Assembly: GCA_963774265.1 (NCBI GenBank)
Contig: CAVZDU010000001.1
Span: forward strand, 1,152,001 to 1,216,000
DNA length: 64,000 nucleotides
Reading direction: 5' to 3'
Source of the DNA: an uncultured Chloroflexia bacterium
Lineage (GTDB): Bacteria > Chloroflexota > Anaerolineae > CG2-30-64-16
This document shows positions 1-64,000 of this stretch, one piece after another (within the stretch, counting starts at the first letter, position 1; the number at the start of each line of letters is the position of its first letter). A model generated the notes under the pieces. The model made no database searches and had not been told where the DNA came from. It saw only the letters and a list, made by a program, of their open reading frames with translations. Both the position numbers and the translations under genes were made by a program.

Positions 1-782
<782 letters not shown>

Positions 783-880
783 CTCGGCGGCGAATCGCTG
801 TTCGAGAGGCGCAACGCGTTGGACCGCGCTGCGCCTCTCCATTTTGCCAAACCAGTCGTGGGCAAAACACCTGCTCCTTT

Positions 881-909
881 TTGCGCATGCTCCGTCAGTG
901 ACGTATAAT
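881..909 (+). promoter_or_regulatory. sigma70-type promoter of mreB
   Basis: TTGCGC-N17-TATAAT. Confidence 0.6.
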
Positions 910-1005
910 TTATCGAATCCCCTACAGGCGGGATTGCCTTAGCGCGTCGTATGTCTGTCCTGCAGTAATGTTGGAAATGGGGACCTCAGGTACGCAGGAG
1001 CCATC

Positions 1006-2028
1006 ATGTTCGAACGACAGTCGGCATTGACCTGGGCACGGTCAACGTGCTGGTATACGTCAGCGGCCGGGGCATCGTGCTGCGCGAGCCGTCGGTGGTT
1101 GCCATTTCGATCCGAGATAACAAGATCGTCGCGGTGGGGCAAGAGGCGCGCGACATGATCGGCCGCGCGCCGGAGAGCATCGAGGTAGCCCGGCCCATGC
1201 GCGATGGCGTGATCGCCGACTATGTGGTCACCGAGGCCATGCTGCGCTACTTCATCCGCAAGGTGGTCGGCCGCAACCCGCTGTTCAAGCCGCGGGTGAT
1301 GATCAGCATTCCCAAGGGCGTCACCAGCGTGGAGAGCCGCGCCGTGCACGACGCCGCGATGCAGGCCGGCGCCAAGGAAGCCTACCTGATCCCCGAGCCG
1401 TTGGCGGCTGCCTACGGCGCGGGTCTGCCCATCGGCACGCCGACCGGCAATATGGTGGTGGACCTCGGCGGCGGCACCACCGAGGCAGCCGTGGTCTCGA
1501 TGAACGACATCGTGGTGTGGAGCAGCGTGCGCGTGGGCGGCATCCGCACCGATGAGTCGATCATGACCTATGTGCGCAAGAAGTACAACCTGATCATCGG
1601 CGAGCAGACCGCCGAGGAGATCAAGATCACGATCGGCAGCGCCTTGCCCTTGCCTGAGGAACTGAGTATGGAGGTGCGCGGCCGCGACCAGGTCGCCGGC
1701 CTGCCGAAGACCATCATCCTGACCTCGGGCGAGATCACCGAGGCCATGGCCGAGCCGTTGGCCGCGATCATCGGGGTCGATCCGGCAGACACTGGAGAAG
1801 ACACCGCCTGAGCTGGCCGCCGATATCATCGACCGCGGCATGGTGCTGAGCGGCGGCGGCGCGCAATTGCGCAACATCGACCGACTGGTGACCAAGGAGA
1901 CGGGCGTACCGTCGTTCGTGGCCGAACACCCGATGGCCTGCGTGGCGCTGGGCGCTGGGCGGGCGCTGGAGAACTACGCTATCATGCGTCGCAGCTTGCC
2001 GGTTGCAGGCAGCAGTAACAACATCTAA
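1006..2028 (+). CDS. mreB: Rod shape-determining actin homolog MreB/Mbl (apparent indels near 1020 and 1780)
   Basis: [57 protein letters not shown]; AGGAG RBS before ATG 1006. Confidence 0.93.
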
Positions 2029-3147
2029 GTAGGTAACAGAAAATTCGGGGCACTTCTTCGTTGCCTGATATACTGGGGTTACGGAGGGTGCCATGATCTA
2101 TGTACGAACACCAACGGATGCTGAACTGCAAGAGCTCAAGCGAATGACCCGCCATGAGATCGGGCGGGTTAGCCAACGAGCGCAGATGGTTCTGCTCTCA
2201 GCGCAGCAGCGCACGGTGCCTGAGATCGCCGTCATCTTTGGCGTCAAGTACAAGACCGTGCGCAAATGGCTCCGCCGCTTCAATGCGGCCGGGCCGGCCG
2301 GACTGTATGATGAGCCGCGGAGTGGGCGGCCGCGGACGCTGACCGACCGTGTCCGTGACACTTTGGTCGACATGAGCGAGCAGGATCCCGAGCAGTCGGA
2401 CTATCCCGCGACCTTGTGGACGGTTGCGATGCTGGCCTTAGCCTTGGCCGAGAAGATCGGCGTGTATCTGAGCCATAGCACCCTGCGTCAGACGCTGCAT
2501 GCGGCCGGCCTGGCCTGGAGCCGCCCACGACTCGCCATGCCCCGCAAGACTGATCCGCAGAAGGCGGCCAAGCAGTGGGCAATAGTGCAGGCCGTGATTG
2601 GGGCTGGCCCAGCTGCAGTCGTGCTGTACGCCGACGAATCGCGCATCCAGATGCTACCGTTGATTCGAGCAATGTGGCATCGGCTGGGCCAGCAGATCCG
2701 TGTCCCGACGCCCGGCAGCAATCAGACGCGCAGCCTATTTGGAGCGCTCAACATTCGCACGGGCCAGTGGACGTGGTTGATCCGCGAGCATATGCACAAA
2801 GAAGACTTCATCACTTTCCTGGAACACCTGTTGACGGTGTATGCCAGCGGTCCGATCATTCTGATCGTCGATAACTACTCCAGCCATACGGCTAAGGCCA
2901 TCGATGCCTGGCTGACTGAGCACCCGCGACTCCAGTTGCACTACCTGCCGAAGTACTGCTCGCATCTGAATCCGGTTGAGAACATCTGGCTGCGTCTCAA
3001 AGGCCAGACCGCCGCTGACCGCTTGTACGGTTCGCTGCATGGTCTGCTGGACGCCGTCACACGCTTCTTCGACCATATGACGCCAGCGATGGCGTTGACC
3101 TGGGCCAGTCTCGACTGAAAAGTGACCCGTACTTTTTGTGACATACT
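2028..3147 (+). mobile_element. IS630-family insertion sequence, copy 1 (1120 bp)
   Basis: 28-bp imperfect terminal IRs AGTAGGTAACAGAAAATTCGGGGCACTT / rc AGTATGTCACAAAAAGTACGGGTCACTT; TA duplicated at 2026-2027 and 3148-3149; near-identical copy at 61754-62873. Confidence 0.95.
2093..3118 (+). CDS. IS630-family transposase
   Basis: N-terminal HTH, PRSGRP, YADES, IVDNYSSH, LPKYCSHLNPVENIW (DDE_3-type motifs). Confidence 0.95.
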   Translation: MIYVRTPTDAELQELKRMTRHEIGRVSQRAQMVLLSAQQRTVPEIAVIFGVKYKTVRKWLRRFNAAGPAGLYDEPRSGRPRTLTDRVRDTLVDMSEQDPEQSDYPATLWTVAMLALALAEKIGVYLSHSTLRQTLHAAGLAWSRPRLAMPRKTDPQKAAKQWAIVQAVIGAGPAAVVLYADESRIQMLPLIRAMWHRLGQQIRVPTPGSNQTRSLFGALNIRTGQWTWLIREHMHKEDFITFLEHLLTVYASGPIILIVDNYSSHTAKAIDAWLTEHPRLQLHYLPKYCSHLNPVENIWLRLKGQTAADRLYGSLHGLLDAVTRFFDHMTPAMALTWASLD

Positions 3148-3170
3148 TAGCAGCCGTAGTTTGTGAACTC

Positions 3171-3211
3171 AGAACCAGGCCTCTTGCCGAAAGCAGAAGC
3201 CTGGTTTTTTT
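3171..3211. terminator. Intrinsic terminator (original mreB terminator, probably bidirectional)
   Basis: AGAACCAGGC..GCCTGGTTTTTT hairpin with T-tract between convergent genes. Confidence 0.6.
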
Positions 3212-3267
3212 GTCCGTCAACTACCAGGAATGCACGCCGCGGGTATGCGTTGGGGGATTGGATGGCA

Positions 3268-4182
3268 CTAACGCCGCGCGCGGATCGCTTCAACCGCCGC
3301 ACGAGCCGCTTTGCGGACCTTATTCTTCCTATCACTGGCAGCGGCAGTTTCGAGCGCAGGGATGGATTTGGGACTACCAATGACCCCGAGCGCCTGGGCT
3401 GCAGCCTCGCGCACCATGCCGTTGCCGTCATCGCTCAGTAAACTTGCCAGATTGGGAGCAGCCGCCGGGTCGCGTAATATGCCGAGAGCCAGGGCGGCCT
3501 CGGCGCGGATCGCCGCGTCAGCGTGAGTCAGTGCATCGCTCAACGGCGATACGACGTCAGGATCACGCGATTGTCCGAGCACCTTGGCGGCCAGTTGTTG
3601 GAGTTGCGGATCGCCGGTGTAGAGCCGTTCGATCCAGATCGCGGTATCCGCCCGAGAGTGTGCTGGAATTTGCTCTCTCGCTTTCTCGGCCGCCAGGAAC
3701 TCATCGTAGAGGTCTGCGAAGGCGGGGTCGCGGGGATTGGGAGCCGGCTCAGTCGCGAATGACGCCGGGGTGCGTCTCTTTGGCTTGCTGCGGGCCATCT
3801 GGCTGGAGAACTCGCTTGCCGACAGGATGCTGGCGCCCAAGCTTCGCACGCGCGCCGTGAGACCCTGATCGTTGGTTACGACCGCATATTGTCCGGGCTG
3901 ACGATTCGAGCGCAGGAAATCGACGATAGCGTCGTCCGCGCTTTTGCCGGGCGGCGCGTAGTGCACCGCCATGCCAGGCCATGAAGGAATCGAGGTCGGA
4001 TGTCGCCCAGGGTCAGGGGCAACGCTCAGGGGGTTCCCATCGAAGAAGACGATCATCTGGCCCGCGCCCTGTGCACGGTAAGATAGCAGCCGCGCGATCA
4101 GCCGGGCCTCATCATCTGGCTGAGACAGGGAAATATCGGGCAAGACGCCGATCAGATTGTGGCCATCGATTATGTAAGCCAT
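3268..4182 (-). CDS. NYN-domain (YacP/Rae1-like) nuclease fused to C-terminal HEAT repeats
   Basis: YIIDGHNL, VFFDG, SADDAI, VVTNDQGL NYN motifs; repeats such as IRAEAALALG, VREAAAQALG. Confidence 0.8.
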   Translation of the reverse strand: MAYIIDGHNLIGVLPDISLSQPDDEARLIARLLSYRAQGAGQMIVFFDGNPLSVAPDPGRHPTSIPSWPGMAVHYAPPGKSADDAIVDFLRSNRQPGQYAVVTNDQGLTARVRSLGASILSASEFSSQMARSKPKRRTPASFATEPAPNPRDPAFADLYDEFLAAEKAREQIPAHSRADTAIWIERLYTGDPQLQQLAAKVLGQSRDPDVVSPLSDALTHADAAIRAEAALALGILRDPAAAPNLASLLSDDGNGMVREAAAQALGVIGSPKSIPALETAAASDRKNKVRKAARAAVEAIRARR

Positions 4183-4193
4183 GGGGCGACTCG

Positions 4194-4222
4194 TTGACCT
4201 CGGTCGTAGTGTATGCTATGAT
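4194..4222 (+). promoter_or_regulatory. sigma70-type promoter of nfeD
   Basis: TTGACC-N17-TATGAT with extended -10 TG. Confidence 0.6.
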
Positions 4223-4240
4223 CGCGTGGGAGTCAATGCC

Positions 4241-5533
4241 ATGAATCACTTCCGAACACACCTGCTTTTTCTCTTGCTTGTGACCGCGCTCCTGTGGGGC
4301 GGAGGCGCAGCCGCTCAAAGCCCGGGCGCTGTCAAATTGGCCGAATTCAAGGGGCCTGTGACCCCTGTGCTGGCGTCCTATATCGAGCGCTCGATCGCTG
4401 ACGCAGAGGCACAAGCTGCGGCCTTGCTGGTTATCGAGTTGGACACGCCGGGCGGCTCGGTCGATATCACCAAGAATATCACTCAGGTCATGACGGCTGC
4501 CCGCGTCCCAGTGGTGGTTTGGGTGGCGCCCAGCGGTGCGCATGCGGGCTCGGCCGGGACCTTCATTACGCTTGCCGCACACGTGGCCGCGATGGCGCCG
4601 GGCAGCAGCATCGGCGCGGCCAGCCCGGTAAGCAGCGAAGGGCAGGACTTGAACGATACGATGAAGGCCAAGGAGACGAATATCCTGGTGGCCGATATCA
4701 AGAACCTGGCCGCGCGGCGCGGAGAGAAGGCGGTGGCGTGGGCAGAGAAGGCTGTGTCTGAGGCGGCGGCCGCAACCGCTCAAGAGGCGCTCGATCTGGG
4801 TGTTGTGGATATCGTCGCGAATGACCTGGACGATCTGCTGCGCCAGTTGGATGGCCGCACCGTCACCATCGCTGGCGAGGAAATCACCTTGCAGGTCAGC
4901 GATGCGCCTGTGGAAACAATCCCGCTCAACCCCCTGGAGGGGCTGCTCAACCAGCTCACCAACCCTGCGTTGGCCGCCATCCTGCTCACCATCGGCCTTA
5001 ATGCCATTCTGTTCGAGCTTTCCAGCCCCGGCGGCTATGCCGCGGGTATTATTGGCGTAATCTGCATCCTGATGGCGTTCTATGCGCTCGGCACGGTCAA
5101 TGCCAACTGGACCGGGCTGGCGTTTGTGCTGCTCGCCGTGGTGCTTTTCATTCTGGACATCAAGGCGCCCACCCACGGTGCGTTGACACTTGGTGGCCTC
5201 GTTAGTTTTGTCTTCGGGCTTTATCTACTTTACAACACCTCCGACGTCCCGGTTCCCTGGCCTTCGATCATCGTTTCGGCTTTGGCGACGGGAGGGTTCT
5301 TTGCGTTTGCTGTGGCGAAGGCCCTTGCGATCCAGCGCCGGCCCGCAGTGGGAGGGATGACAGGCATGGTGGGGCAGACAGGGATAGTGCGCCAACCGCT
5401 TGAGCCACACGGCATGGTGCTGCTGAACGGTGAGCTTTGGAAGGCGGAGTCGGAATCAGGTCCGCTTCCTGCGGGGGACCCTGTAGTGGTGACGCGGCAG
5501 GAGGGCTTTCTGCTCTGGGTTCGGAGAGTCTGA
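4241..5533 (+). CDS. nfeD: NfeD family membrane-bound ClpP-class serine protease
   Basis: Signal peptide, LDTPGG, AGSAGTFI, AMAPGSSIGAA, TM bundle, C-terminal GELWKA OB domain. Confidence 0.9.
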   Translation: MNHFRTHLLFLLLVTALLWGGGAAAQSPGAVKLAEFKGPVTPVLASYIERSIADAEAQAAALLVIELDTPGGSVDITKNITQVMTAARVPVVVWVAPSGAHAGSAGTFITLAAHVAAMAPGSSIGAASPVSSEGQDLNDTMKAKETNILVADIKNLAARRGEKAVAWAEKAVSEAAAATAQEALDLGVVDIVANDLDDLLRQLDGRTVTIAGEEITLQVSDAPVETIPLNPLEGLLNQLTNPALAAILLTIGLNAILFELSSPGGYAAGIIGVICILMAFYALGTVNANWTGLAFVLLAVVLFILDIKAPTHGALTLGGLVSFVFGLYLLYNTSDVPVPWPSIIVSALATGGFFAFAVAKALAIQRRPAVGGMTGMVGQTGIVRQPLEPHGMVLLNGELWKAESESGPLPAGDPVVVTRQEGFLLWVRRV

Positions 5534-5548
5534 CCCTTGCACTGCATA

Positions 5549-5588
5549 ACAAACCGGGTTGCCTCCAGAGGGAGGAAACCCGGTTTGT
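5549..5588. terminator. Hairpin between convergent genes
   Basis: ACAAACCGGGTT..AACCCGGTTTGT. Confidence 0.55.
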
Positions 5589-5625
5589 CGTTAAGGAGGC
5601 ATTTCGGGCTGGGCGCCTTATGCGA

Positions 5626-6409
5626 TCACCCGGCACCCTGGCGGCGACCCACAAGGGTGAGCAGCACGAACACCAACAGTGCGCTGACAATTAACACGAC
5701 GGCCACCGGCTGCGCGGCCGCCAATCCAAAACCTTCGAAACGTTCGTATACCAGCACCGGCACCACCTTGGGATGGTAGGCCAGGATGACCACCGCGCCG
5801 AACTCGCTGACTCCGCGCGCCCACATCATCAGTGCGCCGGTCAGCACGCCTCGCCATGCTTGCGGCAGCGTCACGTGCCAGAACGCCTGCCACGGCGAGG
5901 CGCCATCGACCAGTGCTGCCAGCTCATACTCCTCATCGACTCTGCGCAAACGCCTCTCGGCCCGCGTTCACCAGGAAGGGCAGGCCGACGAAGGCCATCG
6001 CAACCGCGACGCCCGCCGCGGTGTCGGTGAAAGTGATGCCGATCGGCGCGAAGGCCCGGCCGAACATCCCCCGCCGGCCGAAGACCATCAGCAGGGCGAT
6101 TCCTGCTGCGGTATGCGGGATCACCAGCGGAAGGTTGACAAGCGCCTGCACCAGACGCTTGCCGGGGAAGGACCGCCGTGCGGTCAGATAAGCCAGTGGC
6201 ACCCCGGTGACGAGACCGAAGACCACCGCGGCCAGTGCGGCCAGGAAGGTCAGCCGGATCGAGCCCAGCACCTCCGGGTCATGGAGCGCATCCCAGAATG
6301 AGATCGGCGTCGTGGAGAAGAGGGTGTTGGCGAGCGGCGCCACCAGGAAGAGCAGCAGCGCCCCGCTCGCCAGGGCAAAGAGGACGTCGAGGGCAGAACG
6401 GCGGCTCAC
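5626..6409 (-). CDS. wtpB: Tungstate/molybdate ABC permease (WtpB/ModB-like; apparent indel near 5950)
   Basis: NLPLVIPHTAAGIALL, EAA-loop region, WARGVSEFGAV; overlaps the wtpA stop. Confidence 0.85.
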
Positions 6410-7572
6410 GGTGTCTCCGCAGGGCGACAGAGCGCCTGAAGCTGCACAGGCACATGCTCGTAACCGTCGGCCAGTGGAGTCTCGAACATCGGGTGGTAGT
6501 TCGCCTCCATCACGGCGCGACCCTGGGGGCCAAGGAGAAACGCGATGAACTGGCTGGCTTCCCCCGGATGCGGCGCGCTCTCTGGGATCGTTATCCCGTA
6601 GCCGATGCGCTCGCCGTGGAACTTCGGTTTCACGGTGGCGAAACGCCGGACGTCCAGGTTGACTTGGACACGACCGTAGTCAGCCTGGTGCTCGGCAGAG
6701 CCGAGATTCTCCTCATCGGGCAGGTGCAGCATCTCCAGTCCATGCTGGCGGATCACCGACTCGTACTCGAACGCATAGTCAAGGTCACCGGACTCCAGCA
6801 GAGCCACGAGCTGGATGCTGGCACCGCGCAGCATGACATGAGCACCGGATCGCGTCTCCAGCACTTCGGGCACGGTCACTGTCGCCAGGTCATCATCCAG
6901 AAAAAGCGTCACCGCCTGGGTGAACTGGCCATTGAACAGGTTGGCGAAGTAGGTGTAACGTCGTGCGCGTTCCTGCGCCAGCACGACCGCCATGAACGCC
7001 CGGTATCCCGCTGCGTCGAAGCGTGGGTCCGCGATCCCCACCTTCACGTCGGGGCGAGCCAGCACCTCCGGCCAGTTGTCGGCCGTCAGCTCGGCGGCAT
7101 ACTTGCTGCCCCGGTTGTAGGCCAGCGTCAGCCGGTTGGTGGCGAAGCGAATGTACCAGTCGGCGTAGGGATGACCCGTCCCGGGGTCAATGGCCCCGGT
7201 CATCAGCATCGGGATCAGCGAGGCGTCGGCCGTCGCAACCACGTCGATGGGTTCGTGCAGCTCGGTGGCGTGGCGGATGACCTGGATGCTGCCGTGATAT
7301 TCGGCGCGCACGTCTATCTGCGGATACTGTGCTTCGAACGCGGCCTCCAGCGCTTTGAACGGCACAATAAGACTGCCCGCCCCGAACACGACGAGGGGGA
7401 CGCGGCTCGCGGGTGGCGTTGAGGCCGCCGCAACGGTCGGGACCGATGGCAGTCCGGGGGATGGGGTCGGCGTGGCGGCCGGCGGCGCGGGGAGTGCTGC
7501 GGGTGCCACGCAGCCGATCAGCAGCACGGCTATTACCGTAAGGATGAGCCGGGTAAGCCAGCGTTTTGACAT
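6406..7572 (-). CDS. wtpA: Tungstate/molybdate-binding lipoprotein, WtpA-like
   Basis: Lipobox LIGC; GAGSLIVPF, GSIQVIR, DPRFDAAGYR, GDLDYAFEYES, IGYGITIP. Confidence 0.85.
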   Translation of the reverse strand: MSKRWLTRLILTVIAVLLIGCVAPAALPAPPAATPTPSPGLPSVPTVAAASTPPASRVPLVVFGAGSLIVPFKALEAAFEAQYPQIDVRAEYHGSIQVIRHATELHEPIDVVATADASLIPMLMTGAIDPGTGHPYADWYIRFATNRLTLAYNRGSKYAAELTADNWPEVLARPDVKVGIADPRFDAAGYRAFMAVVLAQERARRYTYFANLFNGQFTQAVTLFLDDDLATVTVPEVLETRSGAHVMLRGASIQLVALLESGDLDYAFEYESVIRQHGLEMLHLPDEENLGSAEHQADYGRVQVNLDVRRFATVKPKFHGERIGYGITIPESAPHPGEASQFIAFLLGPQGRAVMEANYHPMFETPLADGYEHVPVQLQALCRPAETP

Positions 7573-7599
7573 CGTAAGCCTTGATCTGAGGATAGGATT

Positions 7600-7626
7600 G
7601 TAGGACAGGTTGCCAACCTGTCCTAC
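7600..7626. repeat. GTAG-type REP-like palindrome
   Basis: GTAGGACAGGTTGCCAACCTGTCCTAC. Confidence 0.6.
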
Positions 7627-7633
7627 GTTGTGA

Positions 7634-9145
7634 TTACTTCAGTTCGATCTGGCTCACTTCCTTCACCCACAAGCCGCTGGACAAGCCGGGCATGGCGAGC
7701 TTGAGCTTGCCCGGCGTGTTCGTGAAGGCCACCAGGCAGTCGGCGCAGCCGAGCACGTCGGCCAGCGCGGCCTCGCTTGAATAGCCGTCCGCTGCGGTGA
7801 AGACAATCTTCGTGGCGCCGGCGGCTGGCACGGCAAGCGCCAGCAGGTCGCCCAGCCGCACACCTTCGTATTCCGCCACCCCCGACTTCGGGTGCTCCGC
7901 AGTAATCTTGACCACCTGCATACCGCGCAGGTCGGCTTCTTTCAGACCCAGCGGAGTTTCCACCGCACCGATGACCACCAGGTCGCCCGCCACGGCCGCG
8001 GGGGCCGCCTGTGTGGAGGCAACGGTCGGCTTCGGGGCCTCCGTAGGCTCGGCAGCGGCGGCATCCGTCCCATTGAGCTTGAGGTCGATCTCGCCGATCG
8101 TGCCCACCATTTCGTTGTTCTTCAGCGAGTCGCCGACCAGCCGCAGCGGGGCGTATTGCTCGGGCAGCGGGTTGTCGTTGACCAGTGAGGCGACCAGGAC
8201 GCCGTTCTGTCGGGCCAGCGGCGCGCTGTCGAGGGTGGCCGTGTAGCCATCTTGCGCTACGACCTCAACTTTGTAGCCCGCCAGGGCCAGCGCCTCGTTG
8301 AACGCCGGACCTTGATGCTTGACCTCGTCATCGGCGTAGCCCATCAGTAGCCACAGCGGGACACCGGTCCACACCTGGGCCTTACTATCGGTCCAGGTCG
8401 CCTTGTGGCACCCTACGCACGACTCGAAGGTGCCGCGATCGATCTTCGCCTGGATGCCACCGTTCAAATCCAGCGTCCAGTCGGCCCCCAAGGGCTTGAC
8501 CTCCAGTTTGGTGATCCACTTCACCGACCAGTGCCCGTCGGTCACCTGATCACGCTTCGGGCTGATGATCACGATGCGCAGGGCGCCGTCGCTATCCTCT
8601 GGCAGGGGTTTGCCCTCGCGCTCGAAGGCGAGCATGGCGGTCAGGCTGCCGGGCGACTTCAACTCATCGCCTGTGGCGGGATCGTAGGCGATGAACGTCC
8701 CTTTGGTCAGTTGATCGTAAGAGAAGGTGATGGCGTAGCCGTCCTTGGCGACCGCGTTGACCCCCATCTCGGGATCAAGCGGACCAAGCAATTCGGCGAG
8801 GGTCAGCAGGCTGACGCCCCGATGCGCGACCGGAGGCGTGATCTTGCCGGTGCTGCTCTTGAACCCCGCCGCGCCTTCGATCACATCGAGCTGCTTGAGG
8901 TCATCGAGGGTTAGTAACTTGGAGCCGGACGGCCCGACGACTTCCAGGATCGACGGAGGCACAAGGGTTGCAGCAGGCGGGATAGGTGTGGCCGTTGGGG
9001 GAACGGGCGACGCAGATGGGGGCACAACTGTAGCTGCCGGCGGGGGAGCCGGCGCTGCTGCAGGCACGGGTGCGCAACCACCCAGCACAAGCTGAGCGGC
9101 AAGCAGCGACAGACAAAGGATGGACAGAGCGGCAGAAGATTTCAT
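7634..9145 (-). CDS. Lipoprotein with three tandem sulfite-oxidase-like (molybdopterin-binding fold) domains and Pro/Ala linkers
   Basis: Lipobox LGGC; three repeats of the GVxL..AxDGY..(LR/LK)L..WVK pattern (RGVSLL/AKDGY/SVKWI; WTGVPL/AQDGY/PLRLV; EGVRL/AADGY/WVKEV). Confidence 0.7.
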   Translation of the reverse strand: MKSSAALSILCLSLLAAQLVLGGCAPVPAAAPAPPPAATVVPPSASPVPPTATPIPPAATLVPPSILEVVGPSGSKLLTLDDLKQLDVIEGAAGFKSSTGKITPPVAHRGVSLLTLAELLGPLDPEMGVNAVAKDGYAITFSYDQLTKGTFIAYDPATGDELKSPGSLTAMLAFEREGKPLPEDSDGALRIVIISPKRDQVTDGHWSVKWITKLEVKPLGADWTLDLNGGIQAKIDRGTFESCVGCHKATWTDSKAQVWTGVPLWLLMGYADDEVKHQGPAFNEALALAGYKVEVVAQDGYTATLDSAPLARQNGVLVASLVNDNPLPEQYAPLRLVGDSLKNNEMVGTIGEIDLKLNGTDAAAAEPTEAPKPTVASTQAAPAAVAGDLVVIGAVETPLGLKEADLRGMQVVKITAEHPKSGVAEYEGVRLGDLLALAVPAAGATKIVFTAADGYSSEAALADVLGCADCLVAFTNTPGKLKLAMPGLSSGLWVKEVSQIELK

Positions 9146-9178
9146 TAAAGCTCCTTCGTTGGAGTGATGGCAGAAATT

Positions 9179-9210
9179 AGATACCGCTGACGAACTCGTC
9201 AGCGGTATCT
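9179..9210. terminator. Perfect 15-bp palindromic hairpin downstream of tupA
   Basis: AGATACCGCTGACGA-AC-TCGTCAGCGGTATCT. Confidence 0.55.
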
Positions 9211-9230
9211 GAACTGAGGCGTACCCGTCG

Positions 9231-10643
9231 CTACTTAAGATTGATCTCGACGACGCCCTTTACCTGCAGGCCCTTGGCGAAGTCGGGCAGCACCGTGCTG
9301 AAGCCGCCGTTGCTGCGGAACGACACGATACAGTTGCCACACGCGAGCACGTCGGCCAAGGGCGCCTCAGCCGTATAGCCGTCATCCGCCACAAAAACGA
9401 CCGTTTTCGCGTCTGCAGCCGGCGCGGCCTGCGCCAGCAGCTCGGTCAGCTTGATGCCAGTGTACTTCTCTTTCGCACCCTTGCTGTTGGTCGACTCGAC
9501 CTCAGTCACTGGCAGCGCCTTGATCTGTTCCTCTGACCAGGCCTGTTCTGAGCCCACCTTCCCCGTGATCTTCAACGCCGCACCGCCGGTGGCCACAGCC
9601 GCCTTGTCGCCAGAAGCAGCCTCGGCCGGCTTCGCGCTGGCGTAGAACAGCGGCTGGCCGAATTTGTCCACCCCGTAGCCGCCGATCATCTTCTGCACAT
9701 CGGGGGAGAGGATCCACTCTACGAACTGCTGCGCCAGCTCAGCCTTGACGTTAGGATGCTTTTCCGGGTTGACAGCCAACACGCCGTACGGGTTGAGCAG
9801 CGCCTTGTCCTTGTTCTCGGCCAGATTGCCGCCGCCCACCATCACGTCCAAGCCAGGCAGCTTATCGCTCATGGCGAGGTATGTGCCGCGGTCGGCCAGC
9901 GTGTAGCCTTGCTTTTCTTCTGCAAACAGCAAGGTGTCACCCATGCCCTGGCCGATCGAGTTGTACCATGTCATCTCTTTGGTCGGTGTCACAGCGATGC
10001 TCGACCAAATGCTCAACTCTTTGGTGTTCGTTCCCGACTTATCACCGCGGCTGACAAAGGGCTGTCCCGCATCCATGATCGCCTTGAAGGCCTCCTTGCC
10101 GGTGGCCATCCCCATGACTTTGGCGGGATCTGTCTTGGGGCCGACGACGATGTAATCGTTGTACATCACGTCGAAGCGTTCTTTGGCGTGCCCGTCCGCG
10201 ACGAACTGATCTTCGCCCTTGCGGCTGTGCACCAACACCACGTCGGCGTCGCCCTTGGTTCCGATTTCCAAGGCCTGCCCCGTGCCAACGGCGATTACGT
10301 CCACCGCTGCGTTAAACTTTTTTTCAAAGTCGGGCAGGATGTAATCCAGCAGGCCCGAGTCGGCCGTGCTGGTGGTGGTGGCCAGGATCAGCTTCGCCGG
10401 TTCGGCGGCAGTCGTCGGCGCCGGAACAGCGGTCGGTTCGGGCGCCTTGGTGGGTTCGGGGGGCGCCTGCGTTGGTTCAGGAGCCTTTGTCGGTTCGGCC
10501 GGCGCCTGTGTTGGTTCAGCAGTCGGTTGAGCTGGGACCTGCGTTGCCTGGGCCGCCGGCGCCGCGGGGGCAGGTGCGCATGCCCCAAGGATCGTCGCCA
10601 GCACCAGCGCGGAGGTCACGAGCATAAGAAAGCGTCTGGACAT
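9231..10643 (-). CDS. tupA: TupA-like tungstate-binding lipoprotein with an extra C-terminal molybdopterin-binding-like domain
   Basis: Lipobox LGAC; ATTTSTADSGLL, VGTGQAL, SRGDKSGT, GQGMG, DRGTY, LLNPY; C-terminal YTGIKL..ADDGY..CGNC..QVKGV. Confidence 0.85.
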   Translation of the reverse strand: MSRRFLMLVTSALVLATILGACAPAPAAPAAQATQVPAQPTAEPTQAPAEPTKAPEPTQAPPEPTKAPEPTAVPAPTTAAEPAKLILATTTSTADSGLLDYILPDFEKKFNAAVDVIAVGTGQALEIGTKGDADVVLVHSRKGEDQFVADGHAKERFDVMYNDYIVVGPKTDPAKVMGMATGKEAFKAIMDAGQPFVSRGDKSGTNTKELSIWSSIAVTPTKEMTWYNSIGQGMGDTLLFAEEKQGYTLADRGTYLAMSDKLPGLDVMVGGGNLAENKDKALLNPYGVLAVNPEKHPNVKAELAQQFVEWILSPDVQKMIGGYGVDKFGQPLFYASAKPAEAASGDKAAVATGGAALKITGKVGSEQAWSEEQIKALPVTEVESTNSKGAKEKYTGIKLTELLAQAAPAADAKTVVFVADDGYTAEAPLADVLACGNCIVSFRSNGGFSTVLPDFAKGLQVKGVVEINLK

Positions 10644-10676
10644 ATTACTCCTCCTGTGTATACTTGTATCGTGACA

Positions 10677-10704
10677 ATTATAGGCAAAGGCTATGAGCTG
10701 TCAA
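10677..10704 (-). promoter_or_regulatory. Consensus sigma70 promoter of the tupA operon
   Basis: Minus strand TTGACA-N16-TATAAT; AGGAGGAG RBS before the tupA ATG. Confidence 0.75.
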
Positions 10705-10732
10705 CATAGCGCAGTGCCGAAGTGAGGGACCG

Positions 10733-11467
10733 TTGAACATCTTGATCGGCATCGACGATACCGACAACCTGGAGAGCCGGGGCACCGGTCACCGGGCGCG
10801 CATGCTTGGACTGGCATTGGAGGAGGCTGGATTAGGACGGCTTCAGTCTGTCACCCGCCATCAACTCCTGGTGCATCCTGACATCCGCTATACGTCGCAC
10901 AACAGCTCCGCATGCCTGGTTTCAGATGGGCAGGCATCCATCGATGACATAGAGGTTTTCTGTGCGTCGTTCCTGAGGGCCGAAAGCGCGGATGGTGCGG
11001 ATGCCGGGTTGTGCGTGCTTTCGCAAGAGCGCGTCGGTCCGGGCTTAATCTCCTTCGGACTACGCGCCAAGCGCGAGGTGCTGAGCCAGGCTGAGGCATT
11101 TGGATGGGCTGCCCGAAGTGGTGCACGGTTGAGCGGGCTCACCGGTGATGGAGGCGGCGTGATCGGCGCCCTGGCGGCCATCGGGCTGCGTGCGGCGGGT
11201 GAAGACGGACGCTTCCTTTGGCTTCCGGGCTTACGTGAGCTCTCCGGGACAGCCACCGTGGCAGATTTGTGGGAGCAGGCGTGCATCGAGATCGTCCAGT
11301 CCGTGGAAGGTGTGCCGCTCGCGCCTCAGACGCTCATTGAACTGGGAAATTGGGTGCGACCCGTGTTGCATGGCGGCAAGGCCGTGTTACTCGTCGAGTC
11401 TAGCGCGGGGGACGCGAACCGCTGGCGTGTGGCAGCGCGTGACATCATCAAGCAGCGCTCCGAATAA
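10733..11467 (+). CDS. Stand-alone protein resembling the N-terminal (TCKD/FLD) region of TiaS / methanogenesis marker 11
   Basis: IGIDDTD, RHQLLVHPDIRYTSHNSS, ADAGLC, GGGVIGALAAIG; no OB-fold or zinc-ribbon tRNA-binding part. Confidence 0.65.
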   Translation: MNILIGIDDTDNLESRGTGHRARMLGLALEEAGLGRLQSVTRHQLLVHPDIRYTSHNSSACLVSDGQASIDDIEVFCASFLRAESADGADAGLCVLSQERVGPGLISFGLRAKREVLSQAEAFGWAARSGARLSGLTGDGGGVIGALAAIGLRAAGEDGRFLWLPGLRELSGTATVADLWEQACIEIVQSVEGVPLAPQTLIELGNWVRPVLHGGKAVLLVESSAGDANRWRVAARDIIKQRSE

Positions 11468-11476
11468 GGCCCGATT

Positions 11477-12899
11477 GTGAACACCGTCGGGGGTCTATTT
11501 GCGGTTCGCGCCGAGGCCGTAGCCTATAGCTACGGTCCGGCCATGCAGCACTTGCATCCCATAGATCTGACTGTCCGTCCCGGCGAGTTTTGGCTGGTCG
11601 CTGGACCCTCCGGTTGCGGCAAGAGCACCCTGGCTCGCTGCCTGACCGGCCTGATTCCCCATCTGTATCGTGGTTGCATGGCCGGTCAGGTGACGGTCGG
11701 AGACATCTGCACAGACAGCGCGCCTTTATGGCAACTGGCCGAGGAGGCGGGCCTGGTGTTTCAGAACCCCGCTGCACAAATGCTGTGTGCGACCGTCGAA
11801 GATGAGCTTCTCTTCGGCCTTGAAACCCTGGGTCTGGATCGCCCCGAGATGGCTCGCCGCGTGGATGTCGCGCTCCGGCAGTTCGATTTGACAAGGTTGC
11901 GCGACCGCCCGCCTCAGATACTCTCCGGCGGTGAGCAGCAGAAACTGGCGCTGGCTGCGGTCATGGCTCGGCGACCGCCGCTGCTCGTCCTGGATGAGCC
12001 GTTATCCATGCTCGACAGCACGACCGCGCTTGAACTCGTGGCGCATTTGCAGACGTTGACGCAGGATGGGATTGCCGTGGTGGTGTGCGAGCACCGGGCG
12101 GAATATCTCAACTCAATCCCGGGGCTACGAGTACTGTCCCTGGCAGGGGATGGACACGCCTCAGATGCTGAGTCATTGCCTCCCGTCCCGTCTCGAATGA
12201 GTCCATTTGCGCTTCAGGTGCAGGATGTCAGCGTGCGTCTGGGCGGCCGGCCCGTGTTGAACAGGATCAGTTTTGCGGCGGCGAGCGGCGAAGTGATGGC
12301 GATCGTGGGTCGCAACGGGTCGGGCAAGACGACCTTGCTGCGCGCACTGGCAGGCTTGCAGACGCATGATGGCGGCGTGACTGTGATCGGGGAACGCCCG
12401 GACTTCGGGTTGGTCTATCAAAACGCTCAGCTTCAGCTTTTCAACGCATCGGTGCGCGATGAGGATCCTCTACCGGCTACCGAGGCCCGACATCGCATGG
12501 TACGACTGGCTCATGCCGGCCCTCGGGTTGAAGGCTTATGAGGAGACACCTCCCTTGCTGCTCAGTGAGGGCGAGAAGAAACGTGTGGCGCTGGCGACGG
12601 TGCTGATGCGCCGGCCGCGGCACGGGGTGCTGCTGGATGAGCCGTCTTTGGGCCAGGATGCGGCACACAAAGCCCTTCTGATGCGCCTGGCTCGCAGCCT
12701 GGCCGGTGCAGGTCAGCTTGTGGTGATGACCACACATGATCTGGCGCTGGCCGTACAAGCTGATCGGCTGATAGTGCTCCACGAAGGTCGGATCGTTGCC
12801 GATGGACCGGCGGCCTCGGTGCTGTCTGACAAACGGGTGTGGCAGGTCACCGGCCTGACTGTCCCTGCATGGGTGCGTGAGCCGGAGGGGCAGGCATGA
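11477..12899 (+). CDS. ECF transporter double ATPase (A-A' fusion; apparent indel near 12460)
   Basis: Two Walker A motifs (GPSGCGKST, GRNGSGKTT), VFQNP, LSGGEQQK/LSEGEKKR, LDEP twice. Confidence 0.9.
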
Positions 12900-13630
12900 G
12901 AGCTGGGATGACGCGGCGAGGCGTTTCTGATCGGCTGGCTGCATTGGCAGTGGACTCGCCGCTGCGGCGTGCTGATCCGCGCGTCAAGCTCGCGCTCAGC
13001 CTCGCACTGTCGCTGGCGATCATGATGCCAATGGAGAAGTTGCTTGTGCTCCTCGTCACGTATGGTGTCTTTTTGGCCTGGGCGAGGCTGCTGCAGGTGG
13101 CGGGACGGCTGCTTTGGCGGTTGAAATGGATTCTGTTGATCCTTTTCATCGTCGATTGGGTGCTTGTCTCGTTCGATCTGGCCGTGCTGGTCAGCCTGCG
13201 CATATTGTTGCTCAGCGCATCGTTCGCCCTTGTGTTTGCGACGACAACGCCTTCGGAGTTTCGTCTCGCTTTGGAGTGGTTGCGCTTACCTTATCGTTAC
13301 GCGTTCAGCGTGGGCGTGGCAGTGCAAAGTCTCGCTCTGATTGAGCAAGAGTGGCGGACCATCATCGAGGCCCAGCGGGCTCGGGGTGCATGGTCGCCGC
13401 CAAGTGGTTGGCGCAGGCTGGTTGAGAGCGTCCGCGATGCAGTCGCTTTGGCCGTGCCCGCGGTGGTCATGACAGTACACCGTGCATGGAGCATGACCGA
13501 GGCTGCCTACGCGCGCGGTTTCGACGCGCCGGGCCGCAAATCCTTTCGCCAGTTGCGCATGGGCTGGCTGGATTGGGCCTTACTTCTGGCTGCGGGTTTG
13601 CTCGCCGCAGTTCTGATCCTTTGGCGGTGA
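12896..13630 (+). CDS. ecfT: ECF transporter transmembrane T component
   Basis: ADPRVKL, EAQRARG and AYARGF motifs. Confidence 0.9.
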   Translation: MRAGMTRRGVSDRLAALAVDSPLRRADPRVKLALSLALSLAIMMPMEKLLVLLVTYGVFLAWARLLQVAGRLLWRLKWILLILFIVDWVLVSFDLAVLVSLRILLLSASFALVFATTTPSEFRLALEWLRLPYRYAFSVGVAVQSLALIEQEWRTIIEAQRARGAWSPPSGWRRLVESVRDAVALAVPAVVMTVHRAWSMTEAAYARGFDAPGRKSFRQLRMGWLDWALLLAAGLLAAVLILWR

Positions 13631-13645
13631 TTTGAGGAGTCGCCC

Positions 13646-14152
13646 ATGTCGCAAAGAACTCGCATCATCATTGCAGTTGGCGTTATCGCGCTGATCGGTG
13701 TAGTCATCCTGGGGCTGGAAGCCCTACGCGCGCGTCCTTCGTCGGGCGGCGCGGCCGGGTCAGAGCCCACTGTTGTTCCGGGCGCGTTATCAATTTACCT
13801 GGATGGAAAGCTAGTCGCCAGCTTCACACCGGCTGATCTGGAGAAACTAGCGAAGGTAAGCTTCACCGATGCGGCGGAGGAGAAGCTGCAGGATGGATGG
13901 CAGCTCGCAGACATCCTGCGGCTGCACGTTGCGGATTCGCTGCCGAACACCGCACAGATCACCGTGAGTTCATCCAGCCGGGAGAAATCAGTCCAGTTGT
14001 CCTGGGCCGAAGTGGCCGAACCGGCGAACAAGGTGATATTCGATCTGTCGAACCGTGGGACGCTCAAGCTTGTTTCCGTGCTGCCCAAGCTGGACGACAG
14101 GGACGAGTGGGTGCAGGATGCGGACCGCATCGATATCGTGATGAAGCCCTGA
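13646..14152 (+). CDS. Membrane-anchored exported protein with one molybdopterin-binding-like domain
   Basis: N-terminal TM helix; FTPADLEKL, GWQLADIL, TLKLV, WVQDADRI resemble the repeats in 7634-9145. Confidence 0.55.
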   Translation: MSQRTRIIIAVGVIALIGVVILGLEALRARPSSGGAAGSEPTVVPGALSIYLDGKLVASFTPADLEKLAKVSFTDAAEEKLQDGWQLADILRLHVADSLPNTAQITVSSSSREKSVQLSWAEVAEPANKVIFDLSNRGTLKLVSVLPKLDDRDEWVQDADRIDIVMKP

Positions 14153-14697
14153 TGAAAGAACGCTACTTCACTACTTTTCAACTCATCTTGCTGGCGCTAT
14201 TCGCGGCGCTGGTTGTCGTGGCCAAGATCGCGCTGAAGACCCCAATCCAGTTGCCCGGCCACAGTGGTCTGTTCTGGATGGCGTTGATTATCATCGCAGG
14301 TGGGCTGGTGCCGCGGCTTGGTGCAACCAGCCTAGTTGGCCTGACCTCCGGCATCCTGGCCGCATTTCTTGGCATGGGTGATTTCGGCGCGCTCGAAACA
14401 CTGCTCTCCTACACAGCAGTCGGCGTTGGGACGGACCTCGCACTCCTACTCCTGCGCAATCTGGACAATCTTGCCGTGTGCGCGTTGGTCGGCGTGATTG
14501 GCCACCTGGGGAAGTTCATCGTGAAGTGGGCGTTGGGCGCACTGACGGGCGCACCCCTAGGGTTCGTTGCACTTGGACTGGCGTGGTCTTTCCTTAGTTA
14601 CATACTTTTTGGTGCGTTAGGCGGGCTGCTTGCGGGCCTCACGTTGAAGGCGTTACGTCGGGCGGGGTTCTTTACCTATCTGGCGGAGCGGCGCTAA
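14152..14697 (+). CDS. ECF transporter substrate-binding S component, substrate unknown
   Basis: 181 aa, about 6 TM helices, ALFAAL (AxxxA) in helix 1, PGHSG loop; start overlaps the upstream stop (TGATG). Confidence 0.75.
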   Translation: MKERYFTTFQLILLALFAALVVVAKIALKTPIQLPGHSGLFWMALIIIAGGLVPRLGATSLVGLTSGILAAFLGMGDFGALETLLSYTAVGVGTDLALLLLRNLDNLAVCALVGVIGHLGKFIVKWALGALTGAPLGFVALGLAWSFLSYILFGALGGLLAGLTLKALRRAGFFTYLAERR

Positions 14698-14728
14698 AAG
14701 AGGCCGGACGATCGGTCGCCCGGCCTCT
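14697..14728. terminator. Hairpin between convergent genes
   Basis: AAAAGAGGCCGG..CCGGCCTCT. Confidence 0.55.
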
Positions 14729-14758
14729 GTCCTGGTGTGTCGCGGGAGAACCCGGCCA

Positions 14759-16321
14759 TCAGGCCGGGTAGTCGAATGCCTGCTTCTCCTTGACCACTTC
14801 TTCCTTTTTGGGCTCCGGTTTTGCGCGGCCGTAGATGATTGTCCACTCGGCCAGCCGGTCCGCAAGTTGGATCGTGAGCATCTCGGGACGGTAGCGCCAA
14901 TGCCAGTTGCCGCTGGCGCGCGCCGGCATGTTCATGCGAGCCTCCGCGCCAAGGCTGAAGACATCTTGCAAGGTCGCCAAGGCCTGGTTTGCCACGCTGG
15001 ACCACGCACCCCAGATGAAGTCCCACGCGATTTCGTGCCCGTCCGTGCGGAAGTACCGGCGGATATTGTGCCGCTCGATCTCAGTTCGCTCGGCTTCGTG
15101 GAAGTAGCCCACTGTGGTGTTGTTGTCGTGCGTGCCCGGATAGACGACGTAGTTCTTATCGTATGTATGGGGCATGTACTGCGGGTTAAACTCCATGCCG
15201 AACGCAAACTGGAGGATCTTCATTCCTGGCAGCCCGAATTCCGTGCGCAACGCATCCACATCGGGTGTGATAACGCCCAAGTCTTCCGCGATGAACGGCA
15301 GATCGCCGAGCGCCTGCTTTACCGCGACGAACAGATCGTGACCCGGCGCCTTAACCCACTTGCCCTTGACTGCAGTCTCCTCGCTTCCGGGGATTTCCCA
15401 TGCAGCGGCAAATCCTCGGAAGTGATCGATGCGCACGATGTCAACGAACTTGAACGTTTGCTGGATACGGTTGATCCACCACCTGAAGCCGTCTTGCTGC
15501 ATCCGAGGCCAGTTGTAGTGCGGGTTGCCCCAGCGCTGCCCGGTCGCCGAAAAGATATCCGGCGGCACCCCGGCGATCACGGTGGGATTGCCTTCTTCAT
15601 CCAGTTTGAACTGCTCGGGGTTGGCCCAAACATCCGCGGAATCCTCCGCGACAAAAATGGGCACGTCGCCGATGATCTGGATACCGTTCTCGCCGCAATG
15701 AACCTTGAGCGCCTCCCACTGCTCCCAGAAGAGCCCACTGCAGGAACTCGTGATACTCAACCTCGTCCGCCAACTCCTGGCCGCATCCGCGCCAGCGCGG
15801 ACGGTTCGCGCAGGCGGATATCGCGCGGCCAGTCGTGCCAGCTCCCACCGCCATAGTGGCCCTTTACCGCCATGAAGAGGGTGAAGTCGGGCAGCCAGCT
15901 TGCGCTCTGCTCGCGGAACCAGTCGAAGCCTGCGTGTTGCGCATCGGTTGCGTTCTCCTTGAAATGTTCGTACGCTTTGCGCAGGAGTGACTTGCTTGAA
16001 GGTAATGACCGAGCCGAAATCGACGCGGTGCGCGCGGGAAAATAGGGCATATCGTACAACGCATGATGCGGTAGCAGGCCTGAGTAGGCCAGGCCTTCCG
16101 GACTGATCAGGAGTGGATTGCCGGCAAATGCCGAAAAACACTGATACGGCGAGTCACCATAGCCGGTGGGGCCGAGCGGCAACACCTGCCAGAGTTGCTG
16201 CTTGGCCGCAGCCAGCCAATCGATGAAGTCGTAGGCGCCCTTGCCCAGGTCGCCGATGCCGAAGCGCGACGGGAAACGAGGTCGGATGGCAGAGAATGCC
16301 GCTGGATCGTTCGAATGGCAT
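14759..16321 (-). CDS. malQ: 4-alpha-glucanotransferase (amylomaltase, GH77; several apparent indels)
   Basis: RSSGILCHPTS, WQVLPLGP, SPYQCFSAFAGN, GDVPIFV, GVPPD, RIDHFRG, AEDLG, GTHDN. Confidence 0.93.
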
Positions 16322-16366
16322 ATCACCTCCTAAGATGCTAACGGATTGACAGATCGACACCCGGTA

Positions 16367-18079
16367 TCAGTCAGTTCGCGCAACCGCCGCCTTCTTGGGG
16401 GTGCGCCAGAACACCAGGTCGCCGCCCATCATCTGGCGGAACTGCGCTTCAAACGTCGGCACGATCATCAGGAAGAGTGAACTCGGGGCCAACAGCGGCC
16501 AGGTGAGCAACTCAGCAAGCAGAAGACGTGGGCGCCAACCCGGACTGGAGTGTCGGCTGGTCAGATGCTCGCGCAGCCAAGCCAGCAGCGTACCGATCAC
16601 GCTGATGGCGTTGCCCGACTGCAACAAGATCGTGTATAGACCCGGAATCGGCGCGGCCACCGCCAGCAAGCCGTGTTGCAGAACCATCACGACAGAGCCG
16701 ATGCCCAGCAGCAACCCGGCCACCGAAAAGATGATGTGATCGTGCACTACTTTGAGAAGATAGACCGTTTTCGGCCAAAGCGGTACATCAGGCCACCGGT
16801 TCCATTGTTGGACTACGTAGGCAATGTCGGACGAGCCCCAGGCGTGACGCAGCCGCTGATTGTAGAAGTTCTTGAAGGCCTCCCAGACCGTCTCCCCGGT
16901 CACCGAGTCGCCGCTGACGGGCAGGAACACCGGCTCCAAGGTAACTCGGCCGCCCGTGCCAAACAGGCCCCGCAGGAAGATATGCCAGTCATCGGCGATA
17001 ACCATTTCGTCCCAGTAGCCGATGTCGTCGGCCAGCCTGAGGCTGAGCGTGTACGTGCTTAATGGTAGATTTGCCGCCAGCGGATTCGCCAGCTCCGATA
17101 CTTGTACGAGGTTGTTCAAGAAACCCAGCAATCGAATGGGCGTGGGCGCGGCCCAGATGTTGGTATTGAAGCGGAACGGCGCCTGCCAGATGCGCTCGTG
17201 GCGCCGAGCATCTGCGGCAAACTGCCGGGTTATCTCGGCAAAGTACCCGGGGTGGATCAACGAATCGGCGTCGCACGAGGTCACCGTGAGCGAGTCCAGC
17301 GACATACCCATCTGACCGACCAGAATCTCCTTCGCTCGCCTCGCGGCCCATGTCTGGTTGGAACCTTTGCCGGGCACTTCGCCGAACAGGTGAGCCGGAT
17401 GCACCGTCACCAACACGCGGGCGAAACAGCTCCCGAATTGTGCAACAAGTTGCTCGCCCTTCTTTTGCGCGCCAGGCTCTGTGTCCTCCATGGCCAGCAC
17501 GACGGTGAGCGTGTCGCGGGCATTGGGCTGCTCTGCCAGGCGCTCTAGTGTGCGCGCAACCACGGCCTCCGGTTCTTTGAAGTTGGCCACGATGACGATA
17601 TGGTGAACCGGTGCGGTCAGCCCCTTGGGGATAGCCAGGGCTTCCTCGCTCGACATCGGAGATTTCTGCTGCAAACGGTGGATGCGCCACTGCCCTACGG
17701 GATAGAACAAGACGATCATCAGGAAACGCAGGAGCAGGTAGAAGCCGAGGGCCTGCACGACCCAAAAGACATTGTCCGGGTCGTAGACGCTGACAGTGGC
17801 GAACGCCAAGAAGGCCGCCAGCACGAGGCTGCCGGCGATTTTGTAGGTCCAGTGATGGGGGTCGGTGATGACGTCGAGCTTCTGAAGACGCTCGCTGGCC
17901 CGTGCAGGTGAATCAGCGGGTAAATCGCCCGTCAGGGCATCGCGTCCCGTGCCTGCACGGTCACGCCCTTCCGGCGTCGTTGTTCGAGAGTCGACTCGCA
18001 CCGGGCTCTCCCATTCCAATCGGGCCATATATTGCTCAAAGCGATGAATCGCGCCCGAACCGTGAAGGGTCACGCGCAT
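16367..18079 (-). CDS. Membrane GT2-family glycosyltransferase
   Basis: GKGSN, CDADS (DxD), ADDW, QRLRHAWG (QxxRW-like), flanking TM helices; start uncertain. Confidence 0.8.
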   Translation of the reverse strand: MRVTLHGSGAIHRFEQYMARLEWESPVRVDSRTTTPEGRDRAGTGRDALTGDLPADSPARASERLQKLDVITDPHHWTYKIAGSLVLAAFLAFATVSVYDPDNVFWVVQALGFYLLLRFLMIVLFYPVGQWRIHRLQQKSPMSSEEALAIPKGLTAPVHHIVIVANFKEPEAVVARTLERLAEQPNARDTLTVVLAMEDTEPGAQKKGEQLVAQFGSCFARVLVTVHPAHLFGEVPGKGSNQTWAARRAKEILVGQMGMSLDSLTVTSCDADSLIHPGYFAEITRQFAADARRHERIWQAPFRFNTNIWAAPTPIRLLGFLNNLVQVSELANPLAANLPLSTYTLSLRLADDIGYWDEMVIADDWHIFLRGLFGTGGRVTLEPVFLPVSGDSVTGETVWEAFKNFYNQRLRHAWGSSDIAYVVQQWNRWPDVPLWPKTVYLLKVVHDHIIFSVAGLLLGIGSVVMVLQHGLLAVAAPIPGLYTILLQSGNAISVIGTLLAWLREHLTSRHSSPGWRPRLLLAELLTWPLLAPSSLFLMIVPTFEAQFRQMMGGDLVFWRTPKKAAVARTD

Positions 18080-18173
18080 GAATAGTATAGTTCAGGCAGG
18101 CAGAGCGACCAAAAGGGGAGGATCGGCACAAACGCGGGTGGGCTGGTGAGCGCAACAGAGTGTGGAGGCAAAA

Positions 18174-18207
18174 TGCCGTAGCGCAAGCAGACGCTCGCGC
18201 TACGGCA
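18174..18207. repeat. GTAG-type REP-like palindrome / terminator after nrfA
   Basis: TGCCGTAGCGCAAGC-AGAC-GCTCGCGCTACGGCA. Confidence 0.55.
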
Positions 18208-18221
18208 GGCAATGAGATGCT

Positions 18222-19545
<1,324 letters not shown>

Positions 19546-19557
19546 GGTTCTCTCCTC

Positions 19558-20079
19558 CTAATGGTCGTGCCCGACGCCCTCATGGCAGGTCAGACAGTCG
19601 GTGGGATCTTCGGTGTCGGCGTGGTTCATGGCCTGCGTCAGGTCGCCATGACAGTACAGGCACGCATGCTGCGTTACTTCACGGTTCAGCTCGGTGATGC
19701 GAATCGGCTCGGGGAAGTTGCCGGTGGTGAACGCATAGCTGTGCCGGAAGCCGTTGACGCCCTTGACGGCGTACTTGGGCACGATGTTGTCGTGTGGGGC
19801 GTGGCAGTCGTTGCAGACGGTGACGGCATGGTGGGTGCCGTGGTTCCAGCCGTCAAACTGCTCGCGCATGATGTGGCAGTTGACGCAGGTCTTCGGATCG
19901 TTGGACAGGTAGGCCAGGCCCTGGGCATAGGACAACGTGAAACCGCCCAGGCCCACGGCGCCGCCAAACAGCCCGGCCAGCGCCATCCAAATCCAGAGAG
20001 GAGTGGCGCCGAAGAACTGTGCGACACGGCCTTTCGGCTTTACTTCAGGGGGGGCATTCTGGGCAGCATCCTGCCGCAT
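19558..20079 (-). CDS. nrfH: Tetrahaem quinol dehydrogenase NrfH
   Basis: TM anchor and four motifs CVNCHIM, CNDCH, CLYCH, CLTCH; upstream of nrfA. Confidence 0.93.
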   Translation of the reverse strand: MRQDAAQNAPPEVKPKGRVAQFFGATPLWIWMALAGLFGGAVGLGGFTLSYAQGLAYLSNDPKTCVNCHIMREQFDGWNHGTHHAVTVCNDCHAPHDNIVPKYAVKGVNGFRHSYAFTTGNFPEPIRITELNREVTQHACLYCHGDLTQAMNHADTEDPTDCLTCHEGVGHDH

Positions 20080-20211
20080 ACACGACCTCCTTGGGTGGGA
20101 AAGTGAGGCCAGATTCGCCTACGCGAGCCGATTGTCATCTGTGGCGATGTGACTCCAAGTATAGCGCAGGAAGACACAAATGGCCAACGTCATCTGAGCC
20201 GGGATGGCGCA

Positions 20212-21012
20212 TTACTCGTTGATTGACACCATTACCAGCTCGAGGGGAAGCTTCTTACCGCTGGCCTTAAGCGCCTGCTGCGCGACGAAGACCAATCCTC
20301 GACAGCACGGCACCTCCATGTAGGCAACCTTCAGGCTGCGGATGTCGTTATTCGCCAGGATCTGCGTCAGTTTGCCGATATAGGCCTGCGCATCATCCAA
20401 CTTCGGACACCCCACCGCGATCGCACAGTCACGCATGAAGTCGGCGTGCATGTTCGGGTTGGCGAAAGGCACACAGTCGGCGATCAGCGTGAGATCAGCC
20501 TGTTGCAGGAAGGGGGCGTTGATCGGCATCAGGGTAAGTTGCACGGGCCACTGGCGCAGCTCAGATTTGACGCGCGCTTCGTCGCCACTCGCACGACTGG
20601 CGTGCGCTTCTCCTGCGGCCGGCTCGTCCCAGGCGGTCACCTGCATTGATGGACACATCGCAACGGGGGCGCGCTGCGGTTGTGCGGCCGGCGAGACACA
20701 GGAGGAGGTCATCCCGTGCGCTCGCAGATGTTCCAGATGGCGCTGCACCAGGTCGGGGGACTTCTGTTCGAGATAAGTGAGCACGCCGCCTTCGTCGTAA
20801 GAATCCACTTCGAGCTGCGTCACGGTGAGCGCGCCCTGCGGACAATCGCCCAGGCAAGCACCCAGGCCGTCGCAATAGCTTTCCTTTACCAGTCGGGCCT
20901 TGCCGTCGATGACCTGGAGTGCCCCTTCGACACACGCAGGCACACAGTTGCCGCACCCGTCACACTTCTCTTCGTCGATGGTGATGATGTTTCGTACGGT
21001 CTTCATCTTCAT
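20212..21012 (-). CDS. 2x[4Fe-4S] protein with C-terminal Cys-rich domain (family often found near hcp/nitrosative-stress genes)
   Basis: CDGCGNCVPAC, CDGLGACLGDCP, LRQWPVQL, ADCVP, GCPKLD, MEVPCC. Confidence 0.8.
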   Translation of the reverse strand: MKMKTVRNIITIDEEKCDGCGNCVPACVEGALQVIDGKARLVKESYCDGLGACLGDCPQGALTVTQLEVDSYDEGGVLTYLEQKSPDLVQRHLEHLRAHGMTSSCVSPAAQPQRAPVAMCPSMQVTAWDEPAAGEAHASRASGDEARVKSELRQWPVQLTLMPINAPFLQQADLTLIADCVPFANPNMHADFMRDCAIAVGCPKLDDAQAYIGKLTQILANNDIRSLKVAYMEVPCCRGLVFVAQQALKASGKKLPLELVMVSINE

Positions 21013-21248
21013 CCCGCCTTCGTTTTGGCGATTACGTCGGCGCCAACGCATTGTTCAGCGTAGCGACACCACTGGATGCAGGATTGAAGGTTGTTGTAGA
21101 CCACGAAACCGCACTTATCGCACGCGATCTTTTTGTCGATGGAGAATAGCTCTACATCGGACCCGCATTGGGGGCAGGTCTTGATGGTCAGGGTGATATC
21201 CCTTCGCAGGCTGCTCGAGCCGGGACAGAAGTGTTCAAGCATCGCCAT
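21009..21248 (-). CDS. Small Cys-rich (zinc-ribbon/Fe-S) protein, 79 aa
   Basis: CPG, CPQC, CDKC, CIQWCRYAEQC; AAGGAG RBS. Confidence 0.7.
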   Translation of the reverse strand: MAMLEHFCPGSSSLRRDITLTIKTCPQCGSDVELFSIDKKIACDKCGFVVYNNLQSCIQWCRYAEQCVGADVIAKTKAG

Positions 21249-21356
21249 ACTCTCCTTAGATACCGTCAGAACGATTGCTCGCCGGCTGAATTGCGGCGCG
21301 GTCGCCTGGCAAAATGTATCGCAATCAGATCGGACTATTGTGCACATGCGATTGTC

Positions 21357-21372
21357 AGGGACTTTTATCGCA
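21357..21372. promoter_or_regulatory. Candidate Crp/Fnr-family operator
   Basis: AGGGA-CTTTTA-TCGCA, nearly the same as 21695-21710. Confidence 0.45.
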
Positions 21373-21397
21373 CATGCCCGTTTCCGCGGTCGTGCCG

Positions 21398-21628
21398 TCA
21401 ATCGTTCAAGTGGGTTGGTGCGCGGAGCACCACCGCGTACGGAAGGTCGATCGCGCCTACGGGGCACGCTGGCTCGCACAGGCCGTCATACTCGCACAGT
21501 TCAGGCCGCGCAACGATTGCCTTACCTGCCTGAAGGGCCAGCGCACCGGCTTTGCACGCGGTCAGGCAATCCCCACAGCCGGTGCAGGCGGCGATGTCGA
21601 TTTCGGGTAACACGGCATTGATTGACAT
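21398..21628 (-). CDS. Ferredoxin (2x[4Fe-4S]-type)
   Basis: CTGCGDCLTAC and CEYDGLCEPACP. Confidence 0.85.
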   Translation of the reverse strand: MSINAVLPEIDIAACTGCGDCLTACKAGALALQAGKAIVARPELCEYDGLCEPACPVGAIDLPYAVVLRAPTHLND

Positions 21629-21667
21629 AAAATATCTCCTGACGCGCAACGCTCCGCTGCCATTCTT

Positions 21668-21710
21668 ATGATAGCAGCGGAGCGGTCTTTTGTATGGGAC
21701 TTTTGTCGCT
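21668..21710 (-). promoter_or_regulatory. Candidate class II Crp/Fnr-activated promoter of the ferredoxin gene
   Basis: Box TGGGA-CTTTTG-TCGCT (21695-21710) centred at -41.5 relative to minus-strand -10 TATCAT (21673-21668). Confidence 0.5.
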
Positions 21711-21711
21711 T

Positions 21712-22407
21712 TTACATACCGTCGCTTACCGCAGTCAGGGCTTCTCGATTCAGAATGACGATGCGATGGCGGTCAAAGTCGATCAAACCCTCATCGGCCA
21801 GCTCGCGCAGCGCGCGGCCGATCATCTCACGGACAGTACCGAGCCGCGCAGCCATCTCGGCCTGCGTGACCATCTGGCTGCGGTCGAGCTCGCCAGCCTT
21901 GGTGGCGCGCTCGGCCTCATTCAGCAGCAGCCTGGCCAGGCGCGACTTCACTGATCGCAGCGACAGATCCTCCACCATGGCGACAAGGTGTCGCGCTCGT
22001 CGTGCGATACTCTCGATTAGCGCCCAGGCCAAGAGTGGATGCGCCTGGGTCAAGCGCTGCATCTCGCTGCGCGTGATCACCCACAACGATGCATCGGTGA
22101 TCGCCGCGGCGCTGGCCGGATTTGGCCCTCCGTCGAGCACCGCTACATCGTTGAATGTGTCCCCCGGTCCCACGCGATGAAGGATTTGCTCCCGGCCCTG
22201 CGGTGACAGCTTGAAGATCTTCACCTCGCCGGTCCCGACGACGTACAGACCCGCGCATGCCTCCCCTTCCAGAAAAATCACCTGTCCACGGCTGAACCGG
22301 CGCTCTACGCACGCGGCCGCCAGCGCCGCCAGCACAGGCTCGGGCAGGCCAGCGAAGTACGGCACGCGGCGCAAGAAGGCGGGCTCGGGGAATGCTAGCT
22401 GGCTCAT
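21712..22407 (-). CDS. Crp/Fnr family transcriptional regulator
   Basis: cNMP-binding domain (GEVKI, GREQIL), C-terminal HTH TQAEMAARLGTVREMIGRAL. Confidence 0.92.
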   Translation of the reverse strand: MSQLAFPEPAFLRRVPYFAGLPEPVLAALAAACVERRFSRGQVIFLEGEACAGLYVVGTGEVKIFKLSPQGREQILHRVGPGDTFNDVAVLDGGPNPASAAAITDASLWVITRSEMQRLTQAHPLLAWALIESIARRARHLVAMVEDLSLRSVKSRLARLLLNEAERATKAGELDRSQMVTQAEMAARLGTVREMIGRALRELADEGLIDFDRHRIVILNREALTAVSDGM

Positions 22408-24560
22408 GACGATAAGATGGCTCGCACATCCACCGCCACGGCCCCCTGGCCGGCGGGGAGAACCAGTAGTGGGTTCACGTCCAGTTCGCTGATCTCTTCG
22501 TGTTCCGCAGCCAGCCGGCTGATGCGGATAATGGCGTCCACGAGAGCAGGACGATCCGCCGGGGGCGCGCCGCGCAACCCATTCAGCAACCTAGCCGACC
22601 GGATCTCGTCAATCATCTCCTCGGCATCCGGGCGAGTCAAGGGCGCGAGGCGGAAACTCACGTCGGCCAGCGCCTCGACATAGATGCCGCCCAACCCGAA
22701 CATCACCAGCGGTCCATAGGTCGGGTCGCGCTTGATGCCGACGATTACCTGTTGACCTCCCTGTATCATCTCCTGCACCTGGATCCCGCGCACCTGCGCG
22801 CCGGGGTGCGCGGCCTTTGCACGGGTCAGGATCGTCTTGAATCCCGACCTGACAGCGTCCGCGTCGGTCACACCCACGATCACCCCCCCGATGTCAGACT
22901 TATGAAGGATGTCTGGGCTCATGATCTTGAGCACAACAGGGTAGCCAATCTCCTCTGCGAACCTGACTGCGTCGCTTGGATCGCGCGTTAGGAATTCCTG
23001 CGGAGTGCGTATGCCGTAGGCGTCCAGCAGATCCCGGCATGCCGCGGCATCCAACGCTCGGCGTCCGGCTGCATGCGCCAACATCAAGACGTCTTGGACC
23101 TTGCGCCGACCTCTGGCGGCAAGCAGACGCTCCGCCTTGCTCCCAACCTCTCGGGCGGCGCCTTCAGCGAGGCGATTCTCGAACTGCTTCCGCTGCCATA
23201 GCGCGCCAAACACCCGCACTGCATCCTCCGGAAACGTGTAGGCCGGGAGTTGCAGCCGATGTGCGGTTGCCGACGCCTCGTCCAGGCTGATGTCACCCAT
23301 CAAACAAAGGACGACGGGTTTGACCTGGCCGCCCTGAGCCGCGGCTGCGGCGCCGAATGCCTCGACCACGGCCACGGGGTTAATCAGCACTTGGGGCACG
23401 AGAACCGCGAGTACTCCGTCGCAGTTTGGATCCGCCAGCGCCGCGTCCATCGCGAGCCGGTAAGTTTTTTCGTCTGCGCCGCCCAGCAGATCGATGGGCC
23501 CACCGAGCTGCGCGTCCGGGGCCAGCTTCGGGCGCAGCATCGCTTGTGTCTCAGCGGTTGTGCGCGCCAGGAGGAGACCTGCTGCCTCCAACGCGTCTGC
23601 CGCCAGGGCTGCGGGCCCGCCCGCGTTCGTCACGATGGTGATCCGGTTGCCGCGCGGCAGTGGTTGGTACGCGAGGGCCAGCGCAGCGTCGAACAATGCC
23701 TGCACACTTTCCACTTCAAGCACGCCCGCTTGCTTACACGCCGCGCTGAACGGGGCGTGGACGCCTGCCAGCGCGCCCGTGTGTGAAGCGGTCGCGGCCT
23801 GCCCGCTGCCGGTGCGTCCGCTCTTGAGGATAACGACCGGCTTTCGAGCAGCCGCGTCCCGCAGCTCACGGGCAAATGCCGGTCCGCCTTTGACATCCTC
23901 CAGATAAAGCGTGATGACCTTGGTGGCGTCATCCGCGGCCAGGAAGGGGATCACATCCGTCTCGTTGACGTCGGCCTCGTTGCCTACACTCAGGAAACGA
24001 CTGAAGCCGATGCCGCGGCCGACGGTCCAGTCGATGATGCCCCCGCACAACGCGCCCGATTGCGAAAGGAACGCGATGCTGCCCTTCGGCGGCATGCCCT
24101 TGACGAAGGTGGTGTTGAGTGGCGTGTGGGTGTCGATAACGCCGATGCCATTCGGTCCCATGATGCGCATGCCAAATCGTTGCGCAACGGCAACCATTTC
24201 GCGTTCACGCTCGATCCCCTCCGGTCCGACCTCCCGAAAGCCGCCAGAGATGACAATCGCAGCCTTGACCCCGCGCCGACCGCACGCCTCGATGGCCCCC
24301 ACGACGGCTGTCGCGGGGATAATCAGCACGGCCAGCTCGACCGGGTCGGGCACGGAGCCGATGTCCGGGTAGCAGCGCAACCCGAGGATCTCGTCGGCCT
24401 TCGGGTTGATGGGATAGATCGGCCCTCTATAACCCCGCTCCGGGTCCACCAGGTTGCGGACCACTCCGTAACTCAGCTTAGAGGGATCGCGGCTGGCGCC
24501 AATCACTGCGACGCCATCGGGCGTGAAGAAGGGTTGGAGGGAGGTCGAACGCTCGTTCAT
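22404..24560 (-). CDS. Acetate--CoA ligase (ADP-forming), fused alpha/beta
   Basis: IGASRDP, GPNGIG, SQSGA, SHTGALAG, TNAGG, ATP-grasp with HKSDIGGV and ELDVNP. Confidence 0.9.
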   Translation of the reverse strand: MNERSTSLQPFFTPDGVAVIGASRDPSKLSYGVVRNLVDPERGYRGPIYPINPKADEILGLRCYPDIGSVPDPVELAVLIIPATAVVGAIEACGRRGVKAAIVISGGFREVGPEGIEREREMVAVAQRFGMRIMGPNGIGVIDTHTPLNTTFVKGMPPKGSIAFLSQSGALCGGIIDWTVGRGIGFSRFLSVGNEADVNETDVIPFLAADDATKVITLYLEDVKGGPAFARELRDAAARKPVVILKSGRTGSGQAATASHTGALAGVHAPFSAACKQAGVLEVESVQALFDAALALAYQPLPRGNRITIVTNAGGPAALAADALEAAGLLLARTTAETQAMLRPKLAPDAQLGGPIDLLGGADEKTYRLAMDAALADPNCDGVLAVLVPQVLINPVAVVEAFGAAAAAQGGQVKPVVLCLMGDISLDEASATAHRLQLPAYTFPEDAVRVFGALWQRKQFENRLAEGAAREVGSKAERLLAARGRRKVQDVLMLAHAAGRRALDAAACRDLLDAYGIRTPQEFLTRDPSDAVRFAEEIGYPVVLKIMSPDILHKSDIGGVIVGVTDADAVRSGFKTILTRAKAAHPGAQVRGIQVQEMIQGGQQVIVGIKRDPTYGPLVMFGLGGIYVEALADVSFRLAPLTRPDAEEMIDEIRSARLLNGLRGAPPADRPALVDAIIRISRLAAEHEEISELDVNPLLVLPAGQGAVAVDVRAILSS

Positions 24561-25321
24561 CGCCGAGCCTTCCAGGCATGTAGCACCCTCAATGTTGCAT
24601 CCGGCACGTCGGTGATAATGGCTTCAACGCCTAGATCGGCCAGGCGGCGTATGTCCTCTTCTTCGTTCACGGTCCACACTCGCACTGGCATTTTGCGCCG
24701 CCGTGCCGCGGCCATGTAGCGGGCGTCAATCATATCCTTCTCTGGGTGCAGGCCCTCAGCCTTGGAGTACTGCAGGGTTACCCCCCATCTCGTCCAGGCT
24801 GACGTGTCTGCGGCCAGAAGCAGCGCGTGCTCGATCTCTGGCCCCGCCTGCTTCGAGCGGCGCAACGCAAAAGGATTGAACGAACTGATAACCACATCGT
24901 TGACCATTCCGTGGAACCGGACGGCCTTCACGACATCTACGCCCAGCACCGCTCCCGTGATGTCCAGCGACTTCAATTCGATGTTCACGAGCAGTTTGCC
25001 CCTGGCCAGGTCGAGCACCTCATCGAGGGTGGGGATGAGCGTGCCCTGGAATTCTGGGCTAAAGTGCGAGCCGGCGTCGAGTTGGCGCAACGCGTCAAAG
25101 GGGTGGCTCGTGACCCGACCCTTCCCACTGGATGTCTTCTCCAGGTTCAGGTCGTGGAAGATGACCAGCTTGCCGTCCGAGCTGAACTGCACGTCGAGCT
25201 CGATGCCATCGGCACCAAGGCGTATTGCGGCCTCGAACGCAGGCAGGGTGTTTTCGGGCGCGACGCGTTTTGCACCACGATGCGCGAAGACGAGGGGGCG
25301 GTTTGTGACAGTACGTTTCAT
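24557..25321 (-). CDS. Glycerophosphodiester phosphodiesterase
   Basis: AHRG, PENT, IELDV, NIELK, WTVN, ITD. Confidence 0.92.
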   Translation of the reverse strand: MKRTVTNRPLVFAHRGAKRVAPENTLPAFEAAIRLGADGIELDVQFSSDGKLVIFHDLNLEKTSSGKGRVTSHPFDALRQLDAGSHFSPEFQGTLIPTLDEVLDLARGKLLVNIELKSLDITGAVLGVDVVKAVRFHGMVNDVVISSFNPFALRRSKQAGPEIEHALLLAADTSAWTRWGVTLQYSKAEGLHPEKDMIDARYMAAARRRKMPVRVWTVNEEEDIRRLADLGVEAIITDVPDATLRVLHAWKARR

Positions 25322-25345
25322 CCTGACCTCATTGTCCGAAATGGG

Positions 25346-26105
25346 TTATCGTGTCCTGCGGGCCAACTCCACCAGTTTTTGGCCATCCCATAGCTCGATC
25401 GGCTTTCCCGCGGCCCATTCACGAGCTTTGCGCGAAATCGCGCCGGTGGTGGCGAGCCATCCGCGGTCGCCCCGTTCGTGAATCAAGGTCCCGTAGAGCT
25501 CGCGCACCACGGGTTCCCCCACGGTGCCCCGATACCGTTTGCACTGCACCAGTCCCGTGTTGACGGGCGGACGAGAAACCTCGATATCAACGCCGTGGTC
25601 GCCGCTGTAGGACGTGTTATGGATGCGGTATCCGTTCAACTGGAACATCATCCCGATCCACGTCTCGAACTCGGCAGGGTCCAGCGCCAGCATCTGGGCG
25701 AGGCTTTGCACGCGGCCAAAACGTTTGCGGAGAGCCGAGCGGCTGGCGTCCCGCTGGGCAAGCCACACTGGCCCAACCAGAGCCAGCATATGTAGCGCCG
25801 CGGCCGCCGGGGCCACCCAAATGGGCAGCCAACTGGTCCACCAGCCCTGGCCGATGCGCAGCGCGATTACCGCGGGCCAAATAAGGATCCACGAGCGCGC
25901 CCCCGATCAGCCAGGCCCACGGCGTTTCACCTGGCTCGACCATGTCGGCTGTCGAGGCTCCGCGTTCCAACGCGGCCAAAACGCCGCGTCGCGCCAACTC
26001 TGAGCGGGCACGTGCGACCTCTTCCGCCGAGGGCATCCAGTCCGGCTCACCGGCCGATTGTCCGTCTTCCATCGGCGCCAGGGTTGCATGAAATTCCATC
26101 AGCAC
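25346..26105 (-). CDS. Membrane-anchored Mrr-like restriction endonuclease domain protein (apparent indel near 25870)
   Basis: DPAEFE, SGDHGVDI, VQCKRY, ELWDG; hydrophobic N-terminal segments. Confidence 0.75.
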
Positions 26106-26136
26106 GGACAGTTCCTTTGCTTCCTGATGTTTCGGG

Positions 26137-27649
26137 TCATCGGATGTATCTCGTCACGATCACCCGCACAAACTCGGTGCGATCCGCTGGCGTGGCGTTG
26201 GCCTCCAGCCATTGACTTGTCAGGTTGCGTTCGTCCCACATGGGAACCTCGGACGAGATCAGCCACACGGTCTTCGCTCCCCCGACCCTCGTGGCCATCC
26301 ACGCATCCGCCTCGGCCTCGGTCATGCCGTTGTTTGTATACGGCCCCTCGACCCCTGTCCAAGCGGGATCCTCAGGATCGGCGCGGCCGCTGGCATAATA
26401 GGAGAAGGTGTATCGGTTGTATGGGATCTGATATAGGACCGCGTCGCCGGGCTGATGTGACGCTCGCACATAAGCTGCGGCGGCCCGAAAATCGGACTTG
26501 ATCGGTTGACTGGCTTGAAGATACATGCTCCAGCCGTTGAGCGCAAATATTACCAGCCGCGACAGCTATTCCCGCCGGCCGCCACGTTCGGCCTAGCGCC
26601 ACCACTCCACATGCCAGCAGCGCGCAATATGCCGGTAGGGTCCAGATCAGGTAGCGGTCGGTGAAGATGGGCATGCCGACCGACACCACGTAGATCAAGA
26701 GAGGCGGCGCCAGCAGCCACACCCCGAGGAGGAGCGTGACCCCGCGTCGTGCGGTCAGGCGTGAGTCCGTGCGCCATCGAATCTGGGGTTCACCGCTGCC
26801 CAGCTCCGCCGCGCGGTACCTGTTGTGGATCGGCCATAGGGCGACGCCGGCGACCAGCGCGACCATATATGGCAGCAACGAAACCGGCGGAACGCCCAGC
26901 ACGCCACGGCTGAACGCGCCGGACAGGATCCGAAAGATGTTGTCCAAGGATACGAAGGGGTGACCAGTTTGGTATGTCGACGTCCAGAGCGGAGGAATCC
27001 ACCTCAGGAATGGCACGTAGGGCAGTCCTAACACCAGCAGATAGAGGACCACGCCGAGCACACGCCGGCGCGGCGTGGTCCAGGGCAAGAAGAGCAGCCA
27101 TAGGATTTGGACCGGTACGATGAGCGCCGCGAGCAGGTGCGTATAGAAGGCGAGGCTGGTCAATACATATAGCGCCACCCAGGGGTACCACCCGCCTCGC
27201 CGCGCCACCGCGACGATGGCCAGCAGTGACGCGGGCACCAGCACGGTCAAGAGCGCGTACATCTTGGCTTCCTGCCCGTACCATACGCCATAAGGCACGG
27301 TCGCGACGAGGAGTGCGGTCAAGAGGGCCACGCGGCGGTCTGCCAGGCGAGCCAGCAGGACGTAGACCAGGGGGACCGAGAGCGCACCAGCCAGGGCCGC
27401 AGGAAACCGCAGGCTGAACTCGCTGTGTCCTGCGGCAGCCAACCAGGGTCGCAGCGCCAGGAAAAAGAGGGGTCCGTTTTGCCCCGGTTGGCGAAACATA
27501 TCGAGCAGTTGAGGCAGAGGCCGCGTTGCGAAGAGGAGGGCGTCGACTTCATCGCGCCACAGGCTCTGCGATAGGAGCGTCAGGACGCGAAGCGCAAACG
27601 CCAGTAAGGTGATGGCAGGGATGGCGATCCGGGCGGCGAGGCCAGACAT
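26137..27649 (-). CDS. GT-C fold (PMT/GT39-like) membrane glycosyltransferase (apparent indel near 26545)
   Basis: SLWRDE, GPLFF, LRFPAAL, YGQEAKMY, DRYL. Confidence 0.8.
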
Positions 27650-27655
27650 ATGGCT

Positions 27656-28210
27656 TTACAGCCGGCCGCTCCGGCGTAGGAGCAGGATGACGGTCGCTGC
27701 GCCGCCGATCAGCAGGGTGACCCCACATATCAGCCAAATGAGGTTGAGTAGCGCCAGCCCTGCCCGCAGTCCGGGATCATTGTCTACGACGACGGTCGGC
27801 GTGGGCTCCGGCACGCTTCCAGGATTTGTGATCACGGGCTGGGCCAGGGGCAGCGATTCGAGATCGCTTGGGTTAACGATCGTCGGCGCGGGCAAAAACC
27901 CGGACACCGTCGGCGTCGGCAAGATGTCAGTCGGCAAAGGCACAGCAGTGGGCGGTTCGAGCGAGGGGAAGGGCTCGGCCGTTGCGTCAGGCTGGGGCGC
28001 GGCGATGGTGGGCACGAAACTCACGGTTGGTTCGGGAGACCGGGTCGGCACGGCAGGCGCGGTTGGCGATGCCGCGACCGGTGTGGGCATGATGGGGGAA
28101 GACTGGAACGTCGTGCGCGCACTGACGCCGAAAGACAACATCAGCGTGAGGATGGCCGCGGCCACCATGACGGCGATGAAAGACAGGACCGATTGAGTAT
28201 GACTGCGCAA
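27656..28210 (-). CDS. Exported Pro/Thr-rich protein with C-terminal TM anchor and basic tail
   Basis: Signal-like N-terminus, PT-rich linker, C-terminal hydrophobic helix followed by RRSGRL. Confidence 0.6.
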   Translation of the reverse strand: MRSHTQSVLSFIAVMVAAAILTLMLSFGVSARTTFQSSPIMPTPVAASPTAPAVPTRSPEPTVSFVPTIAAPQPDATAEPFPSLEPPTAVPLPTDILPTPTVSGFLPAPTIVNPSDLESLPLAQPVITNPGSVPEPTPTVVVDNDPGLRAGLALLNLIWLICGVTLLIGGAATVILLLRRSGRL

Positions 28211-28323
28211 GGTATAGAATCAGCCTTTTCGATCAAAATTCAGGCACGGATTATAGCACGCCTGCGCTCGACAGCCAACGTGCACGGCCCTTAGCAATGG
28301 TGTATGCCGTTATGGAGTCGAAG

Positions 28324-29671
28324 TTAGTGTATCGCTTTCGGTTGGAAGTGTGTGTTGAACTTGCGCATGGCAGGTAGGATGAACTTGCGATCCACCTCCT
28401 GTGCGATCATGGCCAAGACGCCAGCATCGGAATGGTAGGCGTTGGCGCTCCGAATGCGGCGGCGCAGGCAGCGATTGAAGCGTTCGAGCCGGCTGGTTGT
28501 GCGGAGAAAGCTGCGGCGCCAGGTGGGATGGCGTTCTTGCAGGAGGAAGTAAGCCACGGTGGCGCGGAAGTTGCGCCGGAGCGTGGCCACAGCATCGGGT
28601 TGGGTGTTGCGATATTTCTGCAGCACCTTGAGGGCGCGGCGCAAGACGGTGGCACGCTGTTTGGCCTGAAAGATGGCGACGAAATCGCGGTAGATCGCCC
28701 GGCGCTGGCGGCGCCGTTCAGCTGCGGGCAAATCGTCGGCGATGCGAATGGCTTGCCAGATGTTGCGGAGCTTATGGAAGAGGCAGCGTTGCTCGATGGC
28801 GTCAAAGTGGATGGTGGTGAGTGCGGCGCATAGACCACTGCCGCCATCATGAATGATCAATTCCAGGCCCAGTTCGCCGCGCAAGCCTTGGGCTTCCAGT
28901 TCACTGAGAAAGGCGAGCCAGCTTTCGGCATCCTCGCTGTCGGCCAGCCGCCAGGCCAAGATCCTCCTGGCGGCCGGTTTCCGGCCAGACGCCTAACGCA
29001 ATCAGGAGGCAGCGCTTCCGGCGGCCCTTGACGGCGCGCTTGCGGCCCTTGCGGTCGGTGCGCCACTGCCCGGTCGCACACAGTTGCGTGAACCAGATGG
29101 CATCGAACTGCACGATCGGCGGCGTGGGCCGCTCATCGGCGCCCGGGGTGAGCTGCTGGAGTTGGTGTAAGCGCTGGAGCAGGGTGCGTTGGCCCAACAC
29201 GCCCATATAGCTATGCGCCAGTTCGCCCTGCATCTCGCGCAGGCTGATACTCAGGGCGCCCCAGCGTTGAATTTGAGCGTCGACATCGCTGCCAATGCGC
29301 TGGTAGGGCGCTAGCCAATCATCCAGATCGAGGGTGATGCTGCCGCCGCACTCACAGACGAAGCGGGGCCAGCGCAGCGGCACTTCGCCCCAGCGGGTCA
29401 GCAAATGGCGCGGCCGGCTGCCGTTGCGACTGAACCGCTGGCTCTGCACGGTGTGGCACTTGGGGCACGCACGGGTCTGTTCCAGACTGTTGGCCACGTG
29501 GCCCCGCCGCACGTAGGGCGCCCGGCCCAAGACGTATTCGGCCGCGGCGTACAAACGCTCGCCGATTCCGTGCCCGATTTGGTTGAGCAGGTGGTGATGA
29601 GCCTCTGCAATGGCCCCTTCGATCAAAGCATGGCCGTTGACTTGCCGGCATTCCGGGAGTACGCTGCGCAT
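28324..29671 (-). CDS. IS256-like transposase with N-terminal zinc ribbon (frameshift near 28960)
   Basis: CPKC..CECG, QFDAIW, IHDGG, QRCLFHKLRN (C(2)H motif), RTTSRLERFNR. Confidence 0.85.
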
Positions 29672-29762
29672 CGGGGTGGTCTCCTGGCGTGGTATTGATG
29701 TTGTAACCTGACCTTACCAGGTTTCCACCCTCAGACGAATTTCAACCGATCGGGATACACTA
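28325..29762 (-). mobile_element. IS256/Mutator-like insertion sequence
   Basis: Imperfect terminal IRs TAGTGTATCGCTTTCGGTTGGAA / rc TAGTGTATCCCGATCGGTTGAAA; no clean target duplication seen. Confidence 0.8.
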
Positions 29763-29774
29763 CCGAATTCGCGC

Positions 29775-31471
29775 TGTTACTGCTCAGCGATAATGTCCGC
29801 TAATTGCTCAGCGAAAATGTCCAAGCCGACTGCAAGTCGTTAAGGTGCTGATTGCGATTATGGCAGCGCTTGCCGAGACAAAAGCAGGTGGCCGAGCGCC
29901 CGCTCAGACAGTGACTACTGCTGGCTACGCAGCACGGGGTTTTGCGCTTTGGCCCGATGTAGGGGCGGAAGCCGGCGGCACGGCGAAGAGGCAGAGTGGG
30001 ACGAATCTGGTTCGCCCGCCCTGCCTCCCCTACACCGGGCCTGCGACGGCGCTCGGAGGCGCTCCCCAGCGTTGCTCCTATCCTCCGCGCAGGTTGGGCC
30101 AGTTTAGCACAGGTGGGGCCACCCGTACAGGCTGGGCAACTAGCGCTGGCCATACAGCCACGCCCGCTGTTTCGCCTTGGCGTGCGGTTCAACCGGCAGC
30201 TTGGACCAGGCTGGCTCCGGGGTTGGGGCCGGCCGGGTGGCGGGTGCGGCCAGGAGCGGCCGATAAGTGAGCCGCTGGCGGCCGTGGTAGACATAGATCT
30301 CGCCTTCAGGCACCACATGCACCGTCACCGTCTGGCTAACGAGGCTGGGCTGCGTGCGGCGCGGGCAGGAGTTGCAGCCACTGACCGGCAAAGCGAATGC
30401 AGTGGTCGGCCCGCACTTTGCGAGTTTCGCGCACGGCGAAGTAGTAGGCGTGATCGAAGATGACCGGCAGTGGCACCCAAGCGCTGTCGGGATCGCGTGC
30501 TGGTCTGGCGAAGCGGGCATTGTAGCGCGTCATGAAGCTGGGCAGAAAGGCATTGGCGTCCTGCAAGGTGGTCACGCCCGCCAGACGCAGTTCCTTGGTC
30601 AGACGATCTTGCAGCGTGGCCCACAAACGCTCAATGCGGCCCTTGGCTTGCGGCGAGTGGGCCGTGATCGACTCGATACCCAATTCGGCCATCATGCGTT
30701 GCACCTGGCTCATGGGTGGCTGGCCAGCCAACTCATCGTCGAGCGTCGGCTGTTTCGGTGAGCGCAGGATCGTGTGGCGGTCGTGGTAGATGCTCATGGG
30801 GAGGCCGTAGGTCTCGGCGATGGTCCGCAGCAGGAGCAGATAGCCCACTTGATCCTCCGTTGGCCGAAACAGCAGAAAGAGTACCTGCCCGTCGCATCGT
30901 CAATGGCCCCGATCAAGCTGGCCTTCGGGCCACGTTCTTCCAGCCAAGCGAACGGACTGCCGTCGATTTGCAGCAGCATGCCTTCGGCCGCCCGCCGGAC
31001 CCGGCGGCGACGATGCACCGCCGAAGCCACTGCCACCGACGAGCGCAAGCCCGCCTGACGTAGCAGGCGGTCCAGCGTCGAACGGCCGATGACGATCTGC
31101 TCGACGTGCGCCAGCAGCTCCTGCATGTGGCACACGTTCAGGTCGTGGTACTTGCCGCCCGGCACCGCCAGGGCCAGAATCTGGGCCACCACTTCTGGTG
31201 GGGTGCAATTGGCCGGCGTCCGGTCATGACTACCATGCACGACGACCGCCATACCCTCTTGGCGGAAACGCACCCGCAAACGCCGGACTTGCCGCGTGCT
31301 AACCCCCAGCAGTTCAGCCGCTGTCGCTACGTCCAGGGCCTCAGCCGCCAAGCGGGTCAGTATCTCCGTCTTACGCTGCTGTTCTGGGTTCAAGGTAATT
31401 GTCCTCATCGTTCAAGTATGCGGACATTTTCCCTGAGCAGTTAACCCGGACATTTTCGCTGAGCAGTGACA
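29775..31471 (-). mobile_element. IS1202-like (former ISNCY) insertion sequence with 17-bp target duplication
   Basis: IRs TGTTACTGCTCAGCGATAATGTCCG / rc TGTCACTGCTCAGCGAAAATGTCCG with internally repeated binding motif; DR CACTACCGAATTCGCGC at 29758-29774 and 31472-31488. Confidence 0.88.
30140..31408 (-). CDS. IS1202-like transposase (frameshifted into three pieces)
   Basis: HTH, LQIDGS..WLE, AIDDATG, YHDRH, SPQAKGRIERLWATLQDRL, TRKVRADH. Confidence 0.85.
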
Positions 31472-31488
31472 CACTACCGAATTCGCGC

Positions 31489-31517
31489 TTGACATGAATC
31501 CGTTGGTGTGCTATATT
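31489..31517 (+). promoter_or_regulatory. sigma70 promoter of the T-box/trpB2 transcript
   Basis: TTGACA-N17-TATATT with extended -10 TG. Confidence 0.75.
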
Positions 31518-31542
31518 GACCGCACAATTGAATACGCCACAC

Positions 31543-31898
31543 AAAGGCGATGAACCGGACGAGTACGCATGCATCCACGATGTGGGTGAGCGAGGCGTCA
31601 GAGAGCGGGCCAACTGCTGCGAGGCCCGCGCCAGAGCACGTGCCGAATGGACCGGGGAGCTGCCAGTTGAAAGCATTGCAAGGTGCGAGTAGACCAGGCC
31701 GGAACGCCACCGTTAGCAAGGCGAGGGGATCGGATAGGTCTTCGTGGCAATGATAGCCATGTATGGACCGCGTCCCGTCCCTGCAATGAGTGAGATTGGC
31801 CGCACGATTACTTTCGCGGGATGGCCGATCTAACTGGGGTGGCACCACGGGCGTCTTTTGACCCTCGTCCCCTTTTTGGGGGCGAGGGTTTTCTGTTT
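31543..31898 (+). ncRNA. Tryptophan T-box riboswitch
   Basis: Stem I with GATGAA, AGTA, AGAGA and GCTG motifs; specifier GAA-TGG-A (Trp codon 31648-31650); AGTAG stem II; T-box AACTGGGGTGGCACCACGG (31832-31850); terminator 31861-31898. Confidence 0.9.
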
Positions 31899-31978
31899 AA
31901 CTTCTGGCGGGCAAACCCCTCCCCTCCGCACATCGTCGTATCGGCCCGTCATAATTATTCTACTCGGGAGGGAACACC

Positions 31979-33375
31979 ATGTCACTCGCATCAATCGCCA
32001 ACGGTCTGACCGAAGACTACCGCATCGTCCTGCCCCAGTCGCGCATCCCCACGCACTGGTACAACATCCTGGCCGACATGCCGGTGCCGCATGCCCCGGT
32101 GCTGCACCCCGGCACCCGCCAGCCCGTCGGCCCGGCCGACCTGTCGCGCCGCTCTTCCCGATGGAGCTGATCATGCAGGAGGTCAGCCGCGAACGCTACA
32201 TCCCGATCCCGGACGAAGTGCGCGACATCTACCGGCTGTGGCGGCCCACGCCGCTGATCCGCGCCGTGCGGCTGGAGAAGGCGCTGGACACCCCGGCGCA
32301 CATCTACTACAAGAACGAGAGCGTCAGCCCCAGCGGCAGCCACAAGCTGAACACCGCGGTGCCGCAGGCCTACTACAACAAGCAGGAAGGGATCCAGAGC
32401 ATCGTCCACCGAGACCGGCGCCGGCCAGTGGGGCTGTGCGCTGGCCATCGCGGGCGACATGTTCAAGATGGCCATCGACAGTCTACATGGTGAAGATCAG
32501 CTACCAGCAGAAGCCGTACCGCCGCTCGGTGATGCAGGCCTACGGCGCCACCGTCACCCCCAGCCCGTCGGACCGCACGGCAGCCGGCCGCACGATCCTG
32601 GCGCGGAACCCGAACAGCACCGGCAGCCTGGGCATCGCCATCTCCGAGGCGGTGGAGGTTGCCGCCACGAGCGGCGGCAAGACGAAGTACTCGCTCGGCT
32701 CTGTGCTGAACCACGTCCTGCTGCACCAGACCGTCATCGGCCAGGAGGCGCTGGACGGCATGGCCGAGATCGGCGAGTATCCCGGACGTGGTGATCGGCT
32801 GCGTGGGCGGCGGCTCGAACTTCGGCGGGATCGCCTTCCCGTTCTTGCACAAGACGCTGACCGAAGGGGTGAAGACCAGGTTCCTGGCCATCGAGCCGGC
32901 TTCCTGCCCCACGCTTGACCCGGGGCACGTACACCTACGACTTCGGCGACACCGTCGGGCTTGACCCCGCTGGTCAAGATGTACACCCTGGGCCACGACT
33001 TCGTGCCGGCATCGATCCACGCCGGCGGCCTGCGCTATCACGGTATGTCCCCGATCATCTCAGCGCTGGTGAACGCCGGCTACATCGAGCCGCGCGCCTA
33101 CGGGCAGAACCAATGCTTCGAGGCGGCGATCATGTTCGCCCGCAACGAGGGGATCATCCCCGCGCCGGAGACCAGCCACGCCATCCGCGCGGCGATCGAC
33201 GAGGCGCTGGCCGCCAAGGAGACGGGCGAGAAGAAGGTGATCCTGTTCAACCTGTCGGGCCACGGCCACTTCGACATGGCCGCCTACGACGCCTACCTGG
33301 CCGGCCAGCTGACCGACAACGGCTTCTCCGCAGAGGCGATGGCGAAGTCGCTGGCGCCGTGCCGCAAGTGCGTAA
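31979..33375 (+). CDS. trpB2: TrpB2-type tryptophan synthase beta / indole salvage PLP enzyme (several apparent indels)
   Basis: [62 protein letters not shown]; end approximate. Confidence 0.92.
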
Positions 33376-33526
33376 CGGACGATGGACGATCGACTACCGA
33401 CGACAGGCCGACACTGACGGTCTGTCGTCCGTTTTTGACATTCGGCGTCGTTTTCGCGGATAATAGCAGCAGGAAGTCATTCTCGGCGCCGCGCGGCGCC
33501 GAGTTCTTTGAAGAGGGGGGAATTCG

Positions 33527-33725
33527 ATGGCTCAAGCAACTAAGATGGGTGCGGACACCGCAACCTTGGAGAAACGCCGCAAGGCACTGACCGGCCACAA
33601 TGTGCACCAAGTGCGGGCAGGATGTCGCGTTCGGCGATCTGCTGATGGTGAAGGTGATGCAGATGGAAGAAGGCCGGCCGCGTTCGCACCAGGTGATTTA
33701 TCATCGCAAGTGCTACACGATCTAG
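33527..33725 (+). CDS. Small putative zinc-finger protein (about 65 aa; apparent indel near 33598)
   Basis: [14 protein letters not shown] / [41 protein letters not shown]; RBS upstream, hairpin downstream. Confidence 0.6.
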
Positions 33726-33748
33726 GCTGTCCTGCCAGCTCACAAGAG

Positions 33749-33781
33749 ACGCGCTTCCTTGACAAGAGGAGCGCGTTTTTG
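33749..33781. terminator. Intrinsic terminator
   Basis: ACGCGCTTCCTTGACAAGAGGAGCGCGTTTTT. Confidence 0.6.
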
Positions 33782-33782
33782 T

Positions 33783-34541
33783 TTACTGTTCTCGTGCCCT
33801 TTGGAACCCCATCAAGGTTGACGCGATCATCCAGAGGATGGACCCCACTACCACGTTCACGATGACGGTGAGCAGGAAAGCGAGGGTCAACACCCGGAGC
33901 GCGTCGAGGATGTTGGCGCGCAGGGCCACGTCAAAGAAGCTGAAAGCGCCTAACACCCACGCAATAAGCAGCACGCCGCTCACGTAGAGGCTGGCCAACA
34001 GCCACGGTTTCCGATCGGCCCGGCTGGGCATCATGGCATTGCTGACCGTGAAGATGACATAGAGCCACAGCCAGAAATCCGGTGTTTGCGGCATGGTGCG
34101 CACACTGCGAAGGAAGCCATTCCAGCCTTCAACATTCCACATGCGACCCAGTGTGCCGACGTCGAACACTGTATAGCTGACGAGAAGCAATACACTTGTT
34201 CCGGCCACGAACGGCGCCACGCCTACCAGGCTATCGCGGATCGTCCCGCCCGAATATACGCTGACCGAACCCAACTCGATCGAGTTGGAGTTTTTGCGTT
34301 TTCGAGGCCCAAGCCGGAAGTCGGTCACCTTGACGCCGAGCACCTTGGCCGTCACAAAATGGCTGAGCTCATGGAGGAGGATGCCGGGGAACATCAGCAG
34401 GTAGTAGCCAATCATCGTGATGTTTTCGTCGCCACTGAGCAGCCAGCCGATGGTCTGAACCTGGCGCGTCACCCAGCGGCCCAGTTGGATCAGCACAACC
34501 AGGGTAACGGAGAAGACTATTGATTGGGAGAGCAGGGACAT
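33783..34541 (-). CDS. Membrane protein with HExxH motif (M50-like metalloprotease)
   Basis: FPGILLHELSHF, VGVAP, NAMMPSRAD, several TM helices. Confidence 0.7.
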   Translation of the reverse strand: MSLLSQSIVFSVTLVVLIQLGRWVTRQVQTIGWLLSGDENITMIGYYLLMFPGILLHELSHFVTAKVLGVKVTDFRLGPRKRKNSNSIELGSVSVYSGGTIRDSLVGVAPFVAGTSVLLLVSYTVFDVGTLGRMWNVEGWNGFLRSVRTMPQTPDFWLWLYVIFTVSNAMMPSRADRKPWLLASLYVSGVLLIAWVLGAFSFFDVALRANILDALRVLTLAFLLTVIVNVVVGSILWMIASTLMGFQRAREQ

Positions 34542-34567
34542 GCAGGCTTGAGCTTTCCGAGGGAATC

Positions 34568-34597
34568 GTAGGGGCGCGCTGCGCAGCCCACCCCTAC
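34568..34597. repeat. GTAG-type REP-like palindrome
   Basis: GTAGGGGCGCGCTGCGCAGCCCACCCCTAC. Confidence 0.6.
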
Positions 34598-34605
34598 CTG
34601 TGTGA

Positions 34606-35367
34606 CTACTGCTTGCTGGTGATCCGCACCATCTCAGAGAATCCGTCGAGCTTGAGGCTGGCGCCACCGATGAGGGCGCCGTCGATGTCTGGCATGCTCA
34701 TCAACTCGCCGATGTTCTTCTCGTTGGCACTGCCGCCATATTGAATCCGGATGCTTTGCGCGACCGCTTCGCCGTACAGTTCGGCCAGCGCACCGCGCAC
34801 CACAATGCCGCACACTCGGTTGGCCACGGCTGATGTCGCCGTCTTGCCAGTGCCGATAGCCCAGATCGGTTCGTAGGCCACGACAGTTTTCTGCGCCTCC
34901 TCTGCGGTGATGCCCGAAAACGCAGCACGAACCTGGCCACTGACGAACTCATCGGTTTCTCCGCGCTCGTTCTGCGCCAGGTTCTCACCCACGCAGACAA
35001 TGGGGATCAGGCCATGCACCAGTGCGGCCTTGATCTTCTTGTTCACGCTTTCGTCGGTCTCAGCGAAGTATTCGCGGCGCTCTGAGTGGCCGATGATCAC
35101 GTACTCAGCCAATCCTTTGAGCATCGATGCTGAAACCTCGCCCGTGTACGCACCGCTATCAGCCCAATGCAGGTTCTGTGCGCCGACGCCGATCCTCACG
35201 CCAGCCAGCGCATCGGCCACGCCGGGCAAGGCTACGAAGGGCACGCACACAACAACTTCAACGTTCTCGTACTTGGTGATCAGCGGGCGCAGCGCCCGCA
35301 CGAACTCGACGGCCTCGGCTGGCGTCTTGTTCATCTTCCAGTTGCCGGCCAGAATGGATTTTCGCAT
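34606..35367 (-). CDS. tpiA: Triosephosphate isomerase
   Basis: [33 protein letters not shown]. Confidence 0.98.
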
Positions 35368-35400
35368 GGATCACTCCTCGATTATGTGGTGGTTCAGACC

Positions 35401-35796
35401 CTACTCGCCGCGTTCCGCCCTCAGGCGCGCCTGTTCTGCCTGCCATTGAGCGAGCAAGACCGGATATTCCTCCGACGTGATGAGCTTGCCTCCGGCCGCG
35501 TCGCTATCCAGCACCGCCTTCTTTGCCTTATCGAAATGCAGCGTGACTTCCACTGTCTGGAAGCAGTAGTACTTTCCGCTCCCCGTCAGCCCCTTACGAA
35601 CGAGCCACGTCCCGTCATCCTCTTGGCTAGCATCGTTGCGCAGGTCGATGCGTGTGCGCAGCGGCTCACCACACCGACGGCATTGAGCGTAGGTCCAATA
35701 GATCCAGTCTTCATCTCCGAAACCGCTGCGGCCACCGCCACTGGACGCGGTTGATTTGCCGCTCAACACCTTCTTCAGACTGTCCAGAAAGCCCAT
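35401..35796 (-). CDS. Hypothetical protein with CxxC motif
   Basis: MGFLDSLKK amphipathic start, CRRCGE, CFQ; AGGAG RBS; lies within the gap-pgk-tpi operon. Confidence 0.7.
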
Positions 35797-35917
35797 GCTC
35801 TGCTCCTCTCGTGTACGCGCACCCGAAGCGCGGCGGCGTGGCACAGTTATGAAATGCCCGCTGGGATGATGGTCCGCAGCGGGCAGTGTATCACAAGACG
35901 GCGGGGCGGCCGCGGAC

Positions 35918-37098
35918 CTACTTGTCGTTCAGCGCGGCCACGCCCGGCAGCTCCTTGCCTTCGAGGAACTCCAGAGATCGCGCCGCCGCCGGTGGAGACG
36001 TGCGTCATCTTCTTGGCGACGCCTGCCTTCTTGACCGCGCTGGCGCTGTCACCGCCGCCGATGACGGTGGTGGCGCCGATCTCTGCCAGCAGCCTGGCGA
36101 TGGCGAAGGTGCCCTCGGCGAACTTCGGCATCTCGAACACACCCATCGGGCCGTTCCAGACGACCAGTTTGGCGGTCTTGAGCATATCGCCGAACAGCTG
36201 CGATGCTCTTCGGGACCGATGTCCATGATGCGCCAGCCCGCGGGCACCTTGTCGACATCGACGACCTGGCTGTTGGCCTCGGCGTCGAACTTGTCGGCCA
36301 CGACCGCATCCACCGGCAGCAGCAGCTTGTCGCCGGCCTTGGCCATGATGGCCTTGGCGGTTTCGACGGAGCTGGCCTCCACCAGGCTGTCGGCCATGTC
36401 GTAGCCTTTGGCCTGCCAGGAAGGTGTTCGCCATGCCGCCGCCGATGATCAGCGTGTCGCACTTGGCCAGCAGGTTCTCGACGACCAGGATCTTGTCGCT
36501 GATCTTGGCGCCGCCCAGGATGGCGACGTACGGTCGGGCCGGGTTGTCGGTGGCCCGGCCCAGGTACTCCAGCTCTTGCTCCATCAGGAAGCCGGAGACC
36601 GCGGGCAGGAAGCGCGCCACACCTTCGGTGGAGGCATGCGCACGGTGCGCCGAGCCGAACGCGTCGTTGACGTAGACATCGCCCAGCCCGCCATCTGCTT
36701 GGCCAAGTGCGAGATCGTTCTTTTCCTCGCCTTGTGGAAGCGCGTGTTTTCCAGCATCAGCACGTCGCCGGGCTTCAGCGCCTCAGCCATCGTCTCGACC
36801 TCGGGGCCGACGCAATCGGGCGCCATCTGCACCGGCTTGCCCAGCAGCTTGCCCAGCGCCTCGGCCGCGGCCTTCAGGCTGAACTCGGGATCGAACCCGG
36901 TGCCCTTGGGCCGACCCAGGTGGCTCATCAGGATCAGCGACGCGCCCTGCTCCAGAACGTATTGGATGGTAGGCAGCGCCGCGCGGATACGCTTGTCGTC
37001 GGTCACGACGCCTGCTCAGCCATCGGCACATTGAAATCGACGCGCATGAGCACGCGTTTGCCCTTCAGATCGATGTCGCGAACGGTTTTCTTGTTCAT
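35918..37098 (-). CDS. pgk: Phosphoglycerate kinase (many apparent indels)
   Basis: [47 protein letters not shown]. Confidence 0.95.
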
Positions 37099-37160
37099 GG
37101 ATCCTCGACGAGACAAAGACGTCAGGAGACGATGGTCACTGTCCATGTCCATCGTCGTAG

Positions 37161-38217
37161 TTACAGCTTGCCCGCCATCATGGCGGCGAGGTCCGCCGTG
37201 CGGACGCTGTAGCCCCATTCGTTGTCGTACCAGGTGACGACCTTGATGAAGTCGTTCTTTTCCTTGCCGAGCACCATGGTGAACGGCAGGTCAACCGACG
37301 AGCTGTGGGGATCGCCCTTGTAGTCGATGGAGACCAACGGCTCATCCACTGCGGCCAGGATGCCCTTCATGGGGCCGGCAGCCGCGTCGCGGAAGGCCTG
37401 GCGCAGCTCCTCGGTGGTGGTCGGCTTTTCGATCTGGGCGGTGAAGTCTACAACCGAGACGGTCGAGGTCGGCACACGCAGCGCATAACCGTCGAACTTG
37501 CCCTTCAGGTCGGGGATGACCAACGCGACGGCCTTGGCGGCGCCGGTGGTCGTCGGGATGATGCTCATGGCGGCGGCGCGTGCCCGGCGCAGATCGCTGT
37601 GGGGCATGTCCAGGATTTTCTGGTCGTTGGTATACGCGTGGATCGTGGTCATCAAGCCGCGCATGATGCTTGAAGTTGTCGTTGACGACCTTGGCTGCGG
37701 GCGCCAGACAGTTGGTGGTGCAGGAGGCGTTGGAGACGACATTGTGATTTACGGGATCGTACTTGTCATCGTTCACACCCATGACGATGGTGATATCCTC
37801 ACCCTCGGAGGGGGCGGAAATGATGACTTTCTTGGCGCCGCCCTTGGTGATGTGGTTCTCGGCGCCCTGGACGGTCTTGCCTTTCTTATTGACGCCGTCT
37901 TTCTTGATCGTGAAGAGGCCGGTTGACTCGACCACGATTTCGACACCCATATCACCCCATGGGATTTTGCCGGGATCGGTCTCCTTGAATGTTCTGACGG
38001 GCTTGCCGTCGATCAGCAAGCCGTTCTTCCTGAACCTCACTGTACCGTCGAAGCGTCCGTAGTTGCAGTCGTACTTCAGCAGATGCGCCATGGTCTTCAG
38101 ATCGCCGATGTCGTTGAACGCCACGACCTCGAGTGCGTTGCCGTGGTAATCGCGAATCGCCTTGAGAACCTGTCGCCCGATGCGGCCGAAACCGTTGATA
38201 CCAACTCGAACTGCCAT
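37161..38217 (-). CDS. gap: Type I glyceraldehyde-3-phosphate dehydrogenase (apparent indel near 37665)
   Basis: [35 protein letters not shown]. Confidence 0.97.
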
Positions 38218-38275
38218 ACGTAGAACCTCCTTATGCGATGCCGCTCAGATTAAATCGGATTAGAATCGACCACGA

Positions 38276-38845
38276 TCAGTCGAACTCTCGCTGGTCAAAT
38301 TGTACTGCTGCCCGGTAGTTGCGATCCAGCCGCTCGTACAGGCGGCCATTCTCGATGGCCAGGGCGCTGAGGCTGGCGATGGCTTCGGCCAACTCGCGCT
38401 CCTCCTCGCTGAATATGTGGACCTCGTCGGTGTAAACACGCAGTACGCCGATGGACAGGTCTTGCACTCGCAGGGCTGCCACCAGCACCGACACAATGCC
38501 TTCCTCCCGTGCTTCACCAGGGTACTGGAAGCGAGGATCGCTGCGCGCATCCTCGATCATTACCGGTTGGCCGCTCTGTAACGCCAGCTGGTCAATCTTA
38601 CTATTCGCTACGAGCACCGGTCCCTTGGCCCGATAGCCGGCACTTAGACCGTGCGCCGCACCGAACATCAGGTGCTTGCCATCGGGCCCTAACAGGCGAA
38701 GCGAGCACGCCCTGGCCTCGAGTGCTTCTGTGGTAGAGACAACGATGGTTTGTAGGACCTGCATGATATCAAGCGAGGAGTTAACGGTACGCGCTACATG
38801 ATAAAGGGTTTGGAAGGGGCGTCCGGAAGGCCCTATTGTGATCAT
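38276..38845 (-). CDS. Stand-alone GAF-domain protein
   Basis: NSSLD..L, EDARSDPRF, IGVLRVY, FSEEE, ALAIENGRLY. Confidence 0.8.
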   Translation of the reverse strand: MITIGPSGRPFQTLYHVARTVNSSLDIMQVLQTIVVSTTEALEARACSLRLLGPDGKHLMFGAAHGLSAGYRAKGPVLVANSKIDQLALQSGQPVMIEDARSDPRFQYPGEAREEGIVSVLVAALRVQDLSIGVLRVYTDEVHIFSEEERELAEAIASLSALAIENGRLYERLDRNYRAAVQFDQREFD

Positions 38846-38859
38846 AGCAGCCGTTCCTC

Positions 38860-40149
38860 CTAATCGCCGATCAGCGCCATGAGCGCTTGGGCAAGTTTGA
38901 TGGGATCGTGACGCCAGGGATACTGCCTATCGACCAGATCGGCCAGGATCAGACGGTATTCACCTGGCTCACCCTCCGGCGGGTGCACCCACTCCGCACC
39001 GCCACCCAACGACCTGTCGGTCATCACATTCCCATTCGCAAGCACGATAGAGAAAACGTCGCGACCGACATGGCTTGTCAGAGCTTCAACGTGGTCGGTG
39101 ACATTGTACCCAGTCGTTTCGCCTGCCTGGGTGGCGACGTTGCACACGTAAACTTTGAGCGCTGATGCGGACTGAAGCGCCGCGCGAAGATCCTGCACCA
39201 ACAGGTTCGGGAGCACGCTGGTATACAGGCTGCCTGGCCCAATCACAATCAAGTCCGCATCCAGGATCGCCCGGATTGCCTTCGGATATGCCGGCGCATC
39301 TCCGGGTTGCAGATAAACTCGCTGGATGCGACCGTTGGCGTGACCGATGTTGGACTCGCCATGCACCTGCGTTACCCGTGACCCACCGTTCGCCTGGATC
39401 AACTCGGGAGACAACACCTCAGCCGTCAATGTTAACTGCGTCAAGGTGGAAGGCATGACCCGTCCCCGCACGGCCAGCACCCGGCTAGACTCTTCCAAGG
39501 CTGCCTCGAAGCTGCCGGTGATCGCTGTCATAGCGGTCAGATACAGGTTGCCGAAGCTGTGGCCGTCGAGATCGGTGTTTTCTGCGAAACGGTACTGAAA
39601 AAGCTGAGAAACCAGCCCTTCGGCATCGGACAGTGCTGCCAGGCAATTGCGGAAGTCGCCCGGCGGCAACATCCCCAGCTCTCGACGCAGTCGACCGCTG
39701 GAACCTCCGTCGTCGGCGACGGTGACAATGGCTGTTATGTTGTCGGTCTGTTTTTTGAGACCACGCAGCAAGGTGTTCAGCCCGTGTCCGCCGCCGATGG
39801 CCACAACCTTGGGTCCACGCTGGCGCTGCCGATGGCGGTACACAACATCAACCACCTCGGCTTGATCGCTATGTCGGAACGCTGACAAAAGTGTGCGGTT
39901 CAGCTCAAAAACGGCGACCGCAACAACGACCAGCCCCACTCCCAGGAGGGTGACGACCTCAGCTATCGGGTTGACATGGGGGGTGTGGAGCCGCTGAAAG
40001 AAGCTCCAGACACCGGAGATGCGCGGTAGCCCGGTGACGGCCAGAACAAGGAGCATGAGACCGACAGCGAGCAGGGCCAACCAGCGCTTGACGCCCATCC
40101 CGGGGCGCAACCACTTCCACTGGCTGAATCGTCTCACCCACCGCCCCAT
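38860..40149 (-). CDS. yvcK: YvcK/GlmR (CofD-like) gluconeogenesis factor with N-terminal TM segments
   Basis: PGMGVKRW, GGGHGL, VADDGGSSG, PPGDFRN, GHSFGN, GPGSLYTS, RHD. Confidence 0.9.
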   Translation of the reverse strand: MGRWVRRFSQWKWLRPGMGVKRWLALLAVGLMLLVLAVTGLPRISGVWSFFQRLHTPHVNPIAEVVTLLGVGLVVVAVAVFELNRTLLSAFRHSDQAEVVDVVYRHRQRQRGPKVVAIGGGHGLNTLLRGLKKQTDNITAIVTVADDGGSSGRLRRELGMLPPGDFRNCLAALSDAEGLVSQLFQYRFAENTDLDGHSFGNLYLTAMTAITGSFEAALEESSRVLAVRGRVMPSTLTQLTLTAEVLSPELIQANGGSRVTQVHGESNIGHANGRIQRVYLQPGDAPAYPKAIRAILDADLIVIGPGSLYTSVLPNLLVQDLRAALQSASALKVYVCNVATQAGETTGYNVTDHVEALTSHVGRDVFSIVLANGNVMTDRSLGGGAEWVHPPEGEPGEYRLILADLVDRQYPWRHDPIKLAQALMALIGD

Positions 40150-40326
40150 CGCCACCTCGTGCACAATCTGTAACAGTATAGTCGAGAGAGACGCGAAAGT
40201 CAAAGCTACAACGCTTATTTCTTCGTGCAATTTGACACGAACGGGCCTTAAGAGTAGCAGGTGAGCGTTTGATTTGCGGCAGGATACGCATGGGTGCGGG
40301 CCGCCGCGACATTAGAAAGGAGAAAA

Positions 40327-40695
40327 ATGAAGCAGCAAATTGCAGTCAAGCCGCGTGATGGTTTCACAACCAGCCTCGGCGTCATCGCAGCCACGCTTGG
40401 TTCGGCGATTGGATTGGGCAACATCTGGAAGTTCCCATCCCTTACGGGTACAAATGGCGGTGCAGCGTTCCTGGTCTTGTATCTCGCGTGCACCCTGCTT
40501 GTGGGCTTGCCCGTCATGATCTCTGGGTTGGCCCTTGGGCGATGGGCGCGCAGCGAGGCAGTGGCTACGTTGTCCAACGATGGAATGCTGCACAACCGGC
40601 GGATGGTGCGGCTGACCCTGGGGGTAGTGAAGTTCGTGACGCCTGTGCTCGTGTTTGTGGTGTTGTTGAGCGGCTTGGGGGTAATCAAGCTGTAG
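40327..40695 (+). pseudogene. Internally deleted sodium-dependent (NSS/SNF) transporter
   Basis: GSAIGLGNIWKFP..NGGAAFL (TM1-2) joined in frame to a C-terminal KFVTP helix; 122 aa versus about 450 aa typical. Confidence 0.75.
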
Positions 40696-40771
40696 TCAGA
40701 TGTGGGGCCTGGCCACCTGGTCTGGCCCCGCATCTCTGCTCCCGATTATCGCACGATATTATCGCACTACA

Positions 40772-41110
40772 CTATCGCACGATCGCCGAAATAATCCACG
40801 TCAAGATGCTGAGCACGATTGCCGCAATCAAGGCGCCAAGGAAGCCGTTTACATGCACGCCCTTCACCAGTGCTCCCATGAGCATGATCATCAATGCATT
40901 TAGGACCAGCAAGAACAAGCCCAACGTGAGGATCGTGATGGGCAGCGACAGAAACACAAGGATCGGACGCACGAACGCGTTAAGCAGGCCCAACACCAGC
41001 GCCGCAATCAGCGTGGTGGTAAGGTCGGGGATCTGCAGGCCTAGATTCAGCCGCGAAACGATGAAGAGGCCGGCTGCCGTGATCAGAACAGTAACGATGA
41101 AATTGGTCAT
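40772..41110 (-). CDS. YvlD/DUF360 (phage holin 4 superfamily) membrane protein
   Basis: LGLLNAFVRPIL..LPITILTLGLF..VLNA. Confidence 0.88.
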   Translation of the reverse strand: MTNFIVTVLITAAGLFIVSRLNLGLQIPDLTTTLIAALVLGLLNAFVRPILVFLSLPITILTLGLFLLVLNALMIMLMGALVKGVHVNGFLGALIAAIVLSILTWIISAIVR

Positions 41111-41190
41111 ATTGCCCTCCCAACCATAGATTCATACACTAATACGCACGATACAGTAAGTAAGTTTCCCCCTGGTGCTATAATGTCTCC

Positions 41191-42130
41191 ATGAACGAGT
41201 ATGACGTTTGGGTGTCTCGATATATCCCGCGCATGGACGGCAAAACCATCCTCATCACGGGCGCGAACAGCGGCCTGGGCTTTGAGACTGCGAAGCTGCT
41301 GGCGACTCGGGGCGCACGCCTGATACTGGCGACCCGCAACCGCGATAAGGGCGAGGCGGCCATCGCTCGGATCTGCGAGGTGGCGCCGGACTTACAGTGC
41401 GAGCTTCTGCTTCTGGATCTGGCCGATTTGGTCTCCATCGGCCGCTTTGCGGAGAATGTGCGTGAAGCACACTCCCGATTGCATGGGCTGATCAATAGCG
41501 CGGGTGTGATGGCCATCCCTCAGCGCAACACTGTCGATGGTTTTGAGATGCAGTTCGGGACAAACCACCTCGGCCACTTTGCGCTCACCGGCCTGCTGTT
41601 GCCCCTCCTGCTGCACACACCCGGCGCGGCGGGTGGTCACCGTGTCCAGCGCGATCCACATGATCGGCCGGATCAACTTCGATGACTTGCAGAGCGTGAA
41701 CAAGTACAGTGATTGGCGCGCCTATGCACAGAGTAAGCTCGCCAACTTACTGTTCGCCTACGAATTGCAGCATCGTTTTGCAAACAACTCTGTAGATGCC
41801 ATGAGCCTGGCTGTCCAGCCCGGCTATGCCTCAACCAACCTGCAGAGTGTGAGCCCGGCCATGACCGAATCGAGGTGGCGACAGGCGATGATGCAATTGT
41901 CCAACCGTATCATCGCCCAGAGCGCAGCCATGGGCGCGCTTCCCGCCGTCTATGCCGCGACATCTCCACACGCGCACGGCGGGGATTACATCGGGCCGGA
42001 CGGTTTTCTGGGTCAGCACGGATTCCCGAAGAAGACTCGATCCAGCGCCGTCGCTCATGATGTAGAAAGTGCCAGGAAGCTGTGGCAGATATCGGAAGAA
42101 CTGACCGGCGTGCAGTATGCCTTCAAGTAA
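41191..42130 (+). CDS. Short-chain dehydrogenase (retinol-DH/WWOX-like; apparent indel near 41625)
   Basis: TGANSGLG, NSAGVM, GTNHLGHF, YAQSK. Confidence 0.9.
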
Positions 42131-42140
42131 GAATGGAGGG

Positions 42141-42201
42141 GCGCCACAGAGGACACCGAGTGCCTCGAAGGCTTGTTACCCCGGTGGTCTCTGTGGCACC
42201 T
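42141..42201. repeat. CCACAGAG-type intergenic inverted repeat
   Basis: GCCACAGAGGACACCG..CGGTGGTCTCTGTGGC; related units at 52056-52185. Confidence 0.5.
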
Positions 42202-42223
42202 GGCTCTCAGTTCCGCAACTCTC

Positions 42224-44137
<1,914 letters not shown>

Positions 44138-44254
44138 GGCTTTCCCTCCGCAAACGTAGCAAGTGGCTTCATACAAGTATAAATCGAATTATACATAAAT
44201 TGGTTACAAGATGCAATGCCGTACTCTTGCTAGCTTCAATATGACACGGGCTGG

Positions 44255-44300
44255 TTGACGCTTGAGAAAATGAGGCTATAATTCGTACAAATAGTAACGA
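44255..44300 (+). promoter_or_regulatory. rex promoter with candidate Rex operator
   Basis: TTGACG-N16-TATAAT followed by the 18-bp imperfect palindrome TCGTACAAATAGTAACGA. Confidence 0.6.
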
Positions 44301-44344
44301 ACTTACCCCGGTCCGTTCGACGTCCGTGGGCGAGGAGCACATCT

Positions 44345-45028
44345 ATGACCGATATCCGCTCTGTCGGCATCCCGGCACCCAGCCTCCGTCGTTTGCCGTT
44401 GTACTACCGGCATCTGAGGCAGTCCCTCGACAAGGGCCGCGGCAGCGTGTCATCCAAGGAGCTTGGCGACGCGGCTGATGTGCCTGATGCGCAGGTCCGC
44501 AAGGATTTGGGCTATCTGGCATATGAGGGTCGGCCCGGTGTAGGATATGATGCCAGGCTGCTGGCAGCGTGCCTGGAAGAGTTCCTGGGGCTGGTCAATG
44601 ACAAGGAGGCTGTTCTCGTCGGTCTTGGCAATCTGGGACATGCGCTGGTTAACTATCCGGGATTTGAGCGGTACGGTTTACATATTATCGCGGTCTTCGA
44701 CGGCGACCCGGGGAAGTTGGGCCGGCTGCCTGACGGCCGGCAGGTGTTCGCGGTGGGAAGGCTGTCCGACCTGGTGCGCCGGCTCCAGGTGCGCATCGGC
44801 ATCATCACTGTGCCGGAGTCTGCCGCACAGGCCGTTGCCGACGCCCTAATTGCCGGTGGGGTGCAGGTGATCTGGAACTTCGCTTCATGCAAGCTGAATG
44901 TCCCTGCGGATGTGCTGGTGAAGAACGAAGACCTTGCCGCTGAACTGGCGACGCTGTCGCACTATATTACGCAGCGGAAACTCGGAATCGATGAGACGCC
45001 CGGGCGCCAAGATGCCGGCATCGTCTAG
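44345..45028 (+). CDS. rex: Redox-sensing transcriptional repressor Rex
   Basis: RRLPLY, SSKELG, QVRKDL, GRPGVGY, VGLGNLG, IWNFA. Confidence 0.95.
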   Translation: MTDIRSVGIPAPSLRRLPLYYRHLRQSLDKGRGSVSSKELGDAADVPDAQVRKDLGYLAYEGRPGVGYDARLLAACLEEFLGLVNDKEAVLVGLGNLGHALVNYPGFERYGLHIIAVFDGDPGKLGRLPDGRQVFAVGRLSDLVRRLQVRIGIITVPESAAQAVADALIAGGVQVIWNFASCKLNVPADVLVKNEDLAAELATLSHYITQRKLGIDETPGRQDAGIV

Positions 45029-45080
45029 TTCCACAGGGTGCAACTGTCAATCCTAGGTCCCAAGTCGCTCTGGAGAGTGC

Positions 45081-45326
45081 ATGCTAACGATCGTCATTTG
45101 TGTGGGTAGTTCTTGTTACGTTCGTGGATCCGAGGATCTGGCCGCGGCCTTCGACCGGCTGATCAGGGAGCGCGACCTGGCCGCGCGGATAGAGTTAACC
45201 GGCGCATTCTGTATGGATCAGTGTTCCATGGGTGTCTCGGTCCGCGTGGGCGACAGGGTGTATGGCGGCGTTGATGCGACGGATCCCGTCGGGTTCTTCG
45301 AGCGTGAAGTGGCGCCGTGTTTATGA
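45081..45326 (+). CDS. Thioredoxin-like [2Fe-2S] small protein (HfsA-like)
   Basis: ICVGSSCYVRGS, GAFCMDQCSMG. Confidence 0.85.
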   Translation: MLTIVICVGSSCYVRGSEDLAAAFDRLIRERDLAARIELTGAFCMDQCSMGVSVRVGDRVYGGVDATDPVGFFEREVAPCL

Positions 45327-45394
45327 ATCCCGACAACGGCCCGCTTATCTCCATTTTGATCGGTAACGCAACAACGCCACCAAAGAGGAAGTGA
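45323..45394 (+). pseudogene. 23-codon relic, probable deletion scar of a sensory [FeFe]-hydrogenase (hydS/hfsB-like)
   Basis: ATGA overlap with the upstream stop; MNPDNGPLISILIGNATTPPKRK*; ends 4 nt before the phosphatase start. Confidence 0.4.
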
Positions 45395-45398
45395 TTGC

Positions 45399-46559
45399 GT
45401 GGAGCCTATTGTCGAATTTGCCTGGAAAAGCCTGTGCAAGCATGGCGAAGAGTTGTGCGGGGATTGGGCTAAGGTCGTTTCAACTGACGAGGACTTGATT
45501 GTTGTGCTCTCGGATGGGTTGGGCAGTGGGGTGAAGGCCAACATCCTCGCCACGCTCAGCGCCCAGATTGCCGCGGATATGCTGCAAAAGGGCGCGAGCA
45601 TCGATGAAGTGGTCGAGACCCTGGTCGAGACACTGCCGGAGTGCCAGGTGCGCCACCTGGCGTATGCCACTTTTGCGGTCCTGCGCATCCACAAGGCGCG
45701 TGAAGCCTATCTGGCTGAGTATGACAGCCCGCCGCTTTTTCTCATTCGCGGTGGGCAGGTCGTTGGGCCGCCGATGCGTGAACGGGTCATCGCAGGACGA
45801 ACGATTCGAGAAGGGCACTTCACACTGGAGTTGGACGACTACCTCGTGCTCGTGAGCGACGGCTACATCCATGCGGGTGTGGGCGGACTATATCGGATGG
45901 GATGGGGCTGGAACAATATTGGTATCGCAGTGCAGCGTTGGGCCGCGACCAGGGGCGACACGCATCAGTTGGTCCATGCGCTCAGCCGTACGTGCCTGAA
46001 GCTATCCAAGGATACACCGGGCGACGACGCTACGGCGGTGGCTATGTGGGTGCGCCCTCAGCGCAAGGCGACCGTGCTAACGGGTCCACCCGCCGACACG
46101 ACCCGCGATTCTGAGGCGGTGCACAAGTTGATGGCCACCACCGGCGTGAAGGCCATCTGTGGCGGGACCACTGCGCAGATGGCGGCACGCGTATTGGGTA
46201 AACCGCTCAGGGTGGCCTGGCCGCCTGCCCGCCGTGGCGCCGGGCGAAAACTGCCGCCTGCAGGCTTGTTGGAAGGCGTGGACCTGGTAACCGAGGGCAT
46301 TCTCACGCTGAGTTCTGCGGTCGATTGTCTGCGCGATGTGCGAACGGTGCACGACCTATCGAACGATCAGGATGCAGCAACACAGCTGGTCCGTGCGCTG
46401 CTCGGCGCTGACCAGATTCACTTTATTGTCGGTGACGCGATCAACCCACAGCAGCTAGCCGATGTGGTACGCGGGGTGCCGATGCGCCAGATCTATCTGG
46501 ATGAGTTGGTTGCGAAGTTGCGCGAGCGGAATAAGACAGTGACAGTGGAGCATCTGTGA
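45399..46559 (+). CDS. SpoIIE/PP2C-family Ser/Thr phosphatase (HfsC-like)
   Basis: EELCGD, LSDGLGSGVKANILATL, VSDG, GDDAT, CGGTT, VTEGILTL. Confidence 0.88.
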   Translation: MEPIVEFAWKSLCKHGEELCGDWAKVVSTDEDLIVVLSDGLGSGVKANILATLSAQIAADMLQKGASIDEVVETLVETLPECQVRHLAYATFAVLRIHKAREAYLAEYDSPPLFLIRGGQVVGPPMRERVIAGRTIREGHFTLELDDYLVLVSDGYIHAGVGGLYRMGWGWNNIGIAVQRWAATRGDTHQLVHALSRTCLKLSKDTPGDDATAVAMWVRPQRKATVLTGPPADTTRDSEAVHKLMATTGVKAICGGTTAQMAARVLGKPLRVAWPPARRGAGRKLPPAGLLEGVDLVTEGILTLSSAVDCLRDVRTVHDLSNDQDAATQLVRALLGADQIHFIVGDAINPQQLADVVRGVPMRQIYLDELVAKLRERNKTVTVEHL

Positions 46560-46595
46560 TTGGATGTCGTAGAGGATGATCGAGTGAGGAAGGCA

Positions 46596-46949
46596 ATGGA
46601 TCCCGAGTTTCTTGTGGTCCTGGTGACCGTTTCTGACGCGGACACGGGGGTCCAACTCGGCCGGCAGCTCGTCGAAGAGCATCTGGCGGCATGCGTGCAG
46701 GTGATGCCGGTTGGCACGGCAATCTACCGGTGGCAGGGAGAACTCTATGTGGAACCCCAAGCGCAGGTGCTCATCAAGACACGGAAGACCTTGTGGGAGA
46801 GTCTGCGCGCCCGTGTGGTCGAGCTTCACCCCGACCAGGTCCCGGAGATCCTCGCACTGCCGATCGTAGATGGTCTTCCTGCGTATCTGGGCTGGCTGCG
46901 CGAGTCAACTGGGGCGCCTGACGCTTCCAATGAGTCCCTATCGCAGTGA
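46596..46949 (+). CDS. cutA: Divalent-cation tolerance protein CutA
   Basis: LAACVQ, IYRWQG, IKT, HPDQVPEI, YLGWL. Confidence 0.9.
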   Translation: MDPEFLVVLVTVSDADTGVQLGRQLVEEHLAACVQVMPVGTAIYRWQGELYVEPQAQVLIKTRKTLWESLRARVVELHPDQVPEILALPIVDGLPAYLGWLRESTGAPDASNESLSQ

Positions 46950-46991
46950 TCCGGTGCGTGCGTGGCACTGGACGCGCATTTGAGGGCAACG

Positions 46992-47027
46992 AAAACCGGG
47001 CCCCGCTGTATGGGAGGCCCGGTTTTG
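46992..47027. terminator. Bidirectional intrinsic terminator
   Basis: AAAACCGGGCC..GGCCCGGTTTT. Confidence 0.7.
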
Positions 47028-47040
47028 AGTTGTGTGATCT

Positions 47041-47451
47041 TTACTTCAGCGACAACAGGTAGGCCACAAGATCGTTGAGTTGAGTGTCGCTTACGACACC
47101 TTTGAAAACTGGCATCACCCCTACCGCATATCCCTTGGGCGCATGCGAGTTCGGATCAACGATGGAATTGCGGATGTACTGCTCGGCCGACTGGCCCTGA
47201 ACCTCTTTACCAGCGCGCGCCCCGATGCCCTGCAGAGATGGCCCAACCAGCTTGGAACCATCCAGCGAGTGGCAAGTGACGCACCCCACATTAGCGCCGA
47301 TCGTCTGTTGCGCAAATAGCGCCTTGCCGGCGTTCACGTCGCCGGCCCCACCGGTGCTTCCGGTCGGTGTAGTCGTGCTGCTGCCACCACCGCAAGCCGC
47401 CAACAGGGCCATGCCGACTACCAGCACCACCAACAGATAACGTGTCCTCAT
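47041..47451 (-). CDS. Monohaem cytochrome c lipoprotein
   Basis: Lipobox LAAC, CVTCH, VGPSL, distal MP. Confidence 0.9.
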   Translation of the reverse strand: MRTRYLLVVLVVGMALLAACGGGSSTTTPTGSTGGAGDVNAGKALFAQQTIGANVGCVTCHSLDGSKLVGPSLQGIGARAGKEVQGQSAEQYIRNSIVDPNSHAPKGYAVGVMPVFKGVVSDTQLNDLVAYLLSLK

Positions 47452-47555
47452 AGGTTTCTCCTTAACTGACTTGATGCGCCTTCAAACGCGAATAGGACCC
47501 ACTCATTATCCCACTATTCAGGTCGAAGGCCAGTGAGTTGCTATCCAAAGAGCAT

Positions 47556-48743
47556 TTACGGCTGCAGGTTCGCCTGGATTACGCCGCGCACACCGTTTAT
47601 CAACCAATCCGGATCCTCCGCAGCGGCCTGCTCAGCCTGACCTGGGGCGAGGCCAACAATCAACTGTGACTTGAAGGTGCGCAGCGCAACGAGAGAGGCT
47701 GGAAAATAGGCTGTGGTTTCGACGAAAGACGTTGTGGGCGGCCAGTGCGCGTCGCCGACCAGTCGCCGGTAGTTGGCGTCGCCCTTGATGATGACCAGGT
47801 CCAGCCTACCAAGCGCTGTGCGGAGGTCCGCGGGCATCTCCTCGAAGAACAAGGACGAGCAGTAGAAGGCATGCGTTTGCGGCTGCAGATCGCCCGCAGC
47901 CACGTGGGCATCGATTCGGCGGCCCAGCCGCGCGGCCAGTCCGCCCGCTTCGATGAGCGCATCCGTCCCGGCAGCCAGATCGGGGATCATCGCATCGGAC
48001 ACGTAGAACGGCTGGGGCTTCAGGTGCAGGTGGATCTCGGAGGCCAGGTCAGTGCTCAGAAGGAAGTCGGCCAATGCGGCATCCATCAGCAGCTCCGTGC
48101 CCGCGTTATCAGCGATGATGCCGATGCGGCCGCCTTCATGGGCCAGGACGTGTGCCCAGACCGCCGCCCAATCATCGACCGGGAGATTCGCTCGCTCCTG
48201 GTCGGGCGCGGCCGTCGCCCCCAGATCCGCGGCCACCGTATAGCTCAGGTCCGTCCGATTGCCCCACAAACTAGCGTGGAGCAACTGCTCGAAGCGGGTC
48301 TCCATATCGCCGGACAAATTGGCCAGCAGCCGCGCGACCGCCGCAGGCGCGACGTCGCGCGCCCACTCTTTGCGCTTCGTGCTCGCGAATGGATCGAACC
48401 CGTGGAGCGGACCAGGGCCGAAGTAGCCGGTGGCCTCAAGGACGCGGCGGTAGAAATAAGCCTCCGCCCAATGCCACGGGACATCGAGCCATGTGCGGCC
48501 AAAATAGGGTGCGGAGCGCGTGTTCCAGTCGACCGCATCCGCTGACGCCTGTCGCAGTGGACGGATCCGCCCACCAATGAGTTCGGCGTGGAGGGCCTCC
48601 AATTCCTGGAGGACATCGGCCGGAAAGTCATTGGCTGCGATCATGTCTCGCAAGATGCGCGGGACACGCACCTTGAGCGTGTTGTGGGCGAATGTGCCGG
48701 CCTCGGAAGTCAGCAGAAGGGGCGGTCGATCGGGCCGGCTCAT
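47556..48743 (-). CDS. DUF89/ARMT1-like damage-control phosphatase
   Basis: AEAYFYRR, LWGNRTD, ADNAGTE, PFYVSD, KGDANYRR, LRTFKS. Confidence 0.88.
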   Translation of the reverse strand: MSRPDRPPLLLTSEAGTFAHNTLKVRVPRILRDMIAANDFPADVLQELEALHAELIGGRIRPLRQASADAVDWNTRSAPYFGRTWLDVPWHWAEAYFYRRVLEATGYFGPGPLHGFDPFASTKRKEWARDVAPAAVARLLANLSGDMETRFEQLLHASLWGNRTDLSYTVAADLGATAAPDQERANLPVDDWAAVWAHVLAHEGGRIGIIADNAGTELLMDAALADFLLSTDLASEIHLHLKPQPFYVSDAMIPDLAAGTDALIEAGGLAARLGRRIDAHVAAGDLQPQTHAFYCSSLFFEEMPADLRTALGRLDLVIIKGDANYRRLVGDAHWPPTTSFVETTAYFPASLVALRTFKSQLIVGLAPGQAEQAAAEDPDWLINGVRGVIQANLQP

Positions 48744-48744
48744 G

Positions 48745-49683
48745 TCATCTCACCTCCTCCAGGAGCTCGCGCATTTCCAGCGGCACACCTTTGCGCTCAT
48801 CGCGGACGAGGTTCAGCGCGCCCTGCCCGCATTTGTCGACGCACACGCCGCATCCCATGCACGCTTCCCAGTCTACCTGCGAGCGTCCATCCACCAGATC
48901 GAGCGCACGGAACTGGCACGTGTCAACGCACTCGCCACAGCCTATGCACAGATCAACGTCGGCCTGGCTGACATAGCCCGAGGAAGCCAGCATCGGCACA
49001 CCGTTGAAATGAGCGTGCATCGCACCACAGCAGCACTCGCAGCAGTTGCAGATGGCGTAGAAGCGGCCCAGCATGGCGTCCTTGAAGAACGCGTGATGGA
49101 CATGTCCACGTTCGTGTTCTTCGCTCAGGATTTGTGCCGCCTCGTCCCCGTCGATCCGGCGCGACCGCTGCGGCTGATGCTCCGTGATGAAGCTGGCGAA
49201 CGGCTCCCCGACGATCAGGCACACGTCCAGTGGCTGGCAAGGGGTGGGCCGCGCGGTCCGGCAGGGGCATTGCAGGACGACGATGTGATCGGGGTTCTTG
49301 AGGATGATGTTCCGCGCCAGGGCGTAGGGGATGATCTGTTCCAGATCGCCGAGGTCGACATCGCGGCCGACCCGGACGAGCTGCGTGGCGGCCTCCAGCG
49401 TCAGCACCTTGCCGTGATACGTGTCTGCGAAGCCAACGCCCTGCGCGCTCTCTTCGGCAGCCTGGCGCGCCCCTTCCTTGCGGATCAGGCCGTCGATCCA
49501 GGCGATCAGGGGCTTCGCTTTCCTGGCAAGTGGATGCTCGCCTGTGCCGATACCGATATACAGATAGGGCCAACGCGCGTAGACATAGCCGTGGATCAGG
49601 TCGAACAAGGAGTAGCCGCGCGTGCGCCGGGCCTCGCGGATGAATGCCCGGGTGGATGACCGGGGAAGGAGCGGTATGCGCAT
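48745..49683 (-). CDS. Fe-S protein with C-terminal 2x[4Fe-4S] domain
   Basis: CPCR, ICNCCECCC, CIGCGECVDTC, CMGCGVCVDKC. Confidence 0.85.
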   Translation of the reverse strand: MRIPLLPRSSTRAFIREARRTRGYSLFDLIHGYVYARWPYLYIGIGTGEHPLARKAKPLIAWIDGLIRKEGARQAAEESAQGVGFADTYHGKVLTLEAATQLVRVGRDVDLGDLEQIIPYALARNIILKNPDHIVVLQCPCRTARPTPCQPLDVCLIVGEPFASFITEHQPQRSRRIDGDEAAQILSEEHERGHVHHAFFKDAMLGRFYAICNCCECCCGAMHAHFNGVPMLASSGYVSQADVDLCIGCGECVDTCQFRALDLVDGRSQVDWEACMGCGVCVDKCGQGALNLVRDERKGVPLEMRELLEEVR

Positions 49684-49851
49684 GACAGGTCTCCTCGCAG
49701 ACGACGTGCCTGGGTGTTTGCAGGCTGGCAGCTACGCCAGGGTCCGGTCGAGGGCGGTCATTGAGCCACGTCGTGACGCCGGAGCGCCCAACGGCTGCCC
49801 CCGATGATGATCGCCACGCCGAGCAAGGTCCCGAAGGCGGCTGCAAGCGGG

Positions 49852-51228
49852 TCAGCGCGGCAGTGTGTCGGCCGCCCACAGGGCATAGGGCAACAGAAAG
49901 AGAACACCCGCGGCGACACAGATGAGCAAGGGGCGCCATATCCTAGCGGCGCCTTGCTGGAGCAACCTGACCAGGGCGATGACCGTCATGATCAGGAGGA
50001 TGACGCCCAGCACCAGCATCGCACCCAACGTCAGCATCGAGCCGTAGCCGTGGGTCAGCGCAGGCGGGAACAGGCTCACCACAGCCGCCCAGATAGCCCA
50101 CGCCACGACAAGGGCGAAGATCCAAGCGGGCTTGGCCCGGCTGAAAGCGCCGCTCGCCAGTGTGTTGAAACTCAGCAAGGCGAGACCTGCTGCCAGGAGG
50201 ATTTCTCCGACGAGCAACTGGAAGAAATCGAACGCGCCGCTGACCTCAATCGGCCGGTAAGCGCCGACCGCGATCCCTCGCCAGGCGCCACTTGGGTCCT
50301 GCACCAGCACCCCTGCATGGCCCATCGCGAAGATCGCGTTGCCGGTGCGCCGGTCGATCTTTCCATCCATCGGCGTGGGGCGCAGCTCAGCGGAAGAAGA
50401 CGATCGCTGCCGGGTGGCGGCTTCCACCGCCTCGCTCATGCTCTCGATCTGATAGACCGTACGCCAGGTCGCGCCGCCGTCCTCGGAAAGCTCGATACTC
50501 TGGCCGGGCGTGAAGCGGTAGCTGCGCAGCTCATTCCGCGGATCAGTGACCGTGATCGACCTGCCAGCCGCGTCCTGCCAAGGACTGGGGCAGGACACGG
50601 CCGGCGCGTGGGTCGGCAGTTCCCAGGTCAGCCCGCCGTCCGTGCTGAGGTAGCTGCTGTAAGTCGTGTGGGCCAGCACCTCGCCGTCGTGCTCGTCCAG
50701 GCAGTAGATGCCGGGGTCGGGCGCAGGCGAGTTCGCGACGGTCAGCAGGGCTGCCATGACCAGCGCGGCCCAGCCGGGCGCGGCCAGCTCGATCCGACCG
50801 TCCGCGGGTTCCGGGGTTCGCGCCCACAGGATGGCACTGGCGGCCAGGGCGAGCAGCGCAACGAGGTCGGTGGGGTCGCGGCGCCAGCCAACGGAGAAGC
50901 CCAGCACGCGCTCTGCCAGCGTCACAACGGCCTCATGCGCGATGGGCAGGGTCTTGGCGGCCGCGAACACGGCCGCCACCGACCCGAAGGCCAGCCACCC
51001 CACCACTGCGGAGCGCCGCGGGCCGCGGCCGGGCAGCACCAGCGCCACGAGTGCGGCCGCCAGGAGGGGCACGAAGAACAACCAGGCGAAGTCCCCCAGT
51101 TTGCCGGTGAGCGCGGACGGCCAGGCGCGGCGAAGCAGATGATCGTTGATGAGCAACAGGCCGATCGCTGCGAGCGTCGCGGGATGCACTGACAGGCGCA
51201 ATGCTTTGCGGAGCGTCGGATCGTTCAT
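49852..51228 (-). CDS. Hypothetical membrane protein with BNR/Asp-box-like extracellular region (C-terminus may extend via an indel)
   Basis: NDHLL..TGKLGDFA, DPTDL, STDGGLTW, SEDGGATW, TM helices at both ends. Confidence 0.65.
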   Translation of the reverse strand: MNDPTLRKALRLSVHPATLAAIGLLLINDHLLRRAWPSALTGKLGDFAWLFFVPLLAAALVALVLPGRGPRRSAVVGWLAFGSVAAVFAAAKTLPIAHEAVVTLAERVLGFSVGWRRDPTDLVALLALAASAILWARTPEPADGRIELAAPGWAALVMAALLTVANSPAPDPGIYCLDEHDGEVLAHTTYSSYLSTDGGLTWELPTHAPAVSCPSPWQDAAGRSITVTDPRNELRSYRFTPGQSIELSEDGGATWRTVYQIESMSEAVEAATRQRSSSSAELRPTPMDGKIDRRTGNAIFAMGHAGVLVQDPSGAWRGIAVGAYRPIEVSGAFDFFQLLVGEILLAAGLALLSFNTLASGAFSRAKPAWIFALVVAWAIWAAVVSLFPPALTHGYGSMLTLGAMLVLGVILLIMTVIALVRLLQQGAARIWRPLLICVAAGVLFLLPYALWAADTLPR

Positions 51229-51343
51229 GCGGGCATTATAGCATGCGTTGACACAACCCGCCCCCCGGTGCTATCCTCGGCATGCTGGCCAAGCCAGCAG
51301 CACCACGTTGTGGGTGCGATTCAGCCACGAGAGGCCAGCCAGC

Positions 51344-52039
51344 ATGACCGAACCCTCATCCGACCTTGAACGCGTCATGGTCATCGCTGCACACCCCGAT
51401 GATCCTGAGTTCGGGTGTGCGGGTGCAGTATTGAAATGGGCCCAGGCAGGGCGCCATGTCACGTATGTCCTGATCACCAGCGGCGACAAGGGCAGCCACG
51501 ACCCCGACTTGCGGCCGGGGCAACTGGCCGCGCGGCGCGAGGGCGAGCAGCGCGCGGCCGCCGCGGACCTGGGCGTGCGCGAGGTGATCTTCCTGCACAG
51601 GCCGGATGGCCTGCTGGAGAATACGCTCGAGCTGCGCCGCCAGCTGGCAGACCTGGTGCGCCGGCAGCGCCCCCACATCGTCCTGACCATCGACCCGTGG
51701 CGGCACTATCAGCTCCATCCCGATCACCGCGCGGCGGGGCAGGCAGCGCTGGATGCGGTGTGGTCGGCGCGCGAGTGGTACATCTTCCCGGAGCAGCTCG
51801 TCGAGGGCGTGGAGCCGTGGCGAGTGCGGCAGGTCTATCTGTTCTGGACGGATAACCCCGACTATTGGGAGGACATCAGCGGTTGCCTGGATCAGCGCAT
51901 CGCGGCGCTGATGAGGCACATCAGCCAGGTGGGGACGGAGACGGAGAAGCTGGCCGAGAGGGTGCGCCAACGCGCTCGGGAAGCCGGGGAGAAGCCCGGG
52001 TACGCAGCGGCTGAGGCTTTCAAGAGGTTTGAGTTTTGA
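51344..52039 (+). CDS. PIG-L family deacetylase
   Basis: AHPDDPE, TSGDKG, HPDH, HISQ. Confidence 0.9.
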   Translation: MTEPSSDLERVMVIAAHPDDPEFGCAGAVLKWAQAGRHVTYVLITSGDKGSHDPDLRPGQLAARREGEQRAAAADLGVREVIFLHRPDGLLENTLELRRQLADLVRRQRPHIVLTIDPWRHYQLHPDHRAAGQAALDAVWSAREWYIFPEQLVEGVEPWRVRQVYLFWTDNPDYWEDISGCLDQRIAALMRHISQVGTETEKLAERVRQRAREAGEKPGYAAAEAFKRFEF

Positions 52040-52055
52040 AGGGGGCCGGTTTCTG

Positions 52056-52185
52056 GCCACAGAGAGCGCAGAGGGGCAGCTTGAGGGGGACGATGTTTCG
52101 CCACAGAGAACGCAGAGGTCTCAGAGGGGGTGCAGAGAGCCTACGCGTCCTTTGCGTCCTCTGTGCTCTCCTTGTGCTCTGTGGC
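52056..52185. repeat. CCACAGAG-type repeat cluster overlapping the next gene start
   Basis: GCCACAGAGAGCGCAGAGG, GCCACAGAGAACGCAGAGG and the inverted CTCTGTGGC. Confidence 0.5.
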
Positions 52186-53506
52186 TCGGTCGCTCCGGCC
52201 GCGGCGGAAGGAACGACGCCCGACCCGCGGTTTGGGGTGGTGGAGGCGTTTGTCAACGCGGACGCGGCGACCGAGGCCGGGGTTGGCTACAGCCGCATCA
52301 TCCTGCGTTGGGACGTGATCCAGCCCGATGGCCCGGTGGACTGGAAGCCCGCGAACGTGCCCGACCCGTATGTGGAGGCGGAGCTGGCGGCGGGGCGGGA
52401 GGTCGTCGCGATCCTGATCGGCACGCCGAAGTGGGCCGCGGTGAACCCGGCGGACGAGCGCGCCGCGCCGTGCCCGACATGGACGCGTGGGCCACGTTTG
52501 CCAGGCGCATGGCGCAGCACTACAGGGGGCGGATCAACCACTGGATCATCTGGAACGAGCCGGACGTGTGGGAGGCCGGGCACCCGGGGCAGACGTGGGC
52601 GGGCAGCGTGGAGGACTATGCCCGGCTGCTCAAGACCGCGTACCTGGCGATCAACGATGGGCAGCCCGGGCAATTGGTATACATCGCGGGGTTGACGTAC
52701 TTCTGGGATTGGTCGCACGGCCGGCGACAGTACCTGGACCGCCTGTTGGACTTGTTGGCGGCCGACCCCCAGGCGGCCGAGCACGGCTACTACTTCGACG
52801 GGGTCGTCTACCACCTCTACTTCAAGCCATTGCAGGCGCCCAAGGTGTTGGGCGAGGCGCGGGCTCAGCCTGCAGAAGCACGGCATCAAGGGCAAAGAGC
52901 TATGGGTTAACGAGACAAATGCGCCACCATCAGAGGACAAGCTGGAACTACCATGGTCCAAACCGCGATACCGCGTCTCGCTCGACGAGCAGGCCGCGTT
53001 CGTCATCCAGGAGTTCAGCCTGGCGTTTGCCGCGGGCGCGAGCCGGGTCGAGTTCTACAAGCTACGCAACTCGGCCGACCATCCCGAATCGATCGAGCCT
53101 TATGGGCTGCTGCGGGGCGATGATTCGCGGCGGCCCGCGTTCGACCGCGTTTCAGGTTGCGACGACCTACCTGCGCGACTTTCGCAGCGCGACGCGCGAG
53201 CAGTCGGGCGCGGTCAACGCAGTGACGTTCGACCGGGGGAACGCGACGACCACGGTGGTGTGGACCACGGGGACGACGCGCCTCCGGACCACGGTGCGCG
53301 CAGTGGCCCGCGAGGCGCTGCTGGTGAACGAACGGGGGGAGACGCAGCGGATTCGGGCGCAGGGTGGGGTGTATGTGCTGGACCTGCCCGGCGCAACGTG
53401 CCTGAATCGGACGGAGTGCCTCATCGGCGGGGCGCCGCGGCTGCTGGTGGAGCAGGGGCCACGCGCGGACGGAGGGCGTTCCGGCGTAATGAAGATTGAA
53501 GATTGA
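52093..53506 (+). CDS. Secreted glycoside hydrolase, clan GH-A-like (several apparent indels)
   Basis: Signal peptide, WIIWNEPD acid/base motif, YHLY, WVNETN nucleophile motif. Confidence 0.7.
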
Positions 53507-53525
53507 AGATTGAAGATTGAAAATT
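53490..53525 (+). repeat. Heptamer tandem repeat (TGAAGAT)n
   Basis: TGAAGAT x4 followed by TGAAAAT. Confidence 0.85.
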
Positions 53526-53628
53526 GCTGAGCGGGTGTGGAACTTTGGAACCGGGCGAGCGTCTATGAGGTAGTGTCCCAAGGATTTATTGGTACGGTTT
53601 ATTTCGCCCGGGTGGGGTGGAGGATGTT

Positions 53629-56172
53629 ATGCAGAAGGTATGGTTAGATCCTGACCTGCGGGGGAAGCTGGGCAAGATCGGTGGCATTGTTTTGCTCGTC
53701 GCGACCCTGGCTGGCGTGGCGGTCGCGGCCGGGAGCTGCGGCCTCTTGCCGCGGCTGGCGCCGGTGCAAGCGGGTCGCGGAACGCCTACCGCAACGGCGC
53801 CCGCCATCACCGGGTCGCCCATCGTCGAGATCGCGCCGGTGGCCGGCGGCTCAGGCACGCGCATCACTGTGACGGGCCGCAACTGGCAGCCGGGCAACAC
53901 GATCTTCGTGCGCCTGGAGGATGTCGAAACGGGGCAGATGCCGGGCGTGGACCAGGCGTCCGCGATCGTGACCGACCAGGGCGACTTCGTGATCCGCTTC
54001 ACCTATCCTTACGATCCGCGCTGGGCATTGCTGCCCCGCACGCTGGTGACGGTGATCGACCCGGCCACGGGGCAGCGCGCGAACGCGGAGTTCCGCATCC
54101 TGACCCCGGCGACGGCGACGCCCACCGCAACACCCACCGCCATCCTGACCGCCACGGCCCTTCCGACGCGCGTGCAGCCGACGGCTGTCGTGCCGACCCA
54201 GGTCGCACCGCGGCCGACGGCGACGCGGGTCAGGCCGACCGCAACGCGGGTCCCGCCCACGGCAGTTCCGCCGACCGCAACGCCGGCGCCCGTCATCACG
54301 GAGTGGCGCGGGGAGTACTGGACCAACCTCAACCTGACCGGGGCGCCGAACGTCGTGCGCAATGATCCGGCGGTCGACTTCAGTTGGGGCCTCGGGTCGC
54401 CGGCCAGCCAGGTGCCGGTCGACAGCTTCTCGGCCCGCTGGACGCGCACGCTGGACTTCGCCTCGGGGACCTACCGATTTACCCTGAACGTGGATGACGG
54501 CGCGCGGCTGTGGGTGGACGACCAGATTCTCATCGACGAGTGGCGGGACAACAGCGCACACGAGGTGCGCGTGGACTTCCCGCTGAGCCGGGGCCGGCAT
54601 CAGATCCGCGTCGAATACTACGAGCGCACAGGGTTGGCCCGGGTGGCGCTGCGCTGGGAGCGAACCGGCCAGATCAGCTACCCTGACTGGATGGGCGAGT
54701 ACTGGAGCAATACGGACCTGTCGGGCGCGCCGGTGCTTACGCGCAACGATCGCATGATCGACTTTGCCTGGTCGACGGGGTCTCCCGCGGCCGGGCTGCC
54801 CGCCAACAACTTCTCGGCCCGTTGGACCCGGCAACTGGTGTTCGCGCCCGGCGTGTACCGGTTCTTCAGCCTGGGCGACGACGGCATGCGCGCGTATGTG
54901 GATGGTCGACTGGTGCTGGACCGGTGGTTCGACCAGAGCGCGTCTGATCCGTATTCGGTCGATGTGAACCTGGGCGGCCCGGCCACCATCGTGGTGGAGT
55001 ACTACGAGCGCACAGGGGGTGCGACGGCGCGGTTCTGGTGGCAGCAGATCGTCGTGCCCCCGCCGCCGCCGACCGTGACGGCCACCCGGACGGCGACCGC
55101 GACGCGAACTGCGACGGCTACGTCGACCGCGACCGCGACGGCCACGGCGACGGCTACGCCGACGGCGACGGTGACATCGATCGTCACGTCGACGCCGACC
55201 GCGACGGCCACGGCGACGGCTACGTCGACCGCGACATCGATCTACACGTCGACGCCAACCGCGACGGCGACGGCGACGGCTACGCCGACGGCGACATCGA
55301 TCTACACGTCGACGCCAACTGCGACATCGACCGCGACGGCTACGCCGACGGCGACATCGATCTTTACGTCGACGCCGACTGCGACTGCGACTGCGACCGC
55401 TACCGCAACGTCGACGCCGACCGCGACCGCCACGGCGACGCCGACTGAGACTCCGACTGAGACGCCGACTGCGACAGCGACTGCTACCGAGACGCCGGAG
55501 CCAACCGCAACGCCTACTCAGACGGCTACCGCGACAGCGACCGCTACGGAAACGCCGACTGAGACGCCGACCGCGACCGCGACTGCGACCGCTACCGAGA
55601 CGCCGACTGAGACCGGCGAAACGACGCCCATCACCCAGACACCTACGGCGACCCCGAGCGCGACGGCCTCTCCGACGGCGGCCGCGCCGGCGGTGACGGC
55701 CAGGCTGAGCGAGATCCTGCCTAATCCGAAGGCCGTGAACTGGGACCGGCGCGGTAAGGCGGACGCGCAAGATGAATGGATCGAGCTCTTCAACCCGACC
55801 CGGCGGCCGGTGGACCTGGGGGGCTGGTCCGTGACGGTGCAAGCCCCGGGCAAGCGATTGGTCCAGACGTATCGTTTCGCCAGGCGAACGACGATCCCGG
55901 CGGGCGGGCACCTGGTGCTCTACCAGCGGGATACACGGCTCGTGCTGGATGACCTGACCGCGACGGTGCGGCTGCTCGACGCGGATGGCGAGGTGGTTGA
56001 CTCGGTGACTTACGAGAAGCTGGGACCGGATGAGAGCATCAGCCGGGACGCGGCCGGCGAGTGGCACGCGGGCTGGGCCCCGACGCCGGGCGAGGAGAAT
56101 GTCGCTCCGCTGCCGGCATTGAAGCGGGGGATCAGGATCACGCCTACGCCGCGGACCGGGACGCGACCGTAG
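53629..56172 (+). CDS. Surface protein: Ig-like domain, two PA14 domains, long Thr/Ala/Pro linker, C-terminal lamin-tail domain
   Basis: FSARW..DDGARLWVD..EYYE twice; (TA/TP)n region 55070-55680; LSEILPNP..DEWIELFN..VDLGGW..DSVTY. Confidence 0.85.
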   Translation: MQKVWLDPDLRGKLGKIGGIVLLVATLAGVAVAAGSCGLLPRLAPVQAGRGTPTATAPAITGSPIVEIAPVAGGSGTRITVTGRNWQPGNTIFVRLEDVETGQMPGVDQASAIVTDQGDFVIRFTYPYDPRWALLPRTLVTVIDPATGQRANAEFRILTPATATPTATPTAILTATALPTRVQPTAVVPTQVAPRPTATRVRPTATRVPPTAVPPTATPAPVITEWRGEYWTNLNLTGAPNVVRNDPAVDFSWGLGSPASQVPVDSFSARWTRTLDFASGTYRFTLNVDDGARLWVDDQILIDEWRDNSAHEVRVDFPLSRGRHQIRVEYYERTGLARVALRWERTGQISYPDWMGEYWSNTDLSGAPVLTRNDRMIDFAWSTGSPAAGLPANNFSARWTRQLVFAPGVYRFFSLGDDGMRAYVDGRLVLDRWFDQSASDPYSVDVNLGGPATIVVEYYERTGGATARFWWQQIVVPPPPPTVTATRTATATRTATATSTATATATATATPTATVTSIVTSTPTATATATATSTATSIYTSTPTATATATATPTATSIYTSTPTATSTATATPTATSIFTSTPTATATATATATSTPTATATATPTETPTETPTATATATETPEPTATPTQTATATATATETPTETPTATATATATETPTETGETTPITQTPTATPSATASPTAAAPAVTARLSEILPNPKAVNWDRRGKADAQDEWIELFNPTRRPVDLGGWSVTVQAPGKRLVQTYRFARRTTIPAGGHLVLYQRDTRLVLDDLTATVRLLDADGEVVDSVTYEKLGPDESISRDAAGEWHAGWAPTPGEENVAPLPALKRGIRITPTPRTGTRP

Positions 56173-56193
56173 GGACGAGGGGTTAGAGGGAGG

Positions 56194-56222
56194 GCGCCGG
56201 GATCGGAAGGTCCCGGCGTTTT
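56194..56222 (+). terminator. Intrinsic terminator
   Basis: GCGCCGGGA-TCGGAAGG-TCCCGGCGTTTT. Confidence 0.65.
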
Positions 56223-56535
56223 CGCGTTAAGCGTCGCCTGCGGTTCCGAATCGCAGGCTGAACCAGGCGCCAAACCGGCTGAAGCCGGTTGCGCAAGCCG
56301 GCGTGGCGGCCGATGCGGTCCGTTAGCCCGATGAATGAGGCTGAACGGGCGAGGTCACGCGTCCTGGCGCATTCCCGCGGCGCGATCAACCGCGGCCACG
56401 AAGCAGGCGGCGCTGTAGCGTCATATGACCACCGATATGACCTCCGGCACTGTGTTAAGTGACCGGGTTCCTATAGGATAGGGTCAAGATCAATTCGATC
56501 GAAGTATCCATCCGTTACACAATTTGGAGGTCAAA

Positions 56536-57889
56536 ATGAATCGCAAAACTCGTATCTTTACCCTGCTTACCCTGTTCGTCCTGGCCCTGTTCATCTTCGT
56601 CCCGGCGGCGTCGGCTTACGATGGCCGCAGCGGCGATAGAGTGGTGATCGGCAAGGACGAGGTCATCAATGATGATCTGTTCGTGGGCGGGACCACAGTG
56701 ATCGTGGATGGCACGGTCAATGGCGACTTGATCGCCGGGGGCCAGACCGTGATCATCAACGGCAAGGTCACCGGCAACGTGATCGCGGCCGGCTCGAGCG
56801 TCACCGTGAATGGCGAGGTGGGCCATGATGTCTTTGCCGCGGGCGCCGCGGTGACGATTGGGCCCGACGCACGGATCGGGCACAATGCCTATACGGCGGG
56901 CGCCAGCGTGGAGAGCCAGGCGGGCAGCCAGATCGGCGGCTCGCTGCTGATCGGCGCCGGCCAGGGCCTGGTCTCCGGGCAGATCACCAACGATCTGCTG
57001 GCGGGCGCCAGTCGCCTGCGCCTGGAAGGCACGGTGGGTCGCAACGCGAAGATCGCGTCGACACCTCGAACGACCGGTTCTTCGCCCAGCTACATGCTAC
57101 GGCCCGAACACGCCGCCGATGCCCTCCGTCCAGCCTGGCCTGACCTTTGGCCCTGAAGCGCACGTTGCCGGCAGCCTGGAGTACGTCAGCCCCGAGACGG
57201 TCGCAGGGCGCCGCCAGCGTATCCTCTCAGGTCACGCATACCCTGCCGCCCCAGGATCAACAGCTGTCCCGGGAGCTGGCCCAACGGCAGAGCACCTCCT
57301 CCTACGTGTTCGACGCGCTGCGCCGCCTGGTCGCCCTGCTGCTGGTTGGCCTGCTCATCGCCTGGCTGGCCCCCCGCTGGATCACCGGCCCTGCCGAGAA
57401 GCTGCTGTCCGCCCGCTGCCCAGCCTGGGGATTGGTCTGGTCGGCCTGGTCGCCGCTCCGATCAGCTGGTTCGTGGCGCTCGGCGTGGTCATCCTGATCG
57501 CGGTGATCTTCGGACTGCTGAGCCTGGGCGGCCTGACGGGCCTGACCCTGCTGGCCGGTCTTCCCGCCCTGGGCCTGGCTTTCGTCGCCATCCTGTTCGT
57601 GCTGAGCTACCTGTGCCAGGCGATCGTCGCCTACCTGGGTGGGCGCTGGATCCTCAGCCGCATCCGCCCGGAGTGGAACAGCAGGATCTACGCACCGCTG
57701 CTGATCGGCCTGCTCATCCTGGGCCTGCTCTTCGCCGTGCCGGTCGCCGGCGGCATGCTCCAGTTCCTGGTCGTCCTGGCTGGCCTGGGCGCCATCGCCC
57801 TGGTGCTCTTCCAGGGCCGCCCGGCGCCCCAGACGCCCGCCGAAGTTCCTGCGACCGTCTCAGGCGTGATCCTGGCACATCGCACGTAG
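56536..57889 (+). CDS. Exported beta-helix (polymer-forming cytoskeletal-like) protein with C-terminal membrane domain (apparent indels)
   Basis: Signal peptide, repeats V.G.V.GDL..AG, multiple C-terminal TM helices; end approximate. Confidence 0.75.
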
Positions 57890-57958
57890 CCAGGTGGCGG
57901 TCGTGCGCAGGTCGGCGCACAATCACCACCTGGCGGCATTTTGTGGTTTAATGGGCCT

Positions 57959-59135
57959 ATGCAGCGCTTCTCTCGTCTCGACCGGTTATCGCTTGTCGCC
58001 TATCTCACCCTGGCCGGGGTGACTGCCGCCGGCTTGTGGGAGATCGACCGCATCCTGCTGCGCTGGCTCGCCCTGGGTCTCCTGGTGGGCTTTGGCCTGC
58101 TGCACAGCCGCCTGCCGGAGCAAGATGGCTCGCCGAGAAGCCAGCGCCTGGCCAACCTGATCATCGCCCTGCAGACCGGGCTGGTGGTCGTGCTGATCGA
58201 AACCACCCGGGCCGGTTTTCCATTCGTCCTCCTGTTCTTCATCCTGAGCGTGACGGTCATGCTCTACAACCCGCTGCGCCCGGGCCTGCTGTGGCTGGGA
58301 GGCTTCATCCTGCTCACCGGCTGGTTCTTCTTCGAGCAGGAAGGCCTGGGCGGCGGGCTGCGGGCGATGGCGATCTATGCGGGCGGTTTCCTGTTCTTCG
58401 GCGTCGTCACCAATGCGCTCACCCAGGCGCGCCTGACCCAACGCCAGAACGCCCTGCTGCTGGGCGAGCTGCAGGCCAAGAACCGCCAGCTCGAAGAATA
58501 CGCCGCGCAGGTTGAAACGCTGGCGGTCGTCGAAGAGCGCAACCGGCTGGCGCGGGAGATGCACGATACCATCGGCCACCGGCTGACGACCGCGGCCGTC
58601 CAACTGGAGGGGGCCCAGCGCCTGGCGCCCAGCGAGCCCGAGCGGGCCGCCGCGATGATCGGCGCCGGCCGCCAGCAGGTGCGCGAGGCGCTGCAAGACC
58701 TGCGCCAGACGGTCGGGCGGCTGCGCGAGCCGGTCGAAATCGAGCTTTCGCTGCCGCAGGCGCTGCACCGCCTGGCCGCCAGTTTCCAGGAAGCGACCGG
58801 CCTGGCGATCCACCTGGAGCTGCCCGAAAATGCCTGCGAGGTGACTTCCGCCCAGCGCCTGGCCCTCTACCGCACCGCGCAGGAGGGTCTGACCAACATC
58901 CAGCGCCATGCCGCCGCTCACCAGGCCTGGCTGCACCTGGAATGCTCGCCCGACCAGATTCGCCTGCAGGTGATCGATGATGGCCGCGGCCTTGACGGCC
59001 GGCAACCCCAGCACCGGCTTTGGCCTGCGCGGCCTGCAAGAGCGGGCGGCCCAGCTGGGCGGCGCAATCACGCTTTCAGACCGGCCGGGCGGCGGCACGA
59101 TCCTGACGATCCAGCTCCCCATTCAGGGAGGATAA
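57959..59135 (+). CDS. HisKA_3-type membrane sensor histidine kinase (apparent indel near 59000)
   Basis: EERNRLAREMHDTIGH, QEGLTNIQRHA, DDGRG, shifted-frame GFGLRGLQERA..TAA 59133-59135. Confidence 0.9.
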
Positions 59136-59803
59136 TGGCCATGGAACCTATCCGTATCTTGATCGTCGATGACCAGCGCCTGATGCGTGAAGGCTTGCGC
59201 ACGCTGCTGGAGCTGGAAGGCGACCTGGCGGTCGCGGCCGAGGCTGAGGATGGCCAGGCCGCCCTCGAGCAGTACGAAGCGATCCAGCCGGATGTCGTGC
59301 TGATGGACATTCGCATGCCCCGCCTGGATGGCGTGGAGGCCACGCGCCGCCTGCGCCAGCGCTGGCCCGAGGCGCGGGTGATCATCCTGACCACCTTCGA
59401 TGACGACGCGTACGTGTTCGATGGGCTGCGTGCCGGGGCGCTGGGCTACCTGCTCAAGGATGTCTCGGGCCAGGAGCTGGCCGAAGCCGTCCGCAAAGTC
59501 GCCGCGGGTGGGGCGCTGATCGAGCCTTCGGTGGCGCGCAAAGTGCTGGCCGAGTTCTCGCGCCTGGCTGAGCCCACCCGCCCGGCCCTCGACCGCCTCC
59601 CCGAGCCGCTGTCGGAACGCGAACAGGAGATTCTGCGCCTGCTGGCGTCGGGCGCCAACAACCGCCAGATCGCCAGCCAGCTCTTCCTGGCCGAAGGCAC
59701 GGTCAAGAACTACATCTCGACCATCCTGGACAAACTGGGAGTGCAAGACCGCACCCAGGCCGCCTTGCGCGCCCGCGAGCTTGGGCTGTTGAATCCCGGG
59801 TAA
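59135..59803 (+). CDS. NarL/LuxR family response regulator
   Basis: IVDDQ, LMDIRMP, LTTFDDD, YLLKD, LSEREQE, EGTVKNY. Confidence 0.95.
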   Translation: MAMEPIRILIVDDQRLMREGLRTLLELEGDLAVAAEAEDGQAALEQYEAIQPDVVLMDIRMPRLDGVEATRRLRQRWPEARVIILTTFDDDAYVFDGLRAGALGYLLKDVSGQELAEAVRKVAAGGALIEPSVARKVLAEFSRLAEPTRPALDRLPEPLSEREQEILRLLASGANNRQIASQLFLAEGTVKNYISTILDKLGVQDRTQAALRARELGLLNPG

Positions 59804-59838
59804 TCAGCCTGCGTTGACAGTCCCGTGGGGATTTGCAC

Positions 59839-61616
59839 TGTAGTGGGCAGAGAGGTTCGTCCGCTATGTAGGGTAGAGAGGTTCGACCGGGGGTGGTACT
59901 TCTTTCCACGGGCAGGTTCTGATCCAGGCGGCCTCGGTGGTGTAGATCGCCAGGCCTTCAGGAGTGGCGGCCACGCCGACGATTTGTCCTTTGTGGGCTC
60001 GCCCGACATAGTAGAAGCGTTTGTGAAAGGCAACCTGGCCCAGTTGCGTCACGCGGCGGGTCTGAAAGGGTGTGAAGGGGCGTGGCTGCGGCGGTGGGAG
60101 CTTGGCGGGTTGGGCGGTGGGCTGCGCTTGTGGGAAGAGGTGCTTGCAGGGCAGCGATTTGGTTGAGCCGTCGGGCAAAGTGACCTGCCAGCAATCGCCG
60201 ACACGCTCAAGGCACAGCTGTTGACCGATCCAGGCGATCCCGACGTAGTAGAGATAGCTGTTGAGGGCGATGTTGCCGCGTCGATTGACGATCCGTGTCA
60301 GCGATCGCGGGGACAGGGCGGGGAGAGGCAAGGCCGGGGATTGCTCGGCGGCCGGCTCCAGGTCGTAAGTGCGTTGCCAGCCGTCGCTCGCTTGGGCCAC
60401 CGCTGACCAGCCGCTCACGGTGACGGCGATGGTTTGCCGCGCATAACGCCGCTGGAAGGGGAACGTGCGCCCACACAGGCTGATCCGGCCATCGGCTTGG
60501 ACCTGGCGCGTCACCACGGTTGGCTCGAGCGTGATAGGCACCTGTGCGGGGTCGAAATCATCGGGCAAGCGCCGGGAACTCGGCTGATAGACGGTGACCG
60601 GCGGCTGATCCTGACACCGGCTATGACACCGTTCGTGGTTATAGAAGCCGCGGCTGGCCTCCATGGCCTGGGGCAAGTCAGCGCCGACCTCCGGCAAGGC
60701 GCCTTCTTCACGGCAGGTGCGGACGTAACGCTCGACCACGCCGTTCCACCAAGGCTGCTTGGGTCCCACCAGCAGATGATGGATGCCTAACGCGCTCAGC
60801 ACGCGGGTCAACAGGCTCGGCAGACCGCTGATGGCATCGAACCAGAGCTTGTCATGATCGGTCTTGACGATGGCCGGCAAGCCGTATTGGCGGGCGACCG
60901 CGAGAAAGCTCTCCACCACCAGCGCTTCGGTCAGTGTCGGCGCCGTGAGTTGCCCTAACGCGTAGCGGCTGTGCAAGTCGATCCAGTGCAACGTGTACCA
61001 GCGGGAACCGTCAGCAGGTTGACTGACCTGAATATCAGCCGCCCAGATCAAGTTGCAGCTCAGATAATCGATCTGCCGCGCCGCGGCCTTGGCCAGGGCA
61101 GCGAGCGCTGGCGCTTGCAGTTCCGGGTGGCGTGCCAGGACACACCGCACGCGGCCCTCACTGACCGAGGCGCGCCGCTGCACAGCATCGCGCATGCGCC
61201 AGCGGAGTTGTTTGGCGATCTGCCGTCGGCCCCACGCCGGATGTGCTTGCTTGAGGGTACAGATGGCCCGCTCGAGGTCCGCTGGCGTGCGTTGCGGGCT
61301 ACACTCAGGCCGTGAGGACGCATCCTGCAGGCTGCTAAGACCCTTTGCCTTATCATAACGTGCAAATGTCCGCCGCACCCACCGTGCCGGCCGCTGCAAC
61401 GTCTGCGCAATTTCCCGGCGATTGAGACCCTTCTGCTCAAGGTCAACGGCGGCGCATCGATCAGCATAATCGCGAGCTGGACAACGCGGCATGGCAGCAC
61501 CCCCTTTCCGCGTTGGGAGGTGCTGTACAGTCTAATCAGATTGTGACACCTTCAGCCATCCTGCGGTCGAACCTCTCTGCCCGGTACATAGCGGACGAAC
61601 CTCTCTGCCCACTACA
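59839..61616 (-). mobile_element. IS481-like insertion sequence (1778 bp) with 9-bp target duplication
   Basis: 32-bp perfect IR TGTAGTGGGCAGAGAGGTTCGTCCGCTATGTA plus a second internal AGAGAGGTTCG site at each end; DR GATTTGCAC at 59830-59838 and 61617-61625. Confidence 0.92.
59864..61492 (-). CDS. IS481-like DDE transposase with three tandem C-terminal beta-barrel-like repeats
   Basis: SSRP..SP.RT, HPAWG, WAADI, IDLHSR, KTDHD, PWWNGVVER, YNHERCH. Confidence 0.88.
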   Translation of the reverse strand: MPRCPARDYADRCAAVDLEQKGLNRREIAQTLQRPARWVRRTFARYDKAKGLSSLQDASSRPECSPQRTPADLERAICTLKQAHPAWGRRQIAKQLRWRMRDAVQRRASVSEGRVRCVLARHPELQAPALAALAKAAARQIDYLSCNLIWAADIQVSQPADGSRWYTLHWIDLHSRYALGQLTAPTLTEALVVESFLAVARQYGLPAIVKTDHDKLWFDAISGLPSLLTRVLSALGIHHLLVGPKQPWWNGVVERYVRTCREEGALPEVGADLPQAMEASRGFYNHERCHSRCQDQPPVTVYQPSSRRLPDDFDPAQVPITLEPTVVTRQVQADGRISLCGRTFPFQRRYARQTIAVTVSGWSAVAQASDGWQRTYDLEPAAEQSPALPLPALSPRSLTRIVNRRGNIALNSYLYYVGIAWIGQQLCLERVGDCWQVTLPDGSTKSLPCKHLFPQAQPTAQPAKLPPPQPRPFTPFQTRRVTQLGQVAFHKRFYYVGRAHKGQIVGVAATPEGLAIYTTEAAWIRTCPWKEVPPPVEPLYPT

Positions 61617-61626
61617 GATTTGCACT

Positions 61627-61655
61627 TTGTTGCACCATGCCGGCTGTGCTATACT
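61627..61655 (+). promoter_or_regulatory. Extended -10 promoter upstream of the candidate ncRNA
   Basis: TTGTTG-N17-TATACT with TG at -15/-14. Confidence 0.6.
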
Positions 61656-61753
61656 GCGCCCCCAGAAAGTGACATTGATCATCAGGATAAAGCCCCGCAC
61701 GATCGGACCGCCGTCGGGGCTGTGACCAGAGGGGCCGGGCCTTGGGCGCTCTA

Positions 61754-62873
61754 AGTAGGTAACAGAAAATTCGGGGCACTTCTTCGTTGCCTGATATACT
61801 GGGGTTACGGAGGGTGCCATGATCTATGTACGAACACCAACGGATGCTGAACTGCAAGAGCTCAAGCGAATGACCCGCCATGAGATCGGGCGGGTTAGCC
61901 AACGAGCGCAGATGGTTCTGCTCTCAGCGCAGCAGCGCACGGTGCCTGAGATCGCCGTCATCTTTGGCGTCAAGTACAAGACCGTGCGCAAATGGCTCCG
62001 CCGCTTCAATGCGGCCGGGCCGGCCGGACTGTATGATGAGCCGCGCAGTGGGCGGCCGCGGACGCTGACCGACCGTGTCCGTGACACTTTGGTCGACATG
62101 AGCGAGCAGGATCCCGAGCAGTCGGACTATCCCGCGACCTTGTGGACGGTTGCGATGCTGGCCTTAGCCTTGGCCGAGAAGATCGGCGTGTATCTGAGCC
62201 ATAGCACCCTGCGTCAGACGCTGCATGCGGCCGGCCTGGCCTGGAGCCGCCCACGACTCGCCATGCCCCGCAAGACTGATCCGCAGAAGGCGGCCAAGCA
62301 GTGGGCAATAGTGCAGGCCGTGATTGGGGCTGGCCCAGCTGCAGTCGTGCTGTACGCCGACGAATCGCGCATCCAGATGCTACCGTTGATTCGAGCAATG
62401 TGGCATCGGCTGGGCCAGCAGATCCGTGTCCCGACGCCCGGCAGCAATCAGACGCGCAGCCTATTTGGAGCGCTCAACATTCGCACGGGCCAGTGGACGT
62501 GGTTGATCCGCGAGCATATGCACAAAGAAGACTTCATCACTTTCCTGGAACACCTGTTGACGGTGTATGCCAGCGGTCCGATCATTCTGATCGTCGATAA
62601 CTACTCCAGCCATACGGCTAAGGCCATCGATGCCTGGCTGACTGAGCACCCGCGACTCCAGTTGCACTACCTGCCGAAGTACTGCTCGCATCTGAATCCG
62701 GTTGAGAACATCTGGCTGCGTCTCAAAGGCCAGACCGCCGCTGACCGCTTGTACGGTTCGCTGCATGGTCTGCTGGACGCCGTCACACGCTTCTTCGACC
62801 ATATGACGCCAGCGATGGCGTTGACCTGGGCCAGTCTCGACTGAAAAGTGACCCGTACTTTTTGTGACATACT
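61754..62873 (+). mobile_element. IS630-family insertion sequence, copy 2 (1120 bp)
   Basis: Same IRs as copy 1; TA duplicated at 61752-61753 and 62874-62875. Confidence 0.95.
61819..62844 (+). CDS. IS630-family transposase
   Basis: Protein identical to 2093-3118. Confidence 0.95.
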   Translation: MIYVRTPTDAELQELKRMTRHEIGRVSQRAQMVLLSAQQRTVPEIAVIFGVKYKTVRKWLRRFNAAGPAGLYDEPRSGRPRTLTDRVRDTLVDMSEQDPEQSDYPATLWTVAMLALALAEKIGVYLSHSTLRQTLHAAGLAWSRPRLAMPRKTDPQKAAKQWAIVQAVIGAGPAAVVLYADESRIQMLPLIRAMWHRLGQQIRVPTPGSNQTRSLFGALNIRTGQWTWLIREHMHKEDFITFLEHLLTVYASGPIILIVDNYSSHTAKAIDAWLTEHPRLQLHYLPKYCSHLNPVENIWLRLKGQTAADRLYGSLHGLLDAVTRFFDHMTPAMALTWASLD

Positions 62874-63073
62874 TAGTAAGACGATTGTGGCTCAGTTGTC
62901 TGCCCCAGGTCAAACCGAGGGCGGCCTTTGCATCTCTTGCAGATTGGCATCTTTCTGTTAGTCAAGAAGGCCGACACGTTGCTGCCTGATCGGCTTCATA
63001 TCTGAGTCCTGCTGGTCCGAGGAGCTGGGCGTTGCGGTCCTCAATGCATCACGTTTGTTCGGGACGTCAAGTG

Positions 63074-63112
63074 AGGCCGCAGCCTCTTTCTCTCTGGGGC
63101 CGCGGCCTTTTG
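63074..63112 (+). terminator. Intrinsic terminator
   Basis: AGGCCGCAGCCTC..GGGGCCGCGGCCT-TTTG. Confidence 0.7.
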
Positions 63113-63152
63113 TCTTCTCCTGAAATATGTACAGGCGAGGAGAGCCACCCTA

Positions 63153-63524
63153 ATGCCACGTACCCGCAAGACCACGCCGACCTACTCCGCGACATCAGTG
63201 GGCGCATCTCTCCCGGCCCTGACAAAGGAACTCTGGCAGGCGGCGGTCAACTTGCGCGGCTCCATCGAACCGGCCGATTACAAACGCTACGTCCTGCCGC
63301 TGATCTTCCTGCGCTTCCTCTCGTTACGCTACGAGCGTCGGCGGGGCGAGTTCGAGAAGCGTCTGCTGAGCGTGATCCAGGCGGAGGTGAAGTGCGAGAT
63401 CCCCGACTGGGCCGAGGGGCCGTTCCGGAACGGCGCCTACGATCCGGTGCTGGACGACGGGGTGAAGGTGAACATCACGCTGCTGCAAGAGGCGGGGGTG
63501 CTGAGGTATGGGAAGGTGGTGTGA
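63153..63524 (+). pseudogene. Chimeric remnant: type I RM HsdM N-terminus fused to a BREX PglX-like C-terminus
   Basis: LWQAAVNLRGSIEPADYKRYVLPLIFLRFLS (HsdM_N) joined to YDPVLDDGVKVNI..L (PglX-like terminal motif). Confidence 0.65.
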
Positions 63525-63526
63525 GG

Positions 63527-64000
63527 ATGTTCGAACCAAACTTTCAGCGCACTGACTTGCTCATCGATATGATCGCCCGGATCGAGGTGGCCCGGGACCG
63601 TATTCTGCGCGCGCCTGTTGTGCCCCGATGGGAGGCCGAGCTGCGCAGCGATGCCGTTGCTCGCAGCGCCCATCACTCGACCAGCATCGAAGGCAATCCC
63701 CTGTCGCTGCAGGAAGTTACCGACCTGTTGGCGGGTCGCGACATCCTGGCCCATCCGCGCGATCGCCAGGAAGTGCTCAATTATGCTGCGGTGTTGCGAT
63801 ACATCGATCGGAATTTCCTGGGCCAGGGTCGAGAGATTACCGAGGAGACAATCCGTCGCCTGCACGCACTCGTCGTCAAGGATGTCCTGCCGCCTCCAGA
63901 AGTTGGCCATTACCGCGGTGTGCCGGTGGTCGTAGGCGTGCCGGCAACGGGCGAAGTCGTCTTCCGGCCTCCCGGCTGGGAAGACGTTCCCGACCTGGTG
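63527..64000 (+). CDS. Fic family protein, N-terminal part (runs off window end)
   Basis: MFEPNFQ, HHSTSIEGNPL, QEVLNY, IRRLHALV, GHYR, FRPP; the HPFxxGNGR motif is not reached in the window. Confidence 0.85.
   Translation, partial: MFEPNFQRTDLLIDMIARIEVARDRILRAPVVPRWEAELRSDAVARSAHHSTSIEGNPLSLQEVTDLLAGRDILAHPRDRQEVLNYAAVLRYIDRNFLGQGREITEETIRRLHALVVKDVLPPPEVGHYRGVPVVVGVPATGEVVFRPPGWEDVPDLV

Follow-up and report, generated by a model that had tools for sequence, protein, structure and literature searches.

A candidate ECF importer with a PruR-like anchored protein in the tungsten/molybdenum-cofactor regulon of Anaerolineae-type Chloroflexota

Introduction

The closest described counterparts of the transporter discussed here are CbiMNQO and NikMNQO(K/L), in which dedicated A, T and S components are encoded in one operon with a small anchored or extracytoplasmic component beside S, and whose operons lie within the regulon of whichever cofactor needs their cargo. 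To our knowledge, no other ECF systems depend on an additional membrane-bound or extracytoplasmic component, and we know of no ECF system that imports an anion. Another dedicated ECF module, the thiamine-precursor importer YkoEDC(F) (PF09819), has an additional cytoplasmic protein, YkoF, encoded in its operon. When a riboswitch responds to a finished cofactor and governs an ECF importer, the cargo is typically that cofactor or one of its precursors. Tungstate is imported by the ABC systems TupABC and WtpABC.

The protein fold considered below has its closest solved relative in PruR (PDB 7KOS, 7KOU, 7KOM, 7KP2, 7RKB), a small periplasmic, pterin-binding protein with a minimal sulfite-oxidase fold that lacks the hairpin bearing the Mo-ligand Cys. 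PruR is partnered with the GGDEF-EAL protein DcpA in Proteobacteria; the sections of PMC11194511 available to us assign it a role in signalling and give N102, Y104 and W160 as its pterin-stacking residues, and these sections and those of PMC13259868 state that its truncated site is unable to take Moco. The class is also marked by a C-terminal Trp with Asn-x-Tyr, and by Pro-Trp in place of Cys. Here we describe a window of 64,000 nucleotides (the whole stretch analysed; contig CAVZDU010000001.1, positions 1,152,001 to 1,216,000) from an uncultured Chloroflexia bacterium, in which a PruR-like protein is encoded in an ECF operon beside tungstate-uptake genes. Our literature searches found no description of this importer, and none of an ECF importer of an anion.

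Results

The island comprises nine genes, all at the positions given by an initial annotation made from the sequence, and its two-armed layout is borne out. TupA, a triple-domain lipoprotein, WtpA and WtpB are encoded on the leftward arm (minus strand), and a TiaS-type kinase domain (TCKD) protein, ECF AA', ECF T, a membrane-anchored protein (hereafter the anchor) and the S component on the rightward arm (plus strand). The divergent promoter region between tupA and the TCKD gene (10644–10732) is exactly 89 bp long, is kept in relatives (alignment with L014, L005 and L008) and includes an inverted repeat, GCTATG-N9-CATAGC, at 10690–10710; it holds no riboswitch, giving neither an Rfam nor an R1 match. 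The sulfite-oxidase fold occurs five times over the two arms, as had been proposed: once in TupA, three times in the lipoprotein and once in the anchor. Some details required correction: tupA carries its copy fused at the C terminus, wtpB and ecfAA' are each interrupted in this assembly by a single-base frameshift, and the S gene starts at 14152 rather than at 13897. The frameshifts may mean that the system is inactive here, or they may be indel errors in the assembly.

Genuine TupA-like, WtpA and WtpB proteins are encoded on the left arm, in an arrangement that differs from TupABC and WtpABC. The TupA lipoprotein (9231–10643, minus strand; PF12849) matches NF041772 over the full model length (positions 9–263 of 266, E 8e-67), with a score of 225 bits that lies below the strict 400-bit cut-off, and carries a fused sulfite-oxidase-fold domain at its C terminus (9234–9608; PF00174 at residues 373–446). 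TupB and TupC are missing from the island, as is WtpC, and the TupBC genes of the same genome lie about 600 kb away. The WtpA lipoprotein (6406–7572, minus strand; lipobox LIGC; PF13531) scores 272.8 bits against TIGR03730, above the cut-off of 242.75, and wtpB (5626–6409, minus strand; NF040839) is read as two overlapping open reading frames, 5933–6409 and 5626–5949, that match model positions 4–149 and 150–250. The sequence at the break places the frameshift near 5945, and relatives have one open reading frame of 261–268 aa. Encoded immediately before WtpA is the lipoprotein with three minimal sulfite-oxidase-fold domains (7634–9145, minus strand; PF00174 in three stretches, E 2e-18). Its 11 homologues adjoin WtpA in every case, and their alignment shows a conserved Cys-x2/4-Cys-His motif in the middle domain; domain 1 has no Cys. 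Across loci, the small domain is fused to one end or the other of TupA, and it is always encoded ahead of WtpA.

The claim that these domains share the fold of the sulfite-oxidase Moco domain is supported by AF2 models and Foldseek matches. The model of the TupA C-terminal domain (pLDDT 87.2) matches SorA (E 7.6e-7) and PruR (E 1.3e-6), at TMq 0.78–0.80, and the small-domain profile also matches PruR by sequence (7kos, E 2e-4). The anchor (13646–14152, plus strand), a predicted extracytoplasmic PruR-like protein, has one N-terminal TM segment, no Cys and no Pfam match. Its model (pLDDT 90.9) has PruR and sulfite oxidases as best matches, headed by PruR entries 7kom, 7rkb, 7kou and 7kos (E 4e-5 to 2e-4). 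No other structures match the anchor as well as those of PruR, which also rank with the best matches of the small domain, at a sequence identity of 14–19%; the partners here would be ECF S, TupA and WtpA in Chloroflexota rather than DcpA. In the domain profile, about 12 residues correspond to the SorA stretch 92–125, so that the long beta-hairpin in which we take the SorA Mo-ligand Cys to lie is gone, its place being occupied by a short loop rich in Ser, Thr, Asn and Lys. This stretch of the profile has no Cys, the only Cys residues being those of a CxxC elsewhere.

The two kinds of copy differ in their conserved residues. In the small domain, a near-invariant D76-G77 followed by Tyr lies roughly where the PruR pterin-contact residues would be expected; the anchor has invariant S109, S111, R112, K114, R137, T139 and K141, and hhalign places its SSSSR-KS stretch opposite the DDGY of the small domain in a weak alignment (E 0.004, probability 8%). 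As far as this alignment goes, the Ser/Arg/Lys pattern of the anchor is more suggestive of an anion site.

The rightward operon begins with the stand-alone TCKD protein (10733–11467, plus strand), which has no TM segment and is cytoplasmic. It matches the NCBIfam models for TiaS (E 8e-5) and for methanogenesis marker 11 (E 2e-10), PF22641 TiaS_TCKD is found in 51 of the 53 family members, and the family profile matches PDB 3u02 (7.9e-10) and TiaS 3au7, 4rvz and 3amt (about 1e-7) over residues 1–150. As in TiaS, the tRNA-Ile2 agmatinylcytidine synthetase, these N-terminal 150 residues form a TCKD in which the DDxD motif (D8, D9, D11) and T18 are invariant. Unlike TiaS, however, the protein has 244 rather than 420 aa, a different C-terminal part without the FLD, OB and Zn-ribbon tRNA-binding domains, and is always encoded with the ECF module. 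The matches reach only residues 1–150/152 of TiaS chains of 402–440 aa and a 422-position model, and PF08489 is absent from the seven families matched by the 53 members.

The fused ATPase AA' follows (11477–12899, plus strand; open reading frames 11477–12541 and 12459–12899); two ABC_tran stretches and matches to TIGR04520 and TIGR04521 indicate that both A and A' domains are present. The break is due to one extra base near 12464–12466, which four relatives lack, and homologues are single open reading frames, mostly of 455–497 aa. The T component (12896–13630, plus strand; TIGR02454) scores 58.1 bits against PF02361 CbiQ, above the cut-off of 25. The last gene encodes the putative S component (14152–14697, plus strand; 181 aa), with a PGHSG motif and about six hydrophobic segments by hydropathy; some of its 1135 homologues carry the source name 'ECF transporter S component'. 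Its nearest Pfam family is PF09819 (E 2.5e-4), at 21.6 bits and hence below the gathering score of 25.2; in a Pfam scan up to E 1 the only other match was a DUF, with no CbiM or NikM.

We then compared 80 loci fetched by the S component, using tblastn and clustering of open reading frames, with counts based on the 37 loci flanked by at least 9 kb upstream and at least 5 kb downstream. TCKD, EcfA, EcfT and the anchor each occur in 36 of these 37, the anchor and S genes overlap or lie end to end in 36, and the S gene is always last, showing that TCKD, AA', T, anchor and S form a conserved five-gene operon. A W/Mo gene lies within 10 kb in all 37 loci, each having at least one of the following: small domain (26), TupA (18), WtpA (9), a homologue of the Mo-storage-protein beta subunit (13; PDB 2ogx_B, E 1.7e-74), a GntR+PBP_like regulator (10) or any Moco biosynthesis gene (11). 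TunR-like regulators are among the neighbours. In 27 of the 37 loci, S is accompanied by TupA, WtpA or the small domain, and in several the two arms form a single co-directional operon, which supports the proposed functional link between them. The conserved neighbour clusters include no DcpA-type GGDEF-EAL protein, no TorS/BaeS-type regulator and no kinase partner.

In addition, at least eight loci have a Moco riboswitch (RF01055) immediately in front of the module or of the operon that contains it. TCKD follows the riboswitch directly in L051, L060 and L047, and comes after an intervening small domain in L048, L049 and L056; in L073 the riboswitch lies upstream of EcfT, and in L061 upstream of a TupB-TupC-TupA-TCKD-ECF-anchor-S operon. 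The Rfam model confirms those of L047, L048 and L049, with agreeing coordinates. The S family is linked to this riboswitch instead of to cobalamin or thiamine riboswitches, which would have spoken against the initial annotation.

Complex modelling from our own alignments supports binding of the anchor to S, in line with the earlier suggestion that a surface domain protein is the partner of the ECF S component. The best control had an ipSAE of 0.00 and the predicted complex values of 0.65, 0.65 and 0.67, a mark attained in 58 of 80 solved complexes and in 2 of 110 mismatched pairs. At least 92% of contacts are shared between runs, with partner pLDDT of at least 76, and in the modelled interface the invariant RGT loop of the anchor contacts the invariant GAPxGF loop of S.

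Finally, we surveyed the genomes that carry the module. AOR-family genes occur in 50 of 51 carriers versus 173 of 401 genomes in a phylum sample. MoaC is found in 44 of 50 carriers, and the genome of the window has MoaA, C, D, E and MoeA, contrary to the predicted loss of moaA/moaC. As de novo synthesis is kept, salvage is not needed to explain the Moco of these organisms. In eight of the 50 carriers no match to TupA, WtpA or ModA was found, though AOR genes are present; the five SBP_bac_11 matches inspected among 13 (G447, G435, G436, G451 and G406) are PstS-like, PhnS-like or a vWA fusion. Three of these eight genomes also lack MoaC, which suggests that these three are incomplete MAGs.

Discussion

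The best explanation of these data is that the right arm encodes a dedicated, apparently undescribed ECF importer of the group-I type, which belongs to the W/Mo-cofactor regulon of Anaerolineae-type Chloroflexota. Since an anchored extracytoplasmic protein is a core part, contrary to the classic ECF trait of having no extracytoplasmic binding protein, the system is a variant among ECF transporters. It differs from CbiMNQO and NikMNQO in an S component that is not CbiM/NikM-like, in a TCKD enzyme encoded in the operon, and in an extra component whose fold is that of sulfite oxidase/PruR and not of CbiN/NikN; its cargo, too, would be anionic or a pterin instead of a cation. Compared with YkoEDC(F), S falls below the PF09819 gathering score and the riboswitch senses Moco, not TPP; the TCKD protein is nevertheless a parallel to YkoF.

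As we picture it, the anchor would lie at the outer membrane surface, where its helix packs against S, and its truncated sulfite-oxidase/PruR-type pocket would catch the substrate and pass it to S, which would topple against T, powered by AA'. The cytoplasmic TCKD enzyme might modify or trap the incoming substrate in an ATP-driven reaction. If the ECF cargo is of the pterin type, the neighbouring TupA and WtpA systems would bring in the oxyanion, and the domain copies fused or adjacent to TupA and WtpA would serve these ABC systems.

Our tentative choice of cargo is a pterin-type precursor or fragment of the Moco/W-cofactor (e.g., cPMP or a molybdopterin-derived pterin), not the intact metal-pterin, and we lean towards it over tungstate/molybdate. 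The conserved ATP-using enzyme within the core operon is a point in favour of an organic cargo, as are the YkoE type of the nearest Pfam family of S and the usual link of finished-cofactor riboswitches with ECF importers of the cofactor or its precursors. Moreover, two oxyanion ABC systems share one operon with the ECF genes in L012, which suggests a complementary substrate for the latter. Points against a pterin are the anion-site-like Ser/Arg/Lys pattern seen for the anchor in the weak hhalign alignment, the retention of de novo Moco synthesis in carriers, the fusion of the same domain to TupA, an oxyanion binder, the eight carriers with no TupA, WtpA or ModA match, and the two frameshifted genes in the window itself. 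Free molybdopterin and Moco are also very labile.

It is almost equally probable that the ECF system imports the metal itself, as tungstate, molybdate or a thio form, by a third high-affinity W/Mo route, with the anchor as a counterpart of CbiN or NikK/L and the small domains at TupA and WtpA as oxyanion-handling accessories. As far as we know, an extra component is needed only by the metal importers CbiMNQO and NikMNQO, which favours such a cargo, and an S component with a small anchored partner, docked in the model, and dedicated T and A components would parallel them; the B12-riboswitch-controlled CbiMNQO is a supporting precedent for a metal ECF importer under a finished-cofactor riboswitch. 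The same reading gains from the joining of the domain family to TupA at either end and its constant place before WtpA, from the invariant Ser/Arg/Lys/Thr motifs of the anchor, from the loop that replaces the SorA Cys hairpin, and from the eight AOR-encoding carriers without a binding-protein match, together with the nature of the SBP_bac_11 matches inspected. However, S does not resemble CbiM or NikM, our literature search found no anion ECF importer, the conserved TCKD enzyme would have no obvious role, three importers of one oxyanion would be redundant in the L012 operon, and incomplete MAGs are suggested by the three binding-protein-less genomes that also lack MoaC.

The initial annotation had proposed that the surface domains capture the intact metal-pterin. 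Capture in the manner of sulfite oxidase is unlikely because the copies are minimal, PruR-like and without the Mo-ligand Cys hairpin. The wider proposal that Moco or the W-cofactor is caught and imported whole, replacing de novo synthesis, is likewise improbable, although the fold is that of Moco domains, the riboswitch senses Moco and W-pterin AOR enzymes abound in the carriers: apart from the CxxC the domains have no Cys, the anchor has none, moaA/moaC are retained, and the truncated site of PruR is described as unable to take Moco in the available sections of PMC11194511 and PMC13259868. Least probable of all, the anchor could be a sensor, given the signalling role of PruR in the accessible part of PMC11194511, or the ECF system could carry an unrelated vitamin and be merely co-located, given the weak PF09819 match of S, but the neighbour clusters include no GGDEF/EAL or kinase partner, the anchor gene stays with S in 36 of 37 loci, the riboswitch in front is that for Moco rather than TPP, and W/Mo linkage extends to all 37 loci.

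The choice between the metal and the pterin building block as cargo is now directly testable. Within the pterin reading, a more specific and less likely version would make this the first importer of a molybdopterin-pathway pterin, such as cPMP, molybdopterin or a cofactor fragment. The PruR-like surface domains would gather cofactor that nearby cells release in anoxic habitats rich in biomass. Copies fused to TupA or adjoining WtpA would then hand stripped tungstate to the ABC systems and the anchored copy would hand the pterin to S, with the TiaS-type kinase re-activating or trapping it in the cytoplasm and the Moco riboswitch shutting the whole system off once cofactor is plentiful.

Organization of the divergent tungstate and ECF island

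The ORF listing and family scans of the window bore out the gene list of the initial annotation, in which two arms diverge from an 89-bp gap (measured at 10644-10732). The left arm, on the minus strand, starts with TupA (9231-10643), which matches NF041772 across nearly the full model (E 8e-67) and, in residues 373-446, also PF00174, the sulfite-oxidase Moco domain; it continues with a 503-aa lipoprotein containing three PF00174 stretches (7634-9145), WtpA (6406-7572; TIGR03730, over its curated cut-off) and WtpB, present as two overlapping ORFs (5933-6409 and 5626-5949). In translation, TupA, the triple-domain protein and WtpA each start with a signal peptide of the lipoprotein type, after which comes a linker rich in Pro, Ala and Thr. 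The right arm, on the plus strand, encodes a 244-aa TiaS-type kinase domain protein (TCKD; 10733-11467) with weak matches to TiaS and methanogenesis marker 11, an ECF ATPase divided between two ORFs (11477-12541 and 12459-12899), the ECF T component (12896-13630), the anchor (13646-14152; 168 aa, a single N-terminal membrane helix, no Pfam match), and a hydrophobic 181-aa S component (14152-14697) with a PGHSG motif, about six hydrophobic segments and a sub-threshold match to PF09819. The S start at 14152 falls one base into the stop of the anchor gene.

No WtpC ATPase was found within the island, and TupB and TupC are encoded about 600 kb from TupA (C1:562066-563363 of the same genome). These two are 87% and 73% identical, respectively, to the copies in L054, a related locus found by its S component, where they adjoin TupA. 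To the left of the island, at a distance of 2.5 kb, is a DDE_3/HTH transposase gene (2093-3118) whose Pfam domains point to an IS630-like type. The gene of the triple-domain lipoprotein, a surface protein, invariably lies ahead of wtpA, and the protein's middle domain holds a Cys-x2-Cys-His motif at residues 243-247 (window 8405-8419) that recurs in L054 and takes the form Cys-x4-Cys-His in nine other homologues; judged from these sequences, the motif is possibly a c-type haem or metal site. The NCBIfam ‘diheme GEGP’ model matches this protein weakly, in the third domain (residues 410-464) and not in the middle domain that bears the motif.

Three genes inside 11 kb are split: wtpB (break at 5940-5950), ecfAA' (12460-12470) and, just outside the island, a 4-alpha-glucanotransferase gene (14759-16326) that likewise consists of two overlapping ORFs. 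In homologues both transporter proteins come from single ORFs, of 261-268 aa for WtpB and, for the fused AA' ATPase, mostly of 455-497 aa; the window has one extra base near 12464-12466 in ecfAA' that is absent from four relatives. Since the 5.5-Mb genome comes in few contigs (10) but is only 84% complete by marker genes, the three split genes fit assembly indel errors, which could be their origin, and real pseudogenisation or decay is also possible.

Conservation of the right-arm module

A pattern scan of species genomes yielded 80 loci with the S component, most of them, by record titles, from Anaerolineae, Anaerolineales or Chloroflexota MAGs; several source records are titled as bioreactor or sludge-type samples. 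The S component has more than 1000 close homologues, but few species genomes encode it; in a phylum sample that counts the window's own genome, the figure is 4 of 401. Using tblastn and ORF clustering on the 80 loci, we found the gene order TCKD, AA', T, anchor, S nearly everywhere that the flank sufficed. In the well-flanked set (n=37; at least 9 kb upstream and at least 5 kb downstream), TCKD, EcfA, EcfT and the anchor were each detected in 36 loci, the two exceptions being L027, where the TCKD match is missing, and L065. The anchor family is small, with 141 clusters at 50% identity (E <=1e-3) out of 1.84 billion representatives.

Some loci depart from the common form. L065 (9409-13945) combines a Moco riboswitch, a TCKD truncated at about 120 residues, S and MoaA-MoaC-MoaD-MoaE-MoeA in one tight operon without AA', T or anchor; we rejected it as a solitary S component because the truncated TCKD directly abuts S, and the locus looks like a deletion derivative. 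In L040, AA' and T are fused in one 741-aa ORF (7228-9453). A protein-cluster look-up also gave leads to S-like clusters in Thermodesulfobacteriota and to TCKD-like clusters in Bacillota and Planctomycetota.

Tungsten and molybdenum genes surround the module

Unbiased clustering of adjacent ORFs, followed by Pfam and PDB look-ups, revealed at least one W/Mo gene in all 37 well-flanked loci. A small domain of the sulfite-oxidase fold was present in 26, TupA in 18, WtpA/WtpB in 9, a homologue of the Mo-storage protein beta subunit (PDB 2ogx_B, E 1.7e-74) in 13, and any of MoaA, MoaC, MoaD, MoaE or MoeA in 11. The proposed co-occurrence of the two arms thus extends beyond the window. In L012 the whole set is co-directional: triple lipoprotein, WtpA, WtpB, domain-TupA, TupB, TupC, TCKD, AA', T, anchor, S and the Mo-storage homologue. 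The small domain itself can be fused to TupA, at either the C or the N terminus, or be encoded immediately before TCKD as a separate lipoprotein. The Mo-storage homologue (for example L040:4992-5819) is a single gene related to the beta subunit of the Azotobacter molybdenum storage protein, and tblastn found none in the window's own genome.

Regulatory genes were also among the neighbours. A GntR+PBP_like regulator, an architecture that we take to be that of TunR tungstate regulators, was found in 10 of the 37 loci, and the window's own genome has two such genes. Genes for a DUF134 DNA-binding protein (9/37) and a conserved 88-aa protein without a Pfam family (10/37) form a divergent pair directly upstream of TCKD in about 9-10 loci (L016:5803-6413, L040:5838-6512 and others), and may constitute a local regulator.

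At the genome level, the suggested link to AOR tungstoenzymes held: AOR genes occur in 50 of 51 carrier genomes (those with the S-component module) versus 173 of 401 in the phylum sample, a comparison in which the sample takes in the window's own genome and one unpublished genome and related genomes are non-independent. The accompanying idea of moaA/moaC loss did not hold, as the window's genome encodes MoaA, MoaC-D-E and two MoeA, and MoaC is present in 44 of 50 carrier genomes.

Moco riboswitches in some of the related loci

The Moco riboswitch RF01055 was detected in 5 of 16 loci scanned with Rfam. A covariance model made from these sites and run on the window and 83 loci gave 14 matches spread over 12 loci, with no match in the window; the Rfam model recovers the L047, L048 and L049 sites at the same contig coordinates. 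The riboswitch stands directly before TCKD (L051, L060, L047), before a small domain followed by TCKD (L048, L049, L056), before EcfT (L073), before TupB-TupC-TupA-TCKD-ECF-anchor-S (L061) or before the truncated TCKD and S (L065). Other copies precede a divergent small-domain gene (L057), the Mo-storage homologue (L025), moaA (L040, L071) and, as a second copy in L047, TupBC-TupA. The S family is tied to the Moco riboswitch and not to the B12 or thiamine types whose prevalence would have spoken against the initial annotation. A NiCo riboswitch (RF02683, 46.7 bits) was seen at L067:11632-11713, 3 kb downstream of S, in a record labelled Spirochaetes.

Rfam found no riboswitch in window 5000-15500 and no Moco riboswitch in the window's own genome, and the island here is thus not riboswitch-controlled. 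Its divergent promoter region contains an inverted repeat, GCTATG-N9-CATAGC (10690-10710), that L005 and L008 share, as does L014 in part. The single further exact copy in the genome resembles a terminator hairpin, so that a regulon is not derivable from the repeat.

A minimal sulfite-oxidase fold and its predicted contact with the S component

A profile of 56 small-domain sequences matched SorA sulfite dehydrogenase (E 1.7e-5) and the pterin-binding protein PruR (7kos, E 2e-4) in the PDB, in line with Foldseek searches of the AF2 model (pLDDT 87.2), whose best matches were again SorA and PruR (TMq 0.78-0.80, E about 1e-6). For the anchor (AF2 pLDDT 90.9), Foldseek ranked four PruR entries highest (E 4e-5 to 2.4e-4), followed by sulfite oxidases. 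Searched by sequence only, the anchor family gave no match to PDB chains at E <=10, and hhalign gave a weak alignment of the small domain to the anchor (E 0.004, probability 8%); homology between the two consequently rests on the predicted folds. Together, PF00174, the profile and the predicted folds uphold the claim of five copies of one fold across both arms, and these domains are predicted to be a minimal version of the sulfite-oxidase fold.

The long-hairpin stretch of SorA (92-125), which we take to hold the Mo-ligand Cys104, aligns with about 12 residues of the small-domain profile that are free of cysteine. The small domains' only cysteines form a near-invariant CxxC further along, and the anchor has none. 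The small domain and anchor resemble PruR in this respect: according to two sources, PruR has a truncated hairpin without the Mo-ligand cysteine and a pocket that accepts small pterins but probably not Moco (PMC11194511, PMC13259868).

Modelling of the S-anchor complex gave ipSAE values of 0.65, 0.65 and 0.67; the best of the three controls scored 0.00. Of 80 solved complexes, 58 attained this ipSAE mark, compared with 2 of 110 mismatched pairs; because the complex model was fed with our own alignments, the calibration is only rough. The runs share at least 92% of contacts, with partner pLDDT of at least 76; in them, the anchor helix packs against S residues 97-151 and the anchor's invariant RGT loop (136-140) contacts the invariant GAPxGF loop of S. 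The model supports binding of the anchor to S.

Built from 53 members, the TCKD profile matched 3u02, a structural-genomics protein from Pyrococcus (E 7.9e-10), as well as TiaS over its first 150 residues (E about 1e-7), and PF22641 (TiaS_TCKD) was found in 51 of the 53. The TiaS DDxD motif and Thr18 have aligned counterparts in four invariant residues of the family, D8, D9, D11 and T18. TiaS spends ATP in phosphorylating the ring carbonyl of cytidine. Unlike TiaS, the TCKD protein has no tRNA-binding domains; it would be an ATP-using enzyme linked to the ECF module.

Candidate cargoes

We tentatively favour a pterin-type precursor or fragment as the cargo, at somewhat less than an even chance. 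Among proteins of solved structure, the nearest relatives of the capture domain are pterin binders, the operon includes a conserved ATP-using enzyme (TCKD) and also holds two oxyanion ABC systems, and ECF S components carry mostly vitamins and their precursors.

A metal oxyanion is a serious alternative to which we give roughly one chance in three. To our knowledge, extra components adjoining S occur only in Co/Ni ECF importers; members of the domain family are physically linked with TupA and WtpA; and the anchor's invariant Ser/Arg/Lys/Thr motifs stand, in a weak alignment, at the small domain's DDGY. Moreover, 8 of 50 carrier genomes show none of TupA, WtpA and ModA, although three of these eight also lack MoaC and may be incomplete. 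Broader SBP_bac_11 matches were considered as replacement binders and rejected, the five examined out of 13 being a vWA fusion, PstS-like or PhnS-like; those examined in five genomes without TupA, WtpA and ModA were not molybdate-type. Intact metal-pterin, the cargo first proposed, appears unlikely, and other roles are more improbable still.

Implications

We rate the system as a putative ECF importer, set within a W/Mo-cofactor regulon, that includes a TiaS-type kinase and a bound capture protein of the PruR fold. In the full-text literature, with subscription journals mostly uncovered, we found no ECF importer assigned to molybdenum, tungsten or their cofactor, no ECF system linked to tungstate, molybdate, Moco or the Moco riboswitch, and, under methanogenesis marker 11 or TupA/WtpA in Chloroflexi, no description of the present system. 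According to a 2026 review, no pterin transport system is known (PMC13259868).

Either cargo would close a gap in the knowledge of pterin or metal transport: with a pterin, the Moco pathway would gain its first importer for cofactor or pterin salvage, and with an oxyanion, ECF importers would have their first metal-oxyanion substrate. Given the contact predicted by the model, the system would also be the first ECF importer to carry a capture domain bound on the extracytoplasmic side, the PruR fold would gain a role in transport instead of signalling, and stand-alone TiaS-kinase-domain proteins would gain a functional setting. The carriers are Anaerolineae-type bacteria rich in tungsten-dependent AOR enzymes, and tungsten supply could affect the performance of bioreactor or sludge-type systems.

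Follow-up and report, generated by a model that had tools for sequence, protein, structure and literature searches.

What did an IS630-family insertion sequence interrupt when it settled just upstream of a fragment of a restriction-modification gene? The initial annotation of this locus described a single structured RNA of about 260 nt, folded through consistently nested helices, split in two by the insertion and lying ahead of a defence-island remnant. Comparison of the locus with its relatives gives a different picture, in which the interrupted sequence and the conserved sequence are neighbours and not parts of one molecule. The locus belongs to the window, that is, the whole stretch of 64,000 nucleotides that was analysed, and comprises the following features:

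59838..61617, minus strand: upstream insertion sequence, with an rve-type integrase/transposase of 542 aa (rve, rve_3 and HTH domains)
61618..61753, plus strand: left part of a variable 5' leader (the L module), delimited by alignment with the paralog L003
61754..62873, plus strand: IS630-family insertion sequence, with a 341-aa ORF (DDE_3 and HTH domains)
62876..62957, plus strand: right part of the variable 5' leader, delimited by pairwise alignment with L003 and by the minimum-energy fold of the joined leader
62958..63114, plus strand: conserved 157-nt element, a full-length match to covariance model R1 (121.5 bits, E = 1e-31)
63153..63524, plus strand: remnant gene, a 123-aa ORF (Pfam HsdM_N, 8e-13)
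63528..64000, plus strand, running past the window: start of a Fic-domain gene (PADLOC type SoFic)

The rve-type insertion sequence is bounded by perfect 33-nt terminal inverted repeats (59838-59870 and 61585-61617), and its end abuts the 5' side of the leader's promoter. The IS630 element ends in imperfect inverted repeats and is flanked by a duplicated TA target (61752-3 and 62874-5), so that rejoining its flanks leaves CTAG. With its family it shares the DDE_3 transposase, the N-terminal HTH domains, the TA duplication and the short terminal inverted repeats, and it is an ordinary IS630 member, incidental to the RNA. Excision of the element with a CTAG join, as originally proposed, agrees with the paralog L003, which lies on the minus strand of the same genome and is continuous across the insertion point. 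Window positions 61618-61753 joined to 62876-62960 align with this uninterrupted paralog end to end, with 146 of 203 columns identical (72%). The paralog in the window's own genome is the only relative of the left half (61618-61753), which returned no homolog from 60 related genomes.

Within the leader, the left part carries a -35-like TTGCAC, an extended -10 box (TGnTATACT, 61647-61655) that has the same letters in the paralog, a hairpin at 61691-61721 and the 5' strands of two helices, GACC/GGTC and GGGGC/GCCCC. The 3' strands of both helices lie in the right part, together with a decayed copy of the terminator-like hairpin which closes the leader of the paralog. The leader region holds no credible ORF, and in this respect, as in its reading of the promoter, the terminator and the excision of the insertion sequence, the initial annotation was correct. 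Behind the leader and the conserved element, the remnant gene is an HsdM N-terminal domain reduced to profile positions 1-47 of 135, and the Fic gene, scored through locus L023, matches Pfam Fic at 1e-19 and PADLOC SoFic at 7e-54.

The helices thought to hold a single large RNA together fared unevenly, and two of the six find support in the paralog. The stem of the hairpin AGCCCCG/CGGGGCT is kept there, with a longer and different loop. In the helix formed by TGACC and GGGGC with GCCCC and GGTCA, the paralog retains the outer GACC/GGTC and has CAAGG/CCTTG in place of the inner GGGGC/GCCCC, an apparently compensatory change seen between two sequences only; this helix is present in the minimum-energy fold of the window and missing from that of the paralog. 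The hairpin AGACGATTG/CAGTTGTCT also forms in the window's minimum-energy fold and is unrecognisable in the paralog. The three remaining helices, including the one that was to close the whole structure (61669-78 with 63041-52) along with ATCAGG/CCTGAT and CGGCCTT/AAGGCCG, do not appear in the minimum-energy fold, and the paralog offers no partners for them. Their 3' partners fall within the 157-nt element, on bases of its first hairpin (P1) or of its conserved core, so that such long-range pairing would destroy the hairpins of the conserved element. Moreover, the paralog lacks that element wholly, in most members of the element's family about 10 nt stand ahead of P1, and the joined 338 nt fold barely better than their shuffled controls (-141.0 kcal/mol against -130.0 +/- 5.9 in 100 dinucleotide shuffles, z = -1.87). 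Despite the correct excision and the homology of the restored 5' leader to an uninterrupted paralog, a single nested RNA of about 260 nt is largely refuted and very improbable. IS630 split the variable leader only; the conserved 157-nt RNA is intact, and the locus behind it is a remnant.

Distribution and structure of the 157-nt element

In related genomes, homology on the right side of the insertion is confined to the element. A BLAST search with the right half recovered homologs in 10 of 36 same-family genomes, and these matches were restricted to about 62963-63116. Covariance model R1, built from 17 sequences, matched 20 of 37 family genomes at E<=1e-5, and single genomes contain as many as 12 copies; the order-level search covered the same 37 genomes and added nothing. 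Outside the family, matches were obtained in 3 of 150 other genomes sampled across the class, and 150 genomes sampled from the phylum gave one weak match. Among 42 metagenome loci chosen by a pattern based on P1 only, 33 bear the whole element with 82-152 bits (one of them truncated by a contig end) and the other nine turned out to be ordinary terminators or coding sequence, which shows that the P1 pattern lacks specificity by itself. Carriage by phages was considered and rejected, as two patterns for the element had no match in viral contigs.

The earlier suggestion that the RNA lies outside known families holds for the element and its relatives. Searches of the whole window and 20 homolog loci against Rfam 15 (4227 families) gave no match at the gathering score, and at E<=10 the best scores were 12-22 bits against gathering scores of 35-100. 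In the literature, no paper was found on an RNA leader common to defence systems, nor on such a motif in Chloroflexota; look-ups in two motif-discovery articles (PMC11109978 and PMC8632094) returned none of the defence, restriction-modification or Chloroflexota terms sought, and their supplements could list such a motif. The 157-nt element is an uncatalogued leader RNA restricted to a lineage of Anaerolineae-type bacteria.

A typical member is built, in order, from P1 (a 12-bp hairpin or palindrome), a second hairpin (P2), a sequence-conserved core and a GC-rich intrinsic terminator, and is preceded, at a distance of 8-9 nt, by a sigma-70-type promoter (TTGCnn, 17 nt, TATAAT). Matches to at least five of the six TATAAT positions were found in 55 of 75 distinct upstream flanks, and in 51 of those 55 the box lies 7-10 nt before model position 1. 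P1, a near-perfect 12-bp inverted repeat with a 7-nt spacer, occupies about +10 to +40 and begins about 10 nt past the inferred transcription start. The copy in the window has no promoter of its own, and its P1 (62967-62978 / 62986-62997) is degenerate. Its P2 pairs 63001-63004 with 63026-63029 and 63007-63011 with 63019-63023, and its terminator pairs 63075-63085 with 63097-63107 ahead of a T run (63108-63111). This terminator, recognised from the outset, is conserved throughout the family.

Comparative evidence for these three helices is strong in the alignment. Over 72 distinct sequences, pairing within P1, P2 and the terminator amounts to 92.6%, compared with 31-49% in slid controls, and double-sided changes occur in 25 of their 33 pairs, a figure reached by none of 500 shuffles. 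Taken separately, the terminator helix is 93.1% paired with double changes in 9 of 12 pairs, and its excess of G-U over A-C cells (114 against 32) identifies the plus strand as the RNA. P1 is conserved strongly in sequence, beyond what pairing alone would demand, and shows no plus-strand wobble bias (28 G-U against 43 A-C); being also a near-perfect palindrome, it could equally be a DNA operator. The most conserved stretch of all consists of the core and the antiterminator strand discussed below and is not palindromic, and the core itself, highly conserved, is apparently single-stranded. Single-sequence folding was unremarkable (z = -1.37 for the core in the window).

Other candidate features were set aside. 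A helix that would enclose the core (A5 columns 144-147 with 234-237) seemed by eye to covary, with 17 A-U and 16 G-C pairs, and was rejected for its 17 non-pairs, its register shifts and its disruption in metagenome variants. A leader peptide was likewise discarded: an ATG-to-stop frame runs through P1 in some copies, and others have no start codon there. An all-against-all covariation screen was swamped by one-sided C/U variation.

Defence operons downstream of the element

Behind 71 of 72 element matches, a same-strand ORF starts within 720 nt; as this ORF was picked mechanically, as the longest on that strand starting within the limit, the shared orientation arises partly by construction and is confirmed only for ORFs with an identified domain. 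The first gene mostly begins 0-250 nt past the terminator, and many ORFs lie 0-60 nt past the model end. PADLOC defence models (E<=1e-8) were matched by 47 of the 71 ORFs, leaving 24 unmatched. The matches comprise hsdM-type methylases (8), Druantia DruE-like helicases (6), BrxA (5), BrxC (3), HmaA (3), HKD+SNF2 (3), type III/II methylases (3), WYL (2), DrmD/DrmA (2), HmaC (2), SspB (2) and HEC-01A (2), together with single matches to BrxF, a type I REase, a type IIG enzyme, DinG+DEDDh, SoFic and, weakly, a type III REase. The systems headed by the element accordingly include BREX, type I, III and IIG restriction-modification, DISARM-like, Hma, Druantia-like, Ssp and other types, and the linkage to restriction-modification and BREX loci that the initial annotation suggested checking is found among these first genes.

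The metagenome copies show the same association, since 18 of 27 downstream ORFs carry defence-typical Pfam domains and none of the 27 is clearly housekeeping. Four non-defence ORFs were encountered (BNR/sortilin, FGE-sulfatase, peptidase M20 and a receiver-domain fragment), three of which follow decayed RNA copies. At a syntenic site beside a divergent SH3-domain gene, one RNA subtype is followed by cargo that differs between genomes. Units composed of the RNA and a system also occur in tandem, 2-5 kb apart on single contigs, and in one case (L051) two elements stand back to back in divergent orientation. On the upstream side, the survey of nearest ORFs was noisy, with short spurious ORFs in GC-rich DNA, and only Pfam-matched ORFs were used.

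A candidate antiterminator switch and competing readings

Just 3' of P2 lies a conserved strand with the consensus nUYGCnGCCnUCAU, complementary to the nucleotides that lead into the terminator's 5' arm and to part of that arm (63032-63044 with 63071-63082 in the window). When 57 full-length sequences were cut before the 3' arm of the terminator, base-pair probabilities converged on a single helix (mean probability 0.3-0.68; A5 columns 145-158 with 243-257), interrupted only by a 1-nt bulge and one mismatch. Over the whole family this putative antiterminator reaches 92.1% pairing, compared with 27-44% in slid controls, a comparison biased by the derivation of the helix from the same sequences, and its G-U cells outnumber A-C cells by 112 to 32. 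Double changes are found in 3 of 11 pairs and 11 cells (6 of 500 shuffles reach the number of cells and 113 of 500 the number of pairs), a thin covariation that reflects how little either strand varies. Columns 147, 255 and 306 covary, with 29 C-G-C, 8 U-A-U and 7 U-G-C combinations; the U-A-U class occurs mostly in one subfamily and may represent one or two events. In 77 of 82 sequences the terminator state has the lower energy, by a mean of 9.8 kcal/mol, and 48 of the 82 minimum-energy folds tie up the antiterminator strand in local pairing.

Taken together with the genomic context, these features make it probable that the 157-nt element is an attenuator-type cis leader common to unrelated anti-phage operons. 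It would place them under common control, given that the same leader stands ahead of many unrelated systems in one genome. RNA polymerase would start at the sigma-70-type promoter and transcribe P1, P2, the core and the terminator before reaching the operon, and the strand that follows P2 could pair with the terminator's 5' arm to form the antiterminator. Because the terminator state is usually more stable at full length, the default would be OFF, and a signal or the kinetics of co-transcriptional folding would favour the antiterminator and permit read-through into the operon. Control of the defence locus by an attenuating leader had been raised earlier as one option, and the present reading is essentially that option, with the 157-nt element as its object.

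Terminator/antiterminator leaders in general, whether riboswitch platforms or protein- and tRNA-dependent attenuators, likewise combine a promoter, a structured 5' domain, a terminator before the operon and a conserved strand able to pair with the terminator's 5' arm. Unlike the leaders of this kind catalogued in Rfam, the element matches none of the 4227 families, and unlike attenuators of metabolic genes it heads defence operons in up to 12 copies per genome. In T-box leaders a specifier loop is combined with an antiterminator whose bulge (UGGN) base-pairs to the 3' end of the tRNA; the window and the 20 homolog loci gave no Rfam T-box match, both hairpin loops of the element are variable and its antiterminator bulge measures 1 nt. 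ANTAR targets are tandem hairpins with conserved hexaloops, the second of which overlaps the terminator, whereas the loops of P1 and P2 are about 7 nt long and unconserved, and neither hairpin overlaps the terminator.

A more far-reaching version of the attenuator, in which the element acts as a genuine sensor RNA, flipping the antiterminator and inducing a dozen unrelated defence operons as an "immune regulon", appears unlikely. The invariant core would then bind a small molecule or a host or phage protein, or would sense an infection-induced change in elongation. If it were true, the 24 of 71 downstream genes left unmatched by PADLOC would rank as strong candidates for defence systems not yet described.

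How costly or self-toxic defence systems are kept quiet and then induced is largely an open question. To our knowledge, the shared defence regulators known so far are proteins, namely WYL/BrxR/CapW regulators and C proteins. BrxR/CapW-type WYL regulators and the C proteins of restriction-modification systems act on DNA operators; like the 157-nt element, they are modular devices heading many defence systems and presumably holding expression low. In contrast to them, the element is non-coding, with a switch that is predicted to operate at the RNA level. One RNA leader ahead of many defence types in a single genome would be the RNA-level counterpart of these proteins, and a single short element with a single predicted switch offers a testable handle. 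In practice, the element can also be used as a cis-marker in the search for new defence genes within this little-studied phylum.

Control at the DNA level has to be weighed against attenuation, with which it is compatible. The element would here be a cassette of promoter and palindromic operator (P1, perhaps P2) for a dimeric repressor encoded elsewhere, the terminator merely insulating or dampening and the RNA folds being incidental. BrxR-like proteins bind inverted repeats ahead of defence operons, and both the position of P1 just past the inferred start and the conservation of its sequence without wobble bias would suit such an operator, as would the WYL regulator that is the first gene in two loci. 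Those are only 2 of 71 element loci, however, and most loci have no linked regulator gene. A WYL protein considered as master regulator (one query) was rejected: of 37 family genomes only 7 encode it, the RNA being absent from two of these seven, and it is missing from most carriers, including the genomes with 9-10 copies of the element. The non-palindromic nature of the most conserved stretch and the plus-strand wobble bias in its complementarity to the terminator arm also speak against an operator, and the cassette is quite unlikely as the main explanation.

An equally low probability is assigned to a trans-acting small RNA of about 155 nt, for which read-through into the operon would be incidental and which would adjoin defence operons as a regulator, an antitoxin-like partner or a decoy. 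A promoter of its own and a terminator that wins in most sequences would indeed give a discrete small transcript, and the highly conserved, apparently single-stranded core would also suit it. Against this, the element is consistently on the strand of the operon and directly 5' of it, there is usually no gap for a second promoter, up to 12 near-identical copies per genome would be odd for action in trans, and the conserved complementarity to the terminator arm would be left without a role. Finally, a recombination handle or hotspot border, in which the repeat provides homology for swapping defence cassettes or an attachment site and is no regulator, is hardly credible: the SH3-gene site, the tandem units and the divergent pair would fit it, but no integrase or recombinase is linked, the copies are confined to operon 5' ends, viral contigs matched neither pattern, and a homology patch needs no promoter, terminator or covarying hairpins.

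The copy in the window would be fed from the promoter about 180 nt upstream, through the variable 5' leader that IS630 has split. In this copy, the degeneracy of P1 and one mismatched terminator pair leave the antiterminator and terminator states isoenergetic. An element devoid of its own promoter, a weakened terminator and an hsdM remnant behind them indicate a locus in decay. Elsewhere in the same genome, a divergent member of the family (33.8 bits) lies ahead of a type III mod gene.

A conserved leader element and its distribution

The real finding at this locus is a family of leader RNAs that is uncatalogued, multi-copy and associated with defence, and of clear interest to the phage-defence and RNA-regulation fields. 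It is best read as a cis-regulatory module at the head of many unrelated defence operons, which it would control in common, probably by attenuation. The initial annotation had drawn a different unit here, a nested multi-helix RNA of about 260 nt split by an IS630 insertion sequence. In BLAST searches, the half to the right of the insertion found homologs only at query positions ~88-241 (window 62963-63116), in 10 of 36 same-family genomes, where several matches per genome were common; all homologs share the same layout, with a defence-type gene behind them. For the left half (61618-61753), 60 related genomes yielded no homolog; its single paralog, L003, lies on a second contig of the window's own genome.

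Features of the locus and of the diverged copy in the same genome
59838-61617: second insertion sequence, with 33-nt perfect terminal inverted repeats and an rve-type transposase
61754-62873: IS630-family insertion sequence, with a 341-aa ORF carrying DDE_3 and HTH domains
62958-63114: window copy of the element, a full-length match to covariance model R1 (121.5 bits)
63153-63524: hsdM remnant gene, a 123-aa ORF matching only positions 1-47 of 135 of the HsdM N-terminal domain
3' of the hsdM remnant: Fic gene of the PADLOC 'SoFic' type
L024 (second contig), locus positions 1480-1730: diverged copy with its own TATAAT box and a type III mod methylase behind it

The model R1, built from 17 aligned copies (156 positions, 32 pairs), finds one element copy within the window and one further, diverged copy in its genome (33.8 bits), preceding the type III mod gene; the family is broader than R1 detects. 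At E ≤ 1e-5, R1 matches 20 of the 37 family genomes (the family makes up the entire order), with 12, 10 and 9 copies in the richest genomes. Outside the family, R1 matched 3 of 150 genomes sampled from the class, and one weak match was obtained among 150 sampled from the phylum. Model-positive records from a pattern scan of named genomes are all labelled as Chloroflexota, Anaerolineae, Anaerolineales or Aggregatilineales; pattern matches in other phyla were negative by the covariance model and are attributed to chance. A P1-only pattern returned 42 metagenome loci, of which 33 contain the element (82-152 bits; one is cut by the contig end), the other 9 being coding sequence or ordinary terminators. 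Viral contigs gave no match to either element pattern.

The absence of a known RNA family, as initially proposed, was confirmed: at gathering scores Rfam is blank on the window (noise only at E ≤ 10) and on 20 homolog loci, and two canonical copies returned sub-threshold noise only. The full-text literature searched, passages of motif-discovery papers included, gave no description of such an element.

Across 72 distinct aligned sequences, hairpins P1 (12 bp) and P2 (4+5 bp) and the terminator (12 bp), the last already recognized in the initial annotation, are together 92.6% paired, with double-sided changes in 25 of 33 pairs. None of 500 shuffles reached the observed values, and slid controls were 31-49% paired. 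The most conserved sequence is the core between P2 and the terminator, largely unpaired in the thermodynamic model. A coding reading is opposed by the variable P1 and P2 loops, an extra 20-55-nt hairpin in the core of some copies, and indels of lengths not divisible by three.

A TATAAT box (at least 5 of 6 matches) is present in 55 of 75 distinct upstream flanks, and in 51 of these the hexamer ends 7-10 nt 5' of model position 1; a TTGCnn -35 box precedes this hexamer by 17 nt. A proximal -10 is missing from the remaining copies, the window's included; several carry an extended -10 some 45-110 nt farther upstream, the same arrangement as in the window: distant promoter, variable 5' leader, element.

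Genes behind and around the element

For each hit, the downstream gene was taken as the longest ORF on the same strand whose start lies no more than 720 nt 3' of the hit. Such an ORF is present in 71 of 72 loci, the remaining locus having no downstream DNA. PADLOC defence models (E ≤ 1e-8) recognize 47 of these 71 ORFs.

PADLOC assignments of downstream ORFs
hsdM-type methylase (type I): 8 loci
Druantia DruE-like helicase: 6 loci
BrxA: 5 loci
BrxC; HmaA; HKD+SNF2; type III/II methylase: 3 loci each
WYL; DrmD/DrmA; HmaC/DUF499; SspB/DUF4007; HEC-01A ATPase: 2 loci each
BrxF; type I REase; type IIG; DinG+DEDDh; SoFic (window); weak type III REase: 1 locus each

Among the remaining ORFs, Pfam identified ResIII helicases, a NACHT protein, a Schlafen/AlbA_2 protein and an HTH protein. 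Four are non-defence genes (BNR/sortilin, FGE-sulfatase, peptidase M20 and a receiver-domain fragment); in three cases the RNA copy ahead of the gene has lost P1 or the terminator. Of 32 metagenome hits, 3 had almost no downstream DNA, and 2 whose RNA rows duplicated others and whose flanks were very short were dropped; defence-typical domains occur in 18 of the other 27 downstream ORFs (BrxA in 7) and a clearly housekeeping domain in none. The 24 loci without a PADLOC match (e.g., L112, L088, L114, L119, L121, L123 and L124) include ORFs of 200-560 aa right after intact leaders that have no Pfam or PADLOC family; these are candidate undescribed defence genes.

Upstream neighbours are diverse (NACHT, ABC ATPase, GNAT, LacI, DJ-1 and others). 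One RNA subtype departs from this pattern: in several genomes, and at five or more loci in all, it adjoins a divergent SH3-domain gene (~410 aa), a syntenic hotspot (L067, L088, L065, L078 and L062; also L056, L053 and L101, without a Pfam match). The cargo behind the RNA at this site differs by genome and comprises SspB, type III methylase, HmaA, BrxC, helicases and unknowns. Tandem RNA-plus-system units also occur, spaced 2-5 kb apart. At locus L051, two copies lie back to back 185 nt apart and face outwards (556-713, minus strand; 899-1071, plus strand), the plus copy preceding a WYL/WCX regulator gene. The one WYL regulator used as a query, the first gene in two loci, was rejected as a general partner: only 7 of the 37 family genomes have a homolog, 2 of these 7 are without the RNA, and the highest-copy genomes are not among them.

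The leader split by IS630

The terminal inverted repeats of IS630 are imperfect and TA is duplicated at its borders (61752-3 and 62874-5), so its excision restores CTAG. When the leader was rejoined by script (61618-61753 plus 62876-62960), it aligned with L003 over its full length, unbroken across the insertion point (146 of 203 aligned columns identical). Both observations bear out the proposed rejoining and show that IS630 split a genuine leader. The extended -10 proposed for it, TGTGCTATACT, is identical in L003. Two of the proposed helices are partly upheld by this single comparison: the stem of the AGCCCCG/CGGGGCT hairpin recurs in L003 (AGCCCCG/CGGGGC) with a longer, different loop, and in the TGACC+GGGGC / GCCCC+GGTCA helix the outer GACC/GGTC pairing is common to both, while the inner GGGGC/GCCCC is replaced compensatorily by CAAGG/CCTTG.

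The nested fold does not hold. Its closing helix (61669-78 with 63041-52), ATCAGG/CCTGAT and CGGCCTT/AAGGCCG are absent from the minimum-energy fold and have no partner in L003; their 3' strands lie inside the conserved element, where these bases have other roles. The joined 338 nt fold at -141.0 kcal/mol, while 100 dinucleotide shuffles give -130.0 ± 5.9 (z = -1.87), which leaves the RNA claim unsupported by the shuffled control that had been proposed for it. The rejoined sequence is one unit, though another than that originally drawn. The suggested attenuating leader for the defence locus was right in spirit, its probable carrier being the 157-nt element.

The L003 leader ends in a strong terminator-like hairpin, followed ~60 nt on by a PLD-plus-SNF2 defence-type gene (locus 2-1353, minus strand). 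This gene, a single ORF in relatives, is split into overlapping frames (694-1353 and 2-754), which could reflect a frameshift or an assembly error. In the window, the hsdM remnant is a chimera or remnant joining an HsdM N-terminal fragment to unrelated C-terminal residues. The rve-type insertion sequence adjoins the 5' side of the promoter, ending just short of it; a 19-26-nt subterminal motif, found twice per end (61563-88 and 61591-616; 59845-63 and 59871-89), probably marks transposase binding sites. A single 620-aa ORF (57941-59803) spans an apparent sensor histidine kinase and then a LuxR-type response regulator, and may represent a fusion, a frameshift or overlapping genes.

A proposed terminator/antiterminator switch and its alternatives

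When 57 full-length sequences were cut directly 5' of the terminator 3' arm and base-pair probabilities were mapped to alignment columns, one consistent new helix appeared (columns 145-158 with 243-257; mean probabilities 0.3-0.68). It pairs nUYGCnGCCnUCAU, directly 3' of P2, with RUGAGGCCGCRG, which precedes and enters the terminator 5' arm. This helix is 92.1% paired family-wide (slid controls, 27-44%). Double changes are confined to 3 of 11 pairs because both strands are nearly invariant; their number by cell was reached by 6 of 500 shuffles, and by pair by 113 of 500. Columns 147/255/306 covary (C-G-C 29, U-A-U 8, U-G-C 7), mostly inside one subfamily. G-U cells exceed A-C cells in the antiterminator (112 vs. 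32) and the terminator (114 vs. 32), consistent with selection acting on the plus-strand RNA.

For P1, an operator in the DNA, bound by a repressor, is a live alternative: P1 is a near-perfect palindrome at ~+10 to +40 without plus-strand bias in its wobble cells (G-U 28 vs. A-C 43). A DNA operator cassette is compatible with attenuation, as is a trans-acting small RNA; both stand as rivals alongside a recombination handle.

Each state was enforced in turn. The terminator state had the lower energy in 77 of 82 sequences, by a mean of 9.8 kcal/mol, and the antiterminator strand was locally sequestered in 48 of 82 minimum-energy folds. As modelled, this is the layout of an attenuator with termination as the default, and the switch, although inferred, is well motivated. 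The window copy, in which P1 is degenerate, is among the five exceptions: its states are isoenergetic (-58.4 vs. -58.3 kcal/mol) because a substitution perfects the antiterminator and a mismatch weakens the terminator, and its unconstrained fold includes the antiterminator.
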